Of a DNA stretch of 64,000 nt, positions 1-64,000 are shown piece by piece (the stretch's first letter is position 1; each line of letters opens with the position of its first letter). Under the pieces are notes generated by a model, which saw only the letters and a program-made list of their open reading frames with translations, did no database searches and was not told the origin of the DNA. Origin of the DNA: a virus. The position numbers were made by a program, and so were the translations under genes. The stretch is taken from IMG/VR virus record IMGVR_UViG_3300009163_000025, positions 24,349 through 88,348 of that record. One strand, given 5' to 3'.

Positions 1-66
1 TGTTTAAAATACTTATCGTTTTCACGTTGAATAACAAAGATTTTAGATTTCATTTTATTTCACTTC

Positions 67-130
67 AAAAAAAAAGGGGGAAAACATTACGCAACACAAG
101 TCCGCCTAGCGGTAGGGCTAGTTTTCCCCT
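67..130 (-). terminator. large-loop stem followed by a U9 tract
   Basis: Minus strand GGGGAAAAC...GTTTTCCCC followed by T9. Confidence 0.5.
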
Positions 131-257
131 CAAGGATATTCTTTACAATTTTATCTGTCATAATTACACCACCATATGCACGGCGATAAATTTCAGCACA
201 TTCTTTAATTCCAAAAACTAAAACTTTACCAGTTGGCATGAGGAGGGTGTAATTCAT
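87..257 (-). CDS. small hypothetical protein (56 aa, MNYTLLMPTGKV...)
   Basis: Translated by hand; starts just after the GP88 stop codon; below the ORF-track cutoff. Confidence 0.55.
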   Translation of the reverse strand: MNYTLLMPTGKVLVFGIKECAEIYRRAYGGVIMTDKIVKNILEGKTSPTARRTCVA

Positions 258-258
258 T

Positions 259-1008
259 TTAAGCCGCCATTAATATAAGAGTAGGATACTTTACAAAACC
301 AGTGGTGTCTTTTTTTGCTTTGCCTTTTGCATACAAACCAACAACAACACCTTTAGGATCAAGGAAACGCAAATCGGATTCGTCACCATTGAAAACTGGC
401 ATACCCATATAAGTCTCAGGCATTGGCAAAGTTTTCTTAATACCAAACACGGTAGCAACATTATAACCTTGTTGAATTGCTTTTGCAACATCAACATCAT
501 TGCCGTCAGCGGCAGAAAATGTCAAATGGTAGTTAGCGATATCAACAATTTTACGACCAAGAATCTTGGTGTAGTCATAGAATTGGACTTCAGGAAAAGC
601 GGTGAACATGTTACGAAACAATTGACCGTTACGGACAACTTCATACTTTTCAAACGCAAGGTCGGAAGTACCATTCAAACGGAATACAGGAATCAGGTTC
701 ATCCGTTTGCTTTGCTTAATTGCTAATTCAATATCGGCAACCAGCAGGTTCATAAATTGAATACGGTCTTCGAAAAACATTTTGGTTTTGCGAATGCGGG
801 CTTGTTGAATAACGTTAGTGGTTTCGCCACGCTTAAACATACCGCCACGACCAGCGAGGTTCAAACAAGCGGCAGTACAACCAGCGGTACGCTTGGCGCA
901 AGTTTCATAGCCACTCAAATCTGCTGGCGCAAGGTGCAGAATGTAGGTATTGTAACCTTGTGACATTCCTTTAAGAACTTTGGGGTTTCCAGTAGATAGA
1001 AGTTTCAT
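259..1008 (-). CDS. GP88-family protein (Cys-motif, radical-SAM-like)
   Basis: CAKRTAGCTAACL Cys cluster, RLNGTSD, FYDYTK and GDESDLRFLDP motifs; start placed at MKLLSTG after an AAGGA SD. Confidence 0.75.
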   Translation of the reverse strand: MKLLSTGNPKVLKGMSQGYNTYILHLAPADLSGYETCAKRTAGCTAACLNLAGRGGMFKRGETTNVIQQARIRKTKMFFEDRIQFMNLLVADIELAIKQSKRMNLIPVFRLNGTSDLAFEKYEVVRNGQLFRNMFTAFPEVQFYDYTKILGRKIVDIANYHLTFSAADGNDVDVAKAIQQGYNVATVFGIKKTLPMPETYMGMPVFNGDESDLRFLDPKGVVVGLYAKGKAKKDTTGFVKYPTLILMAA

Positions 1009-1043
1009 AAAATTTCCTTTTGTTTTCTCACTCAACAGAATCT

Positions 1044-1071
1044 ATTGTACACCGTTCCGAACGTAAGTCAA
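1044..1071 (-). promoter_or_regulatory. sigma70-type early promoter
   Basis: TTGACT-N16-TACAAT; closely similar to the promoters at 14888 and 16307. Confidence 0.8.
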
Positions 1072-1085
1072 GGGTTATTTTTGCT

Positions 1086-1210
1086 GTGGGGTAAAAACAA
1101 CAATAGGTGTTGCAAAAAAACAACGCAAAAAACCGCCTTTTGGGCGGTTTTTCTAGTCTAGGAGGGGTCTGAGTACAGTCTAGGACGAAGAGCCGCCCAA
1201 AAGCCGCCCT
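1086..1210. repeat. intergenic element copy 1 (two GT[TG]G-N8-CAAC boxes, GC hairpin, AGGAGGGGT core)
   Basis: Alignable by eye with 16349-16480. Confidence 0.7.
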
Positions 1211-1619
1211 ATACTGTCTTCTGATGCCAACTGCGAAGTGCTTTATCCAAGTTTCGGAATGCTTCCTCTTCCTCATCGGTTGTTTTATCATATGCGTATG
1301 ATGTTGTACTTCCACCCAAATCTAATGGAGCGGTTGTATAAGTTGGTGGTTGATAATTATTCATTGTACTCATTGCGCTAAAATCATATTTAACTTCATT
1401 TTTTTCATCCCTAACTGCATCAAATACAGTTTGAAATTTTTCATACAATGTAGAATCGATATCGTCAATCATACCTTCAAGTGTATAGATTGCAGATTGC
1501 ACCACTTTCATATCTACATCATTCTCTGCGCCAGCAACAAGAAGTTTAAAGAGATTTTTAAACTCCCCAACTCGGATGATTGCAGATTCCAGTTCAGTTA
1601 GTTCAGCCCAATGTTTCAT
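1209..1619 (-). CDS. hypothetical protein
   Basis: ORF with GGAG SD in a minus-strand operon. Confidence 0.7.
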   Translation of the reverse strand: MKHWAELTELESAIIRVGEFKNLFKLLVAGAENDVDMKVVQSAIYTLEGMIDDIDSTLYEKFQTVFDAVRDEKNEVKYDFSAMSTMNNYQPPTYTTAPLDLGGSTTSYAYDKTTDEEEEAFRNLDKALRSWHQKTV

Positions 1620-1783
1620 ATTGACTCCAGTTTAATAGGTTTTGGTGCAGGTTGTTCTTGCACCGATTCTTTAATAACGCCTTGAAAATTATTTACCGAT
1701 TTATCAATCAATTTTGCAATGCCAGTTGTACCAGCAGTTGCAAGAAAGATTCCAAACGCAATACCAAATGCAAAATTTATCAT
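1616..1783 (-). CDS. small membrane protein (55 aa, MINFAFGIAFGIFL...)
   Basis: Hand translation; ATGA overlaps with both neighbours. Confidence 0.6.
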   Translation of the reverse strand: MINFAFGIAFGIFLATAGTTGIAKLIDKSVNNFQGVIKESVQEQPAPKPIKLESI

Positions 1784-2088
1784 GCTGTGATCCAATCAAT
1801 ATCATCACGAATTTCTACAGATTCAGCACCATCATATTCGTGAATACGAAAAGCAGTACCGACAGGCAACCATTGAACTTTTAAATCACCTGCACCACCA
1901 CAGTATGTGTCTGGATATTTGGCTTCGCAATATTGTGTAATTGTTTCAGAATTTGTTCCGTCTTCAATCATCTCTACAATAGTTGGATCAAACAACAATT
2001 CTGAATTAGAATTCCATGTTGACCAACCAGCACCAAATCCTGGAGATACAAGTACTGCAACTTTTCCATCACGAATAACTTTGTTCAT
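1780..2088 (-). CDS. conserved phage hypothetical protein
   Basis: VAVLVSPGFGAGWSTW and EYDGAESV motifs of a common phage family. Confidence 0.75.
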   Translation of the reverse strand: MNKVIRDGKVAVLVSPGFGAGWSTWNSNSELLFDPTIVEMIEDGTNSETITQYCEAKYPDTYCGGAGDLKVQWLPVGTAFRIHEYDGAESVEIRDDIDWITA

Positions 2089-2309
2089 AACATAAATTTC
2101 CTAAGAACTTTTTTTGCATCCGAAAACTCACTAATCATTGATTCATCAATCAATTCATGTAAGATCAATTTCATTAGCACATCACTCATTCTTTTATCAC
2201 CATCAGTTAAAGATTCATACCACTCAAGATATTCATCTTCTTTATCGATTGACCACATAGCATCTAGCAATTCAACTTGATGTTCTGTCAAATTTTCGAT
2301 TTTAATCAT
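2085..2309 (-). CDS. hypothetical protein
   Basis: ORF coupled to its neighbours. Confidence 0.65.
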   Translation of the reverse strand: MIKIENLTEHQVELLDAMWSIDKEDEYLEWYESLTDGDKRMSDVLMKLILHELIDESMISEFSDAKKVLRKFML

Positions 2310-3145
2310 ACTTCAATCACCTTTGCAAAATATGGTTCTTTATCATTGCTTTCACGTTCGTAGTTAACGTAGCCTCTTGGATTGCAAACAACTCTAGTAC
2401 TACCAATCATGTAATCAAACACTTCATGCGTATGCCCATGCGTCCACAGTTTAATTTCAGGATGATCTAAAATAAAATCATTTAAATCGCTAGAGTATGC
2501 ACCATTCATCATAGTCTCATGTTTATAACGTGGATGAGTAGATTGTTTGCTAGGTGCATGATGCCCAACAACAACATACTTGTTAGATTTACCCATCAAA
2601 GAAATCATCAATCGAATGTACTCAAGCATTTTTCTATGATCTTCAACTGAATCTTCTGGTGTAAAACGTGGCGGTCTTGTTTTTGTATGAATACGATTGC
2701 TGTTTGTAACACAACGGAAGTCATTCATAATACCTTTGATATTATACAGAGTAAGTCCATCTTCTTTGTTCATATCTGTCCAAAGTGTTCCGCCAATGAA
2801 AGTAACGTCATCAATAGTCACATGTGATTTGTCAAGAAACTTTACACCAATATCGTGACATGCACTACCTAGGATAGTTGCAGTTGTTGCAAAGTCTCCA
2901 TTATAGTGTTCGTGATTACCCATAATATAAAGAACATGTTTATATTCTTTAACACAATTTTTCAAGAATTCAATGAACCTATGTCCTTTGTATTCTATGG
3001 TTTGATTGGGATCACCAACTGCGTTTTCAACTTCATTGGCAGTCATAATATCACCACTTAGAATGAGAACGTCAGCATTCTCAGGATTGACTGGATACCA
3101 GTCTCCAAATTCCAAGTGTATATCTGATGTAATTGCAACTTTCAT
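2306..3145 (-). CDS. calcineurin-like metallophosphoesterase
   Basis: SDIHLE, GDI, GNHE and HGHTH motifs. Confidence 0.9.
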   Translation of the reverse strand: MKVAITSDIHLEFGDWYPVNPENADVLILSGDIMTANEVENAVGDPNQTIEYKGHRFIEFLKNCVKEYKHVLYIMGNHEHYNGDFATTATILGSACHDIGVKFLDKSHVTIDDVTFIGGTLWTDMNKEDGLTLYNIKGIMNDFRCVTNSNRIHTKTRPPRFTPEDSVEDHRKMLEYIRLMISLMGKSNKYVVVGHHAPSKQSTHPRYKHETMMNGAYSSDLNDFILDHPEIKLWTHGHTHEVFDYMIGSTRVVCNPRGYVNYERESNDKEPYFAKVIEV

Positions 3146-3756
3146 TAGTCTACCTTCATTGCATTTAATTCGCTAATCTTTTGTGTTTCAATCTTATCTG
3201 TTTGTTTATCTAACTCACGAAAAGATTTAGATGCACGTAACTGAGCATAGAGTGCGGCGTTACGTTGTACTTCAGCAAGCATGATCTTGTTTGATTCGTC
3301 AGCAGAGAAACGCAGTCTAACGAATGTACGAAAGCCACTACCTTCTTTTACTGTCATAAAGTTAACACGTTGTACACCAACTAAATTTACTTTAGAAACA
3401 ATCAATCGTGTAGTACGTTCAATGTCAGCATTAGCAACACCTTTACCTAACACACCAGATTCAACTGCAAAGTCTTTCATCATAGCACTAGTGTATGAAG
3501 AATAGTTAGATGCAAGTTCACGTTTAGCAGACAACATTGCTTTGTCTACAGAGAACTGAAAATCGTTTGAGTATTCAGTACCAACACCATAGATAGCAGA
3601 ATCATCTTTCTTTGGTGCATCAGCATACCACTTAGGATAGTCAACTTCATTACTAAACATTTTTGTTTCACTCACACTCGGACCATCTTTGATAGTACTA
3701 CATGCGCTTAATGAAATTACAAACGGCACCACAATATAACAGAGTAATTTTTCCAT
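3145..3756 (-). CDS. LPP20-like lipoprotein
   Basis: Lipobox LSAC; PKWY...YGVG...AKRELA pattern. Confidence 0.7.
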   Translation of the reverse strand: MEKLLCYIVVPFVISLSACSTIKDGPSVSETKMFSNEVDYPKWYADAPKKDDSAIYGVGTEYSNDFQFSVDKAMLSAKRELASNYSSYTSAMMKDFAVESGVLGKGVANADIERTTRLIVSKVNLVGVQRVNFMTVKEGSGFRTFVRLRFSADESNKIMLAEVQRNAALYAQLRASKSFRELDKQTDKIETQKISELNAMKVD

Positions 3757-3759
3757 GAT

Positions 3760-3888
3760 TTATTTTCCCACATTCTTAATGTATTGACCTGCTTGATTCA
3801 AGTCTTGTCCAGCACCTTGCAAAGTGCCACCCACAGTACCACAGCCAGTTAAGACTATCAGTACACCCATAATAAAAAGAGACTTCAT
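3760..3888 (-). CDS. entericidin-like small lipoprotein (42 aa)
   Basis: Hand translation MKSLFIMGVLIVLTGCGTVGGTLQGAGQDLNQAGQYIKNVGK; lipobox LTGC and GAGQD motif. Confidence 0.7.
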   Translation of the reverse strand: MKSLFIMGVLIVLTGCGTVGGTLQGAGQDLNQAGQYIKNVGK

Positions 3889-3890
3889 AC

Positions 3891-4619
3891 TTACCTCATA
3901 ATGTTAATTTGATGATTTACAAGTTTCCTTCCTAAGAAAGGAAGACTCATTACCAACTGATCAAACTCAAGTGTACTATACTTCGGTTGAAATGTCAAGT
4001 TATCTTCGGTAAACAAAAACACTAGAACTTCTTTTGATTGTTGTTTTGTTATTGGCAATAATGCTTCGAACTTTTGATTTGCCGTTGGCAAAGTAAATTC
4101 TTTGTTTGGCAATTTAACAGAGTACTGGTGTATTAGTCGGTATTCATTGCCTGTCATGTTGAATACCGCAAGTTTACCAGCACGATTGATAACAGCATTG
4201 AATGCAAATCTATCACCATGTTTGTACTCTGTTTTGCCGTCTACTTTGAATTGAATTTGATTTGTGACCTTTTCTACATCTGCAACAATGTCAACAAAAC
4301 AAATTGTTTGCTTATGTTGTGGTGCTGTGTAACGATTCTTGCTAATGACGTTTTTGACTTCGCCGCTTGTCTCCGAAAAGTATTTTCGATACGATGTACA
4401 ATACTCATCCTTACAAATTTCGTTTGTTGAATGTTCAATTAGTTCACCAACAAATTTCTCAATAGCATCTTTCTTAGCACGTTCTTCTGCTAGACTACAT
4501 GCAATGTTTTCTGCTGTTTCTGGACCGAAACGATACTCACCATTTCCTACGACTGTCGCATTTGCCGAGAGTCCTCCGAGTATTGCAAGTATTGCGAGGG
4601 AAAGTTTTGCCTTAACCAT
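3891..4619 (-). CDS. exported protein
   Basis: Signal peptide; AEERAKKDAIE helix as seen in LPP20/FlgT-like partners. Confidence 0.6.
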   Translation of the reverse strand: MVKAKLSLAILAILGGLSANATVVGNGEYRFGPETAENIACSLAEERAKKDAIEKFVGELIEHSTNEICKDEYCTSYRKYFSETSGEVKNVISKNRYTAPQHKQTICFVDIVADVEKVTNQIQFKVDGKTEYKHGDRFAFNAVINRAGKLAVFNMTGNEYRLIHQYSVKLPNKEFTLPTANQKFEALLPITKQQSKEVLVFLFTEDNLTFQPKYSTLEFDQLVMSLPFLGRKLVNHQINIMR

Positions 4620-4732
4620 GATATAGCATCCTGTTCATTATCAAAATATGGACCAATAATTCGAGTGTTTTGCATCCAAAAATAAGTATAGGTTGCCATT
4701 TGTGCATCCCTATACTTTATCAATTCAAGCAA
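4547..4732 (-). CDS. hypothetical protein
   Basis: Short ORF overlapping both neighbours. Confidence 0.45.
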   Translation of the reverse strand: MLELIKYRDAQMATYTYFWMQNTRIIGPYFDNEQDAISWLRQNFPSQYLQYSEDSRQMRQS

Positions 4733-5195
4733 TTTTCAATCCTTTAAGTCTATCTGCGGCATATGATGCGGCAAACGCTTTTGGTTTCACCATAGGAATT
4801 ACATTACATGTTCCACGAATGTAACCAATTGCTTCTTGAAGAACACATGAAGAACCAAACATTTCATTCGGATTAATATCCAAATGAACTTCAACTTCTC
4901 TATCTTCTAATACGTCAAAAAGTTTCAAGTATAACTCCGAAAGTTTATATGCTTCGTTCATTAAACGATAGCGTGGTTTACTAACTTTTTTATCAAAATC
5001 TTTTTCACGTATCACTTCACCAAAAAGTTTACATCCATGTTTACCATCGATATGAACAACGATTGCAAGTATGTAGTCTGCGTACCAAACACCATCAACA
5101 CGCAATCTTTCAGAATCGCACCCCAAATAGATTTTAGTCTCAGGCGTCTGTTTTTCAATGAACTCTTTTACTTCTTCTAAATTTAATTTTGCCAC
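4725..5195 (-). CDS. RNase H-like protein (YkuK/DUF458 type)
   Basis: IYLGCDS, EVHLDIN and AASYAAD motifs. Confidence 0.8.
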   Translation of the reverse strand: MAKLNLEEVKEFIEKQTPETKIYLGCDSERLRVDGVWYADYILAIVVHIDGKHGCKLFGEVIREKDFDKKVSKPRYRLMNEAYKLSELYLKLFDVLEDREVEVHLDINPNEMFGSSCVLQEAIGYIRGTCNVIPMVKPKAFAASYAADRLKGLKIA

Positions 5196-5255
5196 AATAT
5201 TTCCTAAGTCATGACTACATTATTGCACAATAACAATTGCCTGTCAAGTTATTTA

Positions 5256-5329
5256 TGGCATCCCGCCAGGGATTCGAACCCCGATCAACGGTTTTGGAGA
5301 CCGCTATGTTGCCTTTACACTAGCGAGAT
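5256..5329 (-). tRNA. tRNA-Trp(CCA)
   Basis: Cloverleaf, loop CT-CCA-AA, encoded CCA end. Confidence 0.9.
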
Positions 5330-5331
5330 AT

Positions 5332-5406
5332 TGGTGGGCTTAAGTGGATTCGAACCACTACCTTATCAATTATGAGTTGACGGCACTACCTTTATGCTAT
5401 AAGCCC
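5332..5406 (-). tRNA. tRNA-Ile2(CAT) (lysidine type; Met less likely)
   Basis: Loop CT-CAT-AA; Ile-like GGGCTT acceptor stem. Confidence 0.75.
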
Positions 5407-5409
5407 AAT

Positions 5410-5494
5410 TGGTATGAGTAGCCGGAATCGAACCGGCATGCCTTGCGGCGAGAGATTTTAAGTCTCTTGCGTCTACCTATTTCGCCATACTCAC
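5410..5494 (-). tRNA. tRNA-Leu(TAA)
   Basis: Long variable arm, loop CT-TAA-AA. Confidence 0.92.
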
Positions 5495-6763
5495 TCAACT
5501 ACCATCATTTGCGATTTGAAGCCTCAACTCTTGCAGTTGGTGTAAGGTAATTTTATCGAAAAATCCATAGCCGAAGTGTGTATCAGAATCCATGATTTTA
5601 AAATTCTTTTCGTTGAAAACAAAACTTAGCGATCTGTAGTAATTTCTTGAGTCACCAAAACGCATTGCATGAATGAAATCATGAAACGCATCACTTTCTT
5701 CTAAGATTTTTTGCGCTGGTTCTTTAATTCCATTCCAGAATGGTGTATCGTGAATACTGCCATCACGATACATGTATGCGATAACAGTAGCAACATTATT
5801 AATTTCAGCAGATATTACCGCATTTGCTCCTTCTTTTGATCCACCATATGCAATATACCCAACAATTGCACGATTGATTGTGTCATATAAGTGTAGTGAA
5901 TTTGCAAATAGCGGTTCGAAAAATACAGCACGATTACCATTCTTAAAAATTCTTTTACCAATAATTTGTTTAGCACGATATGAATTGAATTTGTATTCAA
6001 TATTTTGCAACTCTTCTACAGGAACACCAATCTCTTTAGAGAAATTTTGAAGTGCTTCTTCTTTCGTTGTTATTGTATCATTAAAAAGATATCCATAACT
6101 TTTTCTATTGGTTAATGGCACACCAAACATCCATCCATCCGGTGTCGCTCTATGTAATGTATATTTCCATCCTTCTTTATCATCCTCTTGAACATTATGA
6201 ACAAGGCAATGATTGACTGTTTGAACGGGCATCAAACTGTAATCTTCATATGATTTTGGAAACCCACGACAATCTACAACAAAATCGTAATTGTGTTCTT
6301 CACCATCGATAACCATAGTGACTTTATCATCATGCTCCGTCATTGAATCGACTGTACCAACTACTTCTTTAAATTTTTCACGCCAAACTTTTTTGAGTCT
6401 AGGTATTGCAAATTCTCTAAGTTTAAATGTATTAAAATGAATCGCCGCACTACCATTAATTAATGGATTGTGAAAGTCGTGTTCACGCCAATTTTCAAAT
6501 TTTGTTGTTAGTTTTAATGTTGCGTCTAATTCTTCTAAATTATCATACAAATTAAATCGTGTACCATATTCAAGCGCAGTAATGAATGTTGGATTTGTAC
6601 TCTCACCAATTCCTACAATAGGAATAGATGGATCATGAATTGACACAACCTCAAATTCAAGCCCATCAAGCCAAGCAAGAAAAAAAGATAATGACTGAAT
6701 GCCAGCACTACCAGTTCCAATAACTGCAACTTTTTTCTTTATGATTTCTTTTACACTATGCAT
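5495..6763 (-). CDS. flavin-dependent tryptophan-halogenase-like protein
   Basis: GTGSAG dinucleotide-binding motif, GIGEST, WMFGVP, FFEPL. Confidence 0.8.
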   Translation of the reverse strand: MHSVKEIIKKKVAVIGTGSAGIQSLSFFLAWLDGLEFEVVSIHDPSIPIVGIGESTNPTFITALEYGTRFNLYDNLEELDATLKLTTKFENWREHDFHNPLINGSAAIHFNTFKLREFAIPRLKKVWREKFKEVVGTVDSMTEHDDKVTMVIDGEEHNYDFVVDCRGFPKSYEDYSLMPVQTVNHCLVHNVQEDDKEGWKYTLHRATPDGWMFGVPLTNRKSYGYLFNDTITTKEEALQNFSKEIGVPVEELQNIEYKFNSYRAKQIIGKRIFKNGNRAVFFEPLFANSLHLYDTINRAIVGYIAYGGSKEGANAVISAEINNVATVIAYMYRDGSIHDTPFWNGIKEPAQKILEESDAFHDFIHAMRFGDSRNYYRSLSFVFNEKNFKIMDSDTHFGYGFFDKITLHQLQELRLQIANDGS

Positions 6764-6788
6764 TATTTCTCCTTAACGAATTTTATAA

Positions 6789-7394
6789 TTATTCAACTTT
6801 TTTCATCGTATTAAAACTAATAATCACTCTATTCTTAGTTTGATTTTGTTCATAGTTTGACCCATGCTTTAACCAACTAGGAAAGAATAAAATATCTCCC
6901 GCACCAACTTTAATAGTCCAAAGATCGACAGTATACATTGTTTTGATTTTAGTTGGTGTTAAACATTTTATTTGATTCAATGGCGCATCAAATGTTATAC
7001 CTGTACTATCCTCATCAACATTAATGTATATAGCGGCTGATGCCCAACTATCTGGATGATAATGTTGTTTTAAAACGCTACCTTCATGCTGTATTGCATA
7101 CCATGAATTTGTGATAGCCAATCGATACATTCCAAATTTTTCTGCGTATTCATTAATGCCATTTTCAAGAAATTCATACAGCCCATGACAACTTGGAATA
7201 TTTTTTTCTAATTCTTGAATGAATAATGTTTCTTCAAGATAACTTGTCCTAACGTTTCCAGTTAAAGTGTCGTGTGAAGTGCCGTGTGGTTTTGCCATTA
7301 TATATTCAAATATATCTTTTCGGCGCTGTTCTTCAATGACACCTCTGTGCCATCTAACCAAAGTTGGGAATATATCAAAGTCTATTGTTTCCAT
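6789..7394 (-). CDS. 2OG-Fe(II) oxygenase (TIGR02466-like)
   Basis: HYHP, FFPSWLKH and RVIISFN motifs. Confidence 0.8.
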   Translation of the reverse strand: METIDFDIFPTLVRWHRGVIEEQRRKDIFEYIMAKPHGTSHDTLTGNVRTSYLEETLFIQELEKNIPSCHGLYEFLENGINEYAEKFGMYRLAITNSWYAIQHEGSVLKQHYHPDSWASAAIYINVDEDSTGITFDAPLNQIKCLTPTKIKTMYTVDLWTIKVGAGDILFFPSWLKHGSNYEQNQTKNRVIISFNTMKKVE

Positions 7395-7395
7395 A

Positions 7396-7917
7396 TCAAA
7401 CGAAAAATGTAAATGTTAATCGGGAATCTTCAATTGTAGTTCCAAAAAATCTTTGTGGACGATGAAGTATATTCTTATATAGCACAAGTCGGTTAAATTT
7501 ATTTTCAACTACAATTTCTTTACCATTTGAAACCAAAATCGTTCCACTATTAGGTTCAGGTGTTTTATTTAGATAGATCACACCAGCACAAGAACATTGA
7601 TCTGTGTGCCACCAATGCCGAACTGGTATATCATAATTAGCAAATTCTGGAATGATTGCAAGATATGCACTTGCCTTTGTGTAATCGAATTTAACTGACT
7701 TTGATACTATTTGTTTCAATGTATCAATTTGAGTCTTACTGATATCCGTAGAACGATATCCACGCCACATTGCAGGCGGCCGTGAAGGTTCATTGGAGTC
7801 AATTTGAACTCCATCAATAATCCTGTCTTCAAATGTATAATAAGTTGCAATCCTTGAAAGTGCGACTAATTGATCTGGATCAGATAAAATGTTATCAACT
7901 ACAATATAATCATTCAT
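7396..7917 (-). CDS. 2OG-Fe(II) oxygenase-like protein
   Basis: HTD, GVIYLN, NKFNRLVLY and ILH motifs. Confidence 0.75.
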   Translation of the reverse strand: MNDYIVVDNILSDPDQLVALSRIATYYTFEDRIIDGVQIDSNEPSRPPAMWRGYRSTDISKTQIDTLKQIVSKSVKFDYTKASAYLAIIPEFANYDIPVRHWWHTDQCSCAGVIYLNKTPEPNSGTILVSNGKEIVVENKFNRLVLYKNILHRPQRFFGTTIEDSRLTFTFFV

Positions 7918-7922
7918 AATTA

Positions 7923-7997
7923 TGGCCCGACCTGAGGGAATCGAACCCCCATAATGACTTTAGAAGAATCATGTCCTATCCGTTGAACGAAGGTCGG
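7923..7997 (-). tRNA. tRNA-Arg(TCT)
   Basis: Loop CT-TCT-AA, CCA end. Confidence 0.88.
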
Positions 7998-8004
7998 AAT
8001 AAAT

Positions 8005-8078
8005 TGGAGCGGGATATGAGAATCGAACTCATAACTGAAGTTTGGAAGACTGCCGTTTTACCACTAAACTAATCCCGC
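8005..8078 (-). tRNA. tRNA-Gly(TCC)
   Basis: GCGGGA acceptor, loop CT-TCC-AA. Confidence 0.9.
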
Positions 8079-8081
8079 AAT

Positions 8082-8156
8082 TGGTGGAGATGGAGAGAAT
8101 CGAACTCTCAATTTCTGGTTGCAAACCAGATGTGTTCCCATTAGCACTACACCCCC
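8082..8156 (-). tRNA. tRNA-Ala(TGC)
   Basis: G3:U70 pair, loop TT-TGC-AA. Confidence 0.92.
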
Positions 8157-8738
8157 TTAAATATCTTTCTTAACGTAATGACAATTAATTGCAATACTCA
8201 ATCTATCTTCATCACTACGATTTTCATTTACATAATGCATTAGCCAACTAGGAAAAATCAAAAGTGTTCCTGCGTTAGGTGCTACAACAAATATACTGCT
8301 GTTGAATTCATTATAACTACTAATAATTTCGTCGGAATAAGAATGCAATGCGGCCGCATTTGGTGTTGTAAATTCTATAGTTCCAAATTCTTTTTTTCCT
8401 ATTGGATAATAAACCGCACTAAAAAAAGAAGTTGGATGTGTATGAGGTTTGCTTGTTACATAACAATTATTTATTGTACACCAAGCCTCTCTAATTTTTA
8501 AAAAATATTCATCACTAAATCCATATCGTTTGTATACTTCATTAAATTTATTTTCAACATGATCGAATAAGTCTTTGATAACACCACTAACATTTTCTTG
8601 TCTTATCCAAGATTGATGATCCGACATACGATTTTTTTCTGTGATAAGATTTTTACGACAAAAATTAACAATTGACTCATTGTCCAATGATAATTGATCC
8701 ACCGCTAAAAATGTTGTAAATATGTTCGTATATTGCAT
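8157..8738 (-). CDS. 2OG-Fe(II) oxygenase (TIGR02466-like)
   Basis: PHTHP, IFPSWLMH and RLSIAIN motifs; paralog of 6789-7394. Confidence 0.82.
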   Translation of the reverse strand: MQYTNIFTTFLAVDQLSLDNESIVNFCRKNLITEKNRMSDHQSWIRQENVSGVIKDLFDHVENKFNEVYKRYGFSDEYFLKIREAWCTINNCYVTSKPHTHPTSFFSAVYYPIGKKEFGTIEFTTPNAAALHSYSDEIISSYNEFNSSIFVVAPNAGTLLIFPSWLMHYVNENRSDEDRLSIAINCHYVKKDI

Positions 8739-8758
8739 AAATTCCCCACAAAATAAAT

Positions 8759-8832
8759 TGGTCTCGATGGCAAGAATCGAACTTGCGCCTCATGGTCCCA
8801 AACCACGAATGATACCATTTCACCACACCGAG
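8759..8832 (-). tRNA. tRNA-Pro(TGG)
   Basis: Loop TT-TGG-GA. Confidence 0.9.
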
Positions 8833-8865
8833 TTTTCTCTATTATACATCAATCTGCTATCAATG

Positions 8866-9609
8866 TCAAAGCAAATTGATTATATTCTTTACCAGACTGT
8901 CTACGTCATTTCTTGTTTTGCCGCCAAGAACAACAATTGCAAATCTGTCTTCTCTTTTATGTACAATCATCACAACGCATTTACCAGCAAGATTTGTTGT
9001 TCCGGTCTTGGACATTTCAATCACATCAAATTTAGATAACAAATTTTTATTTGTGCTATTGATTTCAATCAATCGCTCTCTATTCTTTTTATCATACACA
9101 TGAAGATCATATTCACGCAATGATGCAATTTCTTTTATCTTCTCAATGTTATACGCATAATTCAGTAGTGTAACTAACTCAACTGCATTACTCACATTCT
9201 TTGGACTCAATCCAGATGGGTCATCAAACTTTGTATTAACCATTCCTAACATTTCTGCTTTACGATTCATTTGATATACGAACCATGCTTTACCATGATT
9301 GCTATCTGCTAATGCATCGGCTGCCTTGTTGTCACTTTTAACTAATAACAAATTCAACAATTCTTCTCTAGTAAATTTTTTGCTAGAGAAAAACATTCCC
9401 CTATATGTAACTTTCTCATCCAATGGCAGTCCACTCTCCATGATAACAATAGCAGTCATCAATTTCGTAATACTTGCAATTGGTTTTACATCATAAATTT
9501 CAGAGTCAACTATTGGAATATCTTTTGTTATGTTATGTGCGTAAACTGTTATTGCATTTGCATTCATACACATAAAAACTGTGAGTATGCAATATAGTAT
9601 TTTTTTCAT
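8866..9609 (-). CDS. D-Ala-D-Ala peptidase (peptidase S11, PBP5/PBP7-like)
   Basis: Signal peptide; SxxK (ASITK), SDN and KTG motifs. Confidence 0.9.
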   Translation of the reverse strand: MKKILYCILTVFMCMNANAITVYAHNITKDIPIVDSEIYDVKPIASITKLMTAIVIMESGLPLDEKVTYRGMFFSSKKFTREELLNLLLVKSDNKAADALADSNHGKAWFVYQMNRKAEMLGMVNTKFDDPSGLSPKNVSNAVELVTLLNYAYNIEKIKEIASLREYDLHVYDKKNRERLIEINSTNKNLLSKFDVIEMSKTGTTNLAGKCVVMIVHKREDRFAIVVLGGKTRNDVDSLVKNIINLL

Positions 9610-9619
9610 ATTTACTTTC

Positions 9620-9694
9620 TGGTACCTTGTGACAGGATCGAACTGCCGACCTTCTCCGTGTAAAGGAGTTACTCTACCGCTGAGTTAACAAGGC
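9620..9694 (-). tRNA. tRNA-Val(TAC)
   Basis: Loop TT-TAC-AC. Confidence 0.92.
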
Positions 9695-9699
9695 GTTAT

Positions 9700-9773
9700 T
9701 GGTGCCCCTTGACAGAATCGAACTGCCGTAACCTGATTACAAAACAGGCGTAATACCATTATACTAAAGGGGC
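9700..9773 (-). tRNA. tRNA-Thr(TGT)
   Basis: Loop TT-TGT-AA. Confidence 0.9.
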
Positions 9774-9792
9774 TCATACTTTATATATCTAT

Positions 9793-9866
9793 TGGCAGAG
9801 GGTACAAGAATCGAACTTGTGACAACGGAATCAAAATCCGTGGTTATACCATTTAACTAACCCCCA
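9793..9866 (-). tRNA. tRNA-Gln(TTG)
   Basis: Loop TT-TTG-AT. Confidence 0.88.
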
Positions 9867-9871
9867 ACATT

Positions 9872-9961
9872 TGGTGGAAGCGGTGAGATTCGAACTCACG
9901 GACCCTTTCGGATCGACAGTTTTCAAGACTGTTGCCATAAACCTGACTCGACCACGCTTCC
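9872..9961 (-). tRNA. tRNA-Ser(TGA)
   Basis: Long variable arm, loop CT-TGA-AA. Confidence 0.92.
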
Positions 9962-9967
9962 ATTAAT

Positions 9968-10042
9968 TGGCACCCAATGAAGGAATCAAACCTCCAACTC
10001 CTCGTTCGTAGCAAGGTGTGATATTCATTTCACTAATCGGGT
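9968..10042 (-). tRNA. tRNA-Arg(ACG)
   Basis: Loop CT-ACG-AA; T-loop TTTGATT. Confidence 0.85.
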
Positions 10043-10045
10043 AAT

Positions 10046-10128
10046 TGGTGCCCCAAGAGAGACTTGAACTCTCACGCACTAGGCACTGGCTTCTAAGACC
10101 AGCGTGTCTACCATTCCACCATCGGGGC
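10046..10128 (-). tRNA. tRNA-Leu(TAG)
   Basis: Variable arm, loop CT-TAG-AA. Confidence 0.92.
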
Positions 10129-10136
10129 AATATACT

Positions 10137-10210
10137 TGGTACCCAGTAGAGGTATCGATCCTCTGATTAACGCTTATCAAGCGTTTGTTATACCATTTAA
10201 CTAACCGGGC
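10137..10210 (-). tRNA. tRNA-Ile(GAT)
   Basis: Loop TT-GAT-AA; atypical T-loop ATCGATA. Confidence 0.88.
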
Positions 10211-10215
10211 ATATT

Positions 10216-10291
10216 TGGTACCGACTTCAGGTTACGATCCTGATTCTCTGGTTTTTCAAACCAGCGCAATGACCACACTTGCTCAATCGGC
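10216..10291 (-). tRNA. tRNA-Phe(GAA)
   Basis: Loop TT-GAA-AA; atypical T-loop ATCGTAA; 5' end overlaps the upstream CDS. Confidence 0.85.
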
Positions 10292-10867
10292 AGAACCATT
10301 TCCGTTCTTAAATCCTACTACACCACCTTCTTCTTTGATGCGTTTGATAACGTCTTCAAAAAGAATTGGCGTGTAATCTGTTTGTTCTACACATACACAA
10401 TAGTATCTTGGATCGGGAACTGGAACACCATACTTACCTACTGGTTGCATCATCACTCTGTTAGAATGTAGATGCCCATGAATGTTCACACCGAATCTTC
10501 CAAGACTGTCTACGTGAATAGGAATGTGAGAAAGAATCATTCCGTTCATTACATGATAAGCACGTAACTCTCTAAAATATTTTCTATACTCATCATCACG
10601 AAAAATATCGTGATTACCACGAATTAAAACTTTGTCACCATTTAGCCTACTCATAATGCCTAGACTTTTACGATTGATAACAACATCGCCTAGATGATAA
10701 ACTTTATCGTTAGGGCGAACTCTATCATTCCAGCGCCTAACCATTTCTTCATCCATCTCATCTGCATTATCCCATGGACGTAGTTTTGTCACACCATCAT
10801 TACGCATGAATCTACACACACCAGTGTGACCAAAGTGTGTGTCACTAACTAAAAATACTGATGGCAT
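10283..10867 (-). CDS. calcineurin-like metallophosphoesterase
   Basis: SDTHFGH, HLGD, GNHD and HGHLH motifs. Confidence 0.9.
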   Translation of the reverse strand: MPSVFLVSDTHFGHTGVCRFMRNDGVTKLRPWDNADEMDEEMVRRWNDRVRPNDKVYHLGDVVINRKSLGIMSRLNGDKVLIRGNHDIFRDDEYRKYFRELRAYHVMNGMILSHIPIHVDSLGRFGVNIHGHLHSNRVMMQPVGKYGVPVPDPRYYCVCVEQTDYTPILFEDVIKRIKEEGGVVGFKNGNGSAD

Positions 10868-10881
10868 ATATTACTCCTTTG

Positions 10882-10956
10882 TGGGGTGTCTAATGAGGAT
10901 CGAACTCATACGGAGGGAATCACAATCCCTAATGCTACCACTACATCATAGACACC
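10882..10956 (-). tRNA. tRNA-His(GTG)
   Basis: Loop TT-GTG-AT; G-1:C73. Confidence 0.92.
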
Positions 10957-10963
10957 ATAAAAA

Positions 10964-11039
10964 TTGGTAGGGGCACCGAGAATCGAACTCGGATTAATAG
11001 GTTAAAAGCCTACTACTTTAGCCGTTAAGTTATGCCCCC
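10964..11039 (-). tRNA. tRNA-Lys(TTT)
   Basis: Loop CT-TTT-AA. Confidence 0.92.
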
Positions 11040-11043
11040 ATAT

Positions 11044-11118
11044 TGGTGGTTCAGGTTGGATTCGAGCCAACGACCTACTCCGTATGAAGGAGTTGCACTA
11101 CCGCTGTGCTACTGAACC
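11044..11118 (-). tRNA. tRNA-Met(CAT), elongator
   Basis: Loop TT-CAT-AC; paired 1:72. Confidence 0.82.
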
Positions 11119-11121
11119 GAT

Positions 11122-11207
11122 TGGTGGAGAATCAGGGATTCGAACCCCGTATACCTTAAGGTGACAGATTTACAGTCTGCTGAAGTCGCCAATGCTTCTC
11201 ATTCTCC
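11122..11207 (-). tRNA. tRNA-Tyr(GTA)
   Basis: Variable arm, loop CT-GTA-AA. Confidence 0.9.
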
Positions 11208-11213
11208 GTTGTT

Positions 11214-11292
11214 TGGCTCCGAGTAAGAGAATCGAACTCTTCTAACCAGTGATTAACAGTCACGCCCATGCACCTTGCTCGGGTTTCTCGGA
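11214..11292 (-). tRNA. tRNA-Asn(GTT)
   Basis: Loop CT-GTT-AA. Confidence 0.88.
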
Positions 11293-11296
11293 ATAA

Positions 11297-11510
11297 ATGC
11301 TTTCTCTCTGCGGCGGTAATTATAGTACTAATGGACTCTGAGGACGTCTGTTTTACCAGACACTCATACCACGTACCCTCCACCCGCTCCCCGACCAGAG
11401 AAAACTCTCGTATTGCCAACGCTACTTTGGTAAGAGTAGTACCACACTTGAGTAACGAACTCACTTCACTTCCTGCGTGTCACAGTAGCCAGACGTTACT
11501 CCAGCGGGTT
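11297..11510 (-). ncRNA. about 215-nt GC-rich structured RNA of unknown family
   Basis: GC-rich non-tRNA spacer with several nested helices between two tRNAs. Confidence 0.65.
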
Positions 11511-11583
11511 TGGTTGCAGGTAGTGGTAACGCTCCACTCTCGCTATGGCTTATGAGACCATGCGGGTCCTTGACCTACCTGCG
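11511..11583 (-). tRNA. tRNA-fMet(CAT), initiator-like
   Basis: C1xA72 mismatch, loop CT-CAT-AA; atypical T-loop AGCGTTA. Confidence 0.78.
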
Positions 11584-11586
11584 ATA

Positions 11587-12042
11587 TTACTTTATAACTT
11601 GTAGATACTCGTAATTAACTGTATCTTCGTTTTCTCTAAACACTATTGCACCATTACGTGTATGAAACCTTTTGGCTAAATCAGTCTTTGGTGATAGTGT
11701 CACAAATCGTTTAATGTCTGGATTGTTTTCTTTGATAGATTTTACCGCTTCAAATATCAATGTGCGACCTGCTCCTGGTGCGTAACTCCATATCGTATAG
11801 AATACAGCAACATCTGGCGTATCACAAATCTCAAACAACTCAGATTCTTTTGTTGGAATCATGTTTTGATAACTAACACATGTCATTGCTTTCACTTCAT
11901 CTTGTTCATTGCGGAACACAAAGATATCTCTGTTCTTTCCGATTCTATCAACGTGAGGAATGTTTGGGCGAACTGGATCGTCAATCAAAAATTCAAAAAA
12001 CTTATCAGTCAATTCTTTTATAGTACGTATCATATTATTCAT
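11587..12042 (-). CDS. GNAT-like (acetyltransferase-fold) protein
   Basis: FYTIWSYAPGAGRTLI and AKRFHTRNGA resemble GNAT motifs A and B. Confidence 0.6.
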   Translation of the reverse strand: MNNMIRTIKELTDKFFEFLIDDPVRPNIPHVDRIGKNRDIFVFRNEQDEVKAMTCVSYQNMIPTKESELFEICDTPDVAVFYTIWSYAPGAGRTLIFEAVKSIKENNPDIKRFVTLSPKTDLAKRFHTRNGAIVFRENEDTVNYEYLQVIK

Positions 12043-12066
12043 TTCTTAAAATTATAAATCGTCATA

Positions 12067-12074
12067 TATTTATA
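12067..12074 (-). promoter_or_regulatory. T4-type late promoter TATAAATA inside the tRNA array
   Basis: Exact consensus in an intergenic gap. Confidence 0.6.
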
Positions 12075-12081
12075 TAAAATC

Positions 12082-12157
12082 TGGCGGTCTTAGGGGGTAA
12101 CGATCCCCACTCTTATGGCGTGACAAGCCATCGTGCGTCCATGAACACTTTAAGACC
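12082..12157 (-). tRNA. tRNA-Asp(GTC)
   Basis: Loop TT-GTC-AC; atypical T-loop ATCGTTA. Confidence 0.88.
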
Positions 12158-12162
12158 AATCT

Positions 12163-12250
12163 TGGCGGAGAGTATCAGATTCGAACTGATGCATCGCTTT
12201 CGCAATGACGGTTTAGCAAACCGCTGGTTTAACCACTCACCCAACTCTCC
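12163..12250 (-). tRNA. tRNA-Ser(GCT)
   Basis: Long variable arm, loop TT-GCT-AA. Confidence 0.92.
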
Positions 12251-12256
12251 TTTGTT

Positions 12257-12333
12257 TGGAATAGGTGACAGGACTCGAACCTGCATGAAACGGATTTGCA
12301 ATCCGTAGCCTAACCATTCGGCGACACACCTAC
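12257..12333 (-). tRNA. tRNA-Cys(GCA)
   Basis: Loop TT-GCA-AA, U73. Confidence 0.9.
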
Positions 12334-12344
12334 GTATCTAATTC

Positions 12345-12472
12345 TACCATTTGTTTTGCTGACGCACTATTTGCAAAGCCTCAACGGAATTGGTGGCCAC
12401 ACTACCGTTTATTGACAGAGTTACTCAAGGTTGACGTTTACCTCATGGCTTACGTCAGCAAAACAAATGGTA
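12345..12472 (-). ncRNA. about 128-nt structured RNA closed by a perfect 20-bp stem
   Basis: 12345-12364 and 12453-12472 are perfect inverted repeats; internal hairpins present. Confidence 0.65.
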
Positions 12473-12542
12473 CTCGGTAGGGGAATCGAACCCCTCTTTC
12501 CGGCGTGAAAGGCCAGCGTCCTAACCGATAGACGAACCGAGC
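12468..12542 (-). tRNA. tRNA-Glu(TTC)
   Basis: Loop CT-TTC-AC; first tRNA of the array. Confidence 0.93.
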
Positions 12543-12554
12543 ATTTGACAGGCA

Positions 12555-12569
12555 AATTGTTAAAGAACA
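12555..12569 (-). promoter_or_regulatory. rrn-type boxA antitermination element
   Basis: TGTTCTTTAACAATT versus E. coli rrn boxA TGCTCTTTAACAATT, one mismatch. Confidence 0.8.
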
Positions 12570-12597
12570 TTTGATTGATTTCTCAATCTATGAATAG

Positions 12598-12626
12598 AGT
12601 ATAACACGATACGCTATCCATGTCAA
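12598..12626 (-). promoter_or_regulatory. sigma70 promoter of the tRNA array
   Basis: TTGACA-N17-TATACT. Confidence 0.8.
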
Positions 12627-12661
12627 CAATATTTTTTGGTACTGTTGTTTTTTGTAAACAC

Positions 12662-12694
12662 AAATAAAAATCCCCTAGTTTTTTAGGCTAGGGG
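12662..12694 (-). terminator. intrinsic terminator of the putative attenuator
   Basis: CCCCTAG-N9-CTAGGGG followed by ATTTTTATTT. Confidence 0.8.
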
Positions 12695-12740
12695 GCTTTT
12701 GTTTGCATTTAAGGTTTTTGGTCCTCAGGTGCAAGCCCCC
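12691..12740 (-). promoter_or_regulatory. antiterminator hairpin, mutually exclusive with the terminator
   Basis: GGGGGCTT (12740-12733) pairs with AAGCCCCC (12698-12691); inner GCA/TGC and TGAGG/CCTTA helices. Confidence 0.72.
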
Positions 12741-12838
12741 ATTCCAGGTGTGTGGCAATCGGCAATCTCAAAGCGAGAATTACCCTGCCAACTTGATGGC
12801 ATATAATTCGTCTTTGACTGTACCGATAATAGTTTCAT
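12725..12838 (-). CDS. putative attenuator leader peptide containing all 20 amino acids (37 aa)
   Basis: MKLLSVQSKTNYMPSSWQGNSRFEIADCHTPGMGACT; TAATG overlap with the upstream gene; last codons form the antiterminator 5' arm. Confidence 0.75.
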   Translation of the reverse strand: MKLLSVQSKTNYMPSSWQGNSRFEIADCHTPGMGACT

Positions 12839-13116
12839 TAAATTTTCTCTTTAGTAAAAATGTCTGACCACGTTTGTAATTTCTTACGTTTGTTTTGTGA
12901 AGCCTGTTCTACTTCATCAATGTTGATGATTTTATTTTCAATCATCAATTGAATCATGCAAAACAAATCTCCAACTTCTTCTGTTAACCTTTGCCGATTG
13001 GTGCGATCCAAATGAACTGCATCAATGCCAAATCGAAAAACTTTGCTAATCGCTTGTGTCACTTCCGCACATTCTTCCTGTGCAATCAGCAATACTTCTT
13101 TTTCGACCTCATTCAT
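12838..13116 (-). CDS. MazG-like NTP pyrophosphohydrolase
   Basis: QEECAEV...EEVGDL motifs. Confidence 0.8.
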   Translation of the reverse strand: MNEVEKEVLLIAQEECAEVTQAISKVFRFGIDAVHLDRTNRQRLTEEVGDLFCMIQLMIENKIINIDEVEQASQNKRKKLQTWSDIFTKEKI

Positions 13117-13133
13117 TATATATCCTTTTTCTT

Positions 13134-13421
13134 TCAATTATACACTTGTTCGAGCAAATTGTCAAGAACTTTTTTTGTTTCTTTGCTTGTCGCACCATAA
13201 ATCTTAAATTGATCTGCTAGTGACATTACGCCTTGAACTAACATTTCTTTCGGCTCGCCTTTATTGTATTCATACATCACTCGCTTATTCAAGAATGACG
13301 CAACCTTTTCAATTACGATTCTTGGAAACTCATCTGTTTTTAAATTCCATTGATTAGCACTCAAATCAACACTAATGTTTGTTCGAATCGCAATATTTGG
13401 ATGCGGTTTATTGATATTCAT
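13134..13421 (-). CDS. hypothetical protein
   Basis: ORF in operon. Confidence 0.65.
   Translation of the reverse strand: MNINKPHPNIAIRTNISVDLSANQWNLKTDEFPRIVIEKVASFLNKRVMYEYNKGEPKEMLVQGVMSLADQFKIYGATSKETKKVLDNLLEQVYN
13137..13165 (-). promoter_or_regulatory. consensus sigma70 promoter for the mazG-leader transcript
   Basis: TTGACA-N17-TATAAT. Confidence 0.8.
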
Positions 13422-13762
13422 TCTACAAATTTCCTTACAAGAAAACGTTTTACATCATAACACTTTTTAAAATATACTGAAGATCGTTTGTTATTAATTG
13501 ACAACTTCACTTCAATATTCTTCGGTGATTTCACAACAACTGCACCATAACAATTTTTGTTCAACCCAAATGGTATCACATAACCATCACCTCTGTCAAG
13601 TTTTTTCTTTGCATATCCGTTTGCGCCTTTGATCTTATCCAAAGCACCAAAACGAATTGTGTCCAAAACTTCTACGGCAATAGATTGTCTCGGACCCATG
13701 CCTTCAATATACATATTGTTCCTTGTGCTTTGGTTCTCTCTTACGTTTGTCTTCAACCACAC
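13418..13762 (-). CDS. hypothetical protein (true start probably internal)
   Basis: ORF in operon. Confidence 0.6.
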   Translation of the reverse strand: MWLKTNVRENQSTRNNMYIEGMGPRQSIAVEVLDTIRFGALDKIKGANGYAKKKLDRGDGYVIPFGLNKNCYGAVVVKSPKNIEVKLSINNKRSSVYFKKCYDVKRFLVRKFVE

Positions 13763-13818
13763 GCATACGATACTTAGGGCTACGCAAGTCCTTTGCTACC
13801 ATATTACGTGGCTTTGAT

Positions 13819-14052
13819 CTACAAACTTTCACCGTAATCACCATAGTCCTCATTTGTTCCCATTCCTGCTGAAGCCATAGCGGAATCAAAATCTCCGTCC
13901 ATGCTTTCATTATACTCTACATCCATAAAACTTGCAACAAAATCATCTACCAATTCTACTGGTATACTAAGCATTGTTGCAATCGTGAATTCATTGTATC
14001 CTTGTGTATACAATTGTTCAATCTCCATAGCCAACTCGCTCATCCTACTCAT
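13819..14052 (-). CDS. hypothetical acidic protein
   Basis: SMDGDFDSAMASAGMGTNEDYG tail, common in T4-like early proteins. Confidence 0.65.
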   Translation of the reverse strand: MSRMSELAMEIEQLYTQGYNEFTIATMLSIPVELVDDFVASFMDVEYNESMDGDFDSAMASAGMGTNEDYGDYGESL

Positions 14053-14393
14053 GCTAGTTCCTTTTGTTTATCCAAAACTTCCTGATACGTCATTGTGGGT
14101 TCTTTGCTAGTGATAGCACCATCAAACTGTAACTGAGACCTCTCAAACCATGAAAGGTAATCATCACTTTCCATAGACCAATCAGTCATGTACTCGCTGG
14201 AATAATCTGTATCTGTTTCAATGCCAGTCAAGGTGAACTTCACAAACTCATTATAGTCTATGTTAAGCGGAACGTCAAGTATCTTATACTCGGAACCGCC
14301 TTTTGCTTTCCAATACTGAGGACACTCACCCACACCATCCCAATCATGTGCGCCATAATTTTCGTGGTACTGAGTGCGGATAACTATCATCAT
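14049..14393 (-). CDS. conserved phage hypothetical protein
   Basis: TQYHENYGAHDWDG..CPQYWKAKGG motif. Confidence 0.75.
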   Translation of the reverse strand: MMIVIRTQYHENYGAHDWDGVGECPQYWKAKGGSEYKILDVPLNIDYNEFVKFTLTGIETDTDYSSEYMTDWSMESDDYLSWFERSQLQFDGAITSKEPTMTYQEVLDKQKELA

Positions 14394-14405
14394 ATATTTA
14401 GTCCT

Positions 14406-14600
14406 TTAATAACTTTGGTGTGAATGACCTATTGCGAACAATGGAGCACCATCGTTGTCATCGCCAGCAGGCCGTGGCAAAAAACAATCCGCAAAATCGT
14501 CATAACAATAATAACCAGTCTGTGTCACAACCAACCGAGCATCGGCTGGCAAAGCGGACAAAGCGGCAATCATATCTGCAACATTAATAAAATTAGTCAT
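14406..14600 (-). CDS. hypothetical protein
   Basis: ORF with AGGAG SD. Confidence 0.65.
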   Translation of the reverse strand: MTNFINVADMIAALSALPADARLVVTQTGYYCYDDFADCFLPRPAGDDNDGAPLFAIGHSHQSY

Positions 14601-14601
14601 A

Positions 14602-14874
14602 TTATCTCTCCTTAAAACCTAATTCAAATTCCATCATCAACATTTTGGCAATATTGATATACTGCCTTGCATCATTCAACGCACGTTCACTACCCGACTG
14701 CATCACTTCCTGTGCATCAGAAAGGTAACTTGCAATCACCATACCAGGACCAGAAAATTTGAAACTGATTGAATCCGTAACGGACTCAAGAATTTCGGAT
14801 TTCTTAGCACCGTATGCTTGGATTTCCCAGAGGGTTTGTTCGTTTGCTGTTCTCATTTCAATGTCCTTTATCAA
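14602..14874 (-). CDS. hypothetical protein
   Basis: ORF directly after a promoter; LSDAQE motif. Confidence 0.65.
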   Translation of the reverse strand: MIKDIEMRTANEQTLWEIQAYGAKKSEILESVTDSISFKFSGPGMVIASYLSDAQEVMQSGSERALNDARQYINIAKMLMMEFELGFKER

Positions 14875-14887
14875 CTCAACAGAATTA

Positions 14888-14948
14888 ATTATACACGGTT
14901 CGGAGGGTAAGTCAACAACTATTTTTGATAGTGTTGTTATTCTGCAAC
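14888..14948 (-). promoter_or_regulatory. early promoter plus GTTG-N8-CAAC box
   Basis: TTGACT-N16-TATAAT; box at 14933-14948. Confidence 0.8.
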
Positions 14949-15119
14949 AGTTGCAAACATCTTGCGGCCGTCAACCATGAACCGCTCGAATGCTTCCATA
15001 GTCTTTTCAGAGTAAACCATCTTACCTTCACGTTGGATATCTTGCAACAACTCCAAGAAACCCAAGCCTAAAAATTCACGTTCTTTATTCAGAATACCAA
15101 TTGCTGTTTCGATTTTCAT
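14937..15119 (-). CDS. hypothetical protein
   Basis: ORF with AAGGA SD. Confidence 0.65.
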   Translation of the reverse strand: MKIETAIGILNKEREFLGLGFLELLQDIQREGKMVYSEKTMEAFERFMVDGRKMFATVAE

Positions 15120-15128
15120 TTTATTTCC

Positions 15129-15308
15129 TTAATCAAAAAAGTTGCCAGACTGACACGAAAATGCATTCTGGCCAGCATCAAACCAAGCCATAGGATGCAA
15201 ATCTAATTTATCAATCACTTGACGATTGCACATTTCCATCGCATTCAGTTTAGACTCTGCGGTGAATTCATAAACATCTTTACCAACATAAAATTTGTAT
15301 GTAATCAT
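15129..15308 (-). CDS. hypothetical protein
   Basis: Start placed at MITYKFY, just after the upstream stop. Confidence 0.55.
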   Translation of the reverse strand: MITYKFYVGKDVYEFTAESKLNAMEMCNRQVIDKLDLHPMAWFDAGQNAFSCQSGNFFD

Positions 15309-15309
15309 A

Positions 15310-15546
15310 TTAAGCACCATAAAAGTCAGAAGTAAAACCACAAGTATTGTAGACACATTCCCGAACATCTGTGTCCATTGCTTCACCAAATTTGCTGTAA
15401 TCATTTTTGGCTAACATGTTGAGACACTTGTAAGTTTCTGGCCATGTCAGGTTCATTGTTACTGCGGCAACAACAACACCATGAACGGCTAAGTTACCAA
15501 CTTCGCTAAACATTCCGTAAGAGATATCATGTGATAATGTAGTCAT
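15310..15546 (-). CDS. conserved phage hypothetical protein
   Basis: YGMFSEVGN...EAMDTDVRE motif. Confidence 0.7.
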   Translation of the reverse strand: MTTLSHDISYGMFSEVGNLAVHGVVVAAVTMNLTWPETYKCLNMLAKNDYSKFGEAMDTDVRECVYNTCGFTSDFYGA

Positions 15547-15555
15547 TTTATTTCC

Positions 15556-15825
15556 TTAAATCAAATCAACTTGAACTTGCGTACCAACTTGCGAGGTATT
15601 GTAACTTGTCATACCAACACCAGTGGGAACCAACGCACCATCTTTTTGTGCCATGTAACGCATGTAAGACAAACGCAACAGAGCATCATTGGCCGCTTGT
15701 GAATGAGTGTATGTAGCAAACACACTAGACACACCAGCAACGGTGGTGTAGACACCAATTCCGTCAAACATCACACGAATTTTCTGTGAATTTTTGAAGC
15801 CTTGGATGTAGGTTTTAGTACGCAT
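15556..15825 (-). CDS. hypothetical protein
   Basis: ORF after promoter, AAGGA SD. Confidence 0.7.
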   Translation of the reverse strand: MRTKTYIQGFKNSQKIRVMFDGIGVYTTVAGVSSVFATYTHSQAANDALLRLSYMRYMAQKDGALVPTGVGMTSYNTSQVGTQVQVDLI

Positions 15826-15862
15826 TTCAAATTTCCTTTTCTTTTCTCAATCTCTAGACTCT

Positions 15863-15923
15863 AGTATACCACAATGGGTACATATGTCAACAACTATTTT
15901 CAATTCTGTTGTTTTTATGCAAC
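15863..15923 (-). promoter_or_regulatory. early promoter plus GTTG-N8-CAAC box
   Basis: TTGACA-N16-TATACT with extended TG; box at 15908-15923. Confidence 0.8.
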
Positions 15924-15938
15924 TGAATACTTTGGTAT

Positions 15939-16271
15939 TCACATTGCTCCCATCCAACGAACATTCTGAAAAGTCCGTGCCATCGTGTTTCCACGGGCAA
16001 AATTCTTAGCGGGACTTGCCCATCCAGCGGCTTTCAAAATGTCGCCTTTAGTGAATTTGCCCATGTCACGGAGACAAACAAACGAATGCACGGAACGACC
16101 GCTACCTTTGCGACCAGTAATTACTTTGATGTAACTGCGACCAACTTCAAATGACAGGCTATCGCAAAAATCTTGCGCCATTGCCTTTTGGGTTTCAGTA
16201 GGTGTTGCACCTTGCCACTTAATGTAGTCAGCCTTGATGCATTCCAGATATTCGTTAAAACCGTCAATCAT
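15939..16271 (-). CDS. conserved T4-like early protein
   Basis: YIKVI..SVHSFV..GDILKAAGWASPAK motif; start at MIDGFN. Confidence 0.75.
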   Translation of the reverse strand: MIDGFNEYLECIKADYIKWQGATPTETQKAMAQDFCDSLSFEVGRSYIKVITGRKGSGRSVHSFVCLRDMGKFTKGDILKAAGWASPAKNFARGNTMARTFQNVRWMGAM

Positions 16272-16306
16272 TTTGTTTCCTTTAGTTTTCTCACTCAACA
16301 GATACA

Positions 16307-16334
16307 AGTATACTCGCTTCGGAGGGTAAGTCAA
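16307..16334 (-). promoter_or_regulatory. early promoter
   Basis: TTGACT-N16-TATACT; leader TCTGTTGAGTGAGAAAAC shared with the promoter at 1044. Confidence 0.8.
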
Positions 16335-16348
16335 GGGTTTTTTGATGT

Positions 16349-16480
16349 GTTGCACAAATACAACATATTTGTGGGGAAAAAACAACGCCCTAGAACCGGT
16401 TTTAGGCGGTTTCTAGGGCTAAGGAGGGGTGTCAGTACATTAGACGGCTTGAGCCGTCCTAGAGGGCGGTTTAGAACGCT
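16349..16480. repeat. intergenic element copy 2
   Basis: Homologous to 1086-1210. Confidence 0.7.
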
Positions 16481-16670
16481 ATTTTACATCATCAAAGTCT
16501 TCAAATTCATCCCACTCATCCTCTTTAATATTTTTAGGATCAATGAATCGAATTTGCTTACGGAATTTATCTTTTTGCTTTTGTGATTCGCTCACGTTTT
16601 TAGATTTCTTTTTTGGACGATCATCGTCCTCATAAAATTCTCGAAACGTGTTATACTTTTTGCTTGTCAT
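16479..16670 (-). CDS. hypothetical charged protein
   Basis: ORF downstream of the rnh operon. Confidence 0.65.
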   Translation of the reverse strand: MTSKKYNTFREFYEDDDRPKKKSKNVSESQKQKDKFRKQIRFIDPKNIKEDEWDEFEDFDDVK

Positions 16671-16675
16671 GGAAT

Positions 16676-17116
16676 TTATTTTTCCCCTAGAAAAACTTCT
16701 GGCAATGCTTCTTCAACAAGTTTGCGTGAGAAGCCTTTGTAGGACAATTTCTTGTCTTTGATTTGAAGAATGAGTTTTGCCTCTTCTGGCGAAACTGATT
16801 CTAAAATTTCAATGAAGATTTTTTCACGTTTAATTGTATTGACGTTATATGTCGCAAGCAAATATTCAAACTTACGCATTTCTTTCGGCAATCTATTGTG
16901 TCCCCAATTGTCAGGTGTTTCCATAGGTTTGTATGGAGGTGCACCTTCGGGCAAATCAAATTTTACATCATTGCGATAAACGTACCACAAAAGAACTTTT
17001 ACGTCTTTTCGTAGATTCCCAATTTGTTTCAGCGCATCAACTCTTTTACCTGCCGATAAATCGGATACGTGTTTAAGTATTTCGGGCAAAGTCATTTTAT
17101 CAACATTAATAGCCAT
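16676..17116 (-). CDS. conserved T4-like hypothetical protein
   Basis: LPEGAPPY and KREKIFIEILE motifs; usual neighbour of rnh. Confidence 0.75.
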   Translation of the reverse strand: MAINVDKMTLPEILKHVSDLSAGKRVDALKQIGNLRKDVKVLLWYVYRNDVKFDLPEGAPPYKPMETPDNWGHNRLPKEMRKFEYLLATYNVNTIKREKIFIEILESVSPEEAKLILQIKDKKLSYKGFSRKLVEEALPEVFLGEK

Positions 17117-17117
17117 G

Positions 17118-17984
17118 TTAAAATTCCTGTATGTGTTCCATCAGCATCTTCAAACGATACTTGATAAAGTAATTAAAAATCTTGTCCCTGCTATTTTCAT
17201 TAGCGGAGTCATAATGTTCTAGAATTTTGTCCTGAATTTCTTGTGGAATTTTAGAGAGATCAATAAGCATTTCATTACGTTTATAGTTTCTCAGCATAAT
17301 TTCATCACAAAAAGTCTCAGGTTCTTGTTCTAGCCAACTATTTAGTTTTTTTTCAGTTACAGGTTTCTGGCGGCTTTCTGCGACAAACGTATCATCGGAA
17401 GACAAGAAGTTAGGAATGCCATCACTTCGATCACCCTTAAGAATGTGTTCTTTTAGGAATTTGTCTGCGCTATTTGTGCGTAGGAATTTCTTGCCCATCG
17501 GGCTGTATTGTTCCACATTGACAAACTTTTGCAATTGCATAAAGTCTTTATCACTAGAGAGAATAAGAATTTTTTCAGTCGCATCATTTTTAAGTTGTGT
17601 TCCGAACTTGTGGCAGAGTGTGCCGATAATGTCATCGGCTTCTGTTTTATCAACTTGGATAACTTTATATGGTAAGTGTTCCTTGATTTCATCACGCACT
17701 CTGTTTAGCGTTTCAAAAATTAGATTCCAATCAAACGGAGATGCTTCTCTGTCTTTCTTACGTCCTGCTTTGTAGTAAGGAAAGAAGTCTCTGCGCCAAT
17801 ACTTCTTGTCATCGCTACAGATAACAATATCACCATACTGTTCTTTGAATTTAGTATTGTACATTCGAATGCTGTTAAGCACCATGTGACGAATTAGATT
17901 TTCATCTAACGGTGTTGATGCATTAGAACCAATCTGCATCATCAGATTGGAAATCATTACCTGATTCAAGTCAATCAAAATCAT
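17118..17984 (-). CDS. rnh: T4-type RNase H (5'-3' exonuclease)
   Basis: ILIDLNQ, YKAGR, EADDII, SSDKDF and GDRSDGIPN motifs. Confidence 0.93.
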   Translation of the reverse strand: MILIDLNQVMISNLMMQIGSNASTPLDENLIRHMVLNSIRMYNTKFKEQYGDIVICSDDKKYWRRDFFPYYKAGRKKDREASPFDWNLIFETLNRVRDEIKEHLPYKVIQVDKTEADDIIGTLCHKFGTQLKNDATEKILILSSDKDFMQLQKFVNVEQYSPMGKKFLRTNSADKFLKEHILKGDRSDGIPNFLSSDDTFVAESRQKPVTEKKLNSWLEQEPETFCDEIMLRNYKRNEMLIDLSKIPQEIQDKILEHYDSANENSRDKIFNYFIKYRLKMLMEHIQEF

Positions 17985-17993
17985 TTTATATTC

Positions 17994-18176
17994 TCAATAG
18001 TTCTGAACAATCCAAGCAGATAGTTCTTTAACTCGGGATTCAAGTACCGAGATTGCGGTATGAATGTGTCCAGTATCATGGTCTTCTATTCGGCTTTTTA
18101 AGATTTCAATTTCATCTTTAAGTGCCTCAACATGCTTAACACGATCATGCACTTCACTTGTAGTAACGATTGCCAT
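17994..18176 (-). CDS. hypothetical protein
   Basis: DTGHIHTAISVLE motif common in T4-like phages. Confidence 0.65.
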   Translation of the reverse strand: MAIVTTSEVHDRVKHVEALKDEIEILKSRIEDHDTGHIHTAISVLESRVKELSAWIVQNY

Positions 18177-18187
18177 AATGTATTCCT

Positions 18188-19306
18188 TTAATTTAATACT
18201 CTAACAATGATTGTATCAGAATTAATACGTCCTGTCAACTCGCTAGGTTTGGTAGACAAACCATCTAGGAGTTTTTTCAACACAATCTTGCCACCATCAA
18301 GTACTTGCTTAACAGTCACTTCAGGCTTACGCAAACGTTTGCCAATGGACGTTTCAACATTAAAGTTTTGAATTGTCGTACCTTTGATCGTCAAACCTTT
18401 TGCGTTATCTGCATTGTACATGCCAAGCAATTTAGTTTTGGTATTATACAACCACACTTGATTCGCACCAATAATCTTTTCGGGTAGAACACTCTTCAAA
18501 TTCAACTCAGCAAAATCTTTCATGTATTGCACTTTGGCGGCAACTACACTTGCTGGTTTCTCTTTTACTTTACGTGCTTTACGGGTAGGTTTCTTTTCTG
18601 CGCCACGATTTGTTTCTGCAACAATCGCATCATAAAATTCTTTAATCTTACGCAATTGTACTTTGCTGAAATTAGAATAACCTTCTTTGATATCAGCATC
18701 GGTTGTATTCATCGCATCTTCAAACTCTTTAGAACGTTTAATGAACACTTCACACATACGCTTTTGCACAACGGAAGATAAGTCTTTGCTTTTCAGATAT
18801 GATTGCATGTCTGGTGCAGATTTGCATCCACCAGCAATGAAGTCATCCACAAGCCCCTCAATTTCGCCAACTTCTTCAAGTGCCTTCTCATGTATACGAT
18901 CTTGAATGTTAACAGTTATTACTGCAATGTGCTGTGCGGTTTTGGCTTTTGCTTTTGTTTTCTTTGCAGTTTCAAGAACATTCTTAAACTCTTTGACAAA
19001 GAATTTCTTGAATGATTCGGAAGGTTCGTAGCCCATACACATCATACGTGCTACCCAACCAAGTTGCACTGGAATAGATGCGTCACTTGATGCGACTAGA
19101 GCAATTTCTTCCTTCGGTCTATCAATGCTATCCATGTATTCGATAACAAACGTTTTTGCTTGCTTGTTGTCACAAAAATAATTATACCAATTCAATGCAC
19201 GAATTTCTTCGCTTCTAAGATTAGTCATCTCGGCTTGATTGGTCCAAGAAGGTTCCATGCCATATGCTTTTGCATCGGCACCAGGATTAATCTTGGAAAA
19301 TTTCAT
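18188..19306 (-). CDS. conserved T4-like hypothetical protein
   Basis: ALNWYNY, KRLRKPE and GRINSDTII motifs. Confidence 0.8.
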   Translation of the reverse strand: MKFSKINPGADAKAYGMEPSWTNQAEMTNLRSEEIRALNWYNYFCDNKQAKTFVIEYMDSIDRPKEEIALVASSDASIPVQLGWVARMMCMGYEPSESFKKFFVKEFKNVLETAKKTKAKAKTAQHIAVITVNIQDRIHEKALEEVGEIEGLVDDFIAGGCKSAPDMQSYLKSKDLSSVVQKRMCEVFIKRSKEFEDAMNTTDADIKEGYSNFSKVQLRKIKEFYDAIVAETNRGAEKKPTRKARKVKEKPASVVAAKVQYMKDFAELNLKSVLPEKIIGANQVWLYNTKTKLLGMYNADNAKGLTIKGTTIQNFNVETSIGKRLRKPEVTVKQVLDGGKIVLKKLLDGLSTKPSELTGRINSDTIIVRVLN

Positions 19307-19309
19307 AGT

Positions 19310-19609
19310 TTATTCACCCAATGTAAATGATACAGATTTAATAGAATCGTAACGGAATGAACGCCATTCGTTTTTCTCTAAGTCAACTACAGAGATAGAC
19401 TCATCAGTTGAAGTGATGCGAACACGCTCGGTTTTCTTTTCATATACTGGAATTGCAGATTCTTCTAGTGTGCATTTCATGGTACGCATTGTGCCATCTT
19501 TCTTTTGAAAGTCAACAGTCACAGGACCAAATTTGAGGTGGCTAACAAGCCACTTCCGAAATGCTTTTTGTTCACTTGTATTAGCACTCGCATAATAAAA
19601 ATTCGTCAT
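19310..19609 (-). CDS. SH3/WYL-like domain protein
   Basis: FQKKDGTMRTMKCTL...WRSFRYDSI. Confidence 0.7.
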   Translation of the reverse strand: MTNFYYASANTSEQKAFRKWLVSHLKFGPVTVDFQKKDGTMRTMKCTLEESAIPVYEKKTERVRITSTDESISVVDLEKNEWRSFRYDSIKSVSFTLGE

Positions 19610-19677
19610 ATCAAAGTTCTCCATGTTAAAAATAACGTTTGTCAATGTTTCTAGTATACTCACAACTCGGTGGATTG

Positions 19678-19932
19678 TCAAGTGTCATCTTCATCATTAT
19701 CCAATTTTGTTAATTCATGTAGATGGTCATACAACTCTTTTAGCCCGCCAATATAATTAAGCCCATGATATACGTGAGGTATTTGCTTCGTTTCTGGATG
19801 CAATCTTAGCAATTGATTTACAGTATAGTGCTTGCCGATAAGAAAAATTTTATATTGTTGGTGAGATGCCAGCAATAAATTTTCTGCTTTATCTGTAGCC
19901 CTACTATTTTCTGCTCCGTATATGTAGAACAT
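19678..19932 (-). CDS. glutaredoxin-fold protein lacking CxxC
   Basis: FYIYG..., IPHV..YIGG pattern; no Cys. Confidence 0.55.
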   Translation of the reverse strand: MFYIYGAENSRATDKAENLLLASHQQYKIFLIGKHYTVNQLLRLHPETKQIPHVYHGLNYIGGLKELYDHLHELTKLDNDEDDT

Positions 19933-20312
19933 TATCGACCTTGTTGAATTTTGATAAACTCACCAGGGTCATAATTTAATTTTGTTGACATAATTTTTCC
20001 TTTATAGTCGTAAGTAACGTAATATCCACTCAATACATTTTGAGTTTCATTTTCGTATACGATTCTACAAGAAATTTGATTCGGAGTCACTATGGTAATT
20101 GAATTATCGAATCTATCATAATGAGTCCGCTGTTGGATTTTATTGCACACTTGCCGTGATACAAGTCTATCCTGTTTATCAAACACAAGTTCCTTAGTTA
20201 GAATTTTTGCTTGATACGTTCCATTCTCAGCAGAATCGGATACAACATTCACTTCTGCATGTACTGCATTAATGAATGCTATCAGTAATACTGCTTTTAT
20301 ATATGCTTTCAT
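19932..20312 (-). CDS. exported YcfJ-like protein
   Basis: Signal peptide, Cys pair, GYYVTYDYKG..KLNYDPG. Confidence 0.6.
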   Translation of the reverse strand: MKAYIKAVLLIAFINAVHAEVNVVSDSAENGTYQAKILTKELVFDKQDRLVSRQVCNKIQQRTHYDRFDNSITIVTPNQISCRIVYENETQNVLSGYYVTYDYKGKIMSTKLNYDPGEFIKIQQGR

Positions 20313-20698
20313 TCTATTACATAAATTCGTTTAACAACTTTAATTGGTACTCTCATTGCAGGTTCTTTAGCCAATTTTACTGTACGCAATTCTCCATCAT
20401 ACTCAATTGTCACATTGTATCCAATTGGTGTAGTATAATACATCTTATCATGATATGTGGTGCAACTTTGTTTTTCCTGATTGGTACCAACTTGCATAAT
20501 TGTGGTGCATGATTGTCGTGGTACAGTATTGAAACCAGTCTTTAGAATTGGATCAACATTGACAACCCTAGCATAGTCATACTGAACAACTTCCTGTGCG
20601 GATGCAATAGCCGCAAATGATGCAAGCAAGGCAAAGGCTAAAGTTTTGTATTTCACGATTTTTCCTTTAAAAAAGTTTATCTGCAAGTGCCGCCGCAT
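20309..20698 (-). CDS. exported YcfJ-like protein (likely GTG start near 20656)
   Basis: Signal peptide, YARVVNVDPI, GYNVTIEYDG; paralog of its neighbour. Confidence 0.6.
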   Translation of the reverse strand: MRRHLQINFFKGKIVKYKTLAFALLASFAAIASAQEVVQYDYARVVNVDPILKTGFNTVPRQSCTTIMQVGTNQEKQSCTTYHDKMYYTTPIGYNVTIEYDGELRTVKLAKEPAMRVPIKVVKRIYVIE

Positions 20699-20815
20699 TC
20701 CATGCTGAAAAGAATATATTCAGCCATCCCATTTTATTGTTTCCATTTTCAAAGTCAATTGTTGCAAACTTCCAACACATTACCATAAACAATACATTGA
20801 GTACAATAAACATAT

Positions 20816-21070
20816 TCATGATTTCATTCCTTTAATCATAGAACCGACTAGGAATTGTAAATACGCTAATGCTAAAATAGTTTCCAAGTCAAAGGAAATT
20901 GAAGTTAAAAATACAGTATTGATTGCCCATATCGTAATCGCAGAGGATATAATAACGGCAACAAACATGCCTGCTAAAAATACCAAAATGGCAGTTAGTG
21001 TCATTTCTTTAGTGTTCATAAAATCTCCATTCATATTTAACATCTTAACATACTTGAATTGGCATGTCAA
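20816..21070 (-). CDS. small membrane protein
   Basis: Two hydrophobic segments; true start probably MNTKEM. Confidence 0.55.
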   Translation of the reverse strand: MTCQFKYVKMLNMNGDFMNTKEMTLTAILVFLAGMFVAVIISSAITIWAINTVFLTSISFDLETILALAYLQFLVGSMIKGMKS

Positions 21071-21071
21071 G

Positions 21072-21389
21072 TCAGAATGTATTTAAGGTTGGTTCGCATT
21101 CTGCTATCAACTCACGTTCCCTTTGGTGGGCTGGTTTGCGTCCACGAATGATTTCCATCACTTCGTATTGCCACTTTGCGCCAGACAATTCACGCAATGC
21201 ATTACACATTGCCCAATCTTTGTCTTCGCACTTTGCACGGCTCACATGCTTTTGCCACCGAACTTTTACGGAACGCAAGTAGGCTTGACCCTGTGCAACA
21301 GTCAAGCCGATGTATGTATCACCTGTATCCACGCAAGTAACTCTGTACAGAACGTGGTTTCTATCAGAACGTTTTTTTCTCATTACCAT
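21072..21389 (-). CDS. GIY-YIG nuclease-family protein
   Basis: VLY...YIGLT...RWQKH...ERELI....LN. Confidence 0.75.
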   Translation of the reverse strand: MVMRKKRSDRNHVLYRVTCVDTGDTYIGLTVAQGQAYLRSVKVRWQKHVSRAKCEDKDWAMCNALRELSGAKWQYEVMEIIRGRKPAHQRERELIAECEPTLNTF

Positions 21390-21395
21390 ACTTAC

Positions 21396-21489
21396 AGTAT
21401 AGCATAGTGAGGATGTAAGTCAAGTACTTTCCACATTGTTGCACAAAAACAACAAAATCCCCCTACAGAAAGTGTTGTTTTTACGCAAC
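21396..21489 (-). promoter_or_regulatory. early promoter plus two GTTG-N8-CAAC boxes in a divergent intergenic region
   Basis: TTGACT-N16-TATACT; boxes at 21438-21453 and 21474-21489. Confidence 0.78.
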
Positions 21490-21547
21490 ATCCTAGGACT
21501 TGGTTTACCATAAATAAAGGCACTATAATCCTAGGGAGGGAATAGTT

Positions 21548-21697
21548 ATGGACATGGTAGAAATACTTTTAAAAGCATGGCCAGTTTTTTTAGCGTTTAT
21601 TACTCTCGTTATTGTTTTAGCAAAAATGGATGTGCGAATTGGTGTCTTAGAAGACAAAGTAAAATCGCTTTTCGATTTATATAACAAAGGAAAGTAA
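21548..21697 (+). CDS. small membrane protein (49 aa)
   Basis: Hand translation MDMVEILLKAWPVFLAFITLVIVLAK...; GGAGG SD. Confidence 0.65.
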   Translation: MDMVEILLKAWPVFLAFITLVIVLAKMDVRIGVLEDKVKSLFDLYNKGK

Positions 21698-21698
21698 A

Positions 21699-22043
21699 AT
21701 GGCAGAAGAAAATAAAGAAAGTGCTAAAGGCGCTTTCATAGAGAAACTATTGTTTGCTCTACTCCCCCTACTAATTGGTTCAACGGGATACTTAATTCAA
21801 GCATTGGGTTCTATTCAACACGATGTAACTATTTTGAATCAAAAAGTTAGTTTAGTTGTTACAACAGATAATAAACAAGCAAGTAACAGCGGTGCTGAAT
21901 TAGCCCGTGAAAAACTACGTCAAGACTTAGAAAAAGAAATTCAAAAGAACCGTGATGCTATCATGGAAAATCGCCAACATATTGCCGTCTTGGAAGATAG
22001 ATTAGGTTTTGGTTCAAAGAAAATTGGCTCAATGAAAGATTAA
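21699..22043 (+). CDS. single-TM coiled-coil protein
   Basis: N-terminal TM, heptad-rich C-terminus. Confidence 0.7.
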   Translation: MAEENKESAKGAFIEKLLFALLPLLIGSTGYLIQALGSIQHDVTILNQKVSLVVTTDNKQASNSGAELAREKLRQDLEKEIQKNRDAIMENRQHIAVLEDRLGFGSKKIGSMKD

Positions 22044-22061
22044 AGAAAGTAAAATACTATA

Positions 22062-22802
22062 ATGGTAACAAAAAAAGTTATAGCGAAACCAACTACAAAA
22101 AAAGCAACACCTGTTAAAAAGGCAACAGTAAAAAGAACAGTTAAAAAAGTATCACCTGCACCAACATCAGTAATTAGTGTTGATGTGAGTGGTGCTACAA
22201 AATCTGCATCTTCTATGGTAGATAAGGCTATTGATTTAATTAAGTGGGTTGACACGCCGTTCAAATTGTTTGAAGTTATTCTTCTCGCTAGTATATTCTT
22301 TTTTGGATACTTTGCATGGGATAGTAGAGTTGTAATTCTAAATGCAATTACACAATCAAGTCATGTGACAAATCTTAAAGAAGTGAACCATCTTGTTCCA
22401 GTTGCAGGGAGTTTACAAAAAGATTTAGAAGCAACAACTGTAATTGTACACAAAGCATCTCTTAATGTGAATACAAGAAAAACAATGTTAGCGTTTGGTC
22501 CAAAAGGAAGAGATAATTCATTAGATGGATTAAATTCTAGTTTGTTTAGTAAAGATCAATCTAGAAATGCTGGCATCATTGGTATGTTAAATGGTGAAGT
22601 TGTTTGCGATAAAATAAGTGTGCTTGATAAATCTTCTGAATGGGAATCTAAACAAGGCGTGACATTTGTTTGCCGTGGTGGTATTCCTCCTGAGATTGGA
22701 GACTTTGATGGGTATGTTGCTGTGGGATGGAAAAAGGAACCTAGTGATCTAACAATAGTGAAAACTAGAATTAACCTAGCATCGTCTGAAATGTCGCAAT
22801 GA
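22062..22802 (+). CDS. putative T-type holin (one TM plus periplasmic GAF-like domain)
   Basis: Basic N-terminus, single TM, about 160-aa C-domain with two Cys. Confidence 0.45.
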   Translation: MVTKKVIAKPTTKKATPVKKATVKRTVKKVSPAPTSVISVDVSGATKSASSMVDKAIDLIKWVDTPFKLFEVILLASIFFFGYFAWDSRVVILNAITQSSHVTNLKEVNHLVPVAGSLQKDLEATTVIVHKASLNVNTRKTMLAFGPKGRDNSLDGLNSSLFSKDQSRNAGIIGMLNGEVVCDKISVLDKSSEWESKQGVTFVCRGGIPPEIGDFDGYVAVGWKKEPSDLTIVKTRINLASSEMSQ

Positions 22803-23077
22803 AATGGATTATTCTATTCGTAGGAATGTCTGCGTTGATTGTTGGGTCAACAGCGCAGGTACCATGTGATCTCGGTGAGTTTAAAACTATTGCGTTAACT
22901 ACGCATCATCCCTATGAACGTAAGGCAAAAATAATAGAGTGGTTGAAATCAAAAGGACCACAATGCGACAAAGAACAAGTCTCAAAGATATATAATAATT
23001 TAGCACACCTATTGGGAACTTCGGATGATGCAGAAGTTCGTGCTGTGACATATGAAATGTACCGGAATGCAAAATAA
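22799..23077 (+). CDS. small exported two-Cys protein (antiholin candidate)
   Basis: Signal sequence, 92 aa, coupled to the upstream gene. Confidence 0.4.
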   Translation: MKWIILFVGMSALIVGSTAQVPCDLGEFKTIALTTHHPYERKAKIIEWLKSKGPQCDKEQVSKIYNNLAHLLGTSDDAEVRAVTYEMYRNAK

Positions 23078-23311
23078 ATGGACGCCGTTCGATGGTTTCC
23101 AATCGTTGCGCCAAGTTATGCAAATGTAGATGGCATACTAGCCGATGTTCATGCAAGAAAAAATGAAGAACGTTGGGACGAATATAATAAACAGTTAATT
23201 GAAAAAATACATCTTAGAGATTATTTGTATGATTTGTATTCGAAAAGATCACATGAGAATCACATACGCATGGAAATATACAATGTCAGCACTATAGATT
23301 TTTACGTTTAA
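23078..23311 (+). CDS. hypothetical protein
   Basis: ORF in the plus-strand operon. Confidence 0.6.
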   Translation: MDAVRWFPIVAPSYANVDGILADVHARKNEERWDEYNKQLIEKIHLRDYLYDLYSKRSHENHIRMEIYNVSTIDFYV

Positions 23312-23316
23312 TTAAA

Positions 23317-24090
23317 ATGGATCCAATCACACTATTTGCCATGGCTAATGCCGCTGTGTCAGCGGTTAAAAAAGGATGCCAACTATACAAAGATATTAAA
23401 GGTGCGGCTGGTGATGTTAAAGCAGTACTCAAAGATTTAGATGAACAGTTTCATAATAACCACAAAGACAAGCCAGCAACAGTTACGCAACGTAATGCTT
23501 ACATAGTAGAAAATAATCGTGTTATAGAAGTAAACAAACGAGATGGTGAAACTGTTGGTATCTATACAGAAATTGGAAATCATCTTGGCACATACTATGA
23601 TAACTTAAATAAATGCATGGCTATCTTTGCAGAAGAAGAACGTAGAAGTAAAGAGGAGTTATATGAAGGTGATGATAGTTTAGGTAAACGTGCGCTACAG
23701 CGTGTTCTGATGAAAAAACAATTGGAACAAATGGGGACCGAATTACGTGAATTGATGGTGTATCAAAGCCCACCTGAGTTAGGTGCTTTGTATACTGAAG
23801 TAGAAGAGATGATGAAAGTTATGGGTAAAGAACAAAAAATACTTATGACAATTAAGATGAGAGCAGAAGAAGTGCAATCAAAAAGAAGAGCCGCACAGAT
23901 AAAACAGTTAAGGCAAGATGCTATAATAGGTCTGGTTATTTTAATAGTAATATTTACTATGGGCGCAATGTTTATGTGGGTTGCATACGATAGACAACAA
24001 AAATATCCTCAATACGGTGATGAGTTATTTCCTAAGAGTGAACGTCAACGACAGCGAGAAAGAGAACCACAGGTATATATAGGTAGATAA
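23317..24090 (+). CDS. helical protein with C-terminal TM
   Basis: MDPITL... N-terminus, coiled coil, TM near the C-end. Confidence 0.7.
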   Translation: MDPITLFAMANAAVSAVKKGCQLYKDIKGAAGDVKAVLKDLDEQFHNNHKDKPATVTQRNAYIVENNRVIEVNKRDGETVGIYTEIGNHLGTYYDNLNKCMAIFAEEERRSKEELYEGDDSLGKRALQRVLMKKQLEQMGTELRELMVYQSPPELGALYTEVEEMMKVMGKEQKILMTIKMRAEEVQSKRRAAQIKQLRQDAIIGLVILIVIFTMGAMFMWVAYDRQQKYPQYGDELFPKSERQRQREREPQVYIGR

Positions 24091-24112
24091 TAATAAAAGG
24101 GGAGATATAATT

Positions 24113-24844
24113 ATGGCAGGCGAAGCGGCAGAAAGACAAGAATCTGGAGTAGTTAAGGCTATTAAAGATGCTGTTAAAAAAAATAAAAATAATCCAATAA
24201 CTATAGTTGCGGGCAAAACAACAATCGCTGGAGTTATTAATGCGGAAAAATTTACTGGTCGACAAGAAAGTGGATCCGAACCATATACGGATGTACAACT
24301 TTTCATTTACAATAAAAAAGAACCAATTAATCTTTCGCTAAAAGGGGAATCAGCACCATCACTTGCTGGTGGTGGTTTACGTGGACTTGAATTGGCCGTT
24401 CCAGGAATAGCAAAAAAATTTATGAAAGCCGCATTTGAACATTTAACAAAAAAAGTTAAGTTGAAACCCGGAGATAAAGTTCCTGATGTATTTGGTAAAA
24501 TTGGAGGACCCGCAAAATTGAAAATTGTTGTTGGTAATAAAGCCATGGGGGGACCAATTGATTATATGTACATTGGACCCATGAATGTTGTTGCGCCATA
24601 TGATATGAAAAAAAACATAGTAAAATTTAATGGTGCATTAACTGGTGCAGTTGAGTATGCAAAAACTCATGATTTGTATTTTAGATTTAGGGCTAGAAGA
24701 GAAGATCAAAGATTTGATCCAACCGCAAAAGATGCAGACGGAACTCCAAAGATATATGGAAAATCTCCCTCTAGGGGAGATTCAGCAGGAAGAATAGTTG
24801 TCACCGATAAAGTTTCAGGCAAAGGTGAATTAGTCAATATATAA
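24113..24844 (+). CDS. PD-(D/E)XK nuclease-like protein
   Basis: ERQE...TDVQL...NLSLK pattern. Confidence 0.5.
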   Translation: MAGEAAERQESGVVKAIKDAVKKNKNNPITIVAGKTTIAGVINAEKFTGRQESGSEPYTDVQLFIYNKKEPINLSLKGESAPSLAGGGLRGLELAVPGIAKKFMKAAFEHLTKKVKLKPGDKVPDVFGKIGGPAKLKIVVGNKAMGGPIDYMYIGPMNVVAPYDMKKNIVKFNGALTGAVEYAKTHDLYFRFRARREDQRFDPTAKDADGTPKIYGKSPSRGDSAGRIVVTDKVSGKGELVNI

Positions 24845-24852
24845 CTAATATA

Positions 24853-25056
24853 TTACTTTACAGGCTTCTTTTTTGAGTAATTTCTAGCCGCAGGTTTTTT
24901 GACAGGACTTGCTGGAACTGGTTTAGGTTCTTCAATCTTTGCAACAACTGGCTCTGGAGCCTTCGGCACTTCAACAACTGGCTCTGGATGTGGCCAATTT
25001 GTTGATTGTTCAACAGGTTTAGTTCCTAGAACCCAATCTTTAATTTTCTTAAACAT
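24853..25056 (-). CDS. Pro/Lys-rich small protein
   Basis: ORF with AAGGA SD after the endolysin. Confidence 0.6.
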   Translation of the reverse strand: MFKKIKDWVLGTKPVEQSTNWPHPEPVVEVPKAPEPVVAKIEEPKPVPASPVKKPAARNYSKKKPVK

Positions 25057-25066
25057 AAACTTTCCT

Positions 25067-25687
25067 TCAAGTTAAAATTTCAATCGCATGATTGTAATGA
25101 TTGATACGATCTTCAAGTCCAATGTAACCGCCATTAATGCGTTTAGTCATCAACTTCAAGTCTCCGATATCTGCTAAATCATTTAACTTAGCGGCAGTCC
25201 AAAACCAACCTGCTGAGTGAATTGCATATTCTGGATCAAGCAACATGTCTGGATTCTGTACTAAAGAATCATCTTCAAACATATTCTGCGACACTTTTAT
25301 ATAGTTATTTTTTCCTGTGATTTGAACAATTCCTCGACCACGATAAGTCCATCCATCATTACTACGTTCATCACCATTGCCCATACGATTTGCATAAACT
25401 CTATTTGCAATCTTTTGAGGTTGTCTTTCGTATTGCTTTGCAATCTCATCTGTTGGGAAGTATTTACCAAACGTTCCTCTGAGTCCCTTTGCACTATAGT
25501 TTAGGTTCTCTTGCATGAGAGTAAATCCACCCGATTCATGTCCACATTGTGCCATGAATGCCGCAACTCTTTGGGGCGTGTCGATATCGTAATCAGGTAA
25601 AATTGTGCTTAACAATTCATACCATTGATCAAAATTCTTTACTTTCGGCATCAATTGTTTTGCCGCTTCTGGTGTAAAAAAGTCCAT
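25067..25687 (-). CDS. GH19 (chitinase-class) endolysin
   Basis: FMAQCGHESGG, ENLNYS, YRGRGIVQITG and TKRINGG motifs. Confidence 0.92.
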   Translation of the reverse strand: MDFFTPEAAKQLMPKVKNFDQWYELLSTILPDYDIDTPQRVAAFMAQCGHESGGFTLMQENLNYSAKGLRGTFGKYFPTDEIAKQYERQPQKIANRVYANRMGNGDERSNDGWTYRGRGIVQITGKNNYIKVSQNMFEDDSLVQNPDMLLDPEYAIHSAGWFWTAAKLNDLADIGDLKLMTKRINGGYIGLEDRINHYNHAIEILT

Positions 25688-25693
25688 TGCTGT

Positions 25694-25724
25694 CTCCTAT
25701 TTTATAATCATAGGAGTATTTATA
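25694..25724 (-). promoter_or_regulatory. late promoter TATAAATA plus RBS-sequestering hairpin
   Basis: TATAAATA-CTCCTAT-N9-ATAGGAG-N6-ATG. Confidence 0.8.
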
Positions 25725-25725
25725 T

Positions 25726-26397
25726 TCAATCCCAAAGTGCTTGATAGTATTTTCCGAACAAACGAAATCCGTTCTTGATTCGTTCCTCAACAATTGCCAT
25801 GCCGTCATAGTCACATTTGTATGTGTGTTTGGGACCTTCTTCCAATCTAAACATTTTTGGCTTACCATTTTCATCCCACTCACAAGCAACCGACTTATGA
25901 TCAAATTCACCTGACCGATATCCTTCTTCCCACTCTTTATTGATGTGGTGATCGAATGCAAAAATCATTTCATCCATGACCCAATCCCAACGCTTGAAAT
26001 GGTTGTCATCGGTGTCCCATTCATTTTCTTTTGCTGGCGCTGAAGTAGACTTCAATTCTTCTGGCACATCTTCATCATCAACAAAAGGCGCACCATGCTT
26101 TTTATCTTTCAACTGTTTCAACATAGGCAAAGCAATTTGACCAAGAGTATGATCCATAGACCAAGTATCCCAATAGTCAATCTTCACATAGTCAATCTTA
26201 GGGTGAATTACATCCAAGACTTTTGCAATCACTTTGCAGATAGGGTCTAAAAAATTAACCCACTTCTCGTATGGTGCGTTAGGCTTGTCTTCGAGATTAT
26301 AGAACACATCATTAGTTTTTTCCCAAAAGCAAACAAACTCTAAGATGTGATATGGACTTAGCCAGTGATTACGATATCCGCTGATGTAGACTTTCAT
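25726..26397 (-). CDS. conserved phage hypothetical protein
   Basis: DTWSMDHTL, RWDWVMDEMIFAF and GFRLFGKYY motifs. Confidence 0.8.
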   Translation of the reverse strand: MKVYISGYRNHWLSPYHILEFVCFWEKTNDVFYNLEDKPNAPYEKWVNFLDPICKVIAKVLDVIHPKIDYVKIDYWDTWSMDHTLGQIALPMLKQLKDKKHGAPFVDDEDVPEELKSTSAPAKENEWDTDDNHFKRWDWVMDEMIFAFDHHINKEWEEGYRSGEFDHKSVACEWDENGKPKMFRLEEGPKHTYKCDYDGMAIVEERIKNGFRLFGKYYQALWD

Positions 26398-27869
26398 ATT
26401 GGTTGGTATTCGTTGATTTGTTTAAGGAATTCTTTATGATCTAATGCTTGAGTTGCAGTCAAAGCATCAATTATTTCTCTATACTCTTGTGGTGATGGAC
26501 GAACATTCTCAAAGCCCTTAATATTGATAGGCTTTTCAAATATTTCAAGTCCATAACCAACTTGAAGATAACTATACAAAGCAAAGTATACATTGATACG
26601 CATGTTTGGAATGTTATAGGGACGTAGATTTCCATCTTTAAGAAATGGAATCAAATTTCTAATATATTCTGGTGGAGGATTTTTCTCCACAAACTCAGTC
26701 CAAAATGGGCTATCTTTTCGTTTTGTGAGATAGTGAAAGTATACAAACCCCATAGTGTCATCCATGTTGTTTCTTGCAATATCGTTAAACACTTTGATAC
26801 TATTCTCATCGGGATTGTCAATCTCATTAATGAATTGACGGAAAGTATCTAACTCACCGACAGACAAAAAGATAGACGTTGATTCTAATGGTTCAATAAA
26901 ACTAGAAGACAATCCAACTGCAAGACAGTTTTTGATCCAATAGTTTTCAAAGCGACCTGGATTCAGATCAATAACTTTACGCACCTTGATTTCTTGCCCT
27001 AAGTATTCTTCAACTTCAGCCTTTGCTTGTTCTACTGTGATATAATCGGAATCGAAAACATAACCTGCACCTGTACGATGTTGCAGAGGAATTTGCCACA
27101 TCCATCCATACTTCATTGCAATTGCAGAAGTGTATGGTTTGAGTTCAGTCTCTTGAATCCAAAATGGAATCGCTTTCTTCATTGGCAGATATTTTGAATA
27201 CGATACCCATTCGTCTTTATACACTCCACCAATCAACAGTCTAGCCATGCCAGAACAATCAAAAACAAAGTCTACGGGAACACTACGCCCATCTTCAAGA
27301 TTCAATGCTTTAATATACTCACGTTCATCTTGTGTTGCGTGAGTATACACACCTTCAACAATTTCAATACCACGTTCAACACCTTTTTCGGATAAATATT
27401 TTGAAAATTCATTCGTATCGAAATGAATTGCCCATTCCGTTCTATGCAAATCAATTTTATTATCGTATGCTAGATGAATTTGATAATTGTAATCTTCTAA
27501 ACTCAAACCTTCAGCAATACATTTCTTCAAAAAGAAATCTTGCCCGTCTACACCAAATGTAGGTTGAACTGAGAAGTCTGTGACTTTATCACAAAATCCA
27601 TGCATGTAACGTTTCTCATCGCCATTCCAATTTTCAAAATTAATTCCACTCTTAATCGTGCCTTTAGTGCTTCGAATCAAATCGATGATATCAATATTAA
27701 TTTGCGAAAGAAACGCAACGATGTTTGGTGTTGTCGCTTCACCAACACCAATGATACCAATTTCTTTGCTTTGAACGACAGTAATTTTATCATTTGGAAA
27801 AACTGTATGTGCATACAATGCAGTCAACCAACCAGCGGTACCGCCACCCAATACTACGATATTTCTCAT
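26394..27869 (-). CDS. tryptophan-halogenase-family flavoprotein
   Basis: GGGTAG, GVGEAT, DCSG, WMWQIP and FIEPLESTS motifs. Confidence 0.9.
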   Translation of the reverse strand: MRNIVVLGGGTAGWLTALYAHTVFPNDKITVVQSKEIGIIGVGEATTPNIVAFLSQINIDIIDLIRSTKGTIKSGINFENWNGDEKRYMHGFCDKVTDFSVQPTFGVDGQDFFLKKCIAEGLSLEDYNYQIHLAYDNKIDLHRTEWAIHFDTNEFSKYLSEKGVERGIEIVEGVYTHATQDEREYIKALNLEDGRSVPVDFVFDCSGMARLLIGGVYKDEWVSYSKYLPMKKAIPFWIQETELKPYTSAIAMKYGWMWQIPLQHRTGAGYVFDSDYITVEQAKAEVEEYLGQEIKVRKVIDLNPGRFENYWIKNCLAVGLSSSFIEPLESTSIFLSVGELDTFRQFINEIDNPDENSIKVFNDIARNNMDDTMGFVYFHYLTKRKDSPFWTEFVEKNPPPEYIRNLIPFLKDGNLRPYNIPNMRINVYFALYSYLQVGYGLEIFEKPINIKGFENVRPSPQEYREIIDALTATQALDHKEFLKQINEYQPI

Positions 27870-28060
27870 GCTAACTCCATTTTTTTATTTCGTTTTTCTA
27901 TTTCTATAATATTTAATAGTCTTTTCGCTTCTTTATGAACTTCGCTAGTAACTGCCCACCCGAATCCTTCTGGATGCAATAAGTTTTCTAAAAAATGCAC
28001 AACCTCATCATACGTCTTTTGATTCATCATATATCCTTGTAAATGGACTGTTAACAACAA
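27866..28060 (-). CDS. hypothetical protein
   Basis: LLHPEGFGWAV motif. Confidence 0.55.
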   Translation of the reverse strand: MLLTVHLQGYMMNQKTYDEVVHFLENLLHPEGFGWAVTSEVHKEAKRLLNIIEIEKRNKKMELA

Positions 28061-28244
28061 AATCTTCAGGCAATGCTTCTACAATCTTTGTGAAATGATA
28101 TGGATCCGGATAGTGCCTTAGAATACTTCTCGCACGTTCACGCACGTATTTAGGCACTTTTGGTGTTACTTTGGGATTCAATAAATCTAAAAGTAATTGT
28201 TGTCCGCATCTCAACGAACGATATCTTTCATCGGGTAGAGTCAT
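28008..28244 (-). CDS. conserved phage hypothetical protein
   Basis: MTLPDERYR...PKVP..VRERA..LRHYP. Confidence 0.7.
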   Translation of the reverse strand: MTLPDERYRSLRCGQQLLLDLLNPKVTPKVPKYVRERARSILRHYPDPYHFTKIVEALPEDFVVNSPFTRIYDESKDV

Positions 28245-28716
28245 AATTATCTTTCCGAATGTGTTCGTCCATTGTGGTAAAAAATGTTTTCTTTTTCAAC
28301 TCATCATTCCATACTTTTGCGTAATCATTGTCTTTGTCGCACAATGCAAGTGCTTCTTCTTCAGTCACAATACGATGTGACATAATAGTTTCACCCAAAT
28401 GTTCTTGTGAAAATTCTTTTGCTTCACTTAGAGTAACAGTATCAAGTGCCCACTCCGATTTATCTTTACCATAGCGATCTGTGCCAATAGGAACTTCTAC
28501 CATGTAGCGTTCACGGAACATAGAAACGGCTTCAACAAGAACCCATTGTGTTTCTTTCTTTCTCATAGTCCAACTCCCATCACCATTGTCAATCCAATCT
28601 AAAGTGTCGCCAGTTTGCCAACCAGTTCCTGCAAGTATTTCATCATTCAATGGAAGAATCAAGTCACCAGTTTCGGCGTCTTTTTCCAACGTTATAATCC
28701 AAGATTTGTTTTCCAT
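28228..28716 (-). CDS. AbrB/MazE-like N-terminal domain protein
   Basis: GDLILPL.......GWQTGDTLDW swapped-hairpin pattern. Confidence 0.6.
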   Translation of the reverse strand: MENKSWIITLEKDAETGDLILPLNDEILAGTGWQTGDTLDWIDNGDGSWTMRKKETQWVLVEAVSMFRERYMVEVPIGTDRYGKDKSEWALDTVTLSEAKEFSQEHLGETIMSHRIVTEEEALALCDKDNDYAKVWNDELKKKTFFTTMDEHIRKDNYDSTR

Positions 28717-28766
28717 AGGTACTCCTTAAGCGAATACATTCATTATAACTTAACAACTGTGGAATG

Positions 28767-29060
28767 TCAAGCCATGAGCATTCGTGCTAAACCAATGCTA
28801 TCGATTGTCGTTAGCAATATGTAGTTAGCAAGCATCCCAAATGATTTCCGAGTATAACTAGCCCAAGCATAGATACCACAGCCGATGATCCAAATAGGGT
28901 ACAAAGTAAGTAGGGGCGGATTTGGGACTGTGACAGCCATGGTAATTGAACAGCCAATAGAAATAGCCCAAGCAAGACACTCAGCAACAAAACGAATACG
29001 ATTACTATACCAGTCATCTTTAATCCAATCTACAGTAGGTCTAAACAAATCAATAATCAT
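28767..29060 (-). CDS. small 3-TM membrane protein
   Basis: Three hydrophobic segments. Confidence 0.7.
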   Translation of the reverse strand: MIIDLFRPTVDWIKDDWYSNRIRFVAECLAWAISIGCSITMAVTVPNPPLLTLYPIWIIGCGIYAWASYTRKSFGMLANYILLTTIDSIGLARMLMA

Positions 29061-29061
29061 A

Positions 29062-29877
29062 TCAATCTAAATGAAAAAGTTGTGGATGATGTTTCATAAA
29101 ATGTTCACGCAATACTGCCCAATACTGATACATTTGCGGTGAATCCATTTTGAGTGAAAGTTCTTTAATCTCATTCAATACAACAAGCGGTTTTTCAAAC
29201 TCACCAGTATTGTAAACACTAAAATCAACTGGTTGACTATAAACTTTGTATTCGGGATGTAAATGTAGAAACGTAGAGAACAATCTTTCAACAATGAAAG
29301 GAAACATGCTGAGATTTTTATCTCTGCTGTAGTTTGCGCTACCATGATAAATCTCTGCATTCTCTCCAGTCAATGCTTCAAGTCTATCATAAATGTCTCT
29401 AACAAAATCTAAGTAATCTCGCCAAAAAACTTTTGTTGCAACAAAGTAACTTGAGTAACACACGTTCTTTGTCATAATAACATCTAGAATTTTTTCATTG
29501 TAACCTGCGGCTTTCAATGCGGCCGCAGTTACTTGTTTAATTCCTTTGTGAAATATTTCACCATGTTCCCAAACGTTATATGTAAATGCGCTAACAACCC
29601 TTGCATGATTGAATACGTACACATCATGTCCTGGATTATCATCAATTGAATTCATAATCACTTCAGATGAGTATCTAAGTTTTTGTTGCCAACGTGGACC
29701 GAAAACGCCCCATGCATCTAGACCATCTGCAACGTTTTCTTTTTCAATTCTATCAAAAGAATGAAACTCACGCAACTCAGGTCTTTCATTTGATGTATTA
29801 TCAAATGGCTTAAGTAAAGGATCAACTTTAGAGATTTGATCCTTGTCGAAACAAATTTGAAAAATTTCGTATTTCAA
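29062..29877 (-). CDS. hypothetical protein, glycosyltransferase-like
   Basis: LREF, YSSYFVA and PFIVERLFS motifs typical of polysaccharide-associated proteins. Confidence 0.55.
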   Translation of the reverse strand: MKYEIFQICFDKDQISKVDPLLKPFDNTSNERPELREFHSFDRIEKENVADGLDAWGVFGPRWQQKLRYSSEVIMNSIDDNPGHDVYVFNHARVVSAFTYNVWEHGEIFHKGIKQVTAAALKAAGYNEKILDVIMTKNVCYSSYFVATKVFWRDYLDFVRDIYDRLEALTGENAEIYHGSANYSRDKNLSMFPFIVERLFSTFLHLHPEYKVYSQPVDFSVYNTGEFEKPLVVLNEIKELSLKMDSPQMYQYWAVLREHFMKHHPQLFHLD

Positions 29878-30644
29878 TCTGACACCTGTGTACCGTTAGG
29901 CGCAATACCACCTTCAATTCCGATCTTATCAGGAACACGAATTTGTGTGGGATTTAAATAGTTAAAAAGCAAATGTTCAATGTCAATGTATCCGCCATTG
30001 TTAATTCGTGTTACCATGTGTGCATACATTGCTTGATAGCATTCTGTAATGTAGTTTATAAGACTAGTATCAAAACTCCATAAACGGCTCATATACTGTC
30101 TTGTAATTCCTCCAGTTGTTTCTGGTGGGAATTGACTTGTATACGGACCACGTATCACAATGCCATGTTTGGTTTTATTGTGAAAATCAAAATCGAAATT
30201 ATCATTCAGAATATATCTACCGCTTACTTTAAAAACTCTTGAATATTCTTTTTTAATTTGTTCTGCATTTTGTGTAAAGAACGTTCCATACATCAAAATT
30301 TCAATTGCATTTTTTACGATATCTTGACTCGGTACTGCTTGAATGCCTTTAACCTCTGTCTCATCTGTATACGAAATGAAACGGCTCATGCTACCCCTGA
30401 GAATATCTTTTTCACTATCAGATAGGTGTTTATATCCACCATCTAAAATAATAATGTCGGAATTAGGAACCTTTGTTTTAATTGAATCGCAAGTTGCAAT
30501 CGTTTGATTCAATCTTTCTTCCGCACTATAGATTCCGTGTTTAGCGTGTATTGCTGAAGATATGAGAAATAGTGACTTACTCTTTAGTTGCTCGTTTTGC
30601 TGGAGTTCGTTTTGTTGGGGGTTTTGTTGATTTTGATTTTGCAT
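29874..30644 (-). CDS. hypothetical protein, GT-A-like
   Basis: ERLNQT, FKVSGRY and DIEH motifs. Confidence 0.55.
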   Translation of the reverse strand: MQNQNQQNPQQNELQQNEQLKSKSLFLISSAIHAKHGIYSAEERLNQTIATCDSIKTKVPNSDIIILDGGYKHLSDSEKDILRGSMSRFISYTDETEVKGIQAVPSQDIVKNAIEILMYGTFFTQNAEQIKKEYSRVFKVSGRYILNDNFDFDFHNKTKHGIVIRGPYTSQFPPETTGGITRQYMSRLWSFDTSLINYITECYQAMYAHMVTRINNGGYIDIEHLLFNYLNPTQIRVPDKIGIEGGIAPNGTQVSD

Positions 30645-31227
30645 TTTTCACCTTATCAATTGCATCATTCTTTTTGCCGAGTCGTTTGACAACATCGTCT
30701 GCACTCATCCAAATGTCTTTATTATCTAGTATAGATTTAATTTCATCTTCTGTCAAAAAGTCTGCATAAACATTACGCATCATTTTATCTGACCATTTAC
30801 GTTCATATACTAATTCATCATACATCTCACCACCCTTACCGATGGTACCACCAGAGTAGTTGTGAAACATAAACATAGCATGTTCTGAGATTTCATATGC
30901 GCCAGCACTTAAGAAAATCATTGTTGCGGCTGACATACAAGCACCTTCAACCGATGCAACGATTGTAGCAGGAGTTTCTGCCATCACTCGCATAAACTGT
31001 ACTGCTGTGAATAGATCACCACCAGGAGAATTGATATGTAGTCTAACAACATCACTTTCTGATGTATTACGCATAGTCTCAAATATTTCAATATAATCTT
31101 CTGCTTCAGTAATTGCACCAGACAAATAGATTGAGTATACATGTCCAATCGGTTTAGGTTGTCTAGGTTTTTTACTGTCGTTTAAATTAAATAATTGTGA
31201 CGTTACCTGTTCTTCTTCCATTTTCAT
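30577..31227 (-). CDS. ClpP-like serine protease
   Basis: INSPGG, GACMSAAT (catalytic Ser) and MFH motifs. Confidence 0.85.
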   Translation of the reverse strand: MKMEEEQVTSQLFNLNDSKKPRQPKPIGHVYSIYLSGAITEAEDYIEIFETMRNTSESDVVRLHINSPGGDLFTAVQFMRVMAETPATIVASVEGACMSAATMIFLSAGAYEISEHAMFMFHNYSGGTIGKGGEMYDELVYERKWSDKMMRNVYADFLTEDEIKSILDNKDIWMSADDVVKRLGKKNDAIDKVKNAKSKSTKPPTKRTPAKRATKE

Positions 31228-31262
31228 AAATTCTCACTTTCTGCTAGAATATCTATTATACT

Positions 31263-31838
31263 CTATTGGGTTTCAGTTGTCAACTTATCTACTCCATACT
31301 TACATATCCAGTAAGCATCAATCAAATCGGAAGACGGATTCCATTGCTTCTCTGTCATATGTAGTTCTTCTTTAAGCCGAATGTTTGTGTTCTCTTCAAA
31401 AACTTCTTGCATTCTTGCCTTATCTGCATTACCTTTACCAGTGGCAAACTTCTTAATCACGGTAGGTGGTATAGTTTCAAATGTGACATGAAAGTTCCAT
31501 AATCTATATTTAAACACGCCTGTGTTTTCGGCTATATGAAAAACTCTGCCCTTTGAACCCATTGAATAATCTTCAATGAAAACTTTAACTTCATCGTCTA
31601 GTTCTAAGATTCTATCGATAAAAAAACTAGAGATGATATCGTATCTTTGCATCTCATTTGTATATTCAAAAAAATAACCTTTTACATTTTTAAATTTAAC
31701 ATCATATTTTTTGCTTTGCGTCATGTAGTGCAAATCACAATTTTCAAATTTAAAATCATTACTCTCAATATTGTATAAACATATTGCAGGTGAAGTCATT
31801 GAATAGTCAACGCCAGCAACATACATTATTCTTTCCAA
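31263..31838 (-). CDS. RuvC-like Holliday junction resolvase
   Basis: GVDYS, FIEDY, KKFATGKGNADK and DLIDAY motifs. Confidence 0.85.
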   Translation of the reverse strand: MERIMYVAGVDYSMTSPAICLYNIESNDFKFENCDLHYMTQSKKYDVKFKNVKGYFFEYTNEMQRYDIISSFFIDRILELDDEVKVFIEDYSMGSKGRVFHIAENTGVFKYRLWNFHVTFETIPPTVIKKFATGKGNADKARMQEVFEENTNIRLKEELHMTEKQWNPSSDLIDAYWICKYGVDKLTTETQ

Positions 31839-32035
31839 TCATCAACATCGTCTAAGCCTTCTTCGGATAACTTATCCCAATCATTCTCATCTTCATCGTA
31901 TTCTTTTATCAAATCATCGTTTAATGTTTCACCACAATATGCACAATGTGCTGGTGGATCAATATTGATTCCATCCAATGACGTTACTGAGTATTCAGCG
32001 TCACACGATTCACAAACTACTTCGTATGTTGGCAT
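31826..32035 (-). CDS. zinc-ribbon protein
   Basis: CxxC...CxxC with acidic tail. Confidence 0.7.
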   Translation of the reverse strand: MPTYEVVCESCDAEYSVTSLDGINIDPPAHCAYCGETLNDDLIKEYDEDENDWDKLSEEGLDDVDDWKE

Positions 32036-32045
32036 TTTTTTCTCC

Positions 32046-32678
32046 TTATTCGTACATTATTGTATCTGCATCACCAATCGCCCATTTTGGATTTTGCTCT
32101 ACAATGTATTTTTTTGTGCAGACTTTAAAGTCCGGAAATAGCATCTCTTTCGGATTGCTTGCGGCATCAAGAAATATGCAACGATTGTTCGGCTGTGCCG
32201 CATACTGTCCGTTGTCTAGTTCAAGAAAGTTATATGATTTATGATCTTCTGGATTCTCGCTATCACCCATATCTAGATGTTCATCTGATGCACAATTGTC
32301 AACAGTAAACATATAATTACCTTGATACCATTGTTTATCTTTAGCATAAAATTTGCCACTTAGATTTAATAGAAATGATTTTTGTATTACAGTAAGGTCA
32401 TACGATAAACAATCCCATATCTGTAAATGATCTAGAGGCAGAAATTTATCTCTATCTAAATCGTGATTTCTACTCACATACGCTTCTAATGGAAGTTTAT
32501 CATACAATGCTCCATACTCAGGCAAATACGATTCGATGAAGAATGCCCTACGGCTCATTGATTTGATTGATATCCAAATACAAGGTACGTATTCACCAAA
32601 GCCTTTTTCAAAATTATAAAGAAATTCTTTTCTTATATAACATCTAACTCTTGGTGTGTTTGCAACTAAAAAACTCAT
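32046..32678 (-). CDS. conserved phage hypothetical protein
   Basis: GALYDKLP, QIWDC and GQYAAQPNNR motifs. Confidence 0.8.
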   Translation of the reverse strand: MSFLVANTPRVRCYIRKEFLYNFEKGFGEYVPCIWISIKSMSRRAFFIESYLPEYGALYDKLPLEAYVSRNHDLDRDKFLPLDHLQIWDCLSYDLTVIQKSFLLNLSGKFYAKDKQWYQGNYMFTVDNCASDEHLDMGDSENPEDHKSYNFLELDNGQYAAQPNNRCIFLDAASNPKEMLFPDFKVCTKKYIVEQNPKWAIGDADTIMYE

Positions 32679-32684
32679 ATATTT

Positions 32685-32834
32685 TTACCAATGCCTTATA
32701 ACGCCTGCTACAATAAACAGATTCGTTATTATATAGCAAAGTACAATAGTTGTTCTAATAATTGCAACTTTATCCGATTCTTTATCACACTCACTAGATT
32801 TGTGTCCTAGTGCTTTTGCCCACAGTCGCCACAT
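32685..32834 (-). CDS. small membrane protein (49 aa, MWRLWAKALG...)
   Basis: Hand translation; family common in T4-like aquatic phages. Confidence 0.65.
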   Translation of the reverse strand: MWRLWAKALGHKSSECDKESDKVAIIRTTIVLCYIITNLFIVAGVIRHW

Positions 32835-32836
32835 GG

Positions 32837-33136
32837 TTATTGAGTGCAAGTTCTTTCACGATAGATTCTTCCATCGGATTGCTGAATTTCTTTCCAATCA
32901 GTACACACTTGAGGTGACTGTTGAATTATAACGGGCTGTTGTTGTACATATATTGGTTGCGGTTGAACATATATGGGTTGTTGTCTTGCAATTTCATATC
33001 CAATGACACCGCCGATGATTGTAGGTCCAATCCAACTGTATGGTCTAATTCCATAGCCGTGATGACGGCCGTGATGATGTTGTGCAAATGCTGAAGCAGA
33101 CACCATCAACAAAAATATAGTTAATAGTTTTTTCAT
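32837..33136 (-). CDS. exported Pro/Gln-rich protein
   Basis: Signal peptide, QPIYVQ repeats, Cys pair. Confidence 0.65.
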   Translation of the reverse strand: MKKLLTIFLLMVSASAFAQHHHGRHHGYGIRPYSWIGPTIIGGVIGYEIARQQPIYVQPQPIYVQQQPVIIQQSPQVCTDWKEIQQSDGRIYRERTCTQ

Positions 33137-33137
33137 G

Positions 33138-33608
33138 TTATTCACACCAAGAAGTTTTTGCTTCGCCGTAGTATTCACGGGCTAGCCCGTTTGCAATCAA
33201 TGCTTGGCGTAAACTTTTTCCGTCTAAGATAACATCACCAAGAAGACGGCCACCATACTTGTCCCAATCCATTACAATGACTTGGCGTTTCTTTGCAGAA
33301 GTAACTGCTTTTTTTGTGAATTCAGTAGCCTTTTGTCCCATCACATCTTCTTTTGGGCATTGCGCTCTGAATCCTTTTTCTGGTGTGTCAACACCAAAGA
33401 CACGGATGCTCAATTCTTTTTTGAGTGGGTCTGGAAGCCAAGGCGCTTCAACCGCAACAGTATCCCCGTCAATCACTCTAGTGATCACAGCGTCATACAA
33501 AACTCCTGGTTTTTGTTTTCCTGTTTGTGCGTGTGCATTCAATGCAGAAAATGTAAATCCTGCAACAATCAATGCAAGAGCAAAAAATACATATGTTAAT
33601 TGTTTCAT
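33138..33608 (-). CDS. staphylococcal-nuclease (SNase) family protein
   Basis: VIDGDT, GVDTPE and DKYGGRLL motifs; signal peptide. Confidence 0.9.
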   Translation of the reverse strand: MKQLTYVFFALALIVAGFTFSALNAHAQTGKQKPGVLYDAVITRVIDGDTVAVEAPWLPDPLKKELSIRVFGVDTPEKGFRAQCPKEDVMGQKATEFTKKAVTSAKKRQVIVMDWDKYGGRLLGDVILDGKSLRQALIANGLAREYYGEAKTSWCE

Positions 33609-34597
33609 GCCGCTTTACCCCATACGTCTGCCCAATCACCTTTTGTAGCACCCTTTGCATAATCGGTTGCTCTGTTCTCAAAGAAATTAGTATGCGTTGG
33701 CGCATTAATCATTTCTTCAACCCAAGGTAATGGATTTCTTTTAACTTTAAAAATGCCTTTTAGTCCAAGACTGATAAGGCGCCTGTCTGCAATATAACGA
33801 ATGTACTTCTTAACTTCTTCTGAGGTGAGTCCTTCCATCTCATTGATGCCGAATGCCAAGTCAATAAACTTATCTTCAAGTTCAACCATTCTTTCTGCAA
33901 TAGTATATATCTTTGATTTAAGTTCATCATTCCAAATTTCAGGGTTTTCTTCTATGTATGTACGAAATAGTTTAATCATACCTTCGCAATGTTGAGTTTC
34001 ATCAACGATTGACCAAGTTACAATTTGCCCCATGCCTTTCATCTTACCTGTGCGTGGAAAATTCAAAAGCATAATGAATGAAGAGAACAACTGCATACCT
34101 TCCGTGAATGCTGAAAATACTGCAATATGTGTAGCAGTAGATTGCAAGTCACCATTCTTATCTGAAATGTCTAACACATAATCGTGTTTGTCTTTCATTT
34201 CTTGATATGCTAAGAATTCGTTATATGTTGTATCTGGCAGACCCAATGTTTCAATAAGGTGTGAGTATGCGGCAACGTGCAATGCTTCTCTAGCGGCAAA
34301 GCCAAGCAACATCATACGTACTTCTGGTTGCTTGAAGTATGGCAGATAGTTTTTTACATAACCACCAGCAACGTCAATGTCACCTTGAGTAAAGAATCTA
34401 AAGATGTTTGTGAGAAAATGTTTCTCTTCTGCACTAAGTTTTTTCTTCCAATCTTTTACGTCTTCAGCCATAGGCACTTCAGTATGCAACCAATGTGATT
34501 GTTCATGCTTAAGCCAAGCATCATAAGCCCAAGGATAGTTAAATGGTTTGAAACTATTTCTGTCTTCTAACAAACTACTATTCTTCTTTTTAACCAT
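33605..34597 (-). CDS. nrdB: class Ia ribonucleotide reductase beta subunit
   Basis: FFTQGD, EALH..AY, TEGMQLFSSF, DETQH and NFFE motifs. Confidence 0.95.
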   Translation of the reverse strand: MVKKKNSSLLEDRNSFKPFNYPWAYDAWLKHEQSHWLHTEVPMAEDVKDWKKKLSAEEKHFLTNIFRFFTQGDIDVAGGYVKNYLPYFKQPEVRMMLLGFAAREALHVAAYSHLIETLGLPDTTYNEFLAYQEMKDKHDYVLDISDKNGDLQSTATHIAVFSAFTEGMQLFSSFIMLLNFPRTGKMKGMGQIVTWSIVDETQHCEGMIKLFRTYIEENPEIWNDELKSKIYTIAERMVELEDKFIDLAFGINEMEGLTSEEVKKYIRYIADRRLISLGLKGIFKVKRNPLPWVEEMINAPTHTNFFENRATDYAKGATKGDWADVWGKAA

Positions 34598-34835
34598 TTA
34601 AAAACTCCGTTAATTTTTCTTTTGTTTGCATACCAATAAGTCTTCCAACTTCAGTATTATTTTCGTCTAACTTGATCAGCGTTGGAACACCACGCACACC
34701 ATAAAACATTGGTATGTCAGTAGATTGATCGATATCAATCACTTCAATTGGAATATTTGTTTCGATATCAGCAAGTGTCATTGCTAATCCTTTGCATGGT
34801 TGACACCATGATGCTGTAAATCTAAGTACTTTCAT
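34590..34835 (-). CDS. thioredoxin
   Basis: WCQPC and VPTL motifs. Confidence 0.9.
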   Translation of the reverse strand: MKVLRFTASWCQPCKGLAMTLADIETNIPIEVIDIDQSTDIPMFYGVRGVPTLIKLDENNTEVGRLIGMQTKEKLTEFLNG

Positions 34836-34849
34836 TTTTTACCCTTAAG

Positions 34850-35569
34850 TTATTTCCAGTATTTTGAATAATCAATATTATTCCAATACTTTTCATTATT
34901 ACGATTCCAAAAATTCTTAATAAGATACCAAGTCATACCTGTATATCCCATTATTTCAAATCTTCTACTATCTTGACCAAAATGATGATTCATTAATTTA
35001 AATTTTTTCGGATCATATTTTTTCGATAGAAAAAAATCTTCGCTTACTTTATACTTCTCAGAAAATCCATCAAATTCTCTAAATTTATCTGTTCTAGTTA
35101 ACATGAAAGCACCAACAGCAAAAGGAACTTTATATTTCATAATACTGTTGATTGTGTTAAACAATGTAAATCCAATTTGTGTTCTAACATTTCCATCATA
35201 GCATTTAATTTTTAATCCTATAAGATCCAAATTTTTTGATTCAATTGTATTGACAGCATCTCGTATTGCATTATTCTTAAAGAAACGAACATCCGCATCG
35301 AGAAATAGTATATATGGTGTCGTAACTAACTTGGCACCACTATTCTTAGCAAATGAAACTGTACCACCGTCAATAATTTCAACGTTCAACTCACCTTTCA
35401 TCATTTGAATAACCCATCGTGTATTGTCCGTGGAACAATCGGCAATAATGATTCTTGTATTTCCAATTTCTTGTAGACGCAAAGATTCTAATAAATGATG
35501 AATATAATTTTCTTCATTTTTACAAGGAACAACTATTGTAATTTTTTCTTCTACGATACTTCTTGACAT
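34850..35569 (-). CDS. GT2 glycosyltransferase
   Basis: VVPCKNE, DCSTD, FLDAD and SED motifs. Confidence 0.88.
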   Translation of the reverse strand: MSRSIVEEKITIVVPCKNEENYIHHLLESLRLQEIGNTRIIIADCSTDNTRWVIQMMKGELNVEIIDGGTVSFAKNSGAKLVTTPYILFLDADVRFFKNNAIRDAVNTIESKNLDLIGLKIKCYDGNVRTQIGFTLFNTINSIMKYKVPFAVGAFMLTRTDKFREFDGFSEKYKVSEDFFLSKKYDPKKFKLMNHHFGQDSRRFEIMGYTGMTWYLIKNFWNRNNEKYWNNIDYSKYWK

Positions 35570-36330
35570 TTTGTTTGATCTTCTACAGTTACTATTTTTT
35601 CCCAATGAATAATTTCCCACGTACCATTCATGTTTTCAACCAATGCTGTACAAGATTCTACCCAATCACCATCATTCATATAAATGATTCCGTCTATTTC
35701 TTTTATTTCTGCATGATGTATATGTCCACATATAACACCATCATAACCACGCTTCTTACAGTAGCCCGCTAAATTCTTTTCGAACTGAAATATAAAATCT
35801 ACTGCTTTTTTGACTTTGTGCTTAAGGAATTTACTAAGACTAAAGTACCCAAAACCAAAACGATGACGTATCCAATTGAACTTACTATTGAGCGATAAAA
35901 TGAAATCATATGCTTTATCTCCTAAAAATGCTAGCCACGGTGCTAATCTTGTTATACCATCAAACAAGTCACCGTGAGTAACAAGATAATGTTTACCATC
36001 AATACCAATGTGTTCTATTTGATTGTGTATTTCTACTAAACCAAAACTAAAACCATATGGTATCATCGGTCTTAGAAATTCATCATGGTTGCCCGCAATG
36101 TAAAGAACTCTAGTACCACGTTTAGCATGACCTAATACTCTACGAACAACATTCGTATGACTTTGTTTCCATCGCCATTTGTTCTGTTGAATTCGCCACG
36201 CATCTATTATATCACCGACAAGATAAAGTGTATCACACTTATTATGTTTCAAAAAATTATTTAAAAAATCCGCTTTACAGTCATTCGTACCCAAATGCAC
36301 ATCACTAATGAATATGCTTTTGTATTTCAT
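35551..36330 (-). CDS. PlcP/LpxH-like metallophosphoesterase
   Basis: SDVHLG, VGDIID, GNHDE, HGD, CGHIH and NDGDWVES motifs. Confidence 0.88.
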   Translation of the reverse strand: MKYKSIFISDVHLGTNDCKADFLNNFLKHNKCDTLYLVGDIIDAWRIQQNKWRWKQSHTNVVRRVLGHAKRGTRVLYIAGNHDEFLRPMIPYGFSFGLVEIHNQIEHIGIDGKHYLVTHGDLFDGITRLAPWLAFLGDKAYDFILSLNSKFNWIRHRFGFGYFSLSKFLKHKVKKAVDFIFQFEKNLAGYCKKRGYDGVICGHIHHAEIKEIDGIIYMNDGDWVESCTALVENMNGTWEIIHWEKIVTVEDQTKCQEVS

Positions 36331-36332
36331 TT

Positions 36333-38114
36333 TTAACCTTCACATGCAAGACACGCATCGCCATCAATAAGTGCTTTCATATCTAATTCTTTAATTACTT
36401 CACGTTCAATGCGTTTTGATACTTTGTCTGCTTTACCAATCTTTTCTGAACGGCAATAGTACAATGTCTTCAAGCCTTGTTTCCACGCTTGAAAGTGTAC
36501 TGCATGTAAATATTTAATGTTTACATCAGGACGAAAAAACAAATTCAATGATTGTGCTTGGTCAATATACTCTTGTCTATCTGCGGCATGATTGACTAAC
36601 CAACGTTGGTCAATCTCCATAGATGTTTTGAATACATCTTTCTGCCAATCATCTAAAATATCTAAGTGCTGTACGCTACCATCATTTGCGATAATACTAG
36701 ACCAGACTGTTTGATATTCATCATCTGATTTTACTACACTCTTGATGATTCTGTCAAGCCACTTGTTCTTGGCTAATGATGACCCCGATAAAGTGTCCTG
36801 ACGATAAGCATTAGCACGATAAGGTTCGATACTAGGGCTAGTATTTCCCATGATGATAGACGAAGAAGCATTTGGAGCAACAGCCATAAGATGACTGAAA
36901 CGTTGACCAGTGCCAACAGCATCAAGAGCCTCGCCTCGCTCTTTACCCAATTTAAGATTCGCATCATTGAGTTGTTCCCTTATGTGTTTGAAGATTTGTT
37001 TGTTTCTTCCGACTGCAAGTGCGGATTCGAACGGCACGTTATTTCGTTGTAGATAAGCATGAAACCCAAGAGCGCCGATGCCAATACTGCGCTCACGTAT
37101 GGCAGAGAACCTTGCACGTTCAACGGCGGCAGGAGCATTATCGATAAAATACTGAAGAACATTATCAAGCATTTCTGCAATATCAGCAAGGAATAGAGGA
37201 TCATTTTTCCACTCATCATAGTACTCCAAGTTAACTGAAGACAAACAACATACTGCTGTTCTATCTTTATCTGTAGGCAAAATAATTTCAGAACAAAGAT
37301 TACTTTGCTTAATACTTAGTCCCAAGTCTTTTTGAAACTGTGGCATAGCACGATTGCTTGCGTCAATGAAGTGTAGATATGGTTCACCAGTCTGCATACG
37401 AATGTCAAGTATACGTTGCCACAAATCTTTAGCAGAAACAACTTCACGCAATTCATTACTGTGTGGGTCTCTTAATTCCCAAGAATCATCTGCGTCTTTA
37501 TCTTGCATACAATTCTCAACGATTTGCATGAATGAATCTGGAATGTTGATGCCGTGATGCAAGTTCAATGTACGTAAATTGGGATCGCCCGTAGGCTTTC
37601 TCATTTCAAGAAATAGAAGAATGTCTGGATGAGAAATATCAAGATAAGTAGCATAGGAACCACGGCGAGTCCTACCTTGTCTATAAGCGAGAGATGATGC
37701 GTCATATGTGCGAAGGTGCGGCATGACTCCAACCGATTTATCATCCGAACTGCGAATGCCGACACCGATGCCGACACCACCACCCAACATCGATAACCAA
37801 TTGACTTCAGCGAGGCAATTGACAAGCCCTTCTGCACTATCGTGTAGATATGGAAGAAAACATGAAATAGGGAGCCCACGACTACTGCGACCAAAAGAAA
37901 GAATGGGAGTAGAATAAGACAACCAATGCCTACTGCTGTATTCGTATAATCGCTGTGCGTGTTCTGGATTGGAACCAAACGCTTTTGATACATGTGCAAA
38001 TCTTTCTTGTGGAGAAGTTTCATCTTCTCTCATATAACTTTCTTTTAATCGTTTAATTCCTAATTCATCAAACAATGAATCTCTACTATAATCGATTACG
38101 ATTTCTTTTGTCAT
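36333..38114 (-). CDS. nrdA: class Ia ribonucleotide reductase alpha subunit (no ATP cone)
   Basis: SCF, SNLCSEI, APNASSS, KTLYY and C-terminal CLAC motifs. Confidence 0.95.
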   Translation of the reverse strand: MTKEIVIDYSRDSLFDELGIKRLKESYMREDETSPQERFAHVSKAFGSNPEHAQRLYEYSSRHWLSYSTPILSFGRSSRGLPISCFLPYLHDSAEGLVNCLAEVNWLSMLGGGVGIGVGIRSSDDKSVGVMPHLRTYDASSLAYRQGRTRRGSYATYLDISHPDILLFLEMRKPTGDPNLRTLNLHHGINIPDSFMQIVENCMQDKDADDSWELRDPHSNELREVVSAKDLWQRILDIRMQTGEPYLHFIDASNRAMPQFQKDLGLSIKQSNLCSEIILPTDKDRTAVCCLSSVNLEYYDEWKNDPLFLADIAEMLDNVLQYFIDNAPAAVERARFSAIRERSIGIGALGFHAYLQRNNVPFESALAVGRNKQIFKHIREQLNDANLKLGKERGEALDAVGTGQRFSHLMAVAPNASSSIIMGNTSPSIEPYRANAYRQDTLSGSSLAKNKWLDRIIKSVVKSDDEYQTVWSSIIANDGSVQHLDILDDWQKDVFKTSMEIDQRWLVNHAADRQEYIDQAQSLNLFFRPDVNIKYLHAVHFQAWKQGLKTLYYCRSEKIGKADKVSKRIEREVIKELDMKALIDGDACLACEG

Positions 38115-38822
38115 TCAATTTCCTTCTCTTATACTTTTAATTATTGGAAATACATTTGCAATTACTTCTGCACATGCTCTTGCAATCTCTGCGTGTTCTT
38201 TTTGTGTTCCATTACCATCTCTCAAATCAATGTAGTGAATCCATGATCTAAGTGTACCATTCACATACAATCTTGATACAGTAAGTCCTTCTGGCAATAC
38301 TGCTCTTGCTTGTTCTTTTGCAATACCATTCTTAATCGCCCACTCATATTCTTTTTTAACTGCGTATAGCACTCGCTTTTGAGAACGTTCCCAGTCATAT
38401 GCTAATAGTCTTTGCTTTTCATCAGACATATCAAGTTCTACAGAATTCTGACGATTCTTTGTATCCTGCATTCTCGCTTCACGCAAAACAAATGCGTTAT
38501 CTAACTCTGCTGTTGGATCTGCGTATCGTTGACTAAATTCTTGAAACGAAAAACTTCTATGTCTCAAGAGTTGTCTTGCAATGTCTCTTGTTGTCTCAAC
38601 TTCAATACATGCGGAGACCATTTCCAGTGGACTCCAATGCTTGTGTTTGATGAGGTATTTGATGAGTCTTTCTGAAGTTTCAGAATTGACTTGATTGGAG
38701 GGATTAGAGACTCTTGCACAATATGCAACGAGGTCTTGTAAGTTTGGTAGTTCGAATTCAAATTCATCTTGTTTACTCGGATCGATTGCTTGTTGTGAAT
38801 AACTTATTAATTTTACGCTCAT
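38115..38822 (-). CDS. thyX: FAD-dependent thymidylate synthase
   Basis: HWSPLE and RHRSFSFQEFSQRY motifs. Confidence 0.95.
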   Translation of the reverse strand: MSVKLISYSQQAIDPSKQDEFEFELPNLQDLVAYCARVSNPSNQVNSETSERLIKYLIKHKHWSPLEMVSACIEVETTRDIARQLLRHRSFSFQEFSQRYADPTAELDNAFVLREARMQDTKNRQNSVELDMSDEKQRLLAYDWERSQKRVLYAVKKEYEWAIKNGIAKEQARAVLPEGLTVSRLYVNGTLRSWIHYIDLRDGNGTQKEHAEIARACAEVIANVFPIIKSIREGN

Positions 38823-39841
38823 CTTAACTTCCATATGTTGAATTCGAGTAATGCTTTGGGACCAGAAAAAGTATTTTTATTTATTGTCTCAATGATTTCA
38901 TCTTGAGTTTTATCTGCAAGAATCATCTCATTAATATCTTTTTCTTTGTATGATTTAGGCCAAATACAGACGCTTGCGCCTGCATCAATTGCATCTCCAA
39001 TTTCTTTTACGATTTCTTTATTTCTAGGTTCATTGTCATAGATAAGAACTAACTTATCTTTAGGCAAATGATTTAATGCATACTTTAAATTAGAGTTTCC
39101 AACTGCGACTGCATTTGGAAGAAACAAACTATCAATAGGTCCTTCAGTAACAAAAATAGTCTGTGATCTATCTATCCCATTCATATTGTAAATCATAGGC
39201 AAATCATCTTTTATTTTCACTACAAGATATCTTTGTTTCTCACCACGCAATGCACGGCACGAAAGTCCAACTAGTTCGTTTTCACTATCATAAAAAGGCA
39301 ATACAAGTCTAGGCTCATTCGTTACAATTTTATCATCATAGTTTGGTGAAAATAACTTTAACTTTTGAACATCTTCAACATAGTATAAAGTCTTTAATTT
39401 ATCATTTGGGATTTTTCTAGAACGTGCGTAAACAAGGGATTCATGATTCTCATTAAATTTAATTATCGCAGTCAATACGCCTTTGAAGTTATCAGACTTA
39501 TTACTACCGAATACGACAGGCTTAAAAATGAATCCGTGTTCTTTGTGTGCTTTGCGACCCGTGTCACCTTCTTTGTATCGTTCTAAACAATACTCTTTAT
39601 ATAAGTTGGGATCAATGGCTTTGATAAGATTTCCGAGTGACATACTAGCCGAACAATTGTGGCACTTGTAAAATAGCCCACCTTTTTTGGCAAAAATATA
39701 ACCCCTCGCTTTGTTACGATTCGTTTGAGAATCTCCACAAATGGGGCATCGGAAATTGTAAGTGTAATCGTCCTTACGAACGAATTTGTCCAGACGGACA
39801 GAGAGTGTACCAACGTACTTTTGATCAACCCAAATACTCAT
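38819..39841 (-). CDS. DNA primase (T4 gp61-like)
   Basis: CPICGDS...CHNC zinc finger; EGPIDS and DNE TOPRIM motifs. Confidence 0.93.
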   Translation of the reverse strand: MSIWVDQKYVGTLSVRLDKFVRKDDYTYNFRCPICGDSQTNRNKARGYIFAKKGGLFYKCHNCSASMSLGNLIKAIDPNLYKEYCLERYKEGDTGRKAHKEHGFIFKPVVFGSNKSDNFKGVLTAIIKFNENHESLVYARSRKIPNDKLKTLYYVEDVQKLKLFSPNYDDKIVTNEPRLVLPFYDSENELVGLSCRALRGEKQRYLVVKIKDDLPMIYNMNGIDRSQTIFVTEGPIDSLFLPNAVAVGNSNLKYALNHLPKDKLVLIYDNEPRNKEIVKEIGDAIDAGASVCIWPKSYKEKDINEMILADKTQDEIIETINKNTFSGPKALLEFNIWKLR

Positions 39842-39868
39842 AAATGTTTCTCATAATATACAAATTTT

Positions 39869-39908
39869 ACGTAATGTACATTATAACGTACATTACGTGA
39901 GAAGTCAA
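39869..39908 (-). promoter_or_regulatory. primase promoter with an inverted repeat around the -10
   Basis: TTGACT-N17-TATAAT; 11-bp arms at 39869-39879 and 39888-39898. Confidence 0.65.
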
Positions 39909-39909
39909 G

Positions 39910-40338
39910 TTAACCGAAAATCTTTGATATATGTTCGATTTTAATATTGGATAGTACCCATGCAAGAACTACGATGCCACCAGCGGCCATCCATTTCCAT
40001 TCCATAATTTTACGCAATTCGTTATCTTCTTTACGATTGTGTTCCTGAATTTCTTCACGTAATGCTTTAATCTCATCCATAATTCTACGTTCTGTCAATT
40101 CGACTTTATCTGACACATCACGACTGATTGTAGTAATTCTAGAATGTAATTCTTTGATATCTGCGTTTGTATCCGATTTTCTTTTTTCCATATCGTTGTA
40201 AATTTGATTGACCATACGGTCGTGGTTATCTACCAGTTTTTCGATAACTGAGTCCATTTTACCACATAACTGTGTGAGTGTCAAGATTTGATTCTTTAAC
40301 ACTTCAACATCTACTTTTATTTCTACCAGGTCACTCAT
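39910..40338 (-). CDS. coiled-coil protein with C-terminal TM
   Basis: Heptads then WKWMAAGGIVVLAW; next to the spanins. Confidence 0.7.
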   Translation of the reverse strand: MSDLVEIKVDVEVLKNQILTLTQLCGKMDSVIEKLVDNHDRMVNQIYNDMEKRKSDTNADIKELHSRITTISRDVSDKVELTERRIMDEIKALREEIQEHNRKEDNELRKIMEWKWMAAGGIVVLAWVLSNIKIEHISKIFG

Positions 40339-40607
40339 TTCTTTAATGTCTCGAAAATTATTTTTTGAGTTTCGTACCATTCTATCCAAGCATCGTTTCT
40401 AACTGCACATTCGTAATACGTTGTATAGTTTTCGGTTATTATCTTGGCCATGTCGGACAATTTAGCCTCTTCGTTTAAAGTTTTTAACTGAGGGCATCTG
40501 ACTTTTATTCTGTCTGGCGCATCAGGAAATTTTACTGTTACGGGAACGACAGTTGAACACCCTGTTACTAATATAAGCAATAAAGGTGCAAGGTATTTAT
40601 TTAACAT
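40335..40607 (-). CDS. o-spanin (Rz1-like lipoprotein)
   Basis: Lipobox VTGC, Pro-rich segment, C..R...W motif. Confidence 0.75.
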   Translation of the reverse strand: MLNKYLAPLLLILVTGCSTVVPVTVKFPDAPDRIKVRCPQLKTLNEEAKLSDMAKIITENYTTYYECAVRNDAWIEWYETQKIIFETLKK

Positions 40608-41052
40608 CTCTACGCTCCTTTGCCGCATCATTATGTGCTATGAAAAATTCTTTAGGTAACTCACATATACCACCTGGTGCAAATTTAGCGTCATACTTTA
40701 CAACTTCTCTGTCAACATACTTTATGACTTCGTTACCTTGCACTCTAACGATTTCAAGTTTCTTAACTACTTTTTCAACAATCTTTATATTTTCTTTGGC
40801 AGACTGCACTTGAACTTCTGCAACTTTTGCTTCAACATCTTTTACTTTAGCAAGCCATGCGTTATTGTCTGCTATAGCACCAAGCATGTATGTACCAAAA
40901 CATAATGCAATAACAGATAACAACTGAATTGGGATTCTATACGTTGATAGAAATGGAATAAATTTTAAAGCATATGTCGCAAGCAGTCCGAGAAATCCTC
41001 CAAAGAAGATTACACCGAAAACCCAATTAGGCAACCACTCTAAAATCCACAT
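40597..41052 (-). CDS. i-spanin (Rz-like)
   Basis: N-terminal TMs, coiled coil, C-terminal Cys; overlaps the o-spanin. Confidence 0.7.
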   Translation of the reverse strand: MWILEWLPNWVFGVIFFGGFLGLLATYALKFIPFLSTYRIPIQLLSVIALCFGTYMLGAIADNNAWLAKVKDVEAKVAEVQVQSAKENIKIVEKVVKKLEIVRVQGNEVIKYVDREVVKYDAKFAPGGICELPKEFFIAHNDAAKERRDVK

Positions 41053-41057
41053 AGTGA

Positions 41058-41177
41058 TTACTCTTTACTTGCGAATAGAGAACGTACTTTGTCTTCTATT
41101 GTTTTAGCCCATGCTGGTTGTGGAAAGTGCCAACCAACAAATGCACCGATTAAAATCCAAAAAATTGTTTCTAACAT
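41058..41177 (-). CDS. small membrane protein (39 aa)
   Basis: Hand translation MLETIFWILIGAFVGWHFPQPAWAK... Confidence 0.6.
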   Translation of the reverse strand: MLETIFWILIGAFVGWHFPQPAWAKTIEDKVRSLFASKE

Positions 41178-41178
41178 T

Positions 41179-41871
41179 TCATTTCCTTTCGAATTGTTCT
41201 GTAAACATTCCGCTACGCCCATAGCGTAAGAATGTCATAGCACCAGTCTTATCGTCTTGAAGAATGATTGGACGCTTTGGATACTTTCTTCCGTATTGTC
41301 TAATTGCATCACCAACTTCATCCGATCCAACATATTTCTCATACTTAAGATATTTCTTCTTACCTAATCGTGCTTTGTTGATTCGTTCTGTATCAACAAC
41401 AAACACATGATTCTTTCCAAATCTTCTTAAGAATGCGGCTTGTGCGCCTTTACCCATTGGGGGATCACCAGTGGTGCCTGCAATGTTTCCACCACCAACA
41501 GCATTTGCTGGTGCATCTTCTTCAACCTTTGCTTCAGTCAAATAACTTTGATTGTAGTATGCAACAAAGCCTTCTTCAAGTGTCTCTTCAGTTATATTCT
41601 TTTCTTCTTTAACAAGATACAATGCGGCCGCATAGTTTGCAAGTCTAGTTTTACCAAATGGTAATTTTTCTAAAACTTTTTTCAGTTTCAAAATTAATAG
41701 GTCAAATTTAGTGAACGAATTGTCTTGATCAATTGATCTCTTCTCTTGTGGAACGACAACATTACCCTCTGCATCAATGACACCAGTAGTGTATGCATCC
41801 CATTCAGTATATGGTGTAGTGAATAGTCTAAGTATTCTATACACCAAATATAAATCTACTAAATTTGCCAT
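41179..41871 (-). CDS. conserved T4-like late/virion protein
   Basis: WDAY..GVID.EGN and EEDAPANAVGGG motifs. Confidence 0.7.
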   Translation of the reverse strand: MANLVDLYLVYRILRLFTTPYTEWDAYTTGVIDAEGNVVVPQEKRSIDQDNSFTKFDLLILKLKKVLEKLPFGKTRLANYAAALYLVKEEKNITEETLEEGFVAYYNQSYLTEAKVEEDAPANAVGGGNIAGTTGDPPMGKGAQAAFLRRFGKNHVFVVDTERINKARLGKKKYLKYEKYVGSDEVGDAIRQYGRKYPKRPIILQDDKTGAMTFLRYGRSGMFTEQFERK

Positions 41872-42230
41872 TAAATCTTCTTCTTTAATTCGTTATACAA
41901 GCCTAAATCTAGATAGTCTAAATTTTCGGCATCGATATATTTTAGAAAGAGTAAAAATGCATTTAATATATCGTGATTGTGTTCATCAACTTTATACTGT
42001 AGCATGTTGACAGTTGCCTCTACTCCAAAAACATTTGAAAGAGAGATGATGTGATTAAGTATCAATCGCTCTTTCAGTTCTTTCTTATCTGCGTATTTGT
42101 TTATAAGTCTCTTAATGTACTTGATTGTTTTTAGATCATCAAGAAACTCTAGAACAGATATGCAATTTGGATTAAAATAATGACTTACTGCATACTCATC
42201 AAAATTGTCATCATTTAATAATATAGACAT
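41871..42230 (-). CDS. conserved T4-like hypothetical protein
   Basis: NPNC....EFLDDL and ERLILNHII motifs. Confidence 0.75.
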   Translation of the reverse strand: MSILLNDDNFDEYAVSHYFNPNCISVLEFLDDLKTIKYIKRLINKYADKKELKERLILNHIISLSNVFGVEATVNMLQYKVDEHNHDILNAFLLFLKYIDAENLDYLDLGLYNELKKKI

Positions 42231-42232
42231 TT

Positions 42233-42769
42233 TTAGAAGGTACTCAACGATACTCTCTTAATGTGTGTTGCGTTAGCGGCAATGTAAAGATAGTTTGCAT
42301 CCCACGTAATTGTACCTACACCCCAACCGACAGCAGTATTGTTACTGCTTGCTGGTGTTTGAGTTGTGCGAATACGAATTGCATCAGAATTGATATCAAG
42401 TGCTTCTGTTGGAGCATTTGTCATAATACCGATTGCATCAGCAGATGCATCAACATAAAACATGTTTGTTTGATTATCTGACGCAATCTTAGTGTCGGAA
42501 TCTGCACCAGTACTATTAATGCTAACGCCTTTAGTGATCGTTACATTATTTGATGTAGTGAGGGTGAAGTTGTTTGCTGTTAACGATGTATCGGCAGTTG
42601 ACGTTAGGTTAATAGTAGTTACACTTAGACCTGATGTTTTACCGAATAAATCTTCAACTGTGATTTTTTTACTGATTGGTGAACCTGATGGATCATCGAT
42701 GATTAGAAGTAAATCATTATTTGCTGGTGCAGTCAATGCTGTTAACTGCGTGACTTTTTTATCTGCCAT
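42233..42769 (-). CDS. virion fibre-like protein
   Basis: MADKKVTQLT start, Thr-rich, WDANYLYI motif. Confidence 0.7.
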   Translation of the reverse strand: MADKKVTQLTALTAPANNDLLLIIDDPSGSPISKKITVEDLFGKTSGLSVTTINLTSTADTSLTANNFTLTTSNNVTITKGVSINSTGADSDTKIASDNQTNMFYVDASADAIGIMTNAPTEALDINSDAIRIRTTQTPASSNNTAVGWGVGTITWDANYLYIAANATHIKRVSLSTF

Positions 42770-42831
42770 TTTTCTTCCTTAATGTAAACCCAATTGAATG
42801 GGAATGCTAATTCCGGGACTCGGACCAAAAG

Positions 42832-42858
42832 GGGCGATGGTTTTATCCATCACCCCAT
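42832..42858 (-). terminator. intrinsic terminator
   Basis: GGGGTGATGG-N6-CCATCGCCCC-TTTT. Confidence 0.7.
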
Positions 42859-42864
42859 ATAAGA

Positions 42865-43668
42865 TTAAACTGTTGTCAATGTTGCGTTTGAAGTTACAAC
42901 GTTCGCTGAAATACTTGGGCCAGACATTGTGCAACGGAATATTGCGTTGGAAAGTCCACCGCCACCAGCCGCAATCGTATTGTTTGCAATATTCAATGTT
43001 GCTGTATTTGAATTTGTGTATGTGCCAGTGTCTGTCAAGTTTACAAATGCTGAACTTGTGTTTGCGGCACGTTGCCATCTGTAATTCAAAGTATTTGCGG
43101 CTGGATAGATTATTGCACTAACCGTAAATGTAACAGCACTATTATTAGCGGCGCTACTATTACTTGGTTGTGTCAATATTCTAATAACGCTATCGCCAAA
43201 TACTGTATCTTCAGCATCACCAGTAATGCTGTTCATTGCAATTAAATTTTCAGATTTTCTACGGGCATTGCCGTGCATGTCTGTGTATGTGTATGCTAGT
43301 GTCCAACCTGCTTCACCTTGTGCGCCAGGACCCGCTTCGTTAGCATCAACACCAAAAAGTAATGTTGTGTTTGCTTGCTGTGAACTTTGAACAGTTGCAC
43401 TATTAGCGGCTAACCACTTTGGTGTGTCTTGTCCTGTAACACTTCCTGCAACGTTAGCCGCAGTCCATGCTGGTTCAAAAGTCAATACTGTATTGCTTGT
43501 GATTCCAACAATTTTGCGTCTTGTTCCAGCAAGAACAAATGTGTCACCAACTTCAACTTCTGTTGTAAAAACAGTTGATGTGCCTGTTAGTGTTGTAGTA
43601 TTAACAGTACTGTTTGCAAATGCAGTTCCTGTTAGGTTAAATGTATCTCTGCTTCCCCATAGTGCCAT
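42865..43668 (-). CDS. virion surface protein with C-terminal Ig-like domain
   Basis: ILTQPS, YRWQ and TSNATLT Ig motifs; late promoter TATAAATA at 43721-43728. Confidence 0.75.
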   Translation of the reverse strand: MALWGSRDTFNLTGTAFANSTVNTTTLTGTSTVFTTEVEVGDTFVLAGTRRKIVGITSNTVLTFEPAWTAANVAGSVTGQDTPKWLAANSATVQSSQQANTTLLFGVDANEAGPGAQGEAGWTLAYTYTDMHGNARRKSENLIAMNSITGDAEDTVFGDSVIRILTQPSNSSAANNSAVTFTVSAIIYPAANTLNYRWQRAANTSSAFVNLTDTGTYTNSNTATLNIANNTIAAGGGGLSNAIFRCTMSGPSISANVVTSNATLTTV

Positions 43669-43679
43669 GGTGTTCTCCT

Positions 43680-44171
43680 TTAATATCCTAGTTTTCTTAA
43701 TTGTGAAATAGTGTTCATACTATTTATATGTCTTATTCCAATTCCTCCTGCTGAAACCCATTCTTTGATGTTTTTTTCGTAATCATCAATCAAAAGATTT
43801 GGTTTTCCTTCATTTGTGACTGCAAATTTTCGCTTATCTTCCCTAGGAACAAGGTAAATATGCTCAACTGTGCCCAAATGTTTTCTGACCCATTCAATCT
43901 TTTCGGGTTTGCATGAAGCCATGCGTTTTGATGGTGTAGATAATATATATGGATTATAAGATTTTATATATCTCCACAACATCATAGCATCAGGCATCGG
44001 TTCTAGATTAGCCCAAAATTTTGGCACCTTACTGAGTGCTTCCCATTTTAAATCTTTTTCTGTGTGCTGAAAAGTCTCTAGTCCTTGTGCGGTTAGTACT
44101 TTGTTAGCACCACCCATAAAGTTGACTAGAACCTGATCCATGTCACAATAGATTTGCGGTAGTTCGTTCAT
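43680..44171 (-). CDS. HAD-superfamily phosphatase (5'-nucleotidase type)
   Basis: CDMDQV and LLIDD motifs. Confidence 0.85.
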   Translation of the reverse strand: MNELPQIYCDMDQVLVNFMGGANKVLTAQGLETFQHTEKDLKWEALSKVPKFWANLEPMPDAMMLWRYIKSYNPYILSTPSKRMASCKPEKIEWVRKHLGTVEHIYLVPREDKRKFAVTNEGKPNLLIDDYEKNIKEWVSAGGIGIRHINSMNTISQLRKLGY

Positions 44172-46166
44172 TTATTTTACTTGATTCAATTCTGGATTAA
44201 TCGTAACTGGTTCTTGTTTACCAGAAAGTTTTTCGCCTTGCTTGATAGATTTCTTCTTATCATTTGCTGTGGCTTCTTTACTATCTTTCTTTTCTTCGTC
44301 AATCTCATTCATTGAAATGTTATTGATTGTTTTAATCTTAACATTAGATTTAATTCCTAAAGACTTGAATGCTTTGTCAAACTTTTTTGCTAGTTTGTCT
44401 CCACCAGTCTTGAACTCAGGAACTTTCTCTTCTGTTGGTTCACCGAGCCATTTAGCGACACCAGTTTTAGTTGTTTGACCTTTTGTGATTTTCTTTGTCG
44501 TGGCATTGATTGAAATATCGTTTGCTTCGTTTTTAGTAGCCATTGCTTTTCTAGCGGCTAATGCGGCAATCTTTGCACGTTTGGCAGCCGCTTCTTTATC
44601 GTGTGGCTTGTCGCTTGGCTTAACATTCTTGTCGTATGCATCACTTTCTTCCATGTCTTTAGGCTTCTTACCCGCCTTCTTCATAGCAATAGCGATAGCC
44701 GCTTGCTGTGCAGGTGAAGATGCTTCATCTACAGATTCAATGTACATGTTCAATTCATACTTATGATTGTCCATGTTGTAAACTTGTAAATGCAATTTCT
44801 TTTTAGACTCTTTGCCATCTTTCATTAGATTAACAGAGAATGAATTTGTCTTACCAGCAGACGGCTTCTTAGGACCAGTAGCAACTTTGTCGTGCCAATC
44901 GTCCATGTCTACTTCAAAGCCACGCTTCTCTGCTTGCTTAATAGCAGTCTGTACTGCACCAGAATAGTCTTTGTGATAAACTTCGTAGTCAGATTTTTCT
45001 TGCAAGTCAGTTTCTTCTTTACGCAACTTTGCTAAATCTGAACCATCAATCTTACCATTCTTGTTCTTGTCTAATTCTTTTTGTTTTGGTGACAATTCTT
45101 CAGTCTTCTTACGCAAGTGTGCTAGATCAAACCCATCAATCTTGCCGTTCTTGTTTTTATCAATTTCTTTTTGTTTTGGCGACAACTCTTCATTTGTTTT
45201 CTTACCATGCATGTCAACTAGTTGTTTAACATAGAAATTATAATGACTACGGCGGTCATTGTATTCTCTTTCTCCAAGCACAGTCTTTAGTGCTTGCACA
45301 GCGTCTTTTAATTCTGAACCTTGCATTATTTTTAATGCGTCAGTAATCAATGAATCAACTCTTTGTGAAGCCTCCGACATACCCTGCTTTGCATCATTGT
45401 CGAATTGTTTTCTAGTTGCTTTCATAATGCCAGAGAAACGCTTGTTACCTTTTTTAGTATCGCCTGCTTTGTCTGCTTTAGATGCGTCTTCGCCTGCTTT
45501 CTTTTTGTAGTCTCCAAGTTTTTCATTAGACAATTCAGCAATTTGAACGTCTTCTTTTTTATATAACTTAGTGTCTACTCTACGATTTTGATTTGCACCT
45601 TTTTTGGCTGGTGCTTTATCTTTAGGATGAATTTCGGGTTTGTTATCATCGTCATGTCCTGAATATCCAGCGGCCGCAGATTTCTCTGAACCATATGTGC
45701 CTTTGTGAACATAACGCCCACCTTTGTCTGACATATATTCTTTAATGCTTCTACCTTCATTTGCAGGCTTACGGCGTGCAACACGATTCTGTGCAAGTTT
45801 AGAAACAAATTTAACACCAGCATTTGCAAGTGCTTCTAATGACTTTGCGTCTAATCTATCAAGCATAGCAATCAACTTCTTGTATGTGTCACTTGATGGA
45901 TCAATTGTATTGATCTTAGAGTACTCTGCCTTCAAAGCGGCAATTTGAGATGCGCTAAACGATTCTGTCATATCTGCTTCCTCTTTAACTTTAACTGCGG
46001 ATTTTTTCTTTTGCAAAGCAATACGTTCTTTTTCTTGCTTCAACCTTAATTCTGCGGCTTGAAGATTTAACTTCGCACGTTTCTGTTGATCTTGCGTATC
46101 TTTAATAGAAGTGCCAGAACCAACTTCTGCTTCTGTTACACTTTTAAATTTATCTAATAATCTCAT
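44172..46166 (-). CDS. mosaic Lys/Glu-rich internal head polyprotein candidate
   Basis: Short modules separated by xxE sites; duplicated EF-hand-like module. Confidence 0.6.
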   Translation of the reverse strand: MRLLDKFKSVTEAEVGSGTSIKDTQDQQKRAKLNLQAAELRLKQEKERIALQKKKSAVKVKEEADMTESFSASQIAALKAEYSKINTIDPSSDTYKKLIAMLDRLDAKSLEALANAGVKFVSKLAQNRVARRKPANEGRSIKEYMSDKGGRYVHKGTYGSEKSAAAGYSGHDDDNKPEIHPKDKAPAKKGANQNRRVDTKLYKKEDVQIAELSNEKLGDYKKKAGEDASKADKAGDTKKGNKRFSGIMKATRKQFDNDAKQGMSEASQRVDSLITDALKIMQGSELKDAVQALKTVLGEREYNDRRSHYNFYVKQLVDMHGKKTNEELSPKQKEIDKNKNGKIDGFDLAHLRKKTEELSPKQKELDKNKNGKIDGSDLAKLRKEETDLQEKSDYEVYHKDYSGAVQTAIKQAEKRGFEVDMDDWHDKVATGPKKPSAGKTNSFSVNLMKDGKESKKKLHLQVYNMDNHKYELNMYIESVDEASSPAQQAAIAIAMKKAGKKPKDMEESDAYDKNVKPSDKPHDKEAAAKRAKIAALAARKAMATKNEANDISINATTKKITKGQTTKTGVAKWLGEPTEEKVPEFKTGGDKLAKKFDKAFKSLGIKSNVKIKTINNISMNEIDEEKKDSKEATANDKKKSIKQGEKLSGKQEPVTINPELNQVK
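45015..45192 (-). repeat. tandem duplication encoding ELSPKQKE(I/L)DKNKNGKIDG.DLA.LRK
   Basis: Two near-identical units of about 87 bp. Confidence 0.85.
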
Positions 46167-46191
46167 TCTTGTCTCCAATTTACTTATATTA

Positions 46192-46788
46192 TTATACGGC
46201 TAATGATGATGTTTCGTAAGAACCACTAATATCAAAGTGGCTAACGTTTGATGTTGCATTAACTGGCGTAGTTGATTTCCATGCTAAGTCTGTTGTACTG
46301 CCAGAATAATAAAGCAACATCGTTGTATTTGATACATCATCAATGTCAGTAATTCCAGCAATGTGATATAACGCATTGTTTGCTGGATTAGCAGGTTTAC
46401 TGTGCAATGTGCCACCACGAATTGTTACTGTTGATGCAACAGGAAAAGGTAATGTTACTTGATATTGACTAGCATTTCCAAAATCTGATGTATTTGCAAA
46501 ATTAACATTGACTCTAAAATGAACAATTGCACCCTGTTTAACATAAGCGCCAGTTGTTGCGGTACCAGATAACGTATTACCAGATACAGTTTTAAATTGA
46601 GGAGAATATGATGTGCTAACAGAAGAAACGCCAAATGGTATGCCACCAGGAGTTACACCATTGGATAGCCTCATTGCTGATGTGCCGTCTACATCATAGA
46701 ATACTTCACCAGTTGTACCGATATAAGTATTCGCCTGTGTGCCGCCCATTTTGTCGGCAAATATTTTGAATGTTGTATTAGTTGACAT
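46192..46788 (-). CDS. tail-fibre-like structural protein
   Basis: GEVFYD...LSNGVTPGG motif; beta-rich C-terminus. Confidence 0.6.
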   Translation of the reverse strand: MSTNTTFKIFADKMGGTQANTYIGTTGEVFYDVDGTSAMRLSNGVTPGGIPFGVSSVSTSYSPQFKTVSGNTLSGTATTGAYVKQGAIVHFRVNVNFANTSDFGNASQYQVTLPFPVASTVTIRGGTLHSKPANPANNALYHIAGITDIDDVSNTTMLLYYSGSTTDLAWKSTTPVNATSNVSHFDISGSYETSSLAV

Positions 46789-46801
46789 TTATATTTCCGA
46801 C

Positions 46802-49498
46802 TTAATCTAAATCGCTTACGCTTTTGTCTGAACGCCACATTTGGCAAGACCAGTAGTTTGCTTTCCATTTTGGTCCAGGATTATCGCAACCGTGTCTAGC
46901 ACGATAACTCTTTAATCTCTCAGGATCATCACGTTTGATTTCCATATTGGGATCACCAAAACGAACAACAACAACTTTACCATTTGGTCCCATAGTGTAG
47001 ACACCAAACTTCTTTGGACCATCAGGTGTTCTAAATGGATAATTCATCTTAACGGACTTACCTTGATATTCTGCTTCGTTGACAACTTGTTCCCAATCAA
47101 CTTCTTCTGCTACTTCTTCGCTAACAGGAACACAATTTGGAACACTCTTACCATTTTTCATTTTTGTTCCAACTTGCTTGTATCCATCCCAACATGTACT
47201 GCCGTCCGAACCTTCTTCTATGCAATCATCACAACATGCATCTTCTTTTTGATGATCTGCAAGTTGAACGTCTGTTGGTTGACCAGGAGTGTCTGCGGCA
47301 TACTTTTGACGCAATGCATCTGTACCCCACTCTAATGCTTCAGCAAATTTAGAAAACTGTTCATTTGATCTCACTTTAGATGCTAAGTCGCTATCTGCTT
47401 TGCCCCAAGTGCCAGAACCTTTTGTGATAAATGAATTGACTCTAGCGAATGCCCATTGTTGTGGTGTTGTTCCAGGACGATGCCCACCTTGCCATGCGGC
47501 CATACCACGATCATAAACCTTTTTCAATATACCATAAGAAATGCCAGACTTTTCCGATTTCTTTTTAAGCCCTTCAATCTCTTCTAAGAGTGGCTTGAAT
47601 TCTTCGTAGTATTGACCAAAATCTTCTGCTTCTATGCCATCAAGATAGTCATCAAGTTCACCGCTATACTCACCATCATCGTCTTCTTCTTCGCCATCAT
47701 CAGAATATTCGTCTTCAAATTCTAGATAGTCATAGACAGTTGAAATGTAATCAGATGCTTTTGTAATTTTAGAGAGAACCCATTGTTCTGGTTCTTCGTC
47801 CATCATATCTAATTTTTCAATTAAATCTTCTGCGTCATCTACAATGTTTGCGAGTTCAATTTGTGCCATTCTGATACCATCTGACTCAGTATCGTCATAG
47901 TCTTCTTCATAGTCATCATAGTCTTCGCCAATCAATTTCATACCAGTTACATCTTGAATTAACTTCCAAGCGGCAGTTTGATTTTTATCGGCAATCAGTT
48001 TTTTAAGTTTTTCTTTTTGATCTTTTGTTGCAACTTCAAAGAACTTCATCATTTCCATCATACCAATGTTGCCTTTGTATGCGGCTTCATAGACAGATTC
48101 TCTTTGCAATTGTGTCTTTGTCATTCTAAACAATGCGTCACTTGATGTTACCATATCAAGTAATGTTGTCAGCAAATCATTTGTTGCATTACGCTCCGTT
48201 GGACTTAGTGTGTCACCAGACTTTAATTTTTCAACTGAACGTTTGATAACTGTTAGTAATGCTTTGTCTGCTAGACCCATGCGAACCAATTGGTCTAGCC
48301 TAGACATTTCTTTTTTATCAACTGCTTCACCATACATCTGTTTGAATTTGAGTGTGTGCTTAGATTGTTGCATACCCTTTTCACGGGCTTCTTTATCACC
48401 AGGCGCATCTTTGTATGCACTCTTATCGGAATCCGATTTAGGTCCATTTACTGCAAAGTGTGATGCTCTAGCATCTTTCGTATTTTTATCTAAGCCTTTG
48501 TAATATTTACTTGGCTGTGTTCCTTCTTTATCTTTAACATCTTTGTCTTGCGGTAGAGTTGGCTTCTCAACAATGAAGTTTGAAAAAACAACATTAACGT
48601 CTTCTTTACGCATTGATGCTTGTTGTCTACGTTGAATTTCCAACTGCCTGACTTGAGGTATTAGTCTTGTTGCAATCTTTTTAATAACTGGCGTGATCTT
48701 TTGCAATCGTGTATCGATAGTAATCTTTTCGCCAGCACTTAAATCTGCATAATGTTTACCGCCAGCAAGTCTATCACGGAACATCTGATAAGCACGATTG
48801 ATTGCTCTTCGTTGCAATGTTTTAGCATTACCACTACGCTTTAATGACATAGCCCTTGCTCTTGCAAGTCTTTTTGACATACGCCTTGCTCTATTCGCTC
48901 TACCCATTCTAGCAGAGTAACTCAGTACTGCTTCGTTTTGTTCTAATTCTTCTTTCAAATTCATCCCCTTTTTAACTGCGTCAAATAATGCTTTGGCATC
49001 TTTGTCCGACAATTTTGATGGTACACCTTGTTTAAAACTATTGAAGTCATTGGATGCAACAAAGCCACGCATCTTAGAACCTGACATACCAGTTACGCCT
49101 TCTGCATCAGGATCACGTTCGCCGGCTGAAATAACTTCAATAGTTTTAAAGGTAAAATCTTTACCATTGTACTTATTTAATAATGTTTTGAATTCTGGAA
49201 TTCGATCACTACCTACGACAACAACTAGCGTATCATATTTACCAGACAACTCTTTAGCAACTTCAATGATTGTTCTTGCGGCTGAATTCTGAACCATAGG
49301 TCCGAATGCTTTCTTTGCGAACTTAACTTTTGTTGCAAAGTCTAGGGGATCTTTTTTGGGATTTGTACTGTGGGAAAGATACAGTTTAGCATCGGCATTG
49401 CGCTTGAATGCTTCGTTCTTGATTTTATCGGCTAGTTTTTCATGACCGTTTGTCATTGGGTTCATGCGCCCGAATGACGTAACTACTGTTTCTTTCAT
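46802..49498 (-). CDS. HxGH-type nucleotidyltransferase fused to multiple modules
   Basis: FGRMNPMTNGHEKL, VVGSDR and MSGSKMR, followed by about 700 aa of discrete modules. Confidence 0.8.
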   Translation of the reverse strand: MKETVVTSFGRMNPMTNGHEKLADKIKNEAFKRNADAKLYLSHSTNPKKDPLDFATKVKFAKKAFGPMVQNSAARTIIEVAKELSGKYDTLVVVVGSDRIPEFKTLLNKYNGKDFTFKTIEVISAGERDPDAEGVTGMSGSKMRGFVASNDFNSFKQGVPSKLSDKDAKALFDAVKKGMNLKEELEQNEAVLSYSARMGRANRARRMSKRLARARAMSLKRSGNAKTLQRRAINRAYQMFRDRLAGGKHYADLSAGEKITIDTRLQKITPVIKKIATRLIPQVRQLEIQRRQQASMRKEDVNVVFSNFIVEKPTLPQDKDVKDKEGTQPSKYYKGLDKNTKDARASHFAVNGPKSDSDKSAYKDAPGDKEAREKGMQQSKHTLKFKQMYGEAVDKKEMSRLDQLVRMGLADKALLTVIKRSVEKLKSGDTLSPTERNATNDLLTTLLDMVTSSDALFRMTKTQLQRESVYEAAYKGNIGMMEMMKFFEVATKDQKEKLKKLIADKNQTAAWKLIQDVTGMKLIGEDYDDYEEDYDDTESDGIRMAQIELANIVDDAEDLIEKLDMMDEEPEQWVLSKITKASDYISTVYDYLEFEDEYSDDGEEEDDDGEYSGELDDYLDGIEAEDFGQYYEEFKPLLEEIEGLKKKSEKSGISYGILKKVYDRGMAAWQGGHRPGTTPQQWAFARVNSFITKGSGTWGKADSDLASKVRSNEQFSKFAEALEWGTDALRQKYAADTPGQPTDVQLADHQKEDACCDDCIEEGSDGSTCWDGYKQVGTKMKNGKSVPNCVPVSEEVAEEVDWEQVVNEAEYQGKSVKMNYPFRTPDGPKKFGVYTMGPNGKVVVVRFGDPNMEIKRDDPERLKSYRARHGCDNPGPKWKANYWSCQMWRSDKSVSDLD

Positions 49499-49566
49499 GG
49501 AGTTTTCCTTAGACTTATCCCAAACAGGTTTGCCTTAGCCTTACTGTTCAATATCATTTATTTATA
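49499..49566 (-). promoter_or_regulatory. late promoter plus tandem stem-loop leader
   Basis: TATAAATA at 49559-49566; two TAAG(G/T)CTAAGG(C/A)AAAC units. Confidence 0.6.
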
Positions 49567-49650
49567 ATTACCTTTATTTACAGCATATCTGCCTAGTATT
49601 TACGTGTCCCGAGTTATACATAAAGGTGTCCGGTTTCAATTTAAACCTTA

Positions 49651-50877
49651 TTACCTCTGCCAACCTTTAATAACATCAGGCGAGAAATTAGCGTAACTGA
49701 ACTGCATTCTGTCAACCAGTTTGACTGCATTGCCTTTAATCTTATCGATTGCTACGTATCCCTCAACACCAGTCACTTCGTAGCCTTTCTTTGTCAACAA
49801 GAAAGTATTCAACGTCTTAACTTCATCCATCTTCTTAATTAGAATCAACTTCGCTTCTGCTAAGAGATTCATCATTGTGAAAATGTCTTCTAAGTGTGTT
49901 TTGTTTTTGGCAGAGAAAAACTTCAAAACGTTTTGTTTCTTTAGCATTTGAGTAGCACGACCTTTTTCGCCTTTGCCTTCTGCTTGCTTTTCATAATATG
50001 AATCAACGTAGTCAATCAATTCTGCTACGTGCGTTTTTACGTTTGTGATTTTTAACTGTTGACGCACTTTAGAGTTGTTGAATGTTTTGATTCTTTCAAT
50101 CAAATCTGCATCTGAGTTGATGTAGTTTAGAGTTTTAGCATCCAACTTTTGAAATATTTTACCTGCTTGGGATAGAATTGCTGTTACTTGATTAGTTTCT
50201 TCCTGTGTCATTGTTGCTTTACCCGACACATCATGATAATCTACGCCTGTCATCCAAACGTTAGGATTTTGTGTGAGTGAGCCGATAACATCCTTACCAA
50301 AGACTGCTTTCATTGTTTCAAATGAATTGCCTTCGTAAATTGTGTGCCATACGACACCAATTTTTGCTCTTTTTATGTTCTTAGCGAGTTCACTTTCTGC
50401 TGGAACTGCGTATACAATTGTATTCGGATGAAATGTTACATACGATTCGCCATCAATTGTTTCTGTTTTTAAATCGTTTGCAGTAAACAATAAGTCGCCT
50501 TGAATGACGCCTTTGATTCCTATCTTAGGCAACCACATTAAACATGCTTTGAGTTTTTCTGCTAGATCGCCTGAAGTGTCTGCTTCAATATCAGCAAATG
50601 TTTTATAGACTTTTGGATTTTTATTGAAGACACCCTTCTTCGCAACAAAGAATTTGCCGTCTGTTGGGTCTTGTCCTGCGAATACTGCTGGCGCACCATC
50701 CCATTTGACTGTAACGTCAACTTTCTTTTCGGAATGACCGGCAAGCATGTCACGTACTGCTCTGAGTGCGTTTATGCTGTCTCTTGTGCCTTGAACACCA
50801 CCATTTAGAACATCGTCTTCCGCATGTTCCATGTGTGTGTTTTTTTGTTCTATAAGATAATCAGTAAATTTTTTCAT
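49651..50877 (-). CDS. conserved T4-like protein with ligase-type nucleotidyltransferase motifs
   Basis: TVKWDG, QGDLLF, EGYV and VKLVDR motifs. Confidence 0.65.
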   Translation of the reverse strand: MKKFTDYLIEQKNTHMEHAEDDVLNGGVQGTRDSINALRAVRDMLAGHSEKKVDVTVKWDGAPAVFAGQDPTDGKFFVAKKGVFNKNPKVYKTFADIEADTSGDLAEKLKACLMWLPKIGIKGVIQGDLLFTANDLKTETIDGESYVTFHPNTIVYAVPAESELAKNIKRAKIGVVWHTIYEGNSFETMKAVFGKDVIGSLTQNPNVWMTGVDYHDVSGKATMTQEETNQVTAILSQAGKIFQKLDAKTLNYINSDADLIERIKTFNNSKVRQQLKITNVKTHVAELIDYVDSYYEKQAEGKGEKGRATQMLKKQNVLKFFSAKNKTHLEDIFTMMNLLAEAKLILIKKMDEVKTLNTFLLTKKGYEVTGVEGYVAIDKIKGNAVKLVDRMQFSYANFSPDVIKGWQR

Positions 50878-50880
50878 TAG

Positions 50881-50908
50881 AGTCCACCGTTGCGATGGAC
50901 TATTTATA
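50881..50908 (-). promoter_or_regulatory. late promoter plus RBS-sequestering hairpin
   Basis: TATAAATA overlapping an AGTCCA...TGGACT stem, 3 nt before the ATG. Confidence 0.65.
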
Positions 50909-50909
50909 A

Positions 50910-51257
50910 TTATCTACGCATTAACGCTTGGTCTTTTGCATCATCATCGGAGAAGATGGGTACTGCATTAGATTTATGTAACGTGCCAATCCCAATCATC
51001 TTGTCGCCAGTGTAAACTTTGCCATAAACAGGCTTAGTGCAATTGTCACCGAATGTTGCTAAACTAGGATGACGTACAGTTTCACGTACATATGGTTTTG
51101 GAGGTTTGTATGCTTCTACCTCTTTAGGTTTTTTAAACCCTTTAGAGAATGAAGTTGTCGGCAAGGAATCTTTCCACTTCTGATATTCCGCCATCTTCTT
51201 TGCGGGAACTTTTTTCTTTTTTGATTTTTGATATGTGTATATTAGCATCGTTTTCAA
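50910..51257 (-). CDS. conserved T4-like hypothetical protein
   Basis: YTG..MIGIGTLHKSNAVP motif. Confidence 0.7.
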   Translation of the reverse strand: MKTMLIYTYQKSKKKKVPAKKMAEYQKWKDSLPTTSFSKGFKKPKEVEAYKPPKPYVRETVRHPSLATFGDNCTKPVYGKVYTGDKMIGIGTLHKSNAVPIFSDDDAKDQALMRR

Positions 51258-51894
51258 TCAATGTGTTTACAAAATCTAACAATAATTTATGGTTTCTTTC
51301 TTCATGCCAATGTTTTGATAAGTATGCTCTAGGGTTTTCATACCAATACTTTTGACTCTCTGGATGACAACCTATTATACCTACTCTGTTTTGAATGATT
51401 GCCATAGCATCACCATTTGCATAAGTAGATACTATTTTAGCACGTTCTAGATCACCTGTCAATGCACATCCATCATAGAAGAAAATCGTTTCAGGTTTGC
51501 CGTTCCATGTTACATTTGCTACGGTAGAATATGATCTGCGAATGTCTGCTGTTTTTTGTTTAATATATTGAACAGGTTCAATGCCGTCTAATATATCAAA
51601 ATACTCACTTCCAGCCCAATACGCACCCATGCATATTCCTAGATAATATCCTTTAGACTCTACAAAATCTGCTATCATGTTAGCACGTTTGCGTCTAAAG
51701 AATTTATCATAAGAACTTACATCACCGATACCTCCAGGAAATGCAACAATATCTGTAGTGTTTAAAACTGTGGATAAATCATCATCGATATTGAATAAAT
51801 TAATATTGTAATTTGGCAACAAAGCCTTAATCATACCCTCACAACAATCCTGAGAACATTCTGGATGATTGATGAAAATTGATATAGTTTTCAT
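51142..51894 (-). CDS. class I glutamine-amidotransferase-like (BPL_N-type) protein
   Basis: FPGG, YLGICMGAY and HPE motifs. Confidence 0.8.
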   Translation of the reverse strand: MKTISIFINHPECSQDCCEGMIKALLPNYNINLFNIDDDLSTVLNTTDIVAFPGGIGDVSSYDKFFRRKRANMIADFVESKGYYLGICMGAYWAGSEYFDILDGIEPVQYIKQKTADIRRSYSTVANVTWNGKPETIFFYDGCALTGDLERAKIVSTYANGDAMAIIQNRVGIIGCHPESQKYWYENPRAYLSKHWHEERNHKLLLDFVNTLIENDANIHISKIKKEKSSRKEDGGISEVERFLADNFIL

Positions 51895-52094
51895 TAAGCC
51901 ATTTTATCTACATTCTGTCCATTACGATTCATCATACGATTATTTTCAATTCGTGCTTGTTCTGCCACTTCACGTATTTGTTTATTTCTACGTTCTTCTA
52001 GTCTTAATTCGTCAAGTCTGCGTTCTGCATTTTTAATTTGCATGTTACGATATATCTCAGCATTGTATTCTGCAATTCGATTAATAGTTGTCAT
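51894..52094 (-). CDS. hypothetical protein
   Basis: ORF ending GQNVDKMA. Confidence 0.6.
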   Translation of the reverse strand: MTTINRIAEYNAEIYRNMQIKNAERRLDELRLEERRNKQIREVAEQARIENNRMMNRNGQNVDKMA

Positions 52095-52384
52095 TTGAAT
52101 ACCAGTAGTGCTAATACAATTGATTGTAAGAAAAATCCTAAACCATTACTTACCATATACAGCCGATCTTTAACGATAGCAGAACGAATAAAGAATAAGA
52201 GTAATCCAGACCAGATAAAAAGTACCATGCTTAATGGAGGCAATGCAACCGCATCACCCATAATAGCACCATACGTGATTGGCAAAGTAGAACCGTGAAT
52301 TAACACAAGTCCTAGCCAACCACATATCTCACCAAAGTTTAAAACGATTTTTTGCCAAATTTCTGAGAATTTAATATTGTACAT
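52091..52384 (-). CDS. 3-TM PQ-loop/SemiSWEET-like membrane protein
   Basis: GWLG....LP, three TMs and an xN motif; start uncertain. Confidence 0.5.
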   Translation of the reverse strand: MYNIKFSEIWQKIVLNFGEICGWLGLVLIHGSTLPITYGAIMGDAVALPPLSMVLFIWSGLLLFFIRSAIVKDRLYMVSNGLGFFLQSIVLALLVFK

Positions 52385-52408
52385 TATTGAAGCCCTTTTC
52401 ATTATTAC

Positions 52409-52469
52409 ATCATAACTCATCTTGGGTGGTAAGTCAAGTTCTTTCTCAGAAGTGTTGTTTTTATGCAAC
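52409..52469 (-). promoter_or_regulatory. early promoter plus GTTG-N8-CAAC box
   Basis: TTGACT-N17-TATGAT; box at 52454-52469. Confidence 0.7.
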
Positions 52470-52470
52470 A

Positions 52471-53877
52471 TCATACTTTAAACCCCTGAAAGTTTCTCGA
52501 CCTCTCACGTTTACCAAAATCAGTCTTATCAAACGCTGGACCAGTATCAACTTGTCCACTATCTGAGATATCAGATTGTGCGCTTTGCTCAACATCATAA
52601 AGTTTCATTTTTGCTCTATCAACACCGATAACAAATCTTTTATTAGTGGTTGGATCATTGTATCGATTCTTTAATTGCTTGACCATGATTTGATTCATTG
52701 CTTCAAGTTCTTCAGTACTAATCAAAGCAAACATCAAGTCAGCAGTAGCAGGCAGACCAAATGATTCTGAAGTATCTTCAAGTCCAACGTCTGAGTTTGT
52801 GAAACCACTTCTCGTTGTTTGTGTAGCAGAAACAACTGGCACTTTATGTTCAACTGCAAGCCCACGCAATTCTTCTGCAATTGCTTTAATGTATGTGTAA
52901 GAGTTTACACTATTACCTTGCTTGACACGGGAAGATGAACAGATATTCAAGTAATCGATGTAGATGATATCGGGAATGAATTGTCGTTTCAATTTCAACT
53001 CATTCAACAAGTGCTTGAAGTGCGTTACGTTTGCACTAGCAGTTGGATATTCTTTAATGATCAACTTACCATCTGTCTTCTCACGAATACGATCAACTTT
53101 ACTAATGTAAGTTTCTTTTGCAACACCAATCAGTCTGTCAACTTCAACGTTCATTAAGTTAGCATCGATACGTTCTGCAATACGTTCTTCAGCCATTTCA
53201 AGTGTAATGTACAAAACGTTTTTGCCGATTGTAAGATTGGCTGCCGCACAATGACACATGAACAATGACTTACCAACACCAGTGCCAGCAAGAACAATGT
53301 TTAAAGATTTTTGTGGGAGTCCACCTTTAGTGATTCGATTTAAGTAATCTAAGTCAAAGGGAATACGTTGTTCGACTCTATGGTAAAAGTCATAGCGGTC
53401 TTCAGCATCATCAATAAAATCATGCCCAACATGATTATCAAATGATACCGATAAAGCATCGGCGAGGATTGACGGGATCGCACCTTTGTCGAGTTTCTCT
53501 TTTGTATCAATCTTGTTATCCAAGATTTGAATCGATTGCATAATGCCATTGTAGATTGCTTTCTCTTGACAAAAACCTTCTGTTGCATCTACTAACCAAT
53601 TTGTATCACCGATATCTTCGTGAACACAAACTTCATCAACTAACGAAATTGTTTTCTTATGTTGTTCGTCTGTTAGATTAACTTTCTTGTCAATCTCAAT
53701 TACTAATGCTTCTTTTGTTGGCATCGTATTGTACTTAAGAACATAACCATTGATTTGTTCGTACAACATTTTTTCTGAAGATTCGGAAAAATATTCTGCT
53801 TTGATAAAAGGCAGAACCTTGCGTGTATACTTATCGTCCAATATCAGATGCTTTAGAATCTTCTTCTCTAAGTTCAT
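52471..53877 (-). CDS. replicative helicase (T4 gp41-like)
   Basis: AGTGVGKS, LEMAEE, IDYLNI and KNRY motifs. Confidence 0.95.
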   Translation of the reverse strand: MNLEKKILKHLILDDKYTRKVLPFIKAEYFSESSEKMLYEQINGYVLKYNTMPTKEALVIEIDKKVNLTDEQHKKTISLVDEVCVHEDIGDTNWLVDATEGFCQEKAIYNGIMQSIQILDNKIDTKEKLDKGAIPSILADALSVSFDNHVGHDFIDDAEDRYDFYHRVEQRIPFDLDYLNRITKGGLPQKSLNIVLAGTGVGKSLFMCHCAAANLTIGKNVLYITLEMAEERIAERIDANLMNVEVDRLIGVAKETYISKVDRIREKTDGKLIIKEYPTASANVTHFKHLLNELKLKRQFIPDIIYIDYLNICSSSRVKQGNSVNSYTYIKAIAEELRGLAVEHKVPVVSATQTTRSGFTNSDVGLEDTSESFGLPATADLMFALISTEELEAMNQIMVKQLKNRYNDPTTNKRFVIGVDRAKMKLYDVEQSAQSDISDSGQVDTGPAFDKTDFGKRERSRNFQGFKV

Positions 53878-54178
53878 TTTTATACCTTTTCTCTGCTTCA
53901 ACTAGGGACACTCTAAGAATGTCATTGAGAATGACACCTAAGACTTTTTCAAACTCTTCATTGCCATGAAGATTTTTACTCTCTTCATTCATTATATCAT
54001 AGTTGAAACTAATTGAATACGTCCCATCAGGATTTTCTTCTTCGGCAAATGTAATTTCGCCAAAATGAAATTCGGTATCTTTAAATTCGCCAGTGGTAAT
54101 CTTAATCGTTGCGATAACATCTTGTTCTCGGTATCGAACATCTGTCTCTGTAATAATATAATCTTCATCAATTTTCAT
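53831..54178 (-). CDS. hypothetical acidic protein
   Basis: ORF between uvsX and gp41. Confidence 0.7.
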   Translation of the reverse strand: MKIDEDYIITETDVRYREQDVIATIKITTGEFKDTEFHFGEITFAEEENPDGTYSISFNYDIMNEESKNLHGNEEFEKVLGVILNDILRVSLVEAEKRYKNELREEDSKASDIGR

Positions 54179-54180
54179 TT

Positions 54181-54795
54181 TTAAAGTCCGCTAACATTCA
54201 CATTAACTGTTATACGATTTTTATGATTCACTGGACTATTAGATGCGTGATATAAATCTCCATTAAAAACAACCAAACGTCCTGCTTTAGGTTCAATAGT
54301 TTTCTTTACTGTCCAAGGCGCACTCTTCTCATTAAAAATAATTGTATCGCCATCAGAATCATTTGCGAAATAAAGAAAAACTGAATGTTTTTTATTATCA
54401 TCTTTATGTGGAGTGTGATATGATTTCTTTTCAGAATCTTTAATAGTTGGATACAAATTTGTCTTGCATCGCAAAATATTTACGCCACCCTCAAATGCAT
54501 GTTCATTGCGTAGTTTGTGAACGCCAATATTAACAATAAATTTACAAATTTCAAACCAGTCAGATTGAGTTCCATCTGGATGAAGAAGCCAATGCGTAAA
54601 GAATGGTGCTTCATATGAATGATCATCATTCAATTTAACATATTCATATTGAGGTGGATGTGTTGTATCTTGTGAGTGCCAACTGAAGTTTGAATTCAAT
54701 ACCTCATTTTGAATTTTTTCAATATCTTCTTCATTAAGAAAATTGTCAATAACAATGATCTCATTGTCACCCGTTAAAAAGTCATTAATCTTCAT
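54181..54795 (-). CDS. 2OG-Fe(II) oxygenase
   Basis: HKD, DGDT, FNGDLYH and RITVN motifs. Confidence 0.8.
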
Positions 54796-55852
54796 TTGTC
54801 AACTCCACTTCGTTATCTTCGACACTACCAACACTATCTTGTCCATATAAGAATTCTTTCTTACATGCTTCATCAATTTGATCCAAGATATCTTTAGTGA
54901 AATACTTTTCTGGTTCTTCGTTGATGTTCTTACCAAACACTTTTACGCCATTAGACAATTCATAACGTGTAGATACTTTCTTGATGATGCCATACTTCTC
55001 TGCGATATCAAGCAAACCATAATAACGATCTAAGCCTGTGCTGTACGTAATCTTAATCTCAACTTGAGAGTTCTCTTTAGTCAAACGTGATTTCTGCAAC
55101 TTACAACGAACGATATTACCAACAACTTCAGTACCATCTTTGTCTTTACGCTTAGACAAGAAAACGATTGTTGATGCTGTGTACTTCAAGCCAGAACCAC
55201 CAGACATTTCTTTCATTGGCACATATGAACCAACAACATCATAAACGTGATTTGTTACAATCAAAGGCACACCAATCTTAGCAAGTTTTAAATTCAATAC
55301 ACGAAATGTTGCTTTGAGAATTGCACTCTTAGTCATGTCTTTTGTTTCTTTACCTTCAGCAGTATCTTCCATTTCTTTCGTAGAAGACAACTGCCCAAGT
55401 GAATCAAGAACCATCATCATTGGTTTACGTTTTGCTTCTGGTTGCGTAGAATACTTCTCAATGATTTGCAATGCAGTATGACGAAACTTTTGAATTGTAT
55501 CTGGTTCAGAGATAACGACACGTTTAGTATCTACGCCTCTTGTTTCCATCATAGACTTTGTAACTGCGGCTTCAGTATCAAAATAGATAACACCACCATC
55601 AGGATTTGCATCAAGAAATTGTTTGACAATGCCAAGCACAAAAAAAGTCTTACCTGTTGAAGACTCGCCAGCAAATGCTGTTACTTTGTTGTTTGGTACG
55701 CCACCATAGATACTGCCTGATAGCAATGCGTTAAGAGCATATGAACCAGTGTCAATACTTCCGCTAAACTCTGCTGATGCATCACCATCTGCAAGAATCT
55801 TTGTGTCCTCATCTTTTAATTGGTCAACCAAATCTGTAAAAAAATTACTCAT
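54785..55852 (-). CDS. uvsX: RecA-like recombinase
   Basis: [12 protein letters not shown] and MSGGSGLKY motifs. Confidence 0.93.
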
Positions 55853-55887
55853 AAATCATCTCCATAAAAACATAGTATAACATAAAA

Positions 55888-56295
55888 TCATCCTCTAGTC
55901 AATAAAAGCACTCTATCTATTTGTTCTTGAATCTTTGCGGTACGATTAGGCCAATAGATATATTCCTTCTCAGGATTTTTCATTAGGTTAACTAATAGTG
56001 GCATAATTAACTGCTCAAGTGATTTTAAATTTGCGGTTACTTCAGCCTTCATTGCATCACGCTCTGCATCCAATCCAAGTTTACCCGAATTGTATAGTGA
56101 AAGCATTTCATTCAATTTATCTTCGATACGTTGAATTGATTCTGAAGACTGTGTAATTGTTTCCCTAACAACAATAGTATCTTCTAAAGTGTTTGGGTCT
56201 GTTGTACGATTAACATCCGACTCATCGATTGCGCTGAATCCAAAATCATCTTGTTGTCTGAATGCTAGATATTCTGCTGGTATTTTAGTTGTCAT
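55888..56295 (-). CDS. conserved T4-like hypothetical protein
   Basis: DFGFSA and NPEKEYIYWPNR motifs. Confidence 0.75.
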   Translation of the reverse strand: MTTKIPAEYLAFRQQDDFGFSAIDESDVNRTTDPNTLEDTIVVRETITQSSESIQRIEDKLNEMLSLYNSGKLGLDAERDAMKAEVTANLKSLEQLIMPLLVNLMKNPEKEYIYWPNRTAKIQEQIDRVLLLTRG

Positions 56296-58790
56296 GTGAA
56301 GAAACTCTCCAATGTTGATTTCTTTTCTGTACTCCAATTCATTGTGGAAACAATCACTCGCAATGGTTCGAGATATGCTTTCATAAATTGCGTATCATAA
56401 TCAATAAACTTTTCAAGATCAAATTCTTTTGGTAATACAGTCAGAATAGAAAATACATTTTCCTGTACAGGATTAGGTACTTTCATGTAGCAGAATTTTG
56501 TCTTGTCGCCATCTTTAATAGATTGGTACTTCTTTGTTAGTTTGTTTTTTTCTAGCAAAGAATTAAATAAGATTGCACCACGCACATGAATTGGTGTGCC
56601 TTTTGTGTATATTTCTAATGCACTCTTATATTTAGACAATTCGCTCACGCCTCTAGGAAATGCAATATCTTCAAACGGAAGAGTTTTAAATTCTTTTTTG
56701 AATGCATCCACAAAAGATTGAAAGTCTTGTTCATTGCCATTCATCACAATCTTTAAAGATTCTTTAATCTTATCACGGCATGACATTGGTGTAGAAGACT
56801 TGACCGCTTCAATGCCCATCATCTTTAATTTAGGCTCAGCAAATCGAACACCCTCAGAATCATAGACGTTTAGAATATAACGCTTCTTTGCGGTCCAGAT
56901 GCCTTTGTTCGCAATCACTTCACGTTTCATCTGCATCTTCTGATCAAATGCATTCATGTAGTCTGCTAGTTCCTGATACGCCTTATCTATGAATGGCTCG
57001 ATTTTTTCTTTGCAGGCCTTGTCGATAAAGTCAACGATCTTTTCAGTTTGCGCTTGATTCTTCGATCCGTAGACCATATCAACAAGCGGACCAAGATTAA
57101 CGTATACAGAGTCCGTATCCGAGGCGATAACATAATCAACACCCTCACTTTTCAATAATTTGTTTAGATAACTATTCAACTTCATTTCAATCCATCGAAT
57201 AGCAAGTTGACCAGACAGAGTGATTGCCTCTGCTTGTCGAATGTCAAAGAACCTAAAATATTGATTACCGAGTGCGCCATAAGCAGAATTCAATTGTACT
57301 TTCTTTGCAAGTTGCAAGTTCTTGTACTTTGAAATCTGATTTGTTATTTCACGTTTACGTTCTTTATCAGTTTCTTTTTCGTAAGCCTTTTGAGCCTCAA
57401 TCATTTTCTTTTTATATAGTGACCGATCATCATACATGCGTTGCATCATAGCAGGCAAGAAGCCTTGTTTGTCACGCTTGAAGTAATGTCCGTTAGCGGC
57501 CATGCAATACTCTCCTTGCGGCTGATATTCACCATCTAGCAAGTTATCAATAGAGATGCTTGTATGTTTGCCTTCAACAATTGTTTCAGGTGAAACATTG
57601 TACTGCATAATCAAGTGTGGATACAATGAGTTCAAGTCAAACGATACAACCCATTGATGCATACCGACTTTTGGATCTTTCACGTAAGCGCCAGCATACT
57701 GTTCATCTTTTGGTGTGCGAACATTCTGTGGCACAACAATCTTTTGTTCAATCAATTCATTATGTATCAAAGTATCCCACATGCGTACTTGCGTGAACAC
57801 ATCGGTGTAATTAACTTTAGCATCATACGCAAGCGCAAGTGCCATGTCAATCAATTGCATCTTAGCGTCAATACGATCCACAAGTTCAACGTCATGGATG
57901 TTGTACTCAATAAACTTTTGAAAGTTTGTTCGATACAACTGATGAAGACTTTCAACTTCAGAGTAGTCTAACTTCTTCTCACCAAGTTCTAGGTATGAAA
58001 TGTGATTAAGACTAAAACTTTCTTGCTGTGAGTAAGTAAACTTTTTGTACAGTTCAATGTAATCAAGGATAGCAATACCCACCAAGTCGAATGCTACTTG
58101 CTGTTTGTTGTGGATCGTAGTTGTACGTTCACCAATTCTACGAAATGGAGATAAACGTTTTGCTGTATTGTCGCCCATGAGTCTTGTGATACGATTGTTC
58201 AGATATGGAATATCAAAAAATTGAATATTCCAACCAGTCACAATGTCTGGTGATGTTTCTTCCCACATGTCGAGAAAACGCATAATGAGATTGTTTTCAT
58301 CATTGCATTTGAAATACGTTACGTCATCACGATTGTTATCATAGTCACCACAACCAAACACATAGAAGTGTTCAGATATCTTAAACGTGATTGCAGTAAT
58401 TGGCTCACTTGCAGATGCAGGTTCGGGAAAGCCATTCTCAGAACCAACCTCTATATCAATGTTTGCAATTTTGATTTGAGATGGATCGTAATCCACTTTG
58501 CCGGGAAACGCTTCATTGATATACACATAAGGAAAGTTTGTTGAGCCATAGATTTTAAAATTGTCAACGTCTTCATAACGTTTTACAAAATCCATAGCAT
58601 CACGCATTGTGCCTTGTTGTACAGGCGCAAGTGCGTGTCCGTCTAGTGTTTGATATCCTGCGCCTCGATTGCCAGCAGTCAAATACAATACTGGATTGTA
58701 TTCAACCTTATCGCTGAACCTCTTGCCGTTGTTATATCCACGTACAAGAATATTGTTACCGAGTTTGGAAAAGTGTGTATAGAATTTCAT
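56292..58790 (-). CDS. family B DNA polymerase (T4 gp43-like)
   Basis: DIE exonuclease motif, DLNSLYP, KVQLNSAYG, SDTDS and KKRY. Confidence 0.97.
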   Translation of the reverse strand: MKFYTHFSKLGNNILVRGYNNGKRFSDKVEYNPVLYLTAGNRGAGYQTLDGHALAPVQQGTMRDAMDFVKRYEDVDNFKIYGSTNFPYVYINEAFPGKVDYDPSQIKIANIDIEVGSENGFPEPASASEPITAITFKISEHFYVFGCGDYDNNRDDVTYFKCNDENNLIMRFLDMWEETSPDIVTGWNIQFFDIPYLNNRITRLMGDNTAKRLSPFRRIGERTTTIHNKQQVAFDLVGIAILDYIELYKKFTYSQQESFSLNHISYLELGEKKLDYSEVESLHQLYRTNFQKFIEYNIHDVELVDRIDAKMQLIDMALALAYDAKVNYTDVFTQVRMWDTLIHNELIEQKIVVPQNVRTPKDEQYAGAYVKDPKVGMHQWVVSFDLNSLYPHLIMQYNVSPETIVEGKHTSISIDNLLDGEYQPQGEYCMAANGHYFKRDKQGFLPAMMQRMYDDRSLYKKKMIEAQKAYEKETDKERKREITNQISKYKNLQLAKKVQLNSAYGALGNQYFRFFDIRQAEAITLSGQLAIRWIEMKLNSYLNKLLKSEGVDYVIASDTDSVYVNLGPLVDMVYGSKNQAQTEKIVDFIDKACKEKIEPFIDKAYQELADYMNAFDQKMQMKREVIANKGIWTAKKRYILNVYDSEGVRFAEPKLKMMGIEAVKSSTPMSCRDKIKESLKIVMNGNEQDFQSFVDAFKKEFKTLPFEDIAFPRGVSELSKYKSALEIYTKGTPIHVRGAILFNSLLEKNKLTKKYQSIKDGDKTKFCYMKVPNPVQENVFSILTVLPKEFDLEKFIDYDTQFMKAYLEPLRVIVSTMNWSTEKKSTLESFFT

Positions 58791-59089
58791 TAAATAATAA
58801 TAGATTGTTTCTTAGGCATGACGATACCTGAGCCGTAAATCTCATTATACTTGTTTTGAATCTCTTGTGCAACTGATACGTTGTAAATAACATGGCTAAG
58901 TTGCAACTCTACCACCTTCTGTTCGGAGAAGATTAACATTGGTTGCATTTGCAATGTTGCTTTGCCATTTGGACCCATTCCGATTCCAATAACGCATGGG
59001 TTCTCAATTCGAACATTGTTGTCGCTGATAGTAATATCGCCAACAACTTCTTCACCACTAATCAATTTTAAAATTCTCAAGTTTGCCAT
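58790..59089 (-). CDS. Sm-like small protein
   Basis: LKLISGEEVV start; usual neighbour of gp43. Confidence 0.7.
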   Translation of the reverse strand: MANLRILKLISGEEVVGDITISDNNVRIENPCVIGIGMGPNGKATLQMQPMLIFSEQKVVELQLSHVIYNVSVAQEIQNKYNEIYGSGIVMPKKQSIII

Positions 59090-59107
59090 TTTATATCCTA
59101 TAATAAA

Positions 59108-59130
59108 ATGGGGGCATTGCGCCCCCATGT
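59108..59130. terminator. intrinsic terminator
   Basis: ATGGGGGC-N4-GCCCCCAT-like hairpin with a T-run on the minus strand. Confidence 0.7.
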
Positions 59131-59211
59131 GTCATTTAAAACGTTCTGCTTTATGTTTTTTTATTTCTTGAATAGATTCAAGAATAGATGCAAAAAATGC
59201 TTTGATCACTT

Positions 59212-59721
59212 TCATAGATCATCCTCAGTCAAGAATTGCTTAGTTGATTTCTTAGTTTTAGGTTCAGCATCAACTGTATCCTTAACTTCAATCTTCTTAG
59301 GCTTCTTGTGTTCTGGAATGATTCGCTCCAAAGCAATCTTCAACATACCGTTAATCAAAGCGGCATCTTGAATTTCGATTTGGTCATCAAGTGCAAATGT
59401 GCGAGTGAATGCACGATTAGCAATTCCTTTGAACAAGAAATTATCGCTATCATCTTTTGTGGCACCAGCAACAATAAGTTTATTGTCTTCTAGTGTGATA
59501 TCGATTTCTTGCTTACCGAAACCAGCAACAGCAAGTTCAATGACATAGGTATTGTCACCAGTCTTGCGAATGTTGTATGGTGGATAGTTAGGAATGTTTT
59601 TAGTTAGATCATCGTGAATCTTTGCAAGTTTGTTGAATTGATCATCAAAGCCTACAAAAAATTTATCAAAGTCTTTAAAACCTTGTGCGCCAAAAATAGC
59701 CGGAATTGGTGTGTGATTCAT
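59212..59721 (-). CDS. small heat shock protein (Hsp20/IbpA family)
   Basis: YPPYNI, LAVAGF, GIANRAF and NGML motifs. Confidence 0.93.
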   Translation of the reverse strand: MNHTPIPAIFGAQGFKDFDKFFVGFDDQFNKLAKIHDDLTKNIPNYPPYNIRKTGDNTYVIELAVAGFGKQEIDITLEDNKLIVAGATKDDSDNFLFKGIANRAFTRTFALDDQIEIQDAALINGMLKIALERIIPEHKKPKKIEVKDTVDAEPKTKKSTKQFLTEDDL

Positions 59722-59734
59722 ATTATATCTCCTC

Positions 59735-59962
59735 TTACTTAGATGTTGAAAATGCTTTCTTAGCATCAAAAGTGTATGCAGATAAACCAAGAGTTGTATA
59801 AAACTTATTGACTTCTTCTGCTACTGCTTTTGCGTAAGATGTTTGTGCATCAACAAAAGTATTGAGGGGTTTTGCAAGTTCTTCATTCTTAACGAATGTT
59901 TTGACGAATTGCTTTTTTGCGCCTTGAAATGTATCAATGGCTGTGTTTATGTTTTGTAACAT
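59735..59962 (-). CDS. phasin-like helical protein
   Basis: Amphipathic helices, FVDAQT motif. Confidence 0.45.
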   Translation of the reverse strand: MLQNINTAIDTFQGAKKQFVKTFVKNEELAKPLNTFVDAQTSYAKAVAEEVNKFYTTLGLSAYTFDAKKAFSTSK

Positions 59963-59969
59963 AGTTTTC

Positions 59970-60125
59970 TCCTATTAAGCGAGTTTAGAAAATTGATACC
60001 CCGAAGGCGTATCATTAAAATCCTGCTTACTGAATACAGGGGTACCATAACGTTGTACCAGCGTTAGACGCTCCTAAGGTAGAAGAGCCATTAACGTTCC
60101 CATCCCTGAGATACGTTTATTTATA
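59970..60125 (-). promoter_or_regulatory. late promoter plus structured 5' leader
   Basis: TATAAATA at 60118-60125; GC-rich hairpins including a C(UUCG)G loop. Confidence 0.6.
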
Positions 60126-60130
60126 ACAGA

Positions 60131-60358
60131 TTAAGCCTGTCCAACCATTCTGCGTGAAACAAAATAAGTTGTGTTACCTTCTGTGTTCATATCTTTACGA
60201 ACCTTGTAGCCGCTTTGGCGCAAGTCGCTGATACGGGCACGAAGGTTTTTAATGCCAAACAAAGACCTTGCTTGGGGTGCAGAGATTCCACGACCAGTAC
60301 CACGCAAGTACGATACCAAGAGTTCTGTCTGTGTTTTGCTAGAATTTACAAATGCCAT
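60131..60358 (-). CDS. winged-helix DNA-binding protein
   Basis: ARSLFGIKNLRARISDLRQSGY motif. Confidence 0.7.
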   Translation of the reverse strand: MAFVNSSKTQTELLVSYLRGTGRGISAPQARSLFGIKNLRARISDLRQSGYKVRKDMNTEGNTTYFVSRRMVGQA

Positions 60359-60399
60359 TTTAAATACCTCATCAATTAATGATAAAAAATTACTAAGAA

Positions 60400-60621
60400 T
60401 TATTTCTTAGCGGGTTCTCCAGCGTCTTTCTTAGCCGCTTTGTCCTTAGGAGTCATTGCTTTCTTCTTAGGAGCCTCGGCTGGCTTTTCTGCTGGTGCTG
60501 TTGTTGCTGTTGCCGCTGGTTTTGCTTCAGCAGGTTTTTTCTCTGCTGGCTTGTCAGCCGCAACTGCAATTAGGGAAAGAGTTGTTAGTGATACTGCAAC
60601 TAATGCTTTAAGTGATTTCAT
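60400..60621 (-). CDS. exported Ala/Lys/Pro-rich low-complexity protein
   Basis: Signal peptide plus KPAE repeats. Confidence 0.65.
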   Translation of the reverse strand: MKSLKALVAVSLTTLSLIAVAADKPAEKKPAEAKPAATATTAPAEKPAEAPKKKAMTPKDKAAKKDAGEPAKK

Positions 60622-60711
60622 GGGTGTTCCCTTTTGTTTAGAGATAACATTATCTCATAATATACAACGTTTGTCAAGTGCTTTTCGTTTACATATTATG
60701 GTAATGATGAA

Positions 60712-61149
60712 TTACTTTCTCAATGTCGCCTTAAGCATCCATGCGTGTTTACCAAATGCATCTTGACGTTCAGCCATAAAATTACTTAAATGATGTGCGT
60801 GGACTTGTTCAGCAAGTTCGTATACACGTTCAACACTTGCAAGCATAACTGGAATATCATCCAATAAATTTTGCAACATTATCTCTGCTGGCGGCACACT
60901 TTCATCACCTTGAATCTGTGACAATTGAATAAATCGATTGAAACTTCCTGGTGCGTATGCATCCAATACACGAATTTCTTCTGCAATCTTATCAACTACG
61001 CCATACACTTCTGTATAGATATTTTCTAGAAATTCATGATACTGTGGAAAGTTTGGACCAGTTACGTTCCAATGGTAGTAGTGCGTCTTCAAATAAAACG
61101 CATAGTGGTTTGCTAAAACCACTTTAAGTGATTGTACTAGTTCTTCCAT
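60712..61149 (-). CDS. dps: Dps/ferritin-like protein
   Basis: HWNVTG..F...H, DKIAE and KHAWML motifs. Confidence 0.9.
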   Translation of the reverse strand: MEELVQSLKVVLANHYAFYLKTHYYHWNVTGPNFPQYHEFLENIYTEVYGVVDKIAEEIRVLDAYAPGSFNRFIQLSQIQGDESVPPAEIMLQNLLDDIPVMLASVERVYELAEQVHAHHLSNFMAERQDAFGKHAWMLKATLRK

Positions 61150-61557
61150 TTAATTTGCTTCCCTCTTTTTACCTATATTGTATTTAGCGGTAAGTTCCCA
61201 TTCGTTTTTCTCTTTGTAAGAGATAATCTTGATCTGCGACAAAGGTGCTACAGGTGAACTTGATTTATCTTTGTTTACGACTTCTACTAGTCCCCATTCA
61301 GATAAAAGATTTGCAATTGCATTTCTTCTTCCTAAATCATTATCTTCAAAATCAGTATTCTTTCCATCTAGTGCAAACAGTTCTTTAAAGTGTACAATGT
61401 AATACTTGCCCCTCTTATGTAAGATGTGACAGGATTGATACAATGTTTTGTCTTTACGTGATGCTACACCTATGCGTGTGAGTGTCTCTTTTACTTTAAG
61501 AAAGTCATCTTCATTTTTTAATTTGACCTCAAGTAAATCTTCAATTTCTATTGCCAT
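61150..61557 (-). CDS. regA: translational repressor RegA
   Basis: FLKVKETLTRIG and LYQSCHILHK.G.YYIVHFKE motifs. Confidence 0.95.
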   Translation of the reverse strand: MAIEIEDLLEVKLKNEDDFLKVKETLTRIGVASRKDKTLYQSCHILHKRGKYYIVHFKELFALDGKNTDFEDNDLGRRNAIANLLSEWGLVEVVNKDKSSSPVAPLSQIKIISYKEKNEWELTAKYNIGKKREAN

Positions 61558-61960
61558 TCTTTTTCTCCTTAGTTTTCAAACCACCTTTTTCTAGTTTTTC
61601 TCGCATAATTTGAAGTTGATCGGGAGATATTAAGTGTGATATTTGTTTAGCCTTTGAATTATTATACCCAAAGAATTCCGAAATAATACGAATGTCCTCG
61701 CCCAACTCATTTTTCAGCCACTTGCTATAGCGTTTTCTAGGCCTGAGACTATTTAGTAAATAGGCAAACTGAGGTTTGTTGTCGAGAATGTTGTGAAAAT
61801 TCATCTCATTAGCGTATAGAACGCTATCGGGAAATAAAGAAAGTCCACGATTTACAATAAAAGCATTATAAGTTTTTTCTGCTAGTTCATCGTTTTCTGT
61901 TCCGTTCATCATATCAGTCTTTGTGTGACTGACTGCATTAATGTAATCAAATGGGCTCAT
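61541..61960 (-). CDS. clamp loader small subunit (gp62-like)
   Basis: FIVNRGLS, YANEMN and RKRYSKW motifs. Confidence 0.9.
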   Translation of the reverse strand: MSPFDYINAVSHTKTDMMNGTENDELAEKTYNAFIVNRGLSLFPDSVLYANEMNFHNILDNKPQFAYLLNSLRPRKRYSKWLKNELGEDIRIISEFFGYNNSKAKQISHLISPDQLQIMREKLEKGGLKTKEKKNGNRN

Positions 61961-61961
61961 A

Positions 61962-62627
61962 TCAAAAAAACTCTATAAGGTTGTTTGACGGTTCGTATAT
62001 TTTTTTGGTATCGAATGGCGTCAGTTTCATTGCTTCAACTATATCATTTAAATAACTATTTTGCAAGTTTTCTAAGTTTTCAACATAATTAGATAAATTA
62101 ACACGATGAATTTTTGTAAAATCTGATGGTGCTGTTATAAACACCACTTCGGACATTGGAATATTCTTAGCAGAAATTCCATCACCATAATACTGAATGT
62201 AATTATTTAAAATGTTTTTATCAATCACGGCAGAAGATTGTTCGTCAACTATCATAATAAATTCAGAATAAGTTAACGGCAAAGTCAAATGTTTATTTGT
62301 GCTTCTACTGTTGAGTAAAATTATTTCACTAATCTTTTCTTTTTTATTTCCAGTTTTTGTGTGAAGTCCATGTGATACATATTTCATTTCAACATGTATA
62401 TTATATTTTGGATAGAAGAAGTCTCTACCCACATCATCGAGATATTGTAATTTGCCTGCGCTAAATTTCTCTACTGCCTTTTCAAACAAATCACTTTTAT
62501 GAAATCTCATCTTTCGACTATTCAATGAAGTTCCAATTGAATTAACCAAAACATTCATTGCAGTCCATGAAATGTCTTCTCTCAAAGATTTTGCAATATC
62601 ACTTGAATTCACAATTGGCAAACTCAT
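61962..62627 (-). CDS. hypothetical protein, restriction-endonuclease-like
   Basis: E...GRD......VEMK pattern; AT-rich. Confidence 0.45.
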   Translation of the reverse strand: MSLPIVNSSDIAKSLREDISWTAMNVLVNSIGTSLNSRKMRFHKSDLFEKAVEKFSAGKLQYLDDVGRDFFYPKYNIHVEMKYVSHGLHTKTGNKKEKISEIILLNSRSTNKHLTLPLTYSEFIMIVDEQSSAVIDKNILNNYIQYYGDGISAKNIPMSEVVFITAPSDFTKIHRVNLSNYVENLENLQNSYLNDIVEAMKLTPFDTKKIYEPSNNLIEFF

Positions 62628-63043
62628 AATGTAGTTCTCTTTAAGTATTCAACTGCTTTCATAAGGCCTTCAAGTGTATCGCCCAATGCACCAATGGCAC
62701 GATTGCATGGACCACAAAGCCAGCCTCTAAACTTTATATTAACAGGATCGTGGTCTAAATTCAAGCCATATTGTCTTCGACTTAGATCAGCATTGCTTCC
62801 TAAGTTGGGTGGTAATCCACAACAATCACAAACCAATGGAACAGGTGGTGCAGATTTTCGTATTTCTTCAATCTGATTTTTACGCACCTTTATACATGGT
62901 GTGCAACGTGTGTCTAAATTATCCCACTTCTGATAATGCGGTGCAAATTCAGTTGTTGGTTTTTCTTCTTTACAGTAAATACATCTCTTCATTTTTTGTT
63001 GAAGAGGTATGCCTAAGAATTCATGTAACGTGCCATTGCTCAT
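62624..63043 (-). CDS. endonuclease VII-like (His-Me) nuclease, probable homing endonuclease
   Basis: Two CxxC, then CDCC, LDHD and RGWLCGPCN..IG motifs. Confidence 0.8.
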   Translation of the reverse strand: MSNGTLHEFLGIPLQQKMKRCIYCKEEKPTTEFAPHYQKWDNLDTRCTPCIKVRKNQIEEIRKSAPPVPLVCDCCGLPPNLGSNADLSRRQYGLNLDHDPVNIKFRGWLCGPCNRAIGALGDTLEGLMKAVEYLKRTTL

Positions 63044-63978
63044 TTGAATTCACAACTAGCCATCACTTCGGTTAGAAACGCAACAAAGTTGATTTCTTGA
63101 TCAACAACAAATGCAGATTTGTATTGATAGTCTGCTAAAAACAAAACCATTTGTGGTACTGAATTGGGTGCAAGATAGTCATTGCAACCATCAAAGATTC
63201 TACGGAACATAACTGATGGTTCATTATCTAAGTTCTCAGATACCCACTTACGCATTCCTGCAAAGTCTTTATCTTTCAATTTAGTAATGAGAGTTTTGAT
63301 GTTGTCTTCAGATACACTAGACAAAAGTCCTGCATCAATTTTACCTGTAGCAGAGTAGCGTTGAAGTTCATTGAGAACACGCCTCCAATCAGGAAAGAAT
63401 TTCATGATCAAGCCAGCAACAGCCGACAATTCAAATTCAATCTTTTCTGTTTCGAGAATGCCAGTCACACGTTTCATAAAACGACCAGCAAGTTTTGGTT
63501 TGTCTGCGTTACTTATTTTAAATTGTATAACGGAACATCTGCTGTGGAGTGGGGCAATGATACGATTGAGAAAATTGCAAGTAAGGATAAAACCACAATT
63601 AGCAGAAAACTCTTCCATGAAGTTCCGTAATGCGGGTTGAGTAGATTGAGGATTAAGGTAATCAGCCTCATCAAGTATGACATATTTTCTTCCACCAGTG
63701 AATGAAACAGTTGACGCAAAGTTTTTAATTTCATTGCGTAAGGTATCAATGTTGCCATTCATCGATCCGTTAATAACGATATAAGTGCATCCAAGTTCTT
63801 CAAGCAATGCCTTAGCGATAGTAGTTTTACCAACGCCAGGACCGCCCGCAAGAATTAGATTGGGGACATTCTTTTGGTCAACGAATTGTTGAAATGTCGC
63901 TTTTAAGTCTGCTGGAAGAATAGTATCTTCAACAGTTTTTGGTCGATACTTCTCGACCCACAAGAAATCTTGTAGCAT
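63040..63978 (-). CDS. clamp loader large subunit (gp44-like)
   Basis: WVEKYRP, GPGVGKT, LDEAD and SRC motifs. Confidence 0.95.
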   Translation of the reverse strand: MLQDFLWVEKYRPKTVEDTILPADLKATFQQFVDQKNVPNLILAGGPGVGKTTIAKALLEELGCTYIVINGSMNGNIDTLRNEIKNFASTVSFTGGRKYVILDEADYLNPQSTQPALRNFMEEFSANCGFILTCNFLNRIIAPLHSRCSVIQFKISNADKPKLAGRFMKRVTGILETEKIEFELSAVAGLIMKFFPDWRRVLNELQRYSATGKIDAGLLSSVSEDNIKTLITKLKDKDFAGMRKWVSENLDNEPSVMFRRIFDGCNDYLAPNSVPQMVLFLADYQYKSAFVVDQEINFVAFLTEVMASCEFK

Positions 63979-64000
63979 AATTCACCTCACCATAACATAA

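Follow-up and report, generated by a model that had tools for sequence, protein, structure and literature searches.

Introduction

BoxA elements are already known from rRNA (rrn) operons, lambdoid nut sites, suhB and CRISPR operons, and outside rRNA operons and lambdoid nut sites few places with Nus boxA elements are known. In nut sites, boxA precedes boxB, and the phage N protein binds boxB. In CRISPR operons, boxA provides Nus-dependent protection of the untranslated arrays from Rho. Bacterial rrn leaders combine a boxB hairpin with boxA and boxC, and their antitermination complex comprises NusB, NusE (S10), NusA, NusG, SuhB and S4.

In published work, boxA is described as recruiting NusB/E, as sufficient for formation of the rrn complex, as blocking Rho and as interfering with intrinsic termination; boxA elements upstream of suhB and CRISPR operons are described there as well. 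According to Baniulyte et al. (2017, PMC5725501), the functional consensus GYTCTTTAANA was derived from rRNA and suhB boxAs together with mutational data. The authors restricted their survey to the 50 bp preceding start codons and state that non-coding RNAs were left out of consideration. For B. subtilis rrn operons, PMC13753749 reports a small 5′ hairpin followed directly by a boxA-like sequence, with direct NusB binding.

Our literature search, with most subscription journals and supplements outside its scope, found no paper tying boxA to phage tRNA genes or tRNA arrays. An apparent match for a phage-tRNA boxA turned out to be the BOXA1R PCR primer.

Here, we analysed a 64,000-nt stretch of viral DNA, called the window in what follows, in which a tRNA array is headed by a boxA-like sequence. 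We propose, with a probability of roughly 0.65, that the leader of this array is a miniature rRNA-operon leader, whose boxA would recruit host NusB-NusE to form an rrn-type antitermination complex entering the tRNA array. By this analogy, these phages probably borrow the host rRNA antitermination machinery.

Results

Phage record

The source record is 88,348 bp long and estimated to be 52% complete. Its gp43-type DNA polymerase shares at most about 53% identity with gp43 of marine and cyanobacterial T4-like phages. Megablast against deposited phages gave no match. Sensitive blastn against the same set gave 116 records, each of which matched through tRNA-sized pieces alone, at most 4% of the query; thus, no close cultured relative was found. 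Four RNA runs, available as contigs that carry no start-site, strand or level information, gave for the most part tRNA-gene pieces of 90-95% similarity that stem from related sequences.

Organization of the leader

The features of the leader, all on the minus strand, are as follows.

12661..12695, minus strand: intrinsic-terminator-like hairpin (stem 12694-12688 with 12678-12672) and T-run (12670-12666), ending the MazG gene
12621..12626, minus strand: −35 hexamer TTGACA of the array promoter, invariant across a 15-leader alignment
12598..12606, minus strand: extended −10, TG-n-TATACT (hexamer 12603-12598), with a 17-nt spacer from the −35
12573..12588, minus strand: 5′-proximal hairpin GATTGA-GAAA-TCAATC in the MFE structure, with a perfect 6-bp stem and a GAAA loop
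12553..12569, minus strand: very likely rrn-type boxA TGTTCTTTAACAATTTG, from sequence comparison, conservation and its unpaired state in folds
12558..12568, minus strand: boxA functional core GTTCTTTAACA, from the consensus match
12555..12569, minus strand: 15-mer TGTTCTTTAACAATT of the initial annotation, within the boxA 17-mer
12468..12542, minus strand: tRNA-Glu(UUC), first gene of the array, CCA encoded, from the tRNA call

Promoter, hairpin, boxA and tRNA-Glu follow one another in this 5′ to 3′ order on the minus strand. The initial annotation had described TTGACA-N17-TATACT followed by boxA ending 12 nt before tRNA-Glu, and all of these elements were present, the 15-mer being separated from the tRNA by 12 nt (12554-12543). 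The array promoter matched 11 of 12 consensus positions, and the transcription start is predicted at about 12592-12590. The leader is about 49 nt long, with boxA placed in silico on the sense strand downstream of the promoter. BoxA begins 28 nt past the −10, and three A residues separate it from the hairpin, which occupies the place that boxB has in rrn leaders. In MFE folds, boxA was unpaired both in the leader alone and in the leader with tRNA-Glu. The entire 50-nt leader folded alone gave a z of only −0.62 against dinucleotide shuffles. A clear boxC was absent from the window leader, where TTTGCCTGTCAAAT lies downstream of boxA and the tRNA comes next.

An attenuator had also been postulated, by which the terminator-like hairpin at 12694-12672 seems to have been meant. 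This hairpin is the only one of its type and precedes the −35; none was present between the promoter and the first gene. Because this hairpin precedes the promoter and ends the MazG gene, it is not an attenuator. The MazG-domain gene (13137-12838, minus strand) is located upstream of the array promoter and is itself preceded by another promoter, a 12-of-12 TTGACA-17-TATAAT at 13137-13165 (minus strand).

Match to the boxA consensus

The window boxA fits the published functional consensus GYTCTTTAANA perfectly. We compared the number of motif matches with chance. Allowing one mismatch at most, the 13-mer matched once in the 64-kb window against 0.32 expected, and at least one match occurred in 28 of 100 shuffles. 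GYTCTTTAANA likewise matched once against 0.68 expected, with at least one match in 50 of 100 shuffles, and the entire 88-kb record also contained just one match. As the motif count is no better than chance, the case rests on placement and on conservation in relatives.

Comparison with bacterial rRNA operons

The boxA of the E. coli K-12 rrnB leader reads TGCTCTTTAACAATTTATCAG. The window boxA was identical to it at 15 of 16 positions, the sole difference being C to T at position 3, so the one-base difference from E. coli rrn boxA that had been claimed held against the fetched rrnB sequence. The E. coli rrnB P2 leader consists of the promoter, a hairpin region gccgcTGAGAAAaagcgaagcggc, 2 nt, TGCTCTTTAACAATTTATCAG and then TGTGTGGG. 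Between hairpin and boxA, the rrn-leader architecture of E. coli and Photobacterium has a gap of 2-4 nt.

A bacterial scan with one genome per species, in which position 11 of the otherwise exact 17-mer could be A or C, yielded at least 120 loci. Among the 120 loci listed, a same-strand rRNA gene starts no more than 700 nt after the 17-mer in 55, namely 16S in 14 and 23S in 41. A contig end lies within 400 nt in 23 of the listed loci, often past a boxC-like TGTGTGGGC, and the other 42 listed have no rRNA downstream. The rRNA-linked sites belonged to Gammaproteobacteria (Photobacterium, Shewanella, Alteromonas and Pseudomonas-type) and Betaproteobacteria (Polynucleobacter, Burkholderiaceae, Alcaligenaceae, Methylophilaceae and Nitrosomonadaceae). 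These matches in bacterial rRNA operons show that each of the two phage variants (…AACAA… and …AAAAA…) occurs naturally as an rrn boxA. Of the 120 listed bacterial sites, none stood within 100 nt upstream of a tRNA, and 33 came after the spacer tRNA-Ile and tRNA-Ala. Since no listed bacterial site was directly before a tRNA, the phage arrangement is not a simple copy of an rrn spacer.

The use of the 17-mer in bacterial rRNA operons, together with its position and conservation in phages described below, makes it very likely that the window motif is a true rrn-type boxA. The initial annotation had assigned it to this type, and the consensus fit, the match to bacterial rrn boxAs, the hairpin-boxA order, the unpaired state and the conservation all point the same way.

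Conservation in related phages

We collected related loci through the upstream MazG protein (best 80 of 307) and through the 151-aa ORF after the first tRNA cluster (best 80 of 589). All 1,015 tRNAs of these 160 loci were on the oriented strand. The loci contained 38 distinct perfect GYTCTTTAANA sites, 32 of them in sense orientation, and 30 of these 32 were located at most 32 nt before a tRNA. Conservation in related phage tRNA leaders, which the initial annotation had named as a way to check the motif, is thus seen in 30 of the 38 distinct perfect sites. For the 13-mer with one mismatch at most, 32 of 55 distinct sites were so placed against 0.9 expected (binomial, relatedness ignored). The placement, on the sense strand in a short leader, and the conservation exceed chance.

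Conservation also extended to positions that the search did not constrain. Positions +11 to +15 (A-T-T-T-G) carried 0.8-1.8 bits, and other flanking positions were mostly below 0.9 bits; A-T-T-T-G after the core is conserved in bacteria too. An alignment of 15 leaders contained three conserved islands, namely the −35, the −10 and boxA, with the remainder diverged. The first tRNAs behind boxA differ by lineage (Glu, Gln, Ile, Asp, Lys and Leu), and the promoters have diverged. The nearest relative (97-99% protein identity) carries TGCTCTTTAACAA; as the two leaders are identical upstream of the motif, the Y position of the consensus is the sole change there.

For the first tRNA after MazG, a hand count gave 14 distinct leaders, of which 13 had boxA. 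It was present in 22 of 52 distinct first-in-locus leaders, many loci beginning mid-array. We then counted each distinct tRNA leader that had a sigma-70-like promoter no more than 115 nt away. BoxA occurred in 26 of these 67 promoter-bearing leaders and was absent from 41: it was found in 12 of 19 first-in-locus leaders, in 9 of 31 at gaps of 40-149 nt and in 5 of 17 at larger gaps. Thus, boxA is frequent, not obligatory, at promoter-bearing tRNA leaders. Some relatives keep the window's promoter before tRNA-Glu and lack the hairpin and boxA, with boxA only before the upstream tRNA-Gln cluster. In several relatives, a terminator hairpin is located directly upstream of boxA, without a consensus promoter. 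Before the tRNA clusters of four cultured tRNA-rich phages whose hosts are known (Serratia CHI14, Vibrio PG07, Acinetobacter AB-Navy4 and Aeromonas Asfd_1), no boxA-like site with up to two mismatches was found (0/4).

An IMG/VR scan with the exact 17-mer yielded at least 117 loci, 128 sites and 102 distinct contexts, some contigs being shared with the first sets. Among the 102 contexts listed, a tRNA began 5-17 nt downstream in 50, at the head of arrays with up to 29 tRNAs, and 41-500 nt downstream in 8; 4 were cut by the locus end, and 40 had no tRNA within 500 nt, including a few with visibly missed tRNAs.

Exact-17-mer modules of promoter, (hairpin and) boxA with no tRNA following were present in other phage or prophage contigs (L375, L376, L383, L308, L314, L343 and L360), and further tRNA-less boxA modules were found in L295, L311, L378, L388, L387, L391 and L397. 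One recurrent tRNA-less family shares a leader of about 45 nt, and in L295 a start codon comes after boxA. The use of rrn-type boxA in phages seems broader than tRNA arrays.

Position of boxA relative to promoter and tRNA

Among 81 distinct leaders with promoter and boxA, the distance from the −10 to boxA was bimodal, with 5-8 nt in 29 (for example, L379, L313, L344 and L396) and 25-33 nt in 37. The window leader falls in the long class. At 5-8 nt from the −10, boxA would be the extreme 5′ end of the transcript. In several arrays, the promoter-boxA unit is present twice, ahead of a tRNA-Gln cluster and again ahead of a tRNA-Glu cluster. Of 43 distinct long leaders (at least 20 nt), 42 had a hairpin with 4 bp or more just before boxA. 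These hairpins had a mean z of −4.4 against mononucleotide shuffles, and hand reading distinguished about 15 different stem sequences among them.

On the other side of the motif, the 5′ end of the tRNA was 5-24 nt past the 13-mer, and 5-17 nt past the 17-mer among the contexts listed. With a bimodal distance to the −10 and a narrow distance to the tRNA, the motif appears anchored to the tRNA and not to the promoter. Such anchoring, together with the A/U-rich, single-stranded character of the motif, would suit a signal in the tRNA-precursor leader that has no link to Nus factors and resembles boxA by convergence; it might, for instance, let a nuclease enter, determine stability or be bound by an RNA-binding protein of the phage. 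We consider this explanation unlikely, since the motif retains every one of the 11 constrained positions in the Nus-binding consensus, variation falls at the degenerate positions of the consensus, and the 17-mer is the rrn boxA of many bacteria, with the rrn-type order of hairpin then boxA. The distribution along the arrays also argues against it: in the relatives, boxA was found mostly at the first tRNA of an array and not at each junction, with 0 of 354 tRNA junctions at gaps below 40 nt and 7 of 192 at gaps of 150 nt or more. Moreover, promoter-hairpin-boxA modules exist in phage contigs that have no downstream tRNA.

The short leaders, in which the motif begins at the transcript start (29/81), could instead indicate an element acting at the DNA level, such as part of a phage late or middle promoter. 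That some relatives have no sigma-70 promoter upstream would agree with this, and the chance-level count in the window would agree with a chance or hitch-hiking remnant without function. We regard either possibility as very improbable. A tRNA that starts 5-17 nt past the 17-mer, as in the contexts listed, leaves little room for a −10 and a start site, and strand-specific conservation amid diverged flanks in many lineages is not what a chance remnant would give. In addition, the phage appears to use the canonical T4-type late-promoter motif TATAAATA, and boxA is unlike it. TATAAATA was not present in the motif region; its six sites are all elsewhere, which disfavours a late promoter at boxA.

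The six TATAAATA sites are at 12067-12074, 25717-25724, 43721-43728, 49559-49566, 50901-50908 and 60118-60125, 6/6 on the minus (coding) strand, and by hand reading against the ORF lists they sit shortly upstream of ORF starts. The total of 6 against 5.4 expected is not an enrichment. Strand and placement are suggestive of T4-type late promoters.

Two further candidates were dismissed. A MotA box or an IHF site was dropped by eye, as the motif had no consensus match to either, and there was no room for a downstream −10. A lambdoid nut site was rejected on element order, the order here being hairpin then boxA and that of nut sites the opposite.

Downstream tRNA array

The array and the elements inside it are as follows.

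5256..12542, minus strand: tRNA array of 23 tRNA genes and 8 interspersed ORFs, from ARAGORN and the ORF list
12343..12467, minus strand: conserved structured RNA (about 125 nt) separating tRNA-Glu from tRNA-Cys, part of the first untranslated stretch after boxA
12067..12074, minus strand: TATAAATA, T4-type late-promoter motif inside the array, 25 nt before the 151-aa ORF
8841..8869, minus strand: internal sigma-70 promoter of perfect consensus, 9 nt before tRNA-Pro, with almost no leader and without boxA

The array had been described as one largely non-coding operon of about 7 kb. By arithmetic on the calls, ORFs make up about 5,073 of 7,287 nt (70%) and tRNAs 1,779 nt (24%), and Pfam domains that reach the curated cut-off were found in 6 of the 8 array ORFs, including Peptidase_S11, two 2OG-Fe(II) oxygenases, a Trp-halogenase-like protein and a metallophosphoesterase. 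The description as largely non-coding therefore does not hold. Nor is the array obviously a single unit, with TATAAATA (12074-12067) and the perfect sigma-70 promoter (8869-8841) inside it. The untranslated part directly after the boxA leader extends about 550 nt to the first ORF and consists of four tRNAs and the 125-nt structured RNA.

Several of the auxiliary genes are placed between tRNA clusters, an unusual load inside a tRNA array. Two Trp-halogenase-family genes were observed (5495-6763 and 26394-27869), as were three 2OG-Fe(II)-oxygenase-like genes (6789-7394, 7396-7917 and 8157-8738) and a Peptidase_S11 (D-Ala-D-Ala carboxypeptidase) gene (8866-9609).

The 125-nt RNA is closed by a stem of 17 bp and contains inner hairpins as well as conserved blocks that are single-stranded. 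It was present in 28 fetched phage loci at 74-98% identity, with compensatory changes in 10 of 33 predicted pairs in a 16-sequence alignment. Rfam on 4500-13500 returned only tRNAs and two sub-threshold chance matches, with nothing on the leader or the 125-nt RNA. This element may be a new phage small RNA travelling with tRNA arrays.

Just upstream of tRNA-Tyr, the sequence at about 11213-11290 (minus strand) has a T-arm, an acceptor stem, a CCA at its end and a GTT anticodon-like loop. Neither ARAGORN nor Rfam called a tRNA there, and the nearest relative has a tRNA-Asn(GTT) at the matching place. The sequence overlaps a 102-aa ORF (11156-11464) that has no Pfam match. The ORF could therefore be spurious, and the tRNA may have degenerated or be of an atypical form.

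Within the 7.3-kb array, a second boxA was not found. The array RNA contains more G (21.4%) than C (16.5%), and a crude scan detected no rut-like windows (C-rich, G-poor, 100 nt) in it (0/290). One boxA per 7.3 kb, internal promoters and the lack of rut-like windows in this crude scan would be compatible with a true Nus-binding boxA of another kind, either regulatory or negative, as at suhB and hisG, or confined to folding or processing of the first precursor. Early RNase P cleavage, which would sever the leader, fits this as well, and PMC5725501 reports that NusB/E-boxA drives Rho-dependent termination at suhB and hisG. According to the same text, however, the suhB mechanism acts via translation of an ORF near boxA. 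In the window, a tRNA comes next and the first ORF is about 500 nt farther. The enrichment of boxA at array starts also fits a processive role, and we judge a regulatory or locally confined boxA to be quite unlikely.

Discussion

Our preferred reading is that the phage leader works as a miniature rRNA-operon leader. Host sigma-70 RNA polymerase would initiate at about 12591 and make a small 5′ hairpin followed by the single-stranded boxA UGUUCUUUAACAAUUUG. As happens in rrn operons, the emerging boxA RNA would be bound by the NusB-NusE(S10) dimer of the host. NusA, NusG and accessory factors would then join, converting the polymerase into the fast, termination-resistant, RNA-chaperoning form that makes rRNA. 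The modified polymerase would traverse tRNA-Glu, the 125-nt structured RNA and the next tRNAs, possibly going beyond them. The benefit may be a fast and safe passage through about 550 nt of hairpin-rich untranslated RNA.

The hairpin-then-boxA order, the unpaired boxA, the different first tRNAs and the diverged promoters count for the miniature-leader reading, as does the higher share of boxA in first-in-locus leaders (12/19) than in internal ones. Other observations count against it. With just 12-16 nt between boxA and the RNase P cut, its link to the downstream RNA would be lost early. The single boxA in the 88-kb record is at chance level, the array is about 70% ORF with promoters inside it, and its RNA is G-rich and not C-rich, with 0/290 rut-like windows in the crude scan. 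The array has a single boxA and its leader no clear boxC, 41 of 67 promoter-bearing leaders and all four cultured phages are without boxA, and there are relatives that keep the promoter without boxA or boxA without a consensus promoter. Published work, moreover, reports that boxA can favour Rho termination elsewhere.

A boxA at phage tRNA arrays is moderately surprising, and it is widespread in uncultured phages. More tentatively, and at somewhat less than even odds in our judgement, a large uncultured T4-like lineage and some other phages make their tRNA arrays "honorary rRNA operons" by means of a portable promoter-hairpin-boxA cassette, without an N-like phage protein and with a boxA variant that tracks the host. 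If so, the cassette would give fast, termination-resistant and chaperoned synthesis of phage tRNAs and the associated structured RNA, and would explain how lytic phages express long, highly structured, untranslated gene arrays. This would be a viral exploitation of the rrn antitermination complex that is independent of N. Strong phage boxA promoters might divert limiting Nus factors from host rRNA synthesis. If the variant (AACAA or AAAAA; C or T at position 3) tracks the host rrn boxA, it could mark Beta- or Gammaproteobacteria as hosts. The order promoter-hairpin-boxA would then be a simple marker of early transcription units, and perhaps of hosts, in metagenomic phages. Given the fit of the phage sequence to the E. 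coli consensus, the Nus reagents already available for E. coli allow a direct test of the hypothesis.

Among the known systems, lambdoid nut sites share with this locus the use of boxA RNA and host Nus factors by a phage. They differ in that here the hairpin stands before boxA, which is the rrn order, and an N-like gene is not known from this record of about 52% completeness. The boxA of the suhB 5′-UTR shares the consensus GYTCTTTAANA and is likewise a Nus-factor target outside rRNA, as PMC5725501 describes. According to that paper, the suhB boxA is different in being near the ribosome-binding site, where it represses translation, leads to Rho termination and serves Nus autoregulation.

The boxA of CRISPR arrays follows the same logic, one boxA near the promoter preceding many short non-coding RNA genes in a long array; the phage array differs in being viral, in consisting of tRNAs and in being interrupted by translated genes. 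The rrn leader differs from the phage leader in several respects. The phage boxA heads tRNA genes and not 16S or 23S, in a lytic T4-like phage with a mixed tRNA/ORF unit downstream. E. coli and many of the sampled bacteria have a boxC, TGTGTGGG, whereas the window leader has no clear GT-rich boxC, and a second boxA and a leader-trailer helix are absent as well. In rrn operons, a second boxA is located in the spacer, whereas the phage array has a single boxA in 7.3 kb. The two leaders are alike in having a sigma-70 promoter, a small hairpin and a single-stranded boxA a few nucleotides on; both head structured untranslated RNA genes, and the phage boxA sequence recurs unchanged as an rrn boxA in Beta- and Gammaproteobacteria.

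Follow-up and report, generated by a model that had tools for sequence, protein, structure and literature searches.

A candidate ribosome-mediated transcription attenuator between a MazG-like gene and the tRNA array of a freshwater phage

Phage tRNA arrays are usually seen as aids to codon usage or as substitutes for tRNAs of the host that are destroyed in the course of infection, and to our knowledge the control of their expression has been little studied. In the trpL, hisL, thrL, ilvL and pheL leaders of enterobacteria, a ribosome at the leader stop codon masks the antiterminator strand, and at E. coli pyrE, which lies behind rph, as in the pyrBI leader, it is the distance between ribosome and polymerase that decides termination. 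The whiB7 (wblC) uORF of mycobacteria and other actinobacteria is described, in the available part of the source, as a transcription attenuator placed before a terminator/antiterminator (PMC10274678). According to the same excerpt, the M. smegmatis uORF holds 19 of the 20 amino acids, a single Trp codon suffices for Trp starvation, and whiB7 is activated by hits for 18 of the 20 amino acids, for tRNAs and for synthetases (PMC10274678). In Anabaena, the accessible portions of two reports describe a long operon of tRNA genes that is induced under translational stress (PMC8421152, PMC10272220). Among the matches listed by a literature search, part of whose sources were available as excerpts and outside whose scope most subscription journals lay, no account was found of a leader-peptide attenuator before phage tRNA genes, nor of an attenuator leader with the complete set of 20 amino acids.

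The DNA analysed here, hereafter the window, is a stretch of 64,000 nt from an uncultured freshwater phage with relatives in lake metagenomes, and the features described below lie on its minus strand. A sigma-70-type promoter (13165-13137; TTGACA-17-TATAAT, 12/12) precedes a 92-aa MazG-like NTP pyrophosphohydrolase (13116-12838; ATG at 13116, TAA at 12840-12838), which was assigned by Pfam PF03819 (25.3 bits against a gathering cut-off of 22) and phrog_4856 (E 5.8e-24). Comparable TTGAAA...TATAAT promoters can be read by eye 5' of MazG in the related contigs L398 and L399. Relatives of the MazG protein were found in viral contigs (n = 557), and tblastn against GenBank phages returned identities of at most about 39% and no cultured relative; at the DNA level, GenBank phages gave no match in near mode and matched tRNA-Glu only in distant mode. 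The TAA of MazG overlaps, as TAATG, the ATG of a leader-like ORF of 37 codons plus TGA (12838-12725). Both this overlap and the ORF itself are as the sequence-only reading had given them, including the peptide, and its counts of 31 distinct codons in 37 positions and of a complete set of 20 amino acids by codon 29 are borne out on the ORF peptide. Since no regulatory codon occurs in runs, the ORF would fit a broad sensor of the whiB7 type rather than the trp/his type. Searches of Pfam and PHROGs gave no family for the peptide, and gene callers rarely record it: a peptide-profile search returned a single match among 5.8 billion clustered proteins and, in a set of 1.84 billion representatives, ten with E <= 1e-3. 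Among these ten, P0002 and P0003 result from gene calling across the TGA, and P0005 and P0008-P0011 are either repeats or without relation to the peptide (P0009-P0011 being judged from the table only).

Between the ORF and the tRNAs lies a predicted intrinsic terminator with a 7-bp GC-rich stem and a U-run (12694-12662), whose arms, CCCCTAG (12694-12688) and CTAGGGG (12678-12672) followed by a T-run, had been recognised in the sequence-only reading and were found again here; the terminator scan called the hairpin on the plus strand only (12671-12695), and the stems of relatives measure 8-13 bp. Near the end of the ORF, GGGGGCUU pairs with the 5' arm of this terminator, and the proposed match of GGGGGCTT (12740-12733) to AAGCCCCC (12698-12691) is indeed exactly complementary. 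In the folds, the resulting helix, P1, takes its 5' strand (GGGGGCU and UGCA; 12740-12730) from the last codons of the ORF, with a core that is invariant in 23 sequences, and its 3' strand (UGCA ... AGCCCCC; 12707-12688) overlaps the terminator 5' arm CCCCUAG. A small folded hairpin, P2 (UGAGG...CCUUA; 12727-12710), begins at the stop codon and appears in relatives as GGAC...GUCC with variable loops. The terminator 3' arm, CUAGGGG with its U-run (12678-12662), follows in both sequence and folds.

Both conformers were folded for six sequences (the window, L007, L009, L011, L367 and L040). The nascent transcript, ending before the terminator 3' arm, was predicted to form P1 in 6/6, and blocking a ribosome footprint at the stop codon in silico gave the terminator in 6/6. 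The full-length minimum-energy fold of the window retains P1 (-29.9 kcal/mol). The terminator is favoured by a wide margin over the antiterminator fold in the near clade (about -47 vs -30 kcal/mol) and in L040 (-30.1 vs -25.1 kcal/mol), so that P1 could act there kinetically only. The 8-nt pairing of the window is weak when taken alone, being reached by 196 of 5000 dinucleotide shuffles; the perfect complements of 10 nt in L007 and 11 nt in L040 were reached by one and two of 5000, respectively. When ranked with 84 other perfect-stem terminators in control DNA, for which 4-5 nt is typical, L040 came first and the window third. Covarying arms, which had been put forward as a check, were not found: nine of the ten P1 pairs are invariant in 23 sequences and none has changed on both sides, and neither P1 nor P2 nor the terminator yielded any covariation in counts on the main family. 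The support for the helix comes from conservation, from the shuffles and from the single L040 instance. A conserved 1:2 hairpin 5' of the arm was rejected as a family feature, the CCAC..GUGG palindrome being confined to L007-type sequences. Rfam gave tRNAs only at gathering score, and its sub-threshold rows for ohsC, NsiR1 and Thr_leader (16.4 bits vs 55) were taken as noise.

Downstream of the terminator, a second, sigma-70-like promoter (12626-12598; TTGACA-17-TATACT with TG) is followed by the leader of the tRNA array (12587-12552), made up of a GAAA-loop hairpin and then a boxA-like TGTTCTTTAACAATTTGC, which we take to resemble the rrn boxA consensus; hairpin and TGTTCTTTAACAATTTGC are kept in all clades. 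A scan with the boxA-like 16-mer returned at least 115 stretches, and none of the 104 new occurrences (from L262) has a tRNA within 120 nt, so that the scan added no relatives. The array opens with tRNA-Glu (12542-12468; ARAGORN and Rfam) and comprises, by ARAGORN, 23 minus-strand genes (5256-12542) with 22 distinct anticodons and none for Asn; Rfam found 21 tRNAs at gathering score and none at E <= 1 within 11150-12100. The 25 decoding classes previously counted could thus not be reproduced from the 22 ARAGORN anticodons. Strict wobble rules let 20 of the 22 read at least one codon of the ORF, the exceptions being Arg-TCT and Ala-TGC. The sequence-only reading had cautioned that a separate sigma-70 promoter would leave the attenuator in charge of additional expression rather than all of it. 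That promoter is present, and a strong one stands directly 3' of the terminator in most versions of this region (22 of 28 distinct ones), among them the window, where read-through would merely add to tRNA expression. The caution is softened by the remaining six versions (L007, L008, L371, L011, L015 and L367), in which both the downstream promoter and the hairpin are missing from the stretch separating the terminator from the boxA-like motif, and whose first tRNAs therefore appear dependent on read-through. In L007 there is left only a 9-of-12 promoter-like match that abuts the tRNA.

Related lake-phage contigs contain 26 distinct versions of the ORF (24 nucleotide versions from viral and lake metagenome contigs and two from a third clade), and all 26 are open, as are 25/25 distinct nucleotide versions of the main family. 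The products of the family are 37-42 aa long, and the indels in the alignment fall into at least seven groups, each a multiple of three. The ORF begins at or overlapping the MazG stop codon or one base after it, as TAATG, TAAAATG or ATGA, with the exception of L040, where a TTG inside the end of MazG is the likely start. In all versions the stop codon falls inside the same long-range helix, and across the 23 switch regions of the main family that could be aligned it belongs to a block of P1 that does not vary. Fourteen columns of the peptide are invariant, including M, P, W, Q, R, E and H, and positions that are invariant or nearly so are M13, P14, W17, Q18, R22, E24, H29, P31, G34, A35 and C36. 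One further contig, L230, reads YMPKSWQG and then a stop. A motif pattern scan returned known family members and random matches only.

The dN/dS of the ORF is 0.1-0.8 and below 1 in all pairs computed; between clades it is 0.4-0.8, several-fold above that of MazG (0.09-0.46). Between clades, pN is similar for the two (0.20-0.28 for the ORF vs 0.16-0.34 for MazG) and pS is 0.29-0.46 vs 0.64-0.79, values little affected by the L399 ORF having been taken 3 nt late and the MazG genes of L398 and L399 a few codons short. Synonymous divergence that is halved at a like pN points to a nucleotide-level constraint on top of coding. The diverged clade represented by L040 has the same architecture, with arms GAGGCUUUUUG and CAAAAAGCCUC that enclose the stop codon as in the main family and share no sequence with it, around the end of an ORF of 55 aa; searches with this ORF returned L040 itself only. 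Judged by its sequence, L040 is an independent instance of the predicted geometry, rebuilt with different letters.

We regard it as somewhat better than an even chance (probability roughly 0.55) that the region constitutes a ribosome-mediated transcription attenuator sensing the translation of MazG and the ORF, in which slow translation probably lets transcription continue into the tRNAs. The sensor operon would run from the promoter at 13165 through MazG and the 37-codon ORF to the switch at its end. A ribosome at or near the ORF stop codon as the polymerase makes the terminator would block P1, whereupon the terminator hairpin would form and yield an mRNA of roughly 470 nt ending at about 12663. 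A late or missing ribosome, for which slowly decoded codons, loss of a tRNA, scarcity of an amino acid or a block to initiation are conceivable causes, would let P1 form first and hold the CCCCC arm, and the polymerase would then pass the boxA-like leader and enter the tRNA array. Faltering translation would thereby yield extra tRNA transcription, and in relatives without the second promoter read-through may supply most tRNA transcription. Of the attenuator advanced in the sequence-only reading, the conserved frame coupled to MazG and the placement of the ORF 3' end and stop in a helix sequestering the terminator 5' arm are supported, and its amino-acid completeness is supported only weakly. 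The conservation of the peptide goes unexplained by a model of ribosome position pure and simple.

Contigs from RNA libraries (four metatranscriptome runs) cover only the 5' two-thirds of the ORF. Two 151-nt records of X15 (12748-12898 and 12929-13077) are identical to the window, for which DNA carry-over is possible. The records that match 12465-12611 do so at 90-95% and mostly continue into unlike sequence, and hence come from the tRNA or leader of other organisms; none of the contigs in the four runs covers 12656-12709. Since such contigs show neither ends nor strand, they are neutral on termination.

As regards the amino-acid content of the ORF, an iid simulation puts the probability that a 29-mer holds all 20 residues at about 1e-4 (9.5e-5), and none of 21,291 29-mer windows in long ORFs does so. 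The window contains 36,641 stop-free 29-mers, for which about 3.5 complete ones are expected and four were observed, all overlapping in the ORF, so that the coverage by itself is not beyond chance; of the 288 ORFs in the 88-kb record that start with ATG and measure 30-60 aa, this one alone holds all 20. What exceeds chance, on sequence comparison, is the place of the ORF and its conservation in relatives. Retention of all 20 despite divergence had been expected of a true sensor of this kind, but the full set is found in only 12 of the 24 distinct peptides, ten having 19 types and two 18; Phe or Val is often lost, Phe being replaced by Ile, Leu or Ser. A column-permutation null gives a mean of 8.0 complete peptides and P(>= 12) = 0.013, a value confounded by relatedness, and given the invariant columns the probability of 20 types is 0.08-0.18 per lineage. 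The L040 peptide has 20 types when read from the TTG start and 19 from the ATG.

Nor does every amino acid lie 5' of the switch arm throughout the family. A hand count from the alignment, taking codons at least five before the GGG codon and thereby assuming a footprint size, gave 20 types for the window, 20 for L399 and 19 for L398 (no Thr), and the near-clade types checked by hand reach 17-19, the commonest having 17 (no Ala, Gly or Val). The most frequent peptide of this clade, the largest, has its Gly, Ala and Val confined to the arm or its immediate neighbourhood, and a ribosome stalled there could not release the arm. A requirement for all 20 amino acids in the ORF is therefore weakly supported, and a general sensor needs no pangram, because the ORF is translationally coupled to MazG and the ribosome would be held up by a stall at any of about 130 codons. 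We find it unlikely that the ORF is a selected near-pangram, whose single codons would sample nearly every amino acid and phage tRNA such that any depletion or cleavage, by starvation or host anticodon nucleases, would stall the ribosome before the arm and send transcription from the MazG promoter into replacement tRNAs, as a self-correcting loop that evolved repeatedly in large phages. If true, it would provide a compact natural reporter for shortage of any tRNA.

The ORF may instead be an ordinary micro-protein gene made with MazG and followed by an ordinary operon terminator, the arm complementarity being non-regulatory or serving to stabilise the 3' end. This explanation, which we rate as unlikely although it deserves to be taken seriously, would account for the 14 invariant columns, for a dN/dS below 1 in every computed pair and for the nucleotide identity of the ORF to relatives, which equals that of MazG (0.70-0.78 vs 0.71-0.76), and it agrees with a strong promoter 3' of the terminator in 22/28 versions and with a P1 that lacks covariation. 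A synonymous divergence about half that of MazG, with a dN/dS several-fold higher, would however be unusual for a plain protein gene, and the peptide belongs to no Pfam or PHROGs family and is rarely on record from gene callers. The arm complementarity stands out from the 84 terminators used as controls and is found again, spelled differently, in L040, and six versions have no recognisable tRNA promoter 3' of the terminator.

It is also conceivable, though improbable, that the ORF is what remains of the 5' end of a longer gene once located behind MazG, kept open by overlapping RNA or DNA signals and translated without any sensing role. The gene in question would have resembled P0004, a 94-aa protein whose C-terminus is like that of vWA-type proteins: P0004 is 95% identical over its first 40 residues to the L040 ORF, which departs from it right after LGADFNNS, and from residue 23 to residue 91 P0004 aligns with the last 69 residues of the vWA-like proteins of L395 and L397 (62% identity, E 1e-29), which are 221-262 aa long with sub-threshold VWA matches. 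Given this 94-aa homologue, the L040 ORF may be a truncated gene. Decay would nonetheless bring frameshifts, and the 25/25 main-family versions are open with indels in frame; the stop sits in the invariant block inside P1 of the 23 aligned regions, the MazG-coupled start is kept in three different overlap forms, and the window-type peptide is linked to the vWA-like tail indirectly only. Such an origin would in any case be compatible with a present use as a leader. Very improbable, in our estimation, is arrest by the nascent peptide, of the TnaC or SpeFL kind, in which H-x-P-x-M-G-A-C-(Y)-T-stop would stall the ribosome at the stop codon for a small molecule and fix the terminating state. The last dozen residues are the most strongly conserved, the stop context is invariant, and in the in silico folds a ribosome at the stop decides the structure; but the RNA arm itself explains much of this conservation, GGG GCU UGY being read as G-A-C, and the genomic context suggests no ligand.

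Taking the region as an attenuator of the MazG-ORF unit, its closest published analogue, by likeness of arrangement and as far as the available part of that source goes, is the whiB7 uORF. The remark in the sequence-only reading that it knew of no description of an all-amino-acid sensor is accordingly to be qualified, in that the excerpt reports a uORF with 19 of 20 amino acids (PMC10274678). In both cases a short ORF lies 5' of a terminator/antiterminator; in whiB7, as the excerpt has it, the amino-acid make-up sets the sensing range and a stall anywhere in the uORF leads to read-through (PMC10274678). The two differ, on the same partial account, in their output, which in whiB7 is a transcription factor that serves under antibiotic and alanine stress and in the phage would be a tRNA array. 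They are also unrelated in sequence, and the whiB7 uORF stands alone in a 5' leader whereas the phage ORF is coupled to MazG; whiB7 uORFs, in the text available, vary widely and are Ala-rich, whereas the phage ORF family keeps a defined peptide. With Anabaena, as seen in the accessible excerpts, the phage would share an accessory tRNA array that is raised when translation is impaired, but that system is cellular and works through a transcriptional repressor, TrcR, with no leader ORF or terminator in the excerpt (PMC10272220).

With the enterobacterial leaders, pheL among them (PMC3082878), the locus would have in common a leader that is translated, an intrinsic terminator and an upstream pairing that excludes the terminator, and its stop codon stands to the arm as the sequence-only reading had it. 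Those leaders have tandem regulatory codons and a 1:2 pairing for the untranslated state, whereas the phage family shows neither codon runs nor a conserved 1:2 hairpin, and they regulate biosynthetic enzymes, whereas the phage switch precedes tRNAs. At pyrE, rph is a full upstream gene that serves as the leader, just as MazG with the ORF would; there and in pyrBI, however, a close ribosome prevents the terminator, and what is sensed is the slowing of the polymerase by the supply of nucleotides, not decoding speed. If the attenuator reading is true, the phage would measure decoding performance directly and answer with tRNA synthesis, and a new output would here have been joined to a logic already used by the whiB7 uORF and by the leaders of amino-acid operons.

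The window derives from an 88-kb IMG/VR viral record with a G+C content of 37% and ~52% completeness (CheckV), which has a ribonucleotide reductase as well as a match, over the full length, to phrog_262, a DNA polymerase family. The runs containing the stretch, both DNA and RNA, are labelled freshwater, lake-water or unspecified metagenome, and no close relative of the record was found among the GenBank phages compared. The locus of interest lies on the minus strand, where a sigma-70-type promoter (13165-13137; 12/12 in the promoter scan) precedes a MazG-like gene of 92 aa (13116-12838), whose stop codon is overlapped by the ATG of a 37-codon ORF (12838-12725), the candidate leader. This ORF is followed by a GC-rich hairpin with a U-run, predicted to be an intrinsic terminator (12694-12662), a second promoter (12626-12598), a GAAA-loop hairpin with a boxA-like motif (12587-12552) and 23 tRNA genes detected by ARAGORN from 12542 down to 5256. 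The family phrog_2928, annotated in PHROG as tryptophan halogenase, matches two minus-strand genes (26394-27869, E 3e-108; 5495-6763, E 3.5e-73), the latter located within the tRNA array immediately after tRNA-Leu. ARAGORN also detected a permuted (two-piece) tmRNA with the tag peptide ANDSRFALAA outside the window, at 15847-16242 on the minus strand of G000, our handle for the same record, as a second translation-rescue element of the phage alongside its tRNA set.

Searching viral contigs for MazG relatives gave at least 557 confirmed among at least 599 candidate stretches, and the best 80 were used. Among these, loci L002-L017 carry a homologous ORF of 37-39 aa after MazG and before tRNA-Gln or tRNA-Glu.

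Scanning viral and metagenome contigs with a peptide profile yielded further relatives, and a third clade (L398-L400) was reached via a profile search of 1.84 billion proteins, giving 24 distinct nucleotide versions of the ORF, that of locus L040 included, and two of the third clade. In the diverged clade L040/L394 the ORF is longer (55 aa if counted from a TTG with AAGGAAG ahead of it, 40 aa if counted from an ATG), and it has the core S..MP.SWQG..R[FY] in common with the window peptide. In three more distant phages (L054, L055 and L056; MazG stop +7 nt), tRNA-Arg and tRNA-Leu directly follow MazG, with neither a terminator nor a small ORF in between. The gene normally found at the array head is thus MazG, and the ORF, switch and promoter look like a module inserted between it and the tRNA array. 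On the minus strand of L230 (IMGVR_UViG_3300022213_000028), near 8559 in reverse-complement coordinates, ..YMPKSWQG is followed by an immediate stop codon; either a degenerate leader-ORF relative or mere coincidence would account for this. Two library proteins, P0002 (162 aa) and P0003 (145 aa), have the leader peptide as their N-terminus and continue through TGA, the switch and tRNA genes; they are evidently code-choice artefacts of gene calling with TGA read as Trp.

The reading frame is open in every version found, and the alignment contains at least seven indel groups, every one in frame. The ORF starts at the MazG stop, overlapping it or one base beyond (TAATG, TAAAATG or ATGA), with a likely TTG start inside the MazG 3' end in L040, and its stop lies inside an invariant block in the 23 switch regions aligned for the main family. 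Variable sites at codon positions 1, 2 and 3 number 13, 11 and 19 of 37, and dN/dS within the family is 0.1-0.5. Compared with MazG, non-synonymous divergence is similar (pN 0.20-0.28 vs 0.16-0.34) and synonymous divergence about half (pS 0.29-0.46 vs 0.64-0.79). As judged from these alignments, the frame is kept and there is moderate constraint on the peptide, together with constraint on the nucleotides themselves, a profile closer to that expected of a regulatory leader with overlapping RNA signals than to that of a typical protein. Pfam and PHROG gave no family match to the leader peptide. As to its origin, the first 40 residues of the library protein P0004 (94 aa) are 95% identical to the L040 ORF, and the protein goes on into a segment that matches (62% identity, E 1e-29) the C-terminal 69 residues of 221-262-aa proteins on unrelated high-GC viral contigs (L395, 2069-2734; L397, 1928-2716), whose VWA matches are sub-threshold. 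The L040 ORF therefore looks like a shortened longer gene, and the whole family may have descended from a recruited gene fragment.

The 8-nt complement and the terminator described in the sequence-only reading are both correct. For the 73 nt of the window up to the terminator 5' arm, the predicted folding energy is -24.5 kcal/mol (z = -3.9; 0/200 shuffles as low). The fold is a predicted antiterminator helix, P1, in which GGGGGCU and UGCA at the 3' end of the ORF pair with UGCA and AGCCCCC; inside it lie the stop codon and, starting at that codon, a small hairpin. The full 106 nt are predicted to retain P1 at -29.9 kcal/mol, and the terminator alone has a predicted -14.8 kcal/mol. In six folded sequences from all clades, P1 is the fold of the transcript before the terminator 3' arm exists, and the terminator is the fold once the 5' side is blocked through 12 nt beyond the stop codon, mimicking a terminating ribosome. 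The terminator is the more stable predicted final state in the near clade (-47 vs -30 kcal/mol) and in L040 (-30.1 vs -25.1 kcal/mol), so that P1 would there have to act during transcription. When the upstream 87 nt were dinucleotide-shuffled, the perfect complements of L007 (10 nt) and L040 (11 nt) were matched in 1/5000 and 2/5000 shuffles, and the 8 nt of the window in 196/5000. The longest upstream complement has a typical length of 4-5 nt in 84 other perfect-stem terminators, taken from the record and from control loci; against these, L040 (10 nt by that arm definition) ranks first and the window (8 nt) third. No covariation was found in P1 within the main family, where 9/10 pairs are invariant, unlike the variable loops and flanks. 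The case for the switch hence rests on arm conservation, on the third positions of GGG, GCU and ACC, which by eye are invariant in the alignment while other degenerate sites vary, and on L040, where the arms (GAGGCUUUUUG with CAAAAAGCCUC) have no sequence relationship to those of the main family and still bracket the stop codon likewise. At the sequence level, the attenuator architecture is genuine: it is conserved and goes beyond random expectation.

A strong predicted promoter follows the terminator in 22/28 distinct region versions. The promoter and hairpin are absent in the other six (L007, L008, L371, L011, L015 and L367), where the boxA-like motif lies ~35 nt after the terminator; the scan of L007 gave a 9/12 match only, abutting the tRNA. 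Barring an unrecognised promoter type, the first tRNA block of these six would be reached only via terminator read-through. The reading with the best support, at a probability of roughly 0.55, is a gate into the tRNA array that senses translation, and such control would be of interest for phage-host translation conflicts. In every clade, the GAAA-loop hairpin and the boxA-like motif after it precede the first tRNA by 10-25 nt (window 12552-12587, L004-L017, L040 and L398-L400). The motif, TGTTCTTTAACAATTTGC (GCTCTTTAAAAATTTGT in L398), presumably resembles E. coli boxA, which suggests possible rrn-style Nus antitermination on the array.

Whether the gate senses all amino acids is a separate matter. 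The peptide, its MazG overlap, the 20 residue types by codon 29 and the 31 codons were all reproduced, and the claimed 25 tRNA classes were not, with 23 genes and 22 anticodons by ARAGORN and 21 by Rfam. Between tRNA-Tyr and tRNA-Asp (11150-12100), neither ARAGORN nor Rfam at E <= 1 detected tRNA-Asn or tRNA-fMet; either these are very atypical or the count of 25 is too high. L398-L400 do have a detectable tRNA-Asn. All-20 coverage as such is within chance: complete 29-mers are expected at a rate of ~1e-4, the window has 4 among its 36,641 stop-free 29-mers, all four inside the leader ORF, and the leader ORF is the only complete one among 288 short ATG ORFs of the record, with ~1 expected. What calls for explanation is that this ORF heads the tRNA array, together with the pattern in relatives. 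Half of the distinct main-family peptides (12/24) are complete and the other 12 are not; all 24 have at least 18 types, for which ~10-14% would be expected in a 38-mer. The three deepest lineages (window, L398 and L399) have 20 types each, as does L040 by translation if the TTG start is used. With relatedness ignored, columns of sole-copy residues vary less often than others (1/8 vs 20/30; Fisher p = 0.013), and permuting residues within columns gave a mean of 8.0 complete peptides vs 12 observed (P(>=12) = 0.013), the observed mean type number being reached in 0/3000 permutations. The singletons (W, Q, E, D, H, G and A) are residues that change slowly in proteins generally, and two of them, G and A, are also part of the RNA arm. 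Phe is replaced in three different ways and Val is missing from several versions; the 14 invariant columns already give 12 types, rare ones included, and drawing the remaining columns from background completes the set in 8-18% of trials. By hand count, Gly, Ala and Val are confined in the commonest near-clade type to the arm and what follows it, where a stalled ribosome would mask the arm. Moreover, since ribosomes leaving MazG enter the ORF, the sensor would effectively span ~130 codons, making a pangram unnecessary. An all-20 design principle is possible, and the specific pan-amino-acid claim is unlikely.

The proposed mechanism would be of the leader-peptide attenuator type. Unlike trp/his attenuators, the leader ORF has no run of regulatory codons and is thus not a member of that type. 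Among published systems, the whiB7 uORF comes closest (PMC10274678): composition determines what is sensed, the M. smegmatis uORF contains 19/20 residues and removing its single Trp codon blunted the Trp response, which meets the objection that sensing needs more than single codons. In Anabaena, translational stress reportedly induces accessory tRNA operons, with control through a repressor (PMC8421152, PMC10272220). A leader-ORF attenuator ahead of phage tRNA genes was not found in the literature searched, which included few subscription journals; the locus would represent a known type of control in a new setting.
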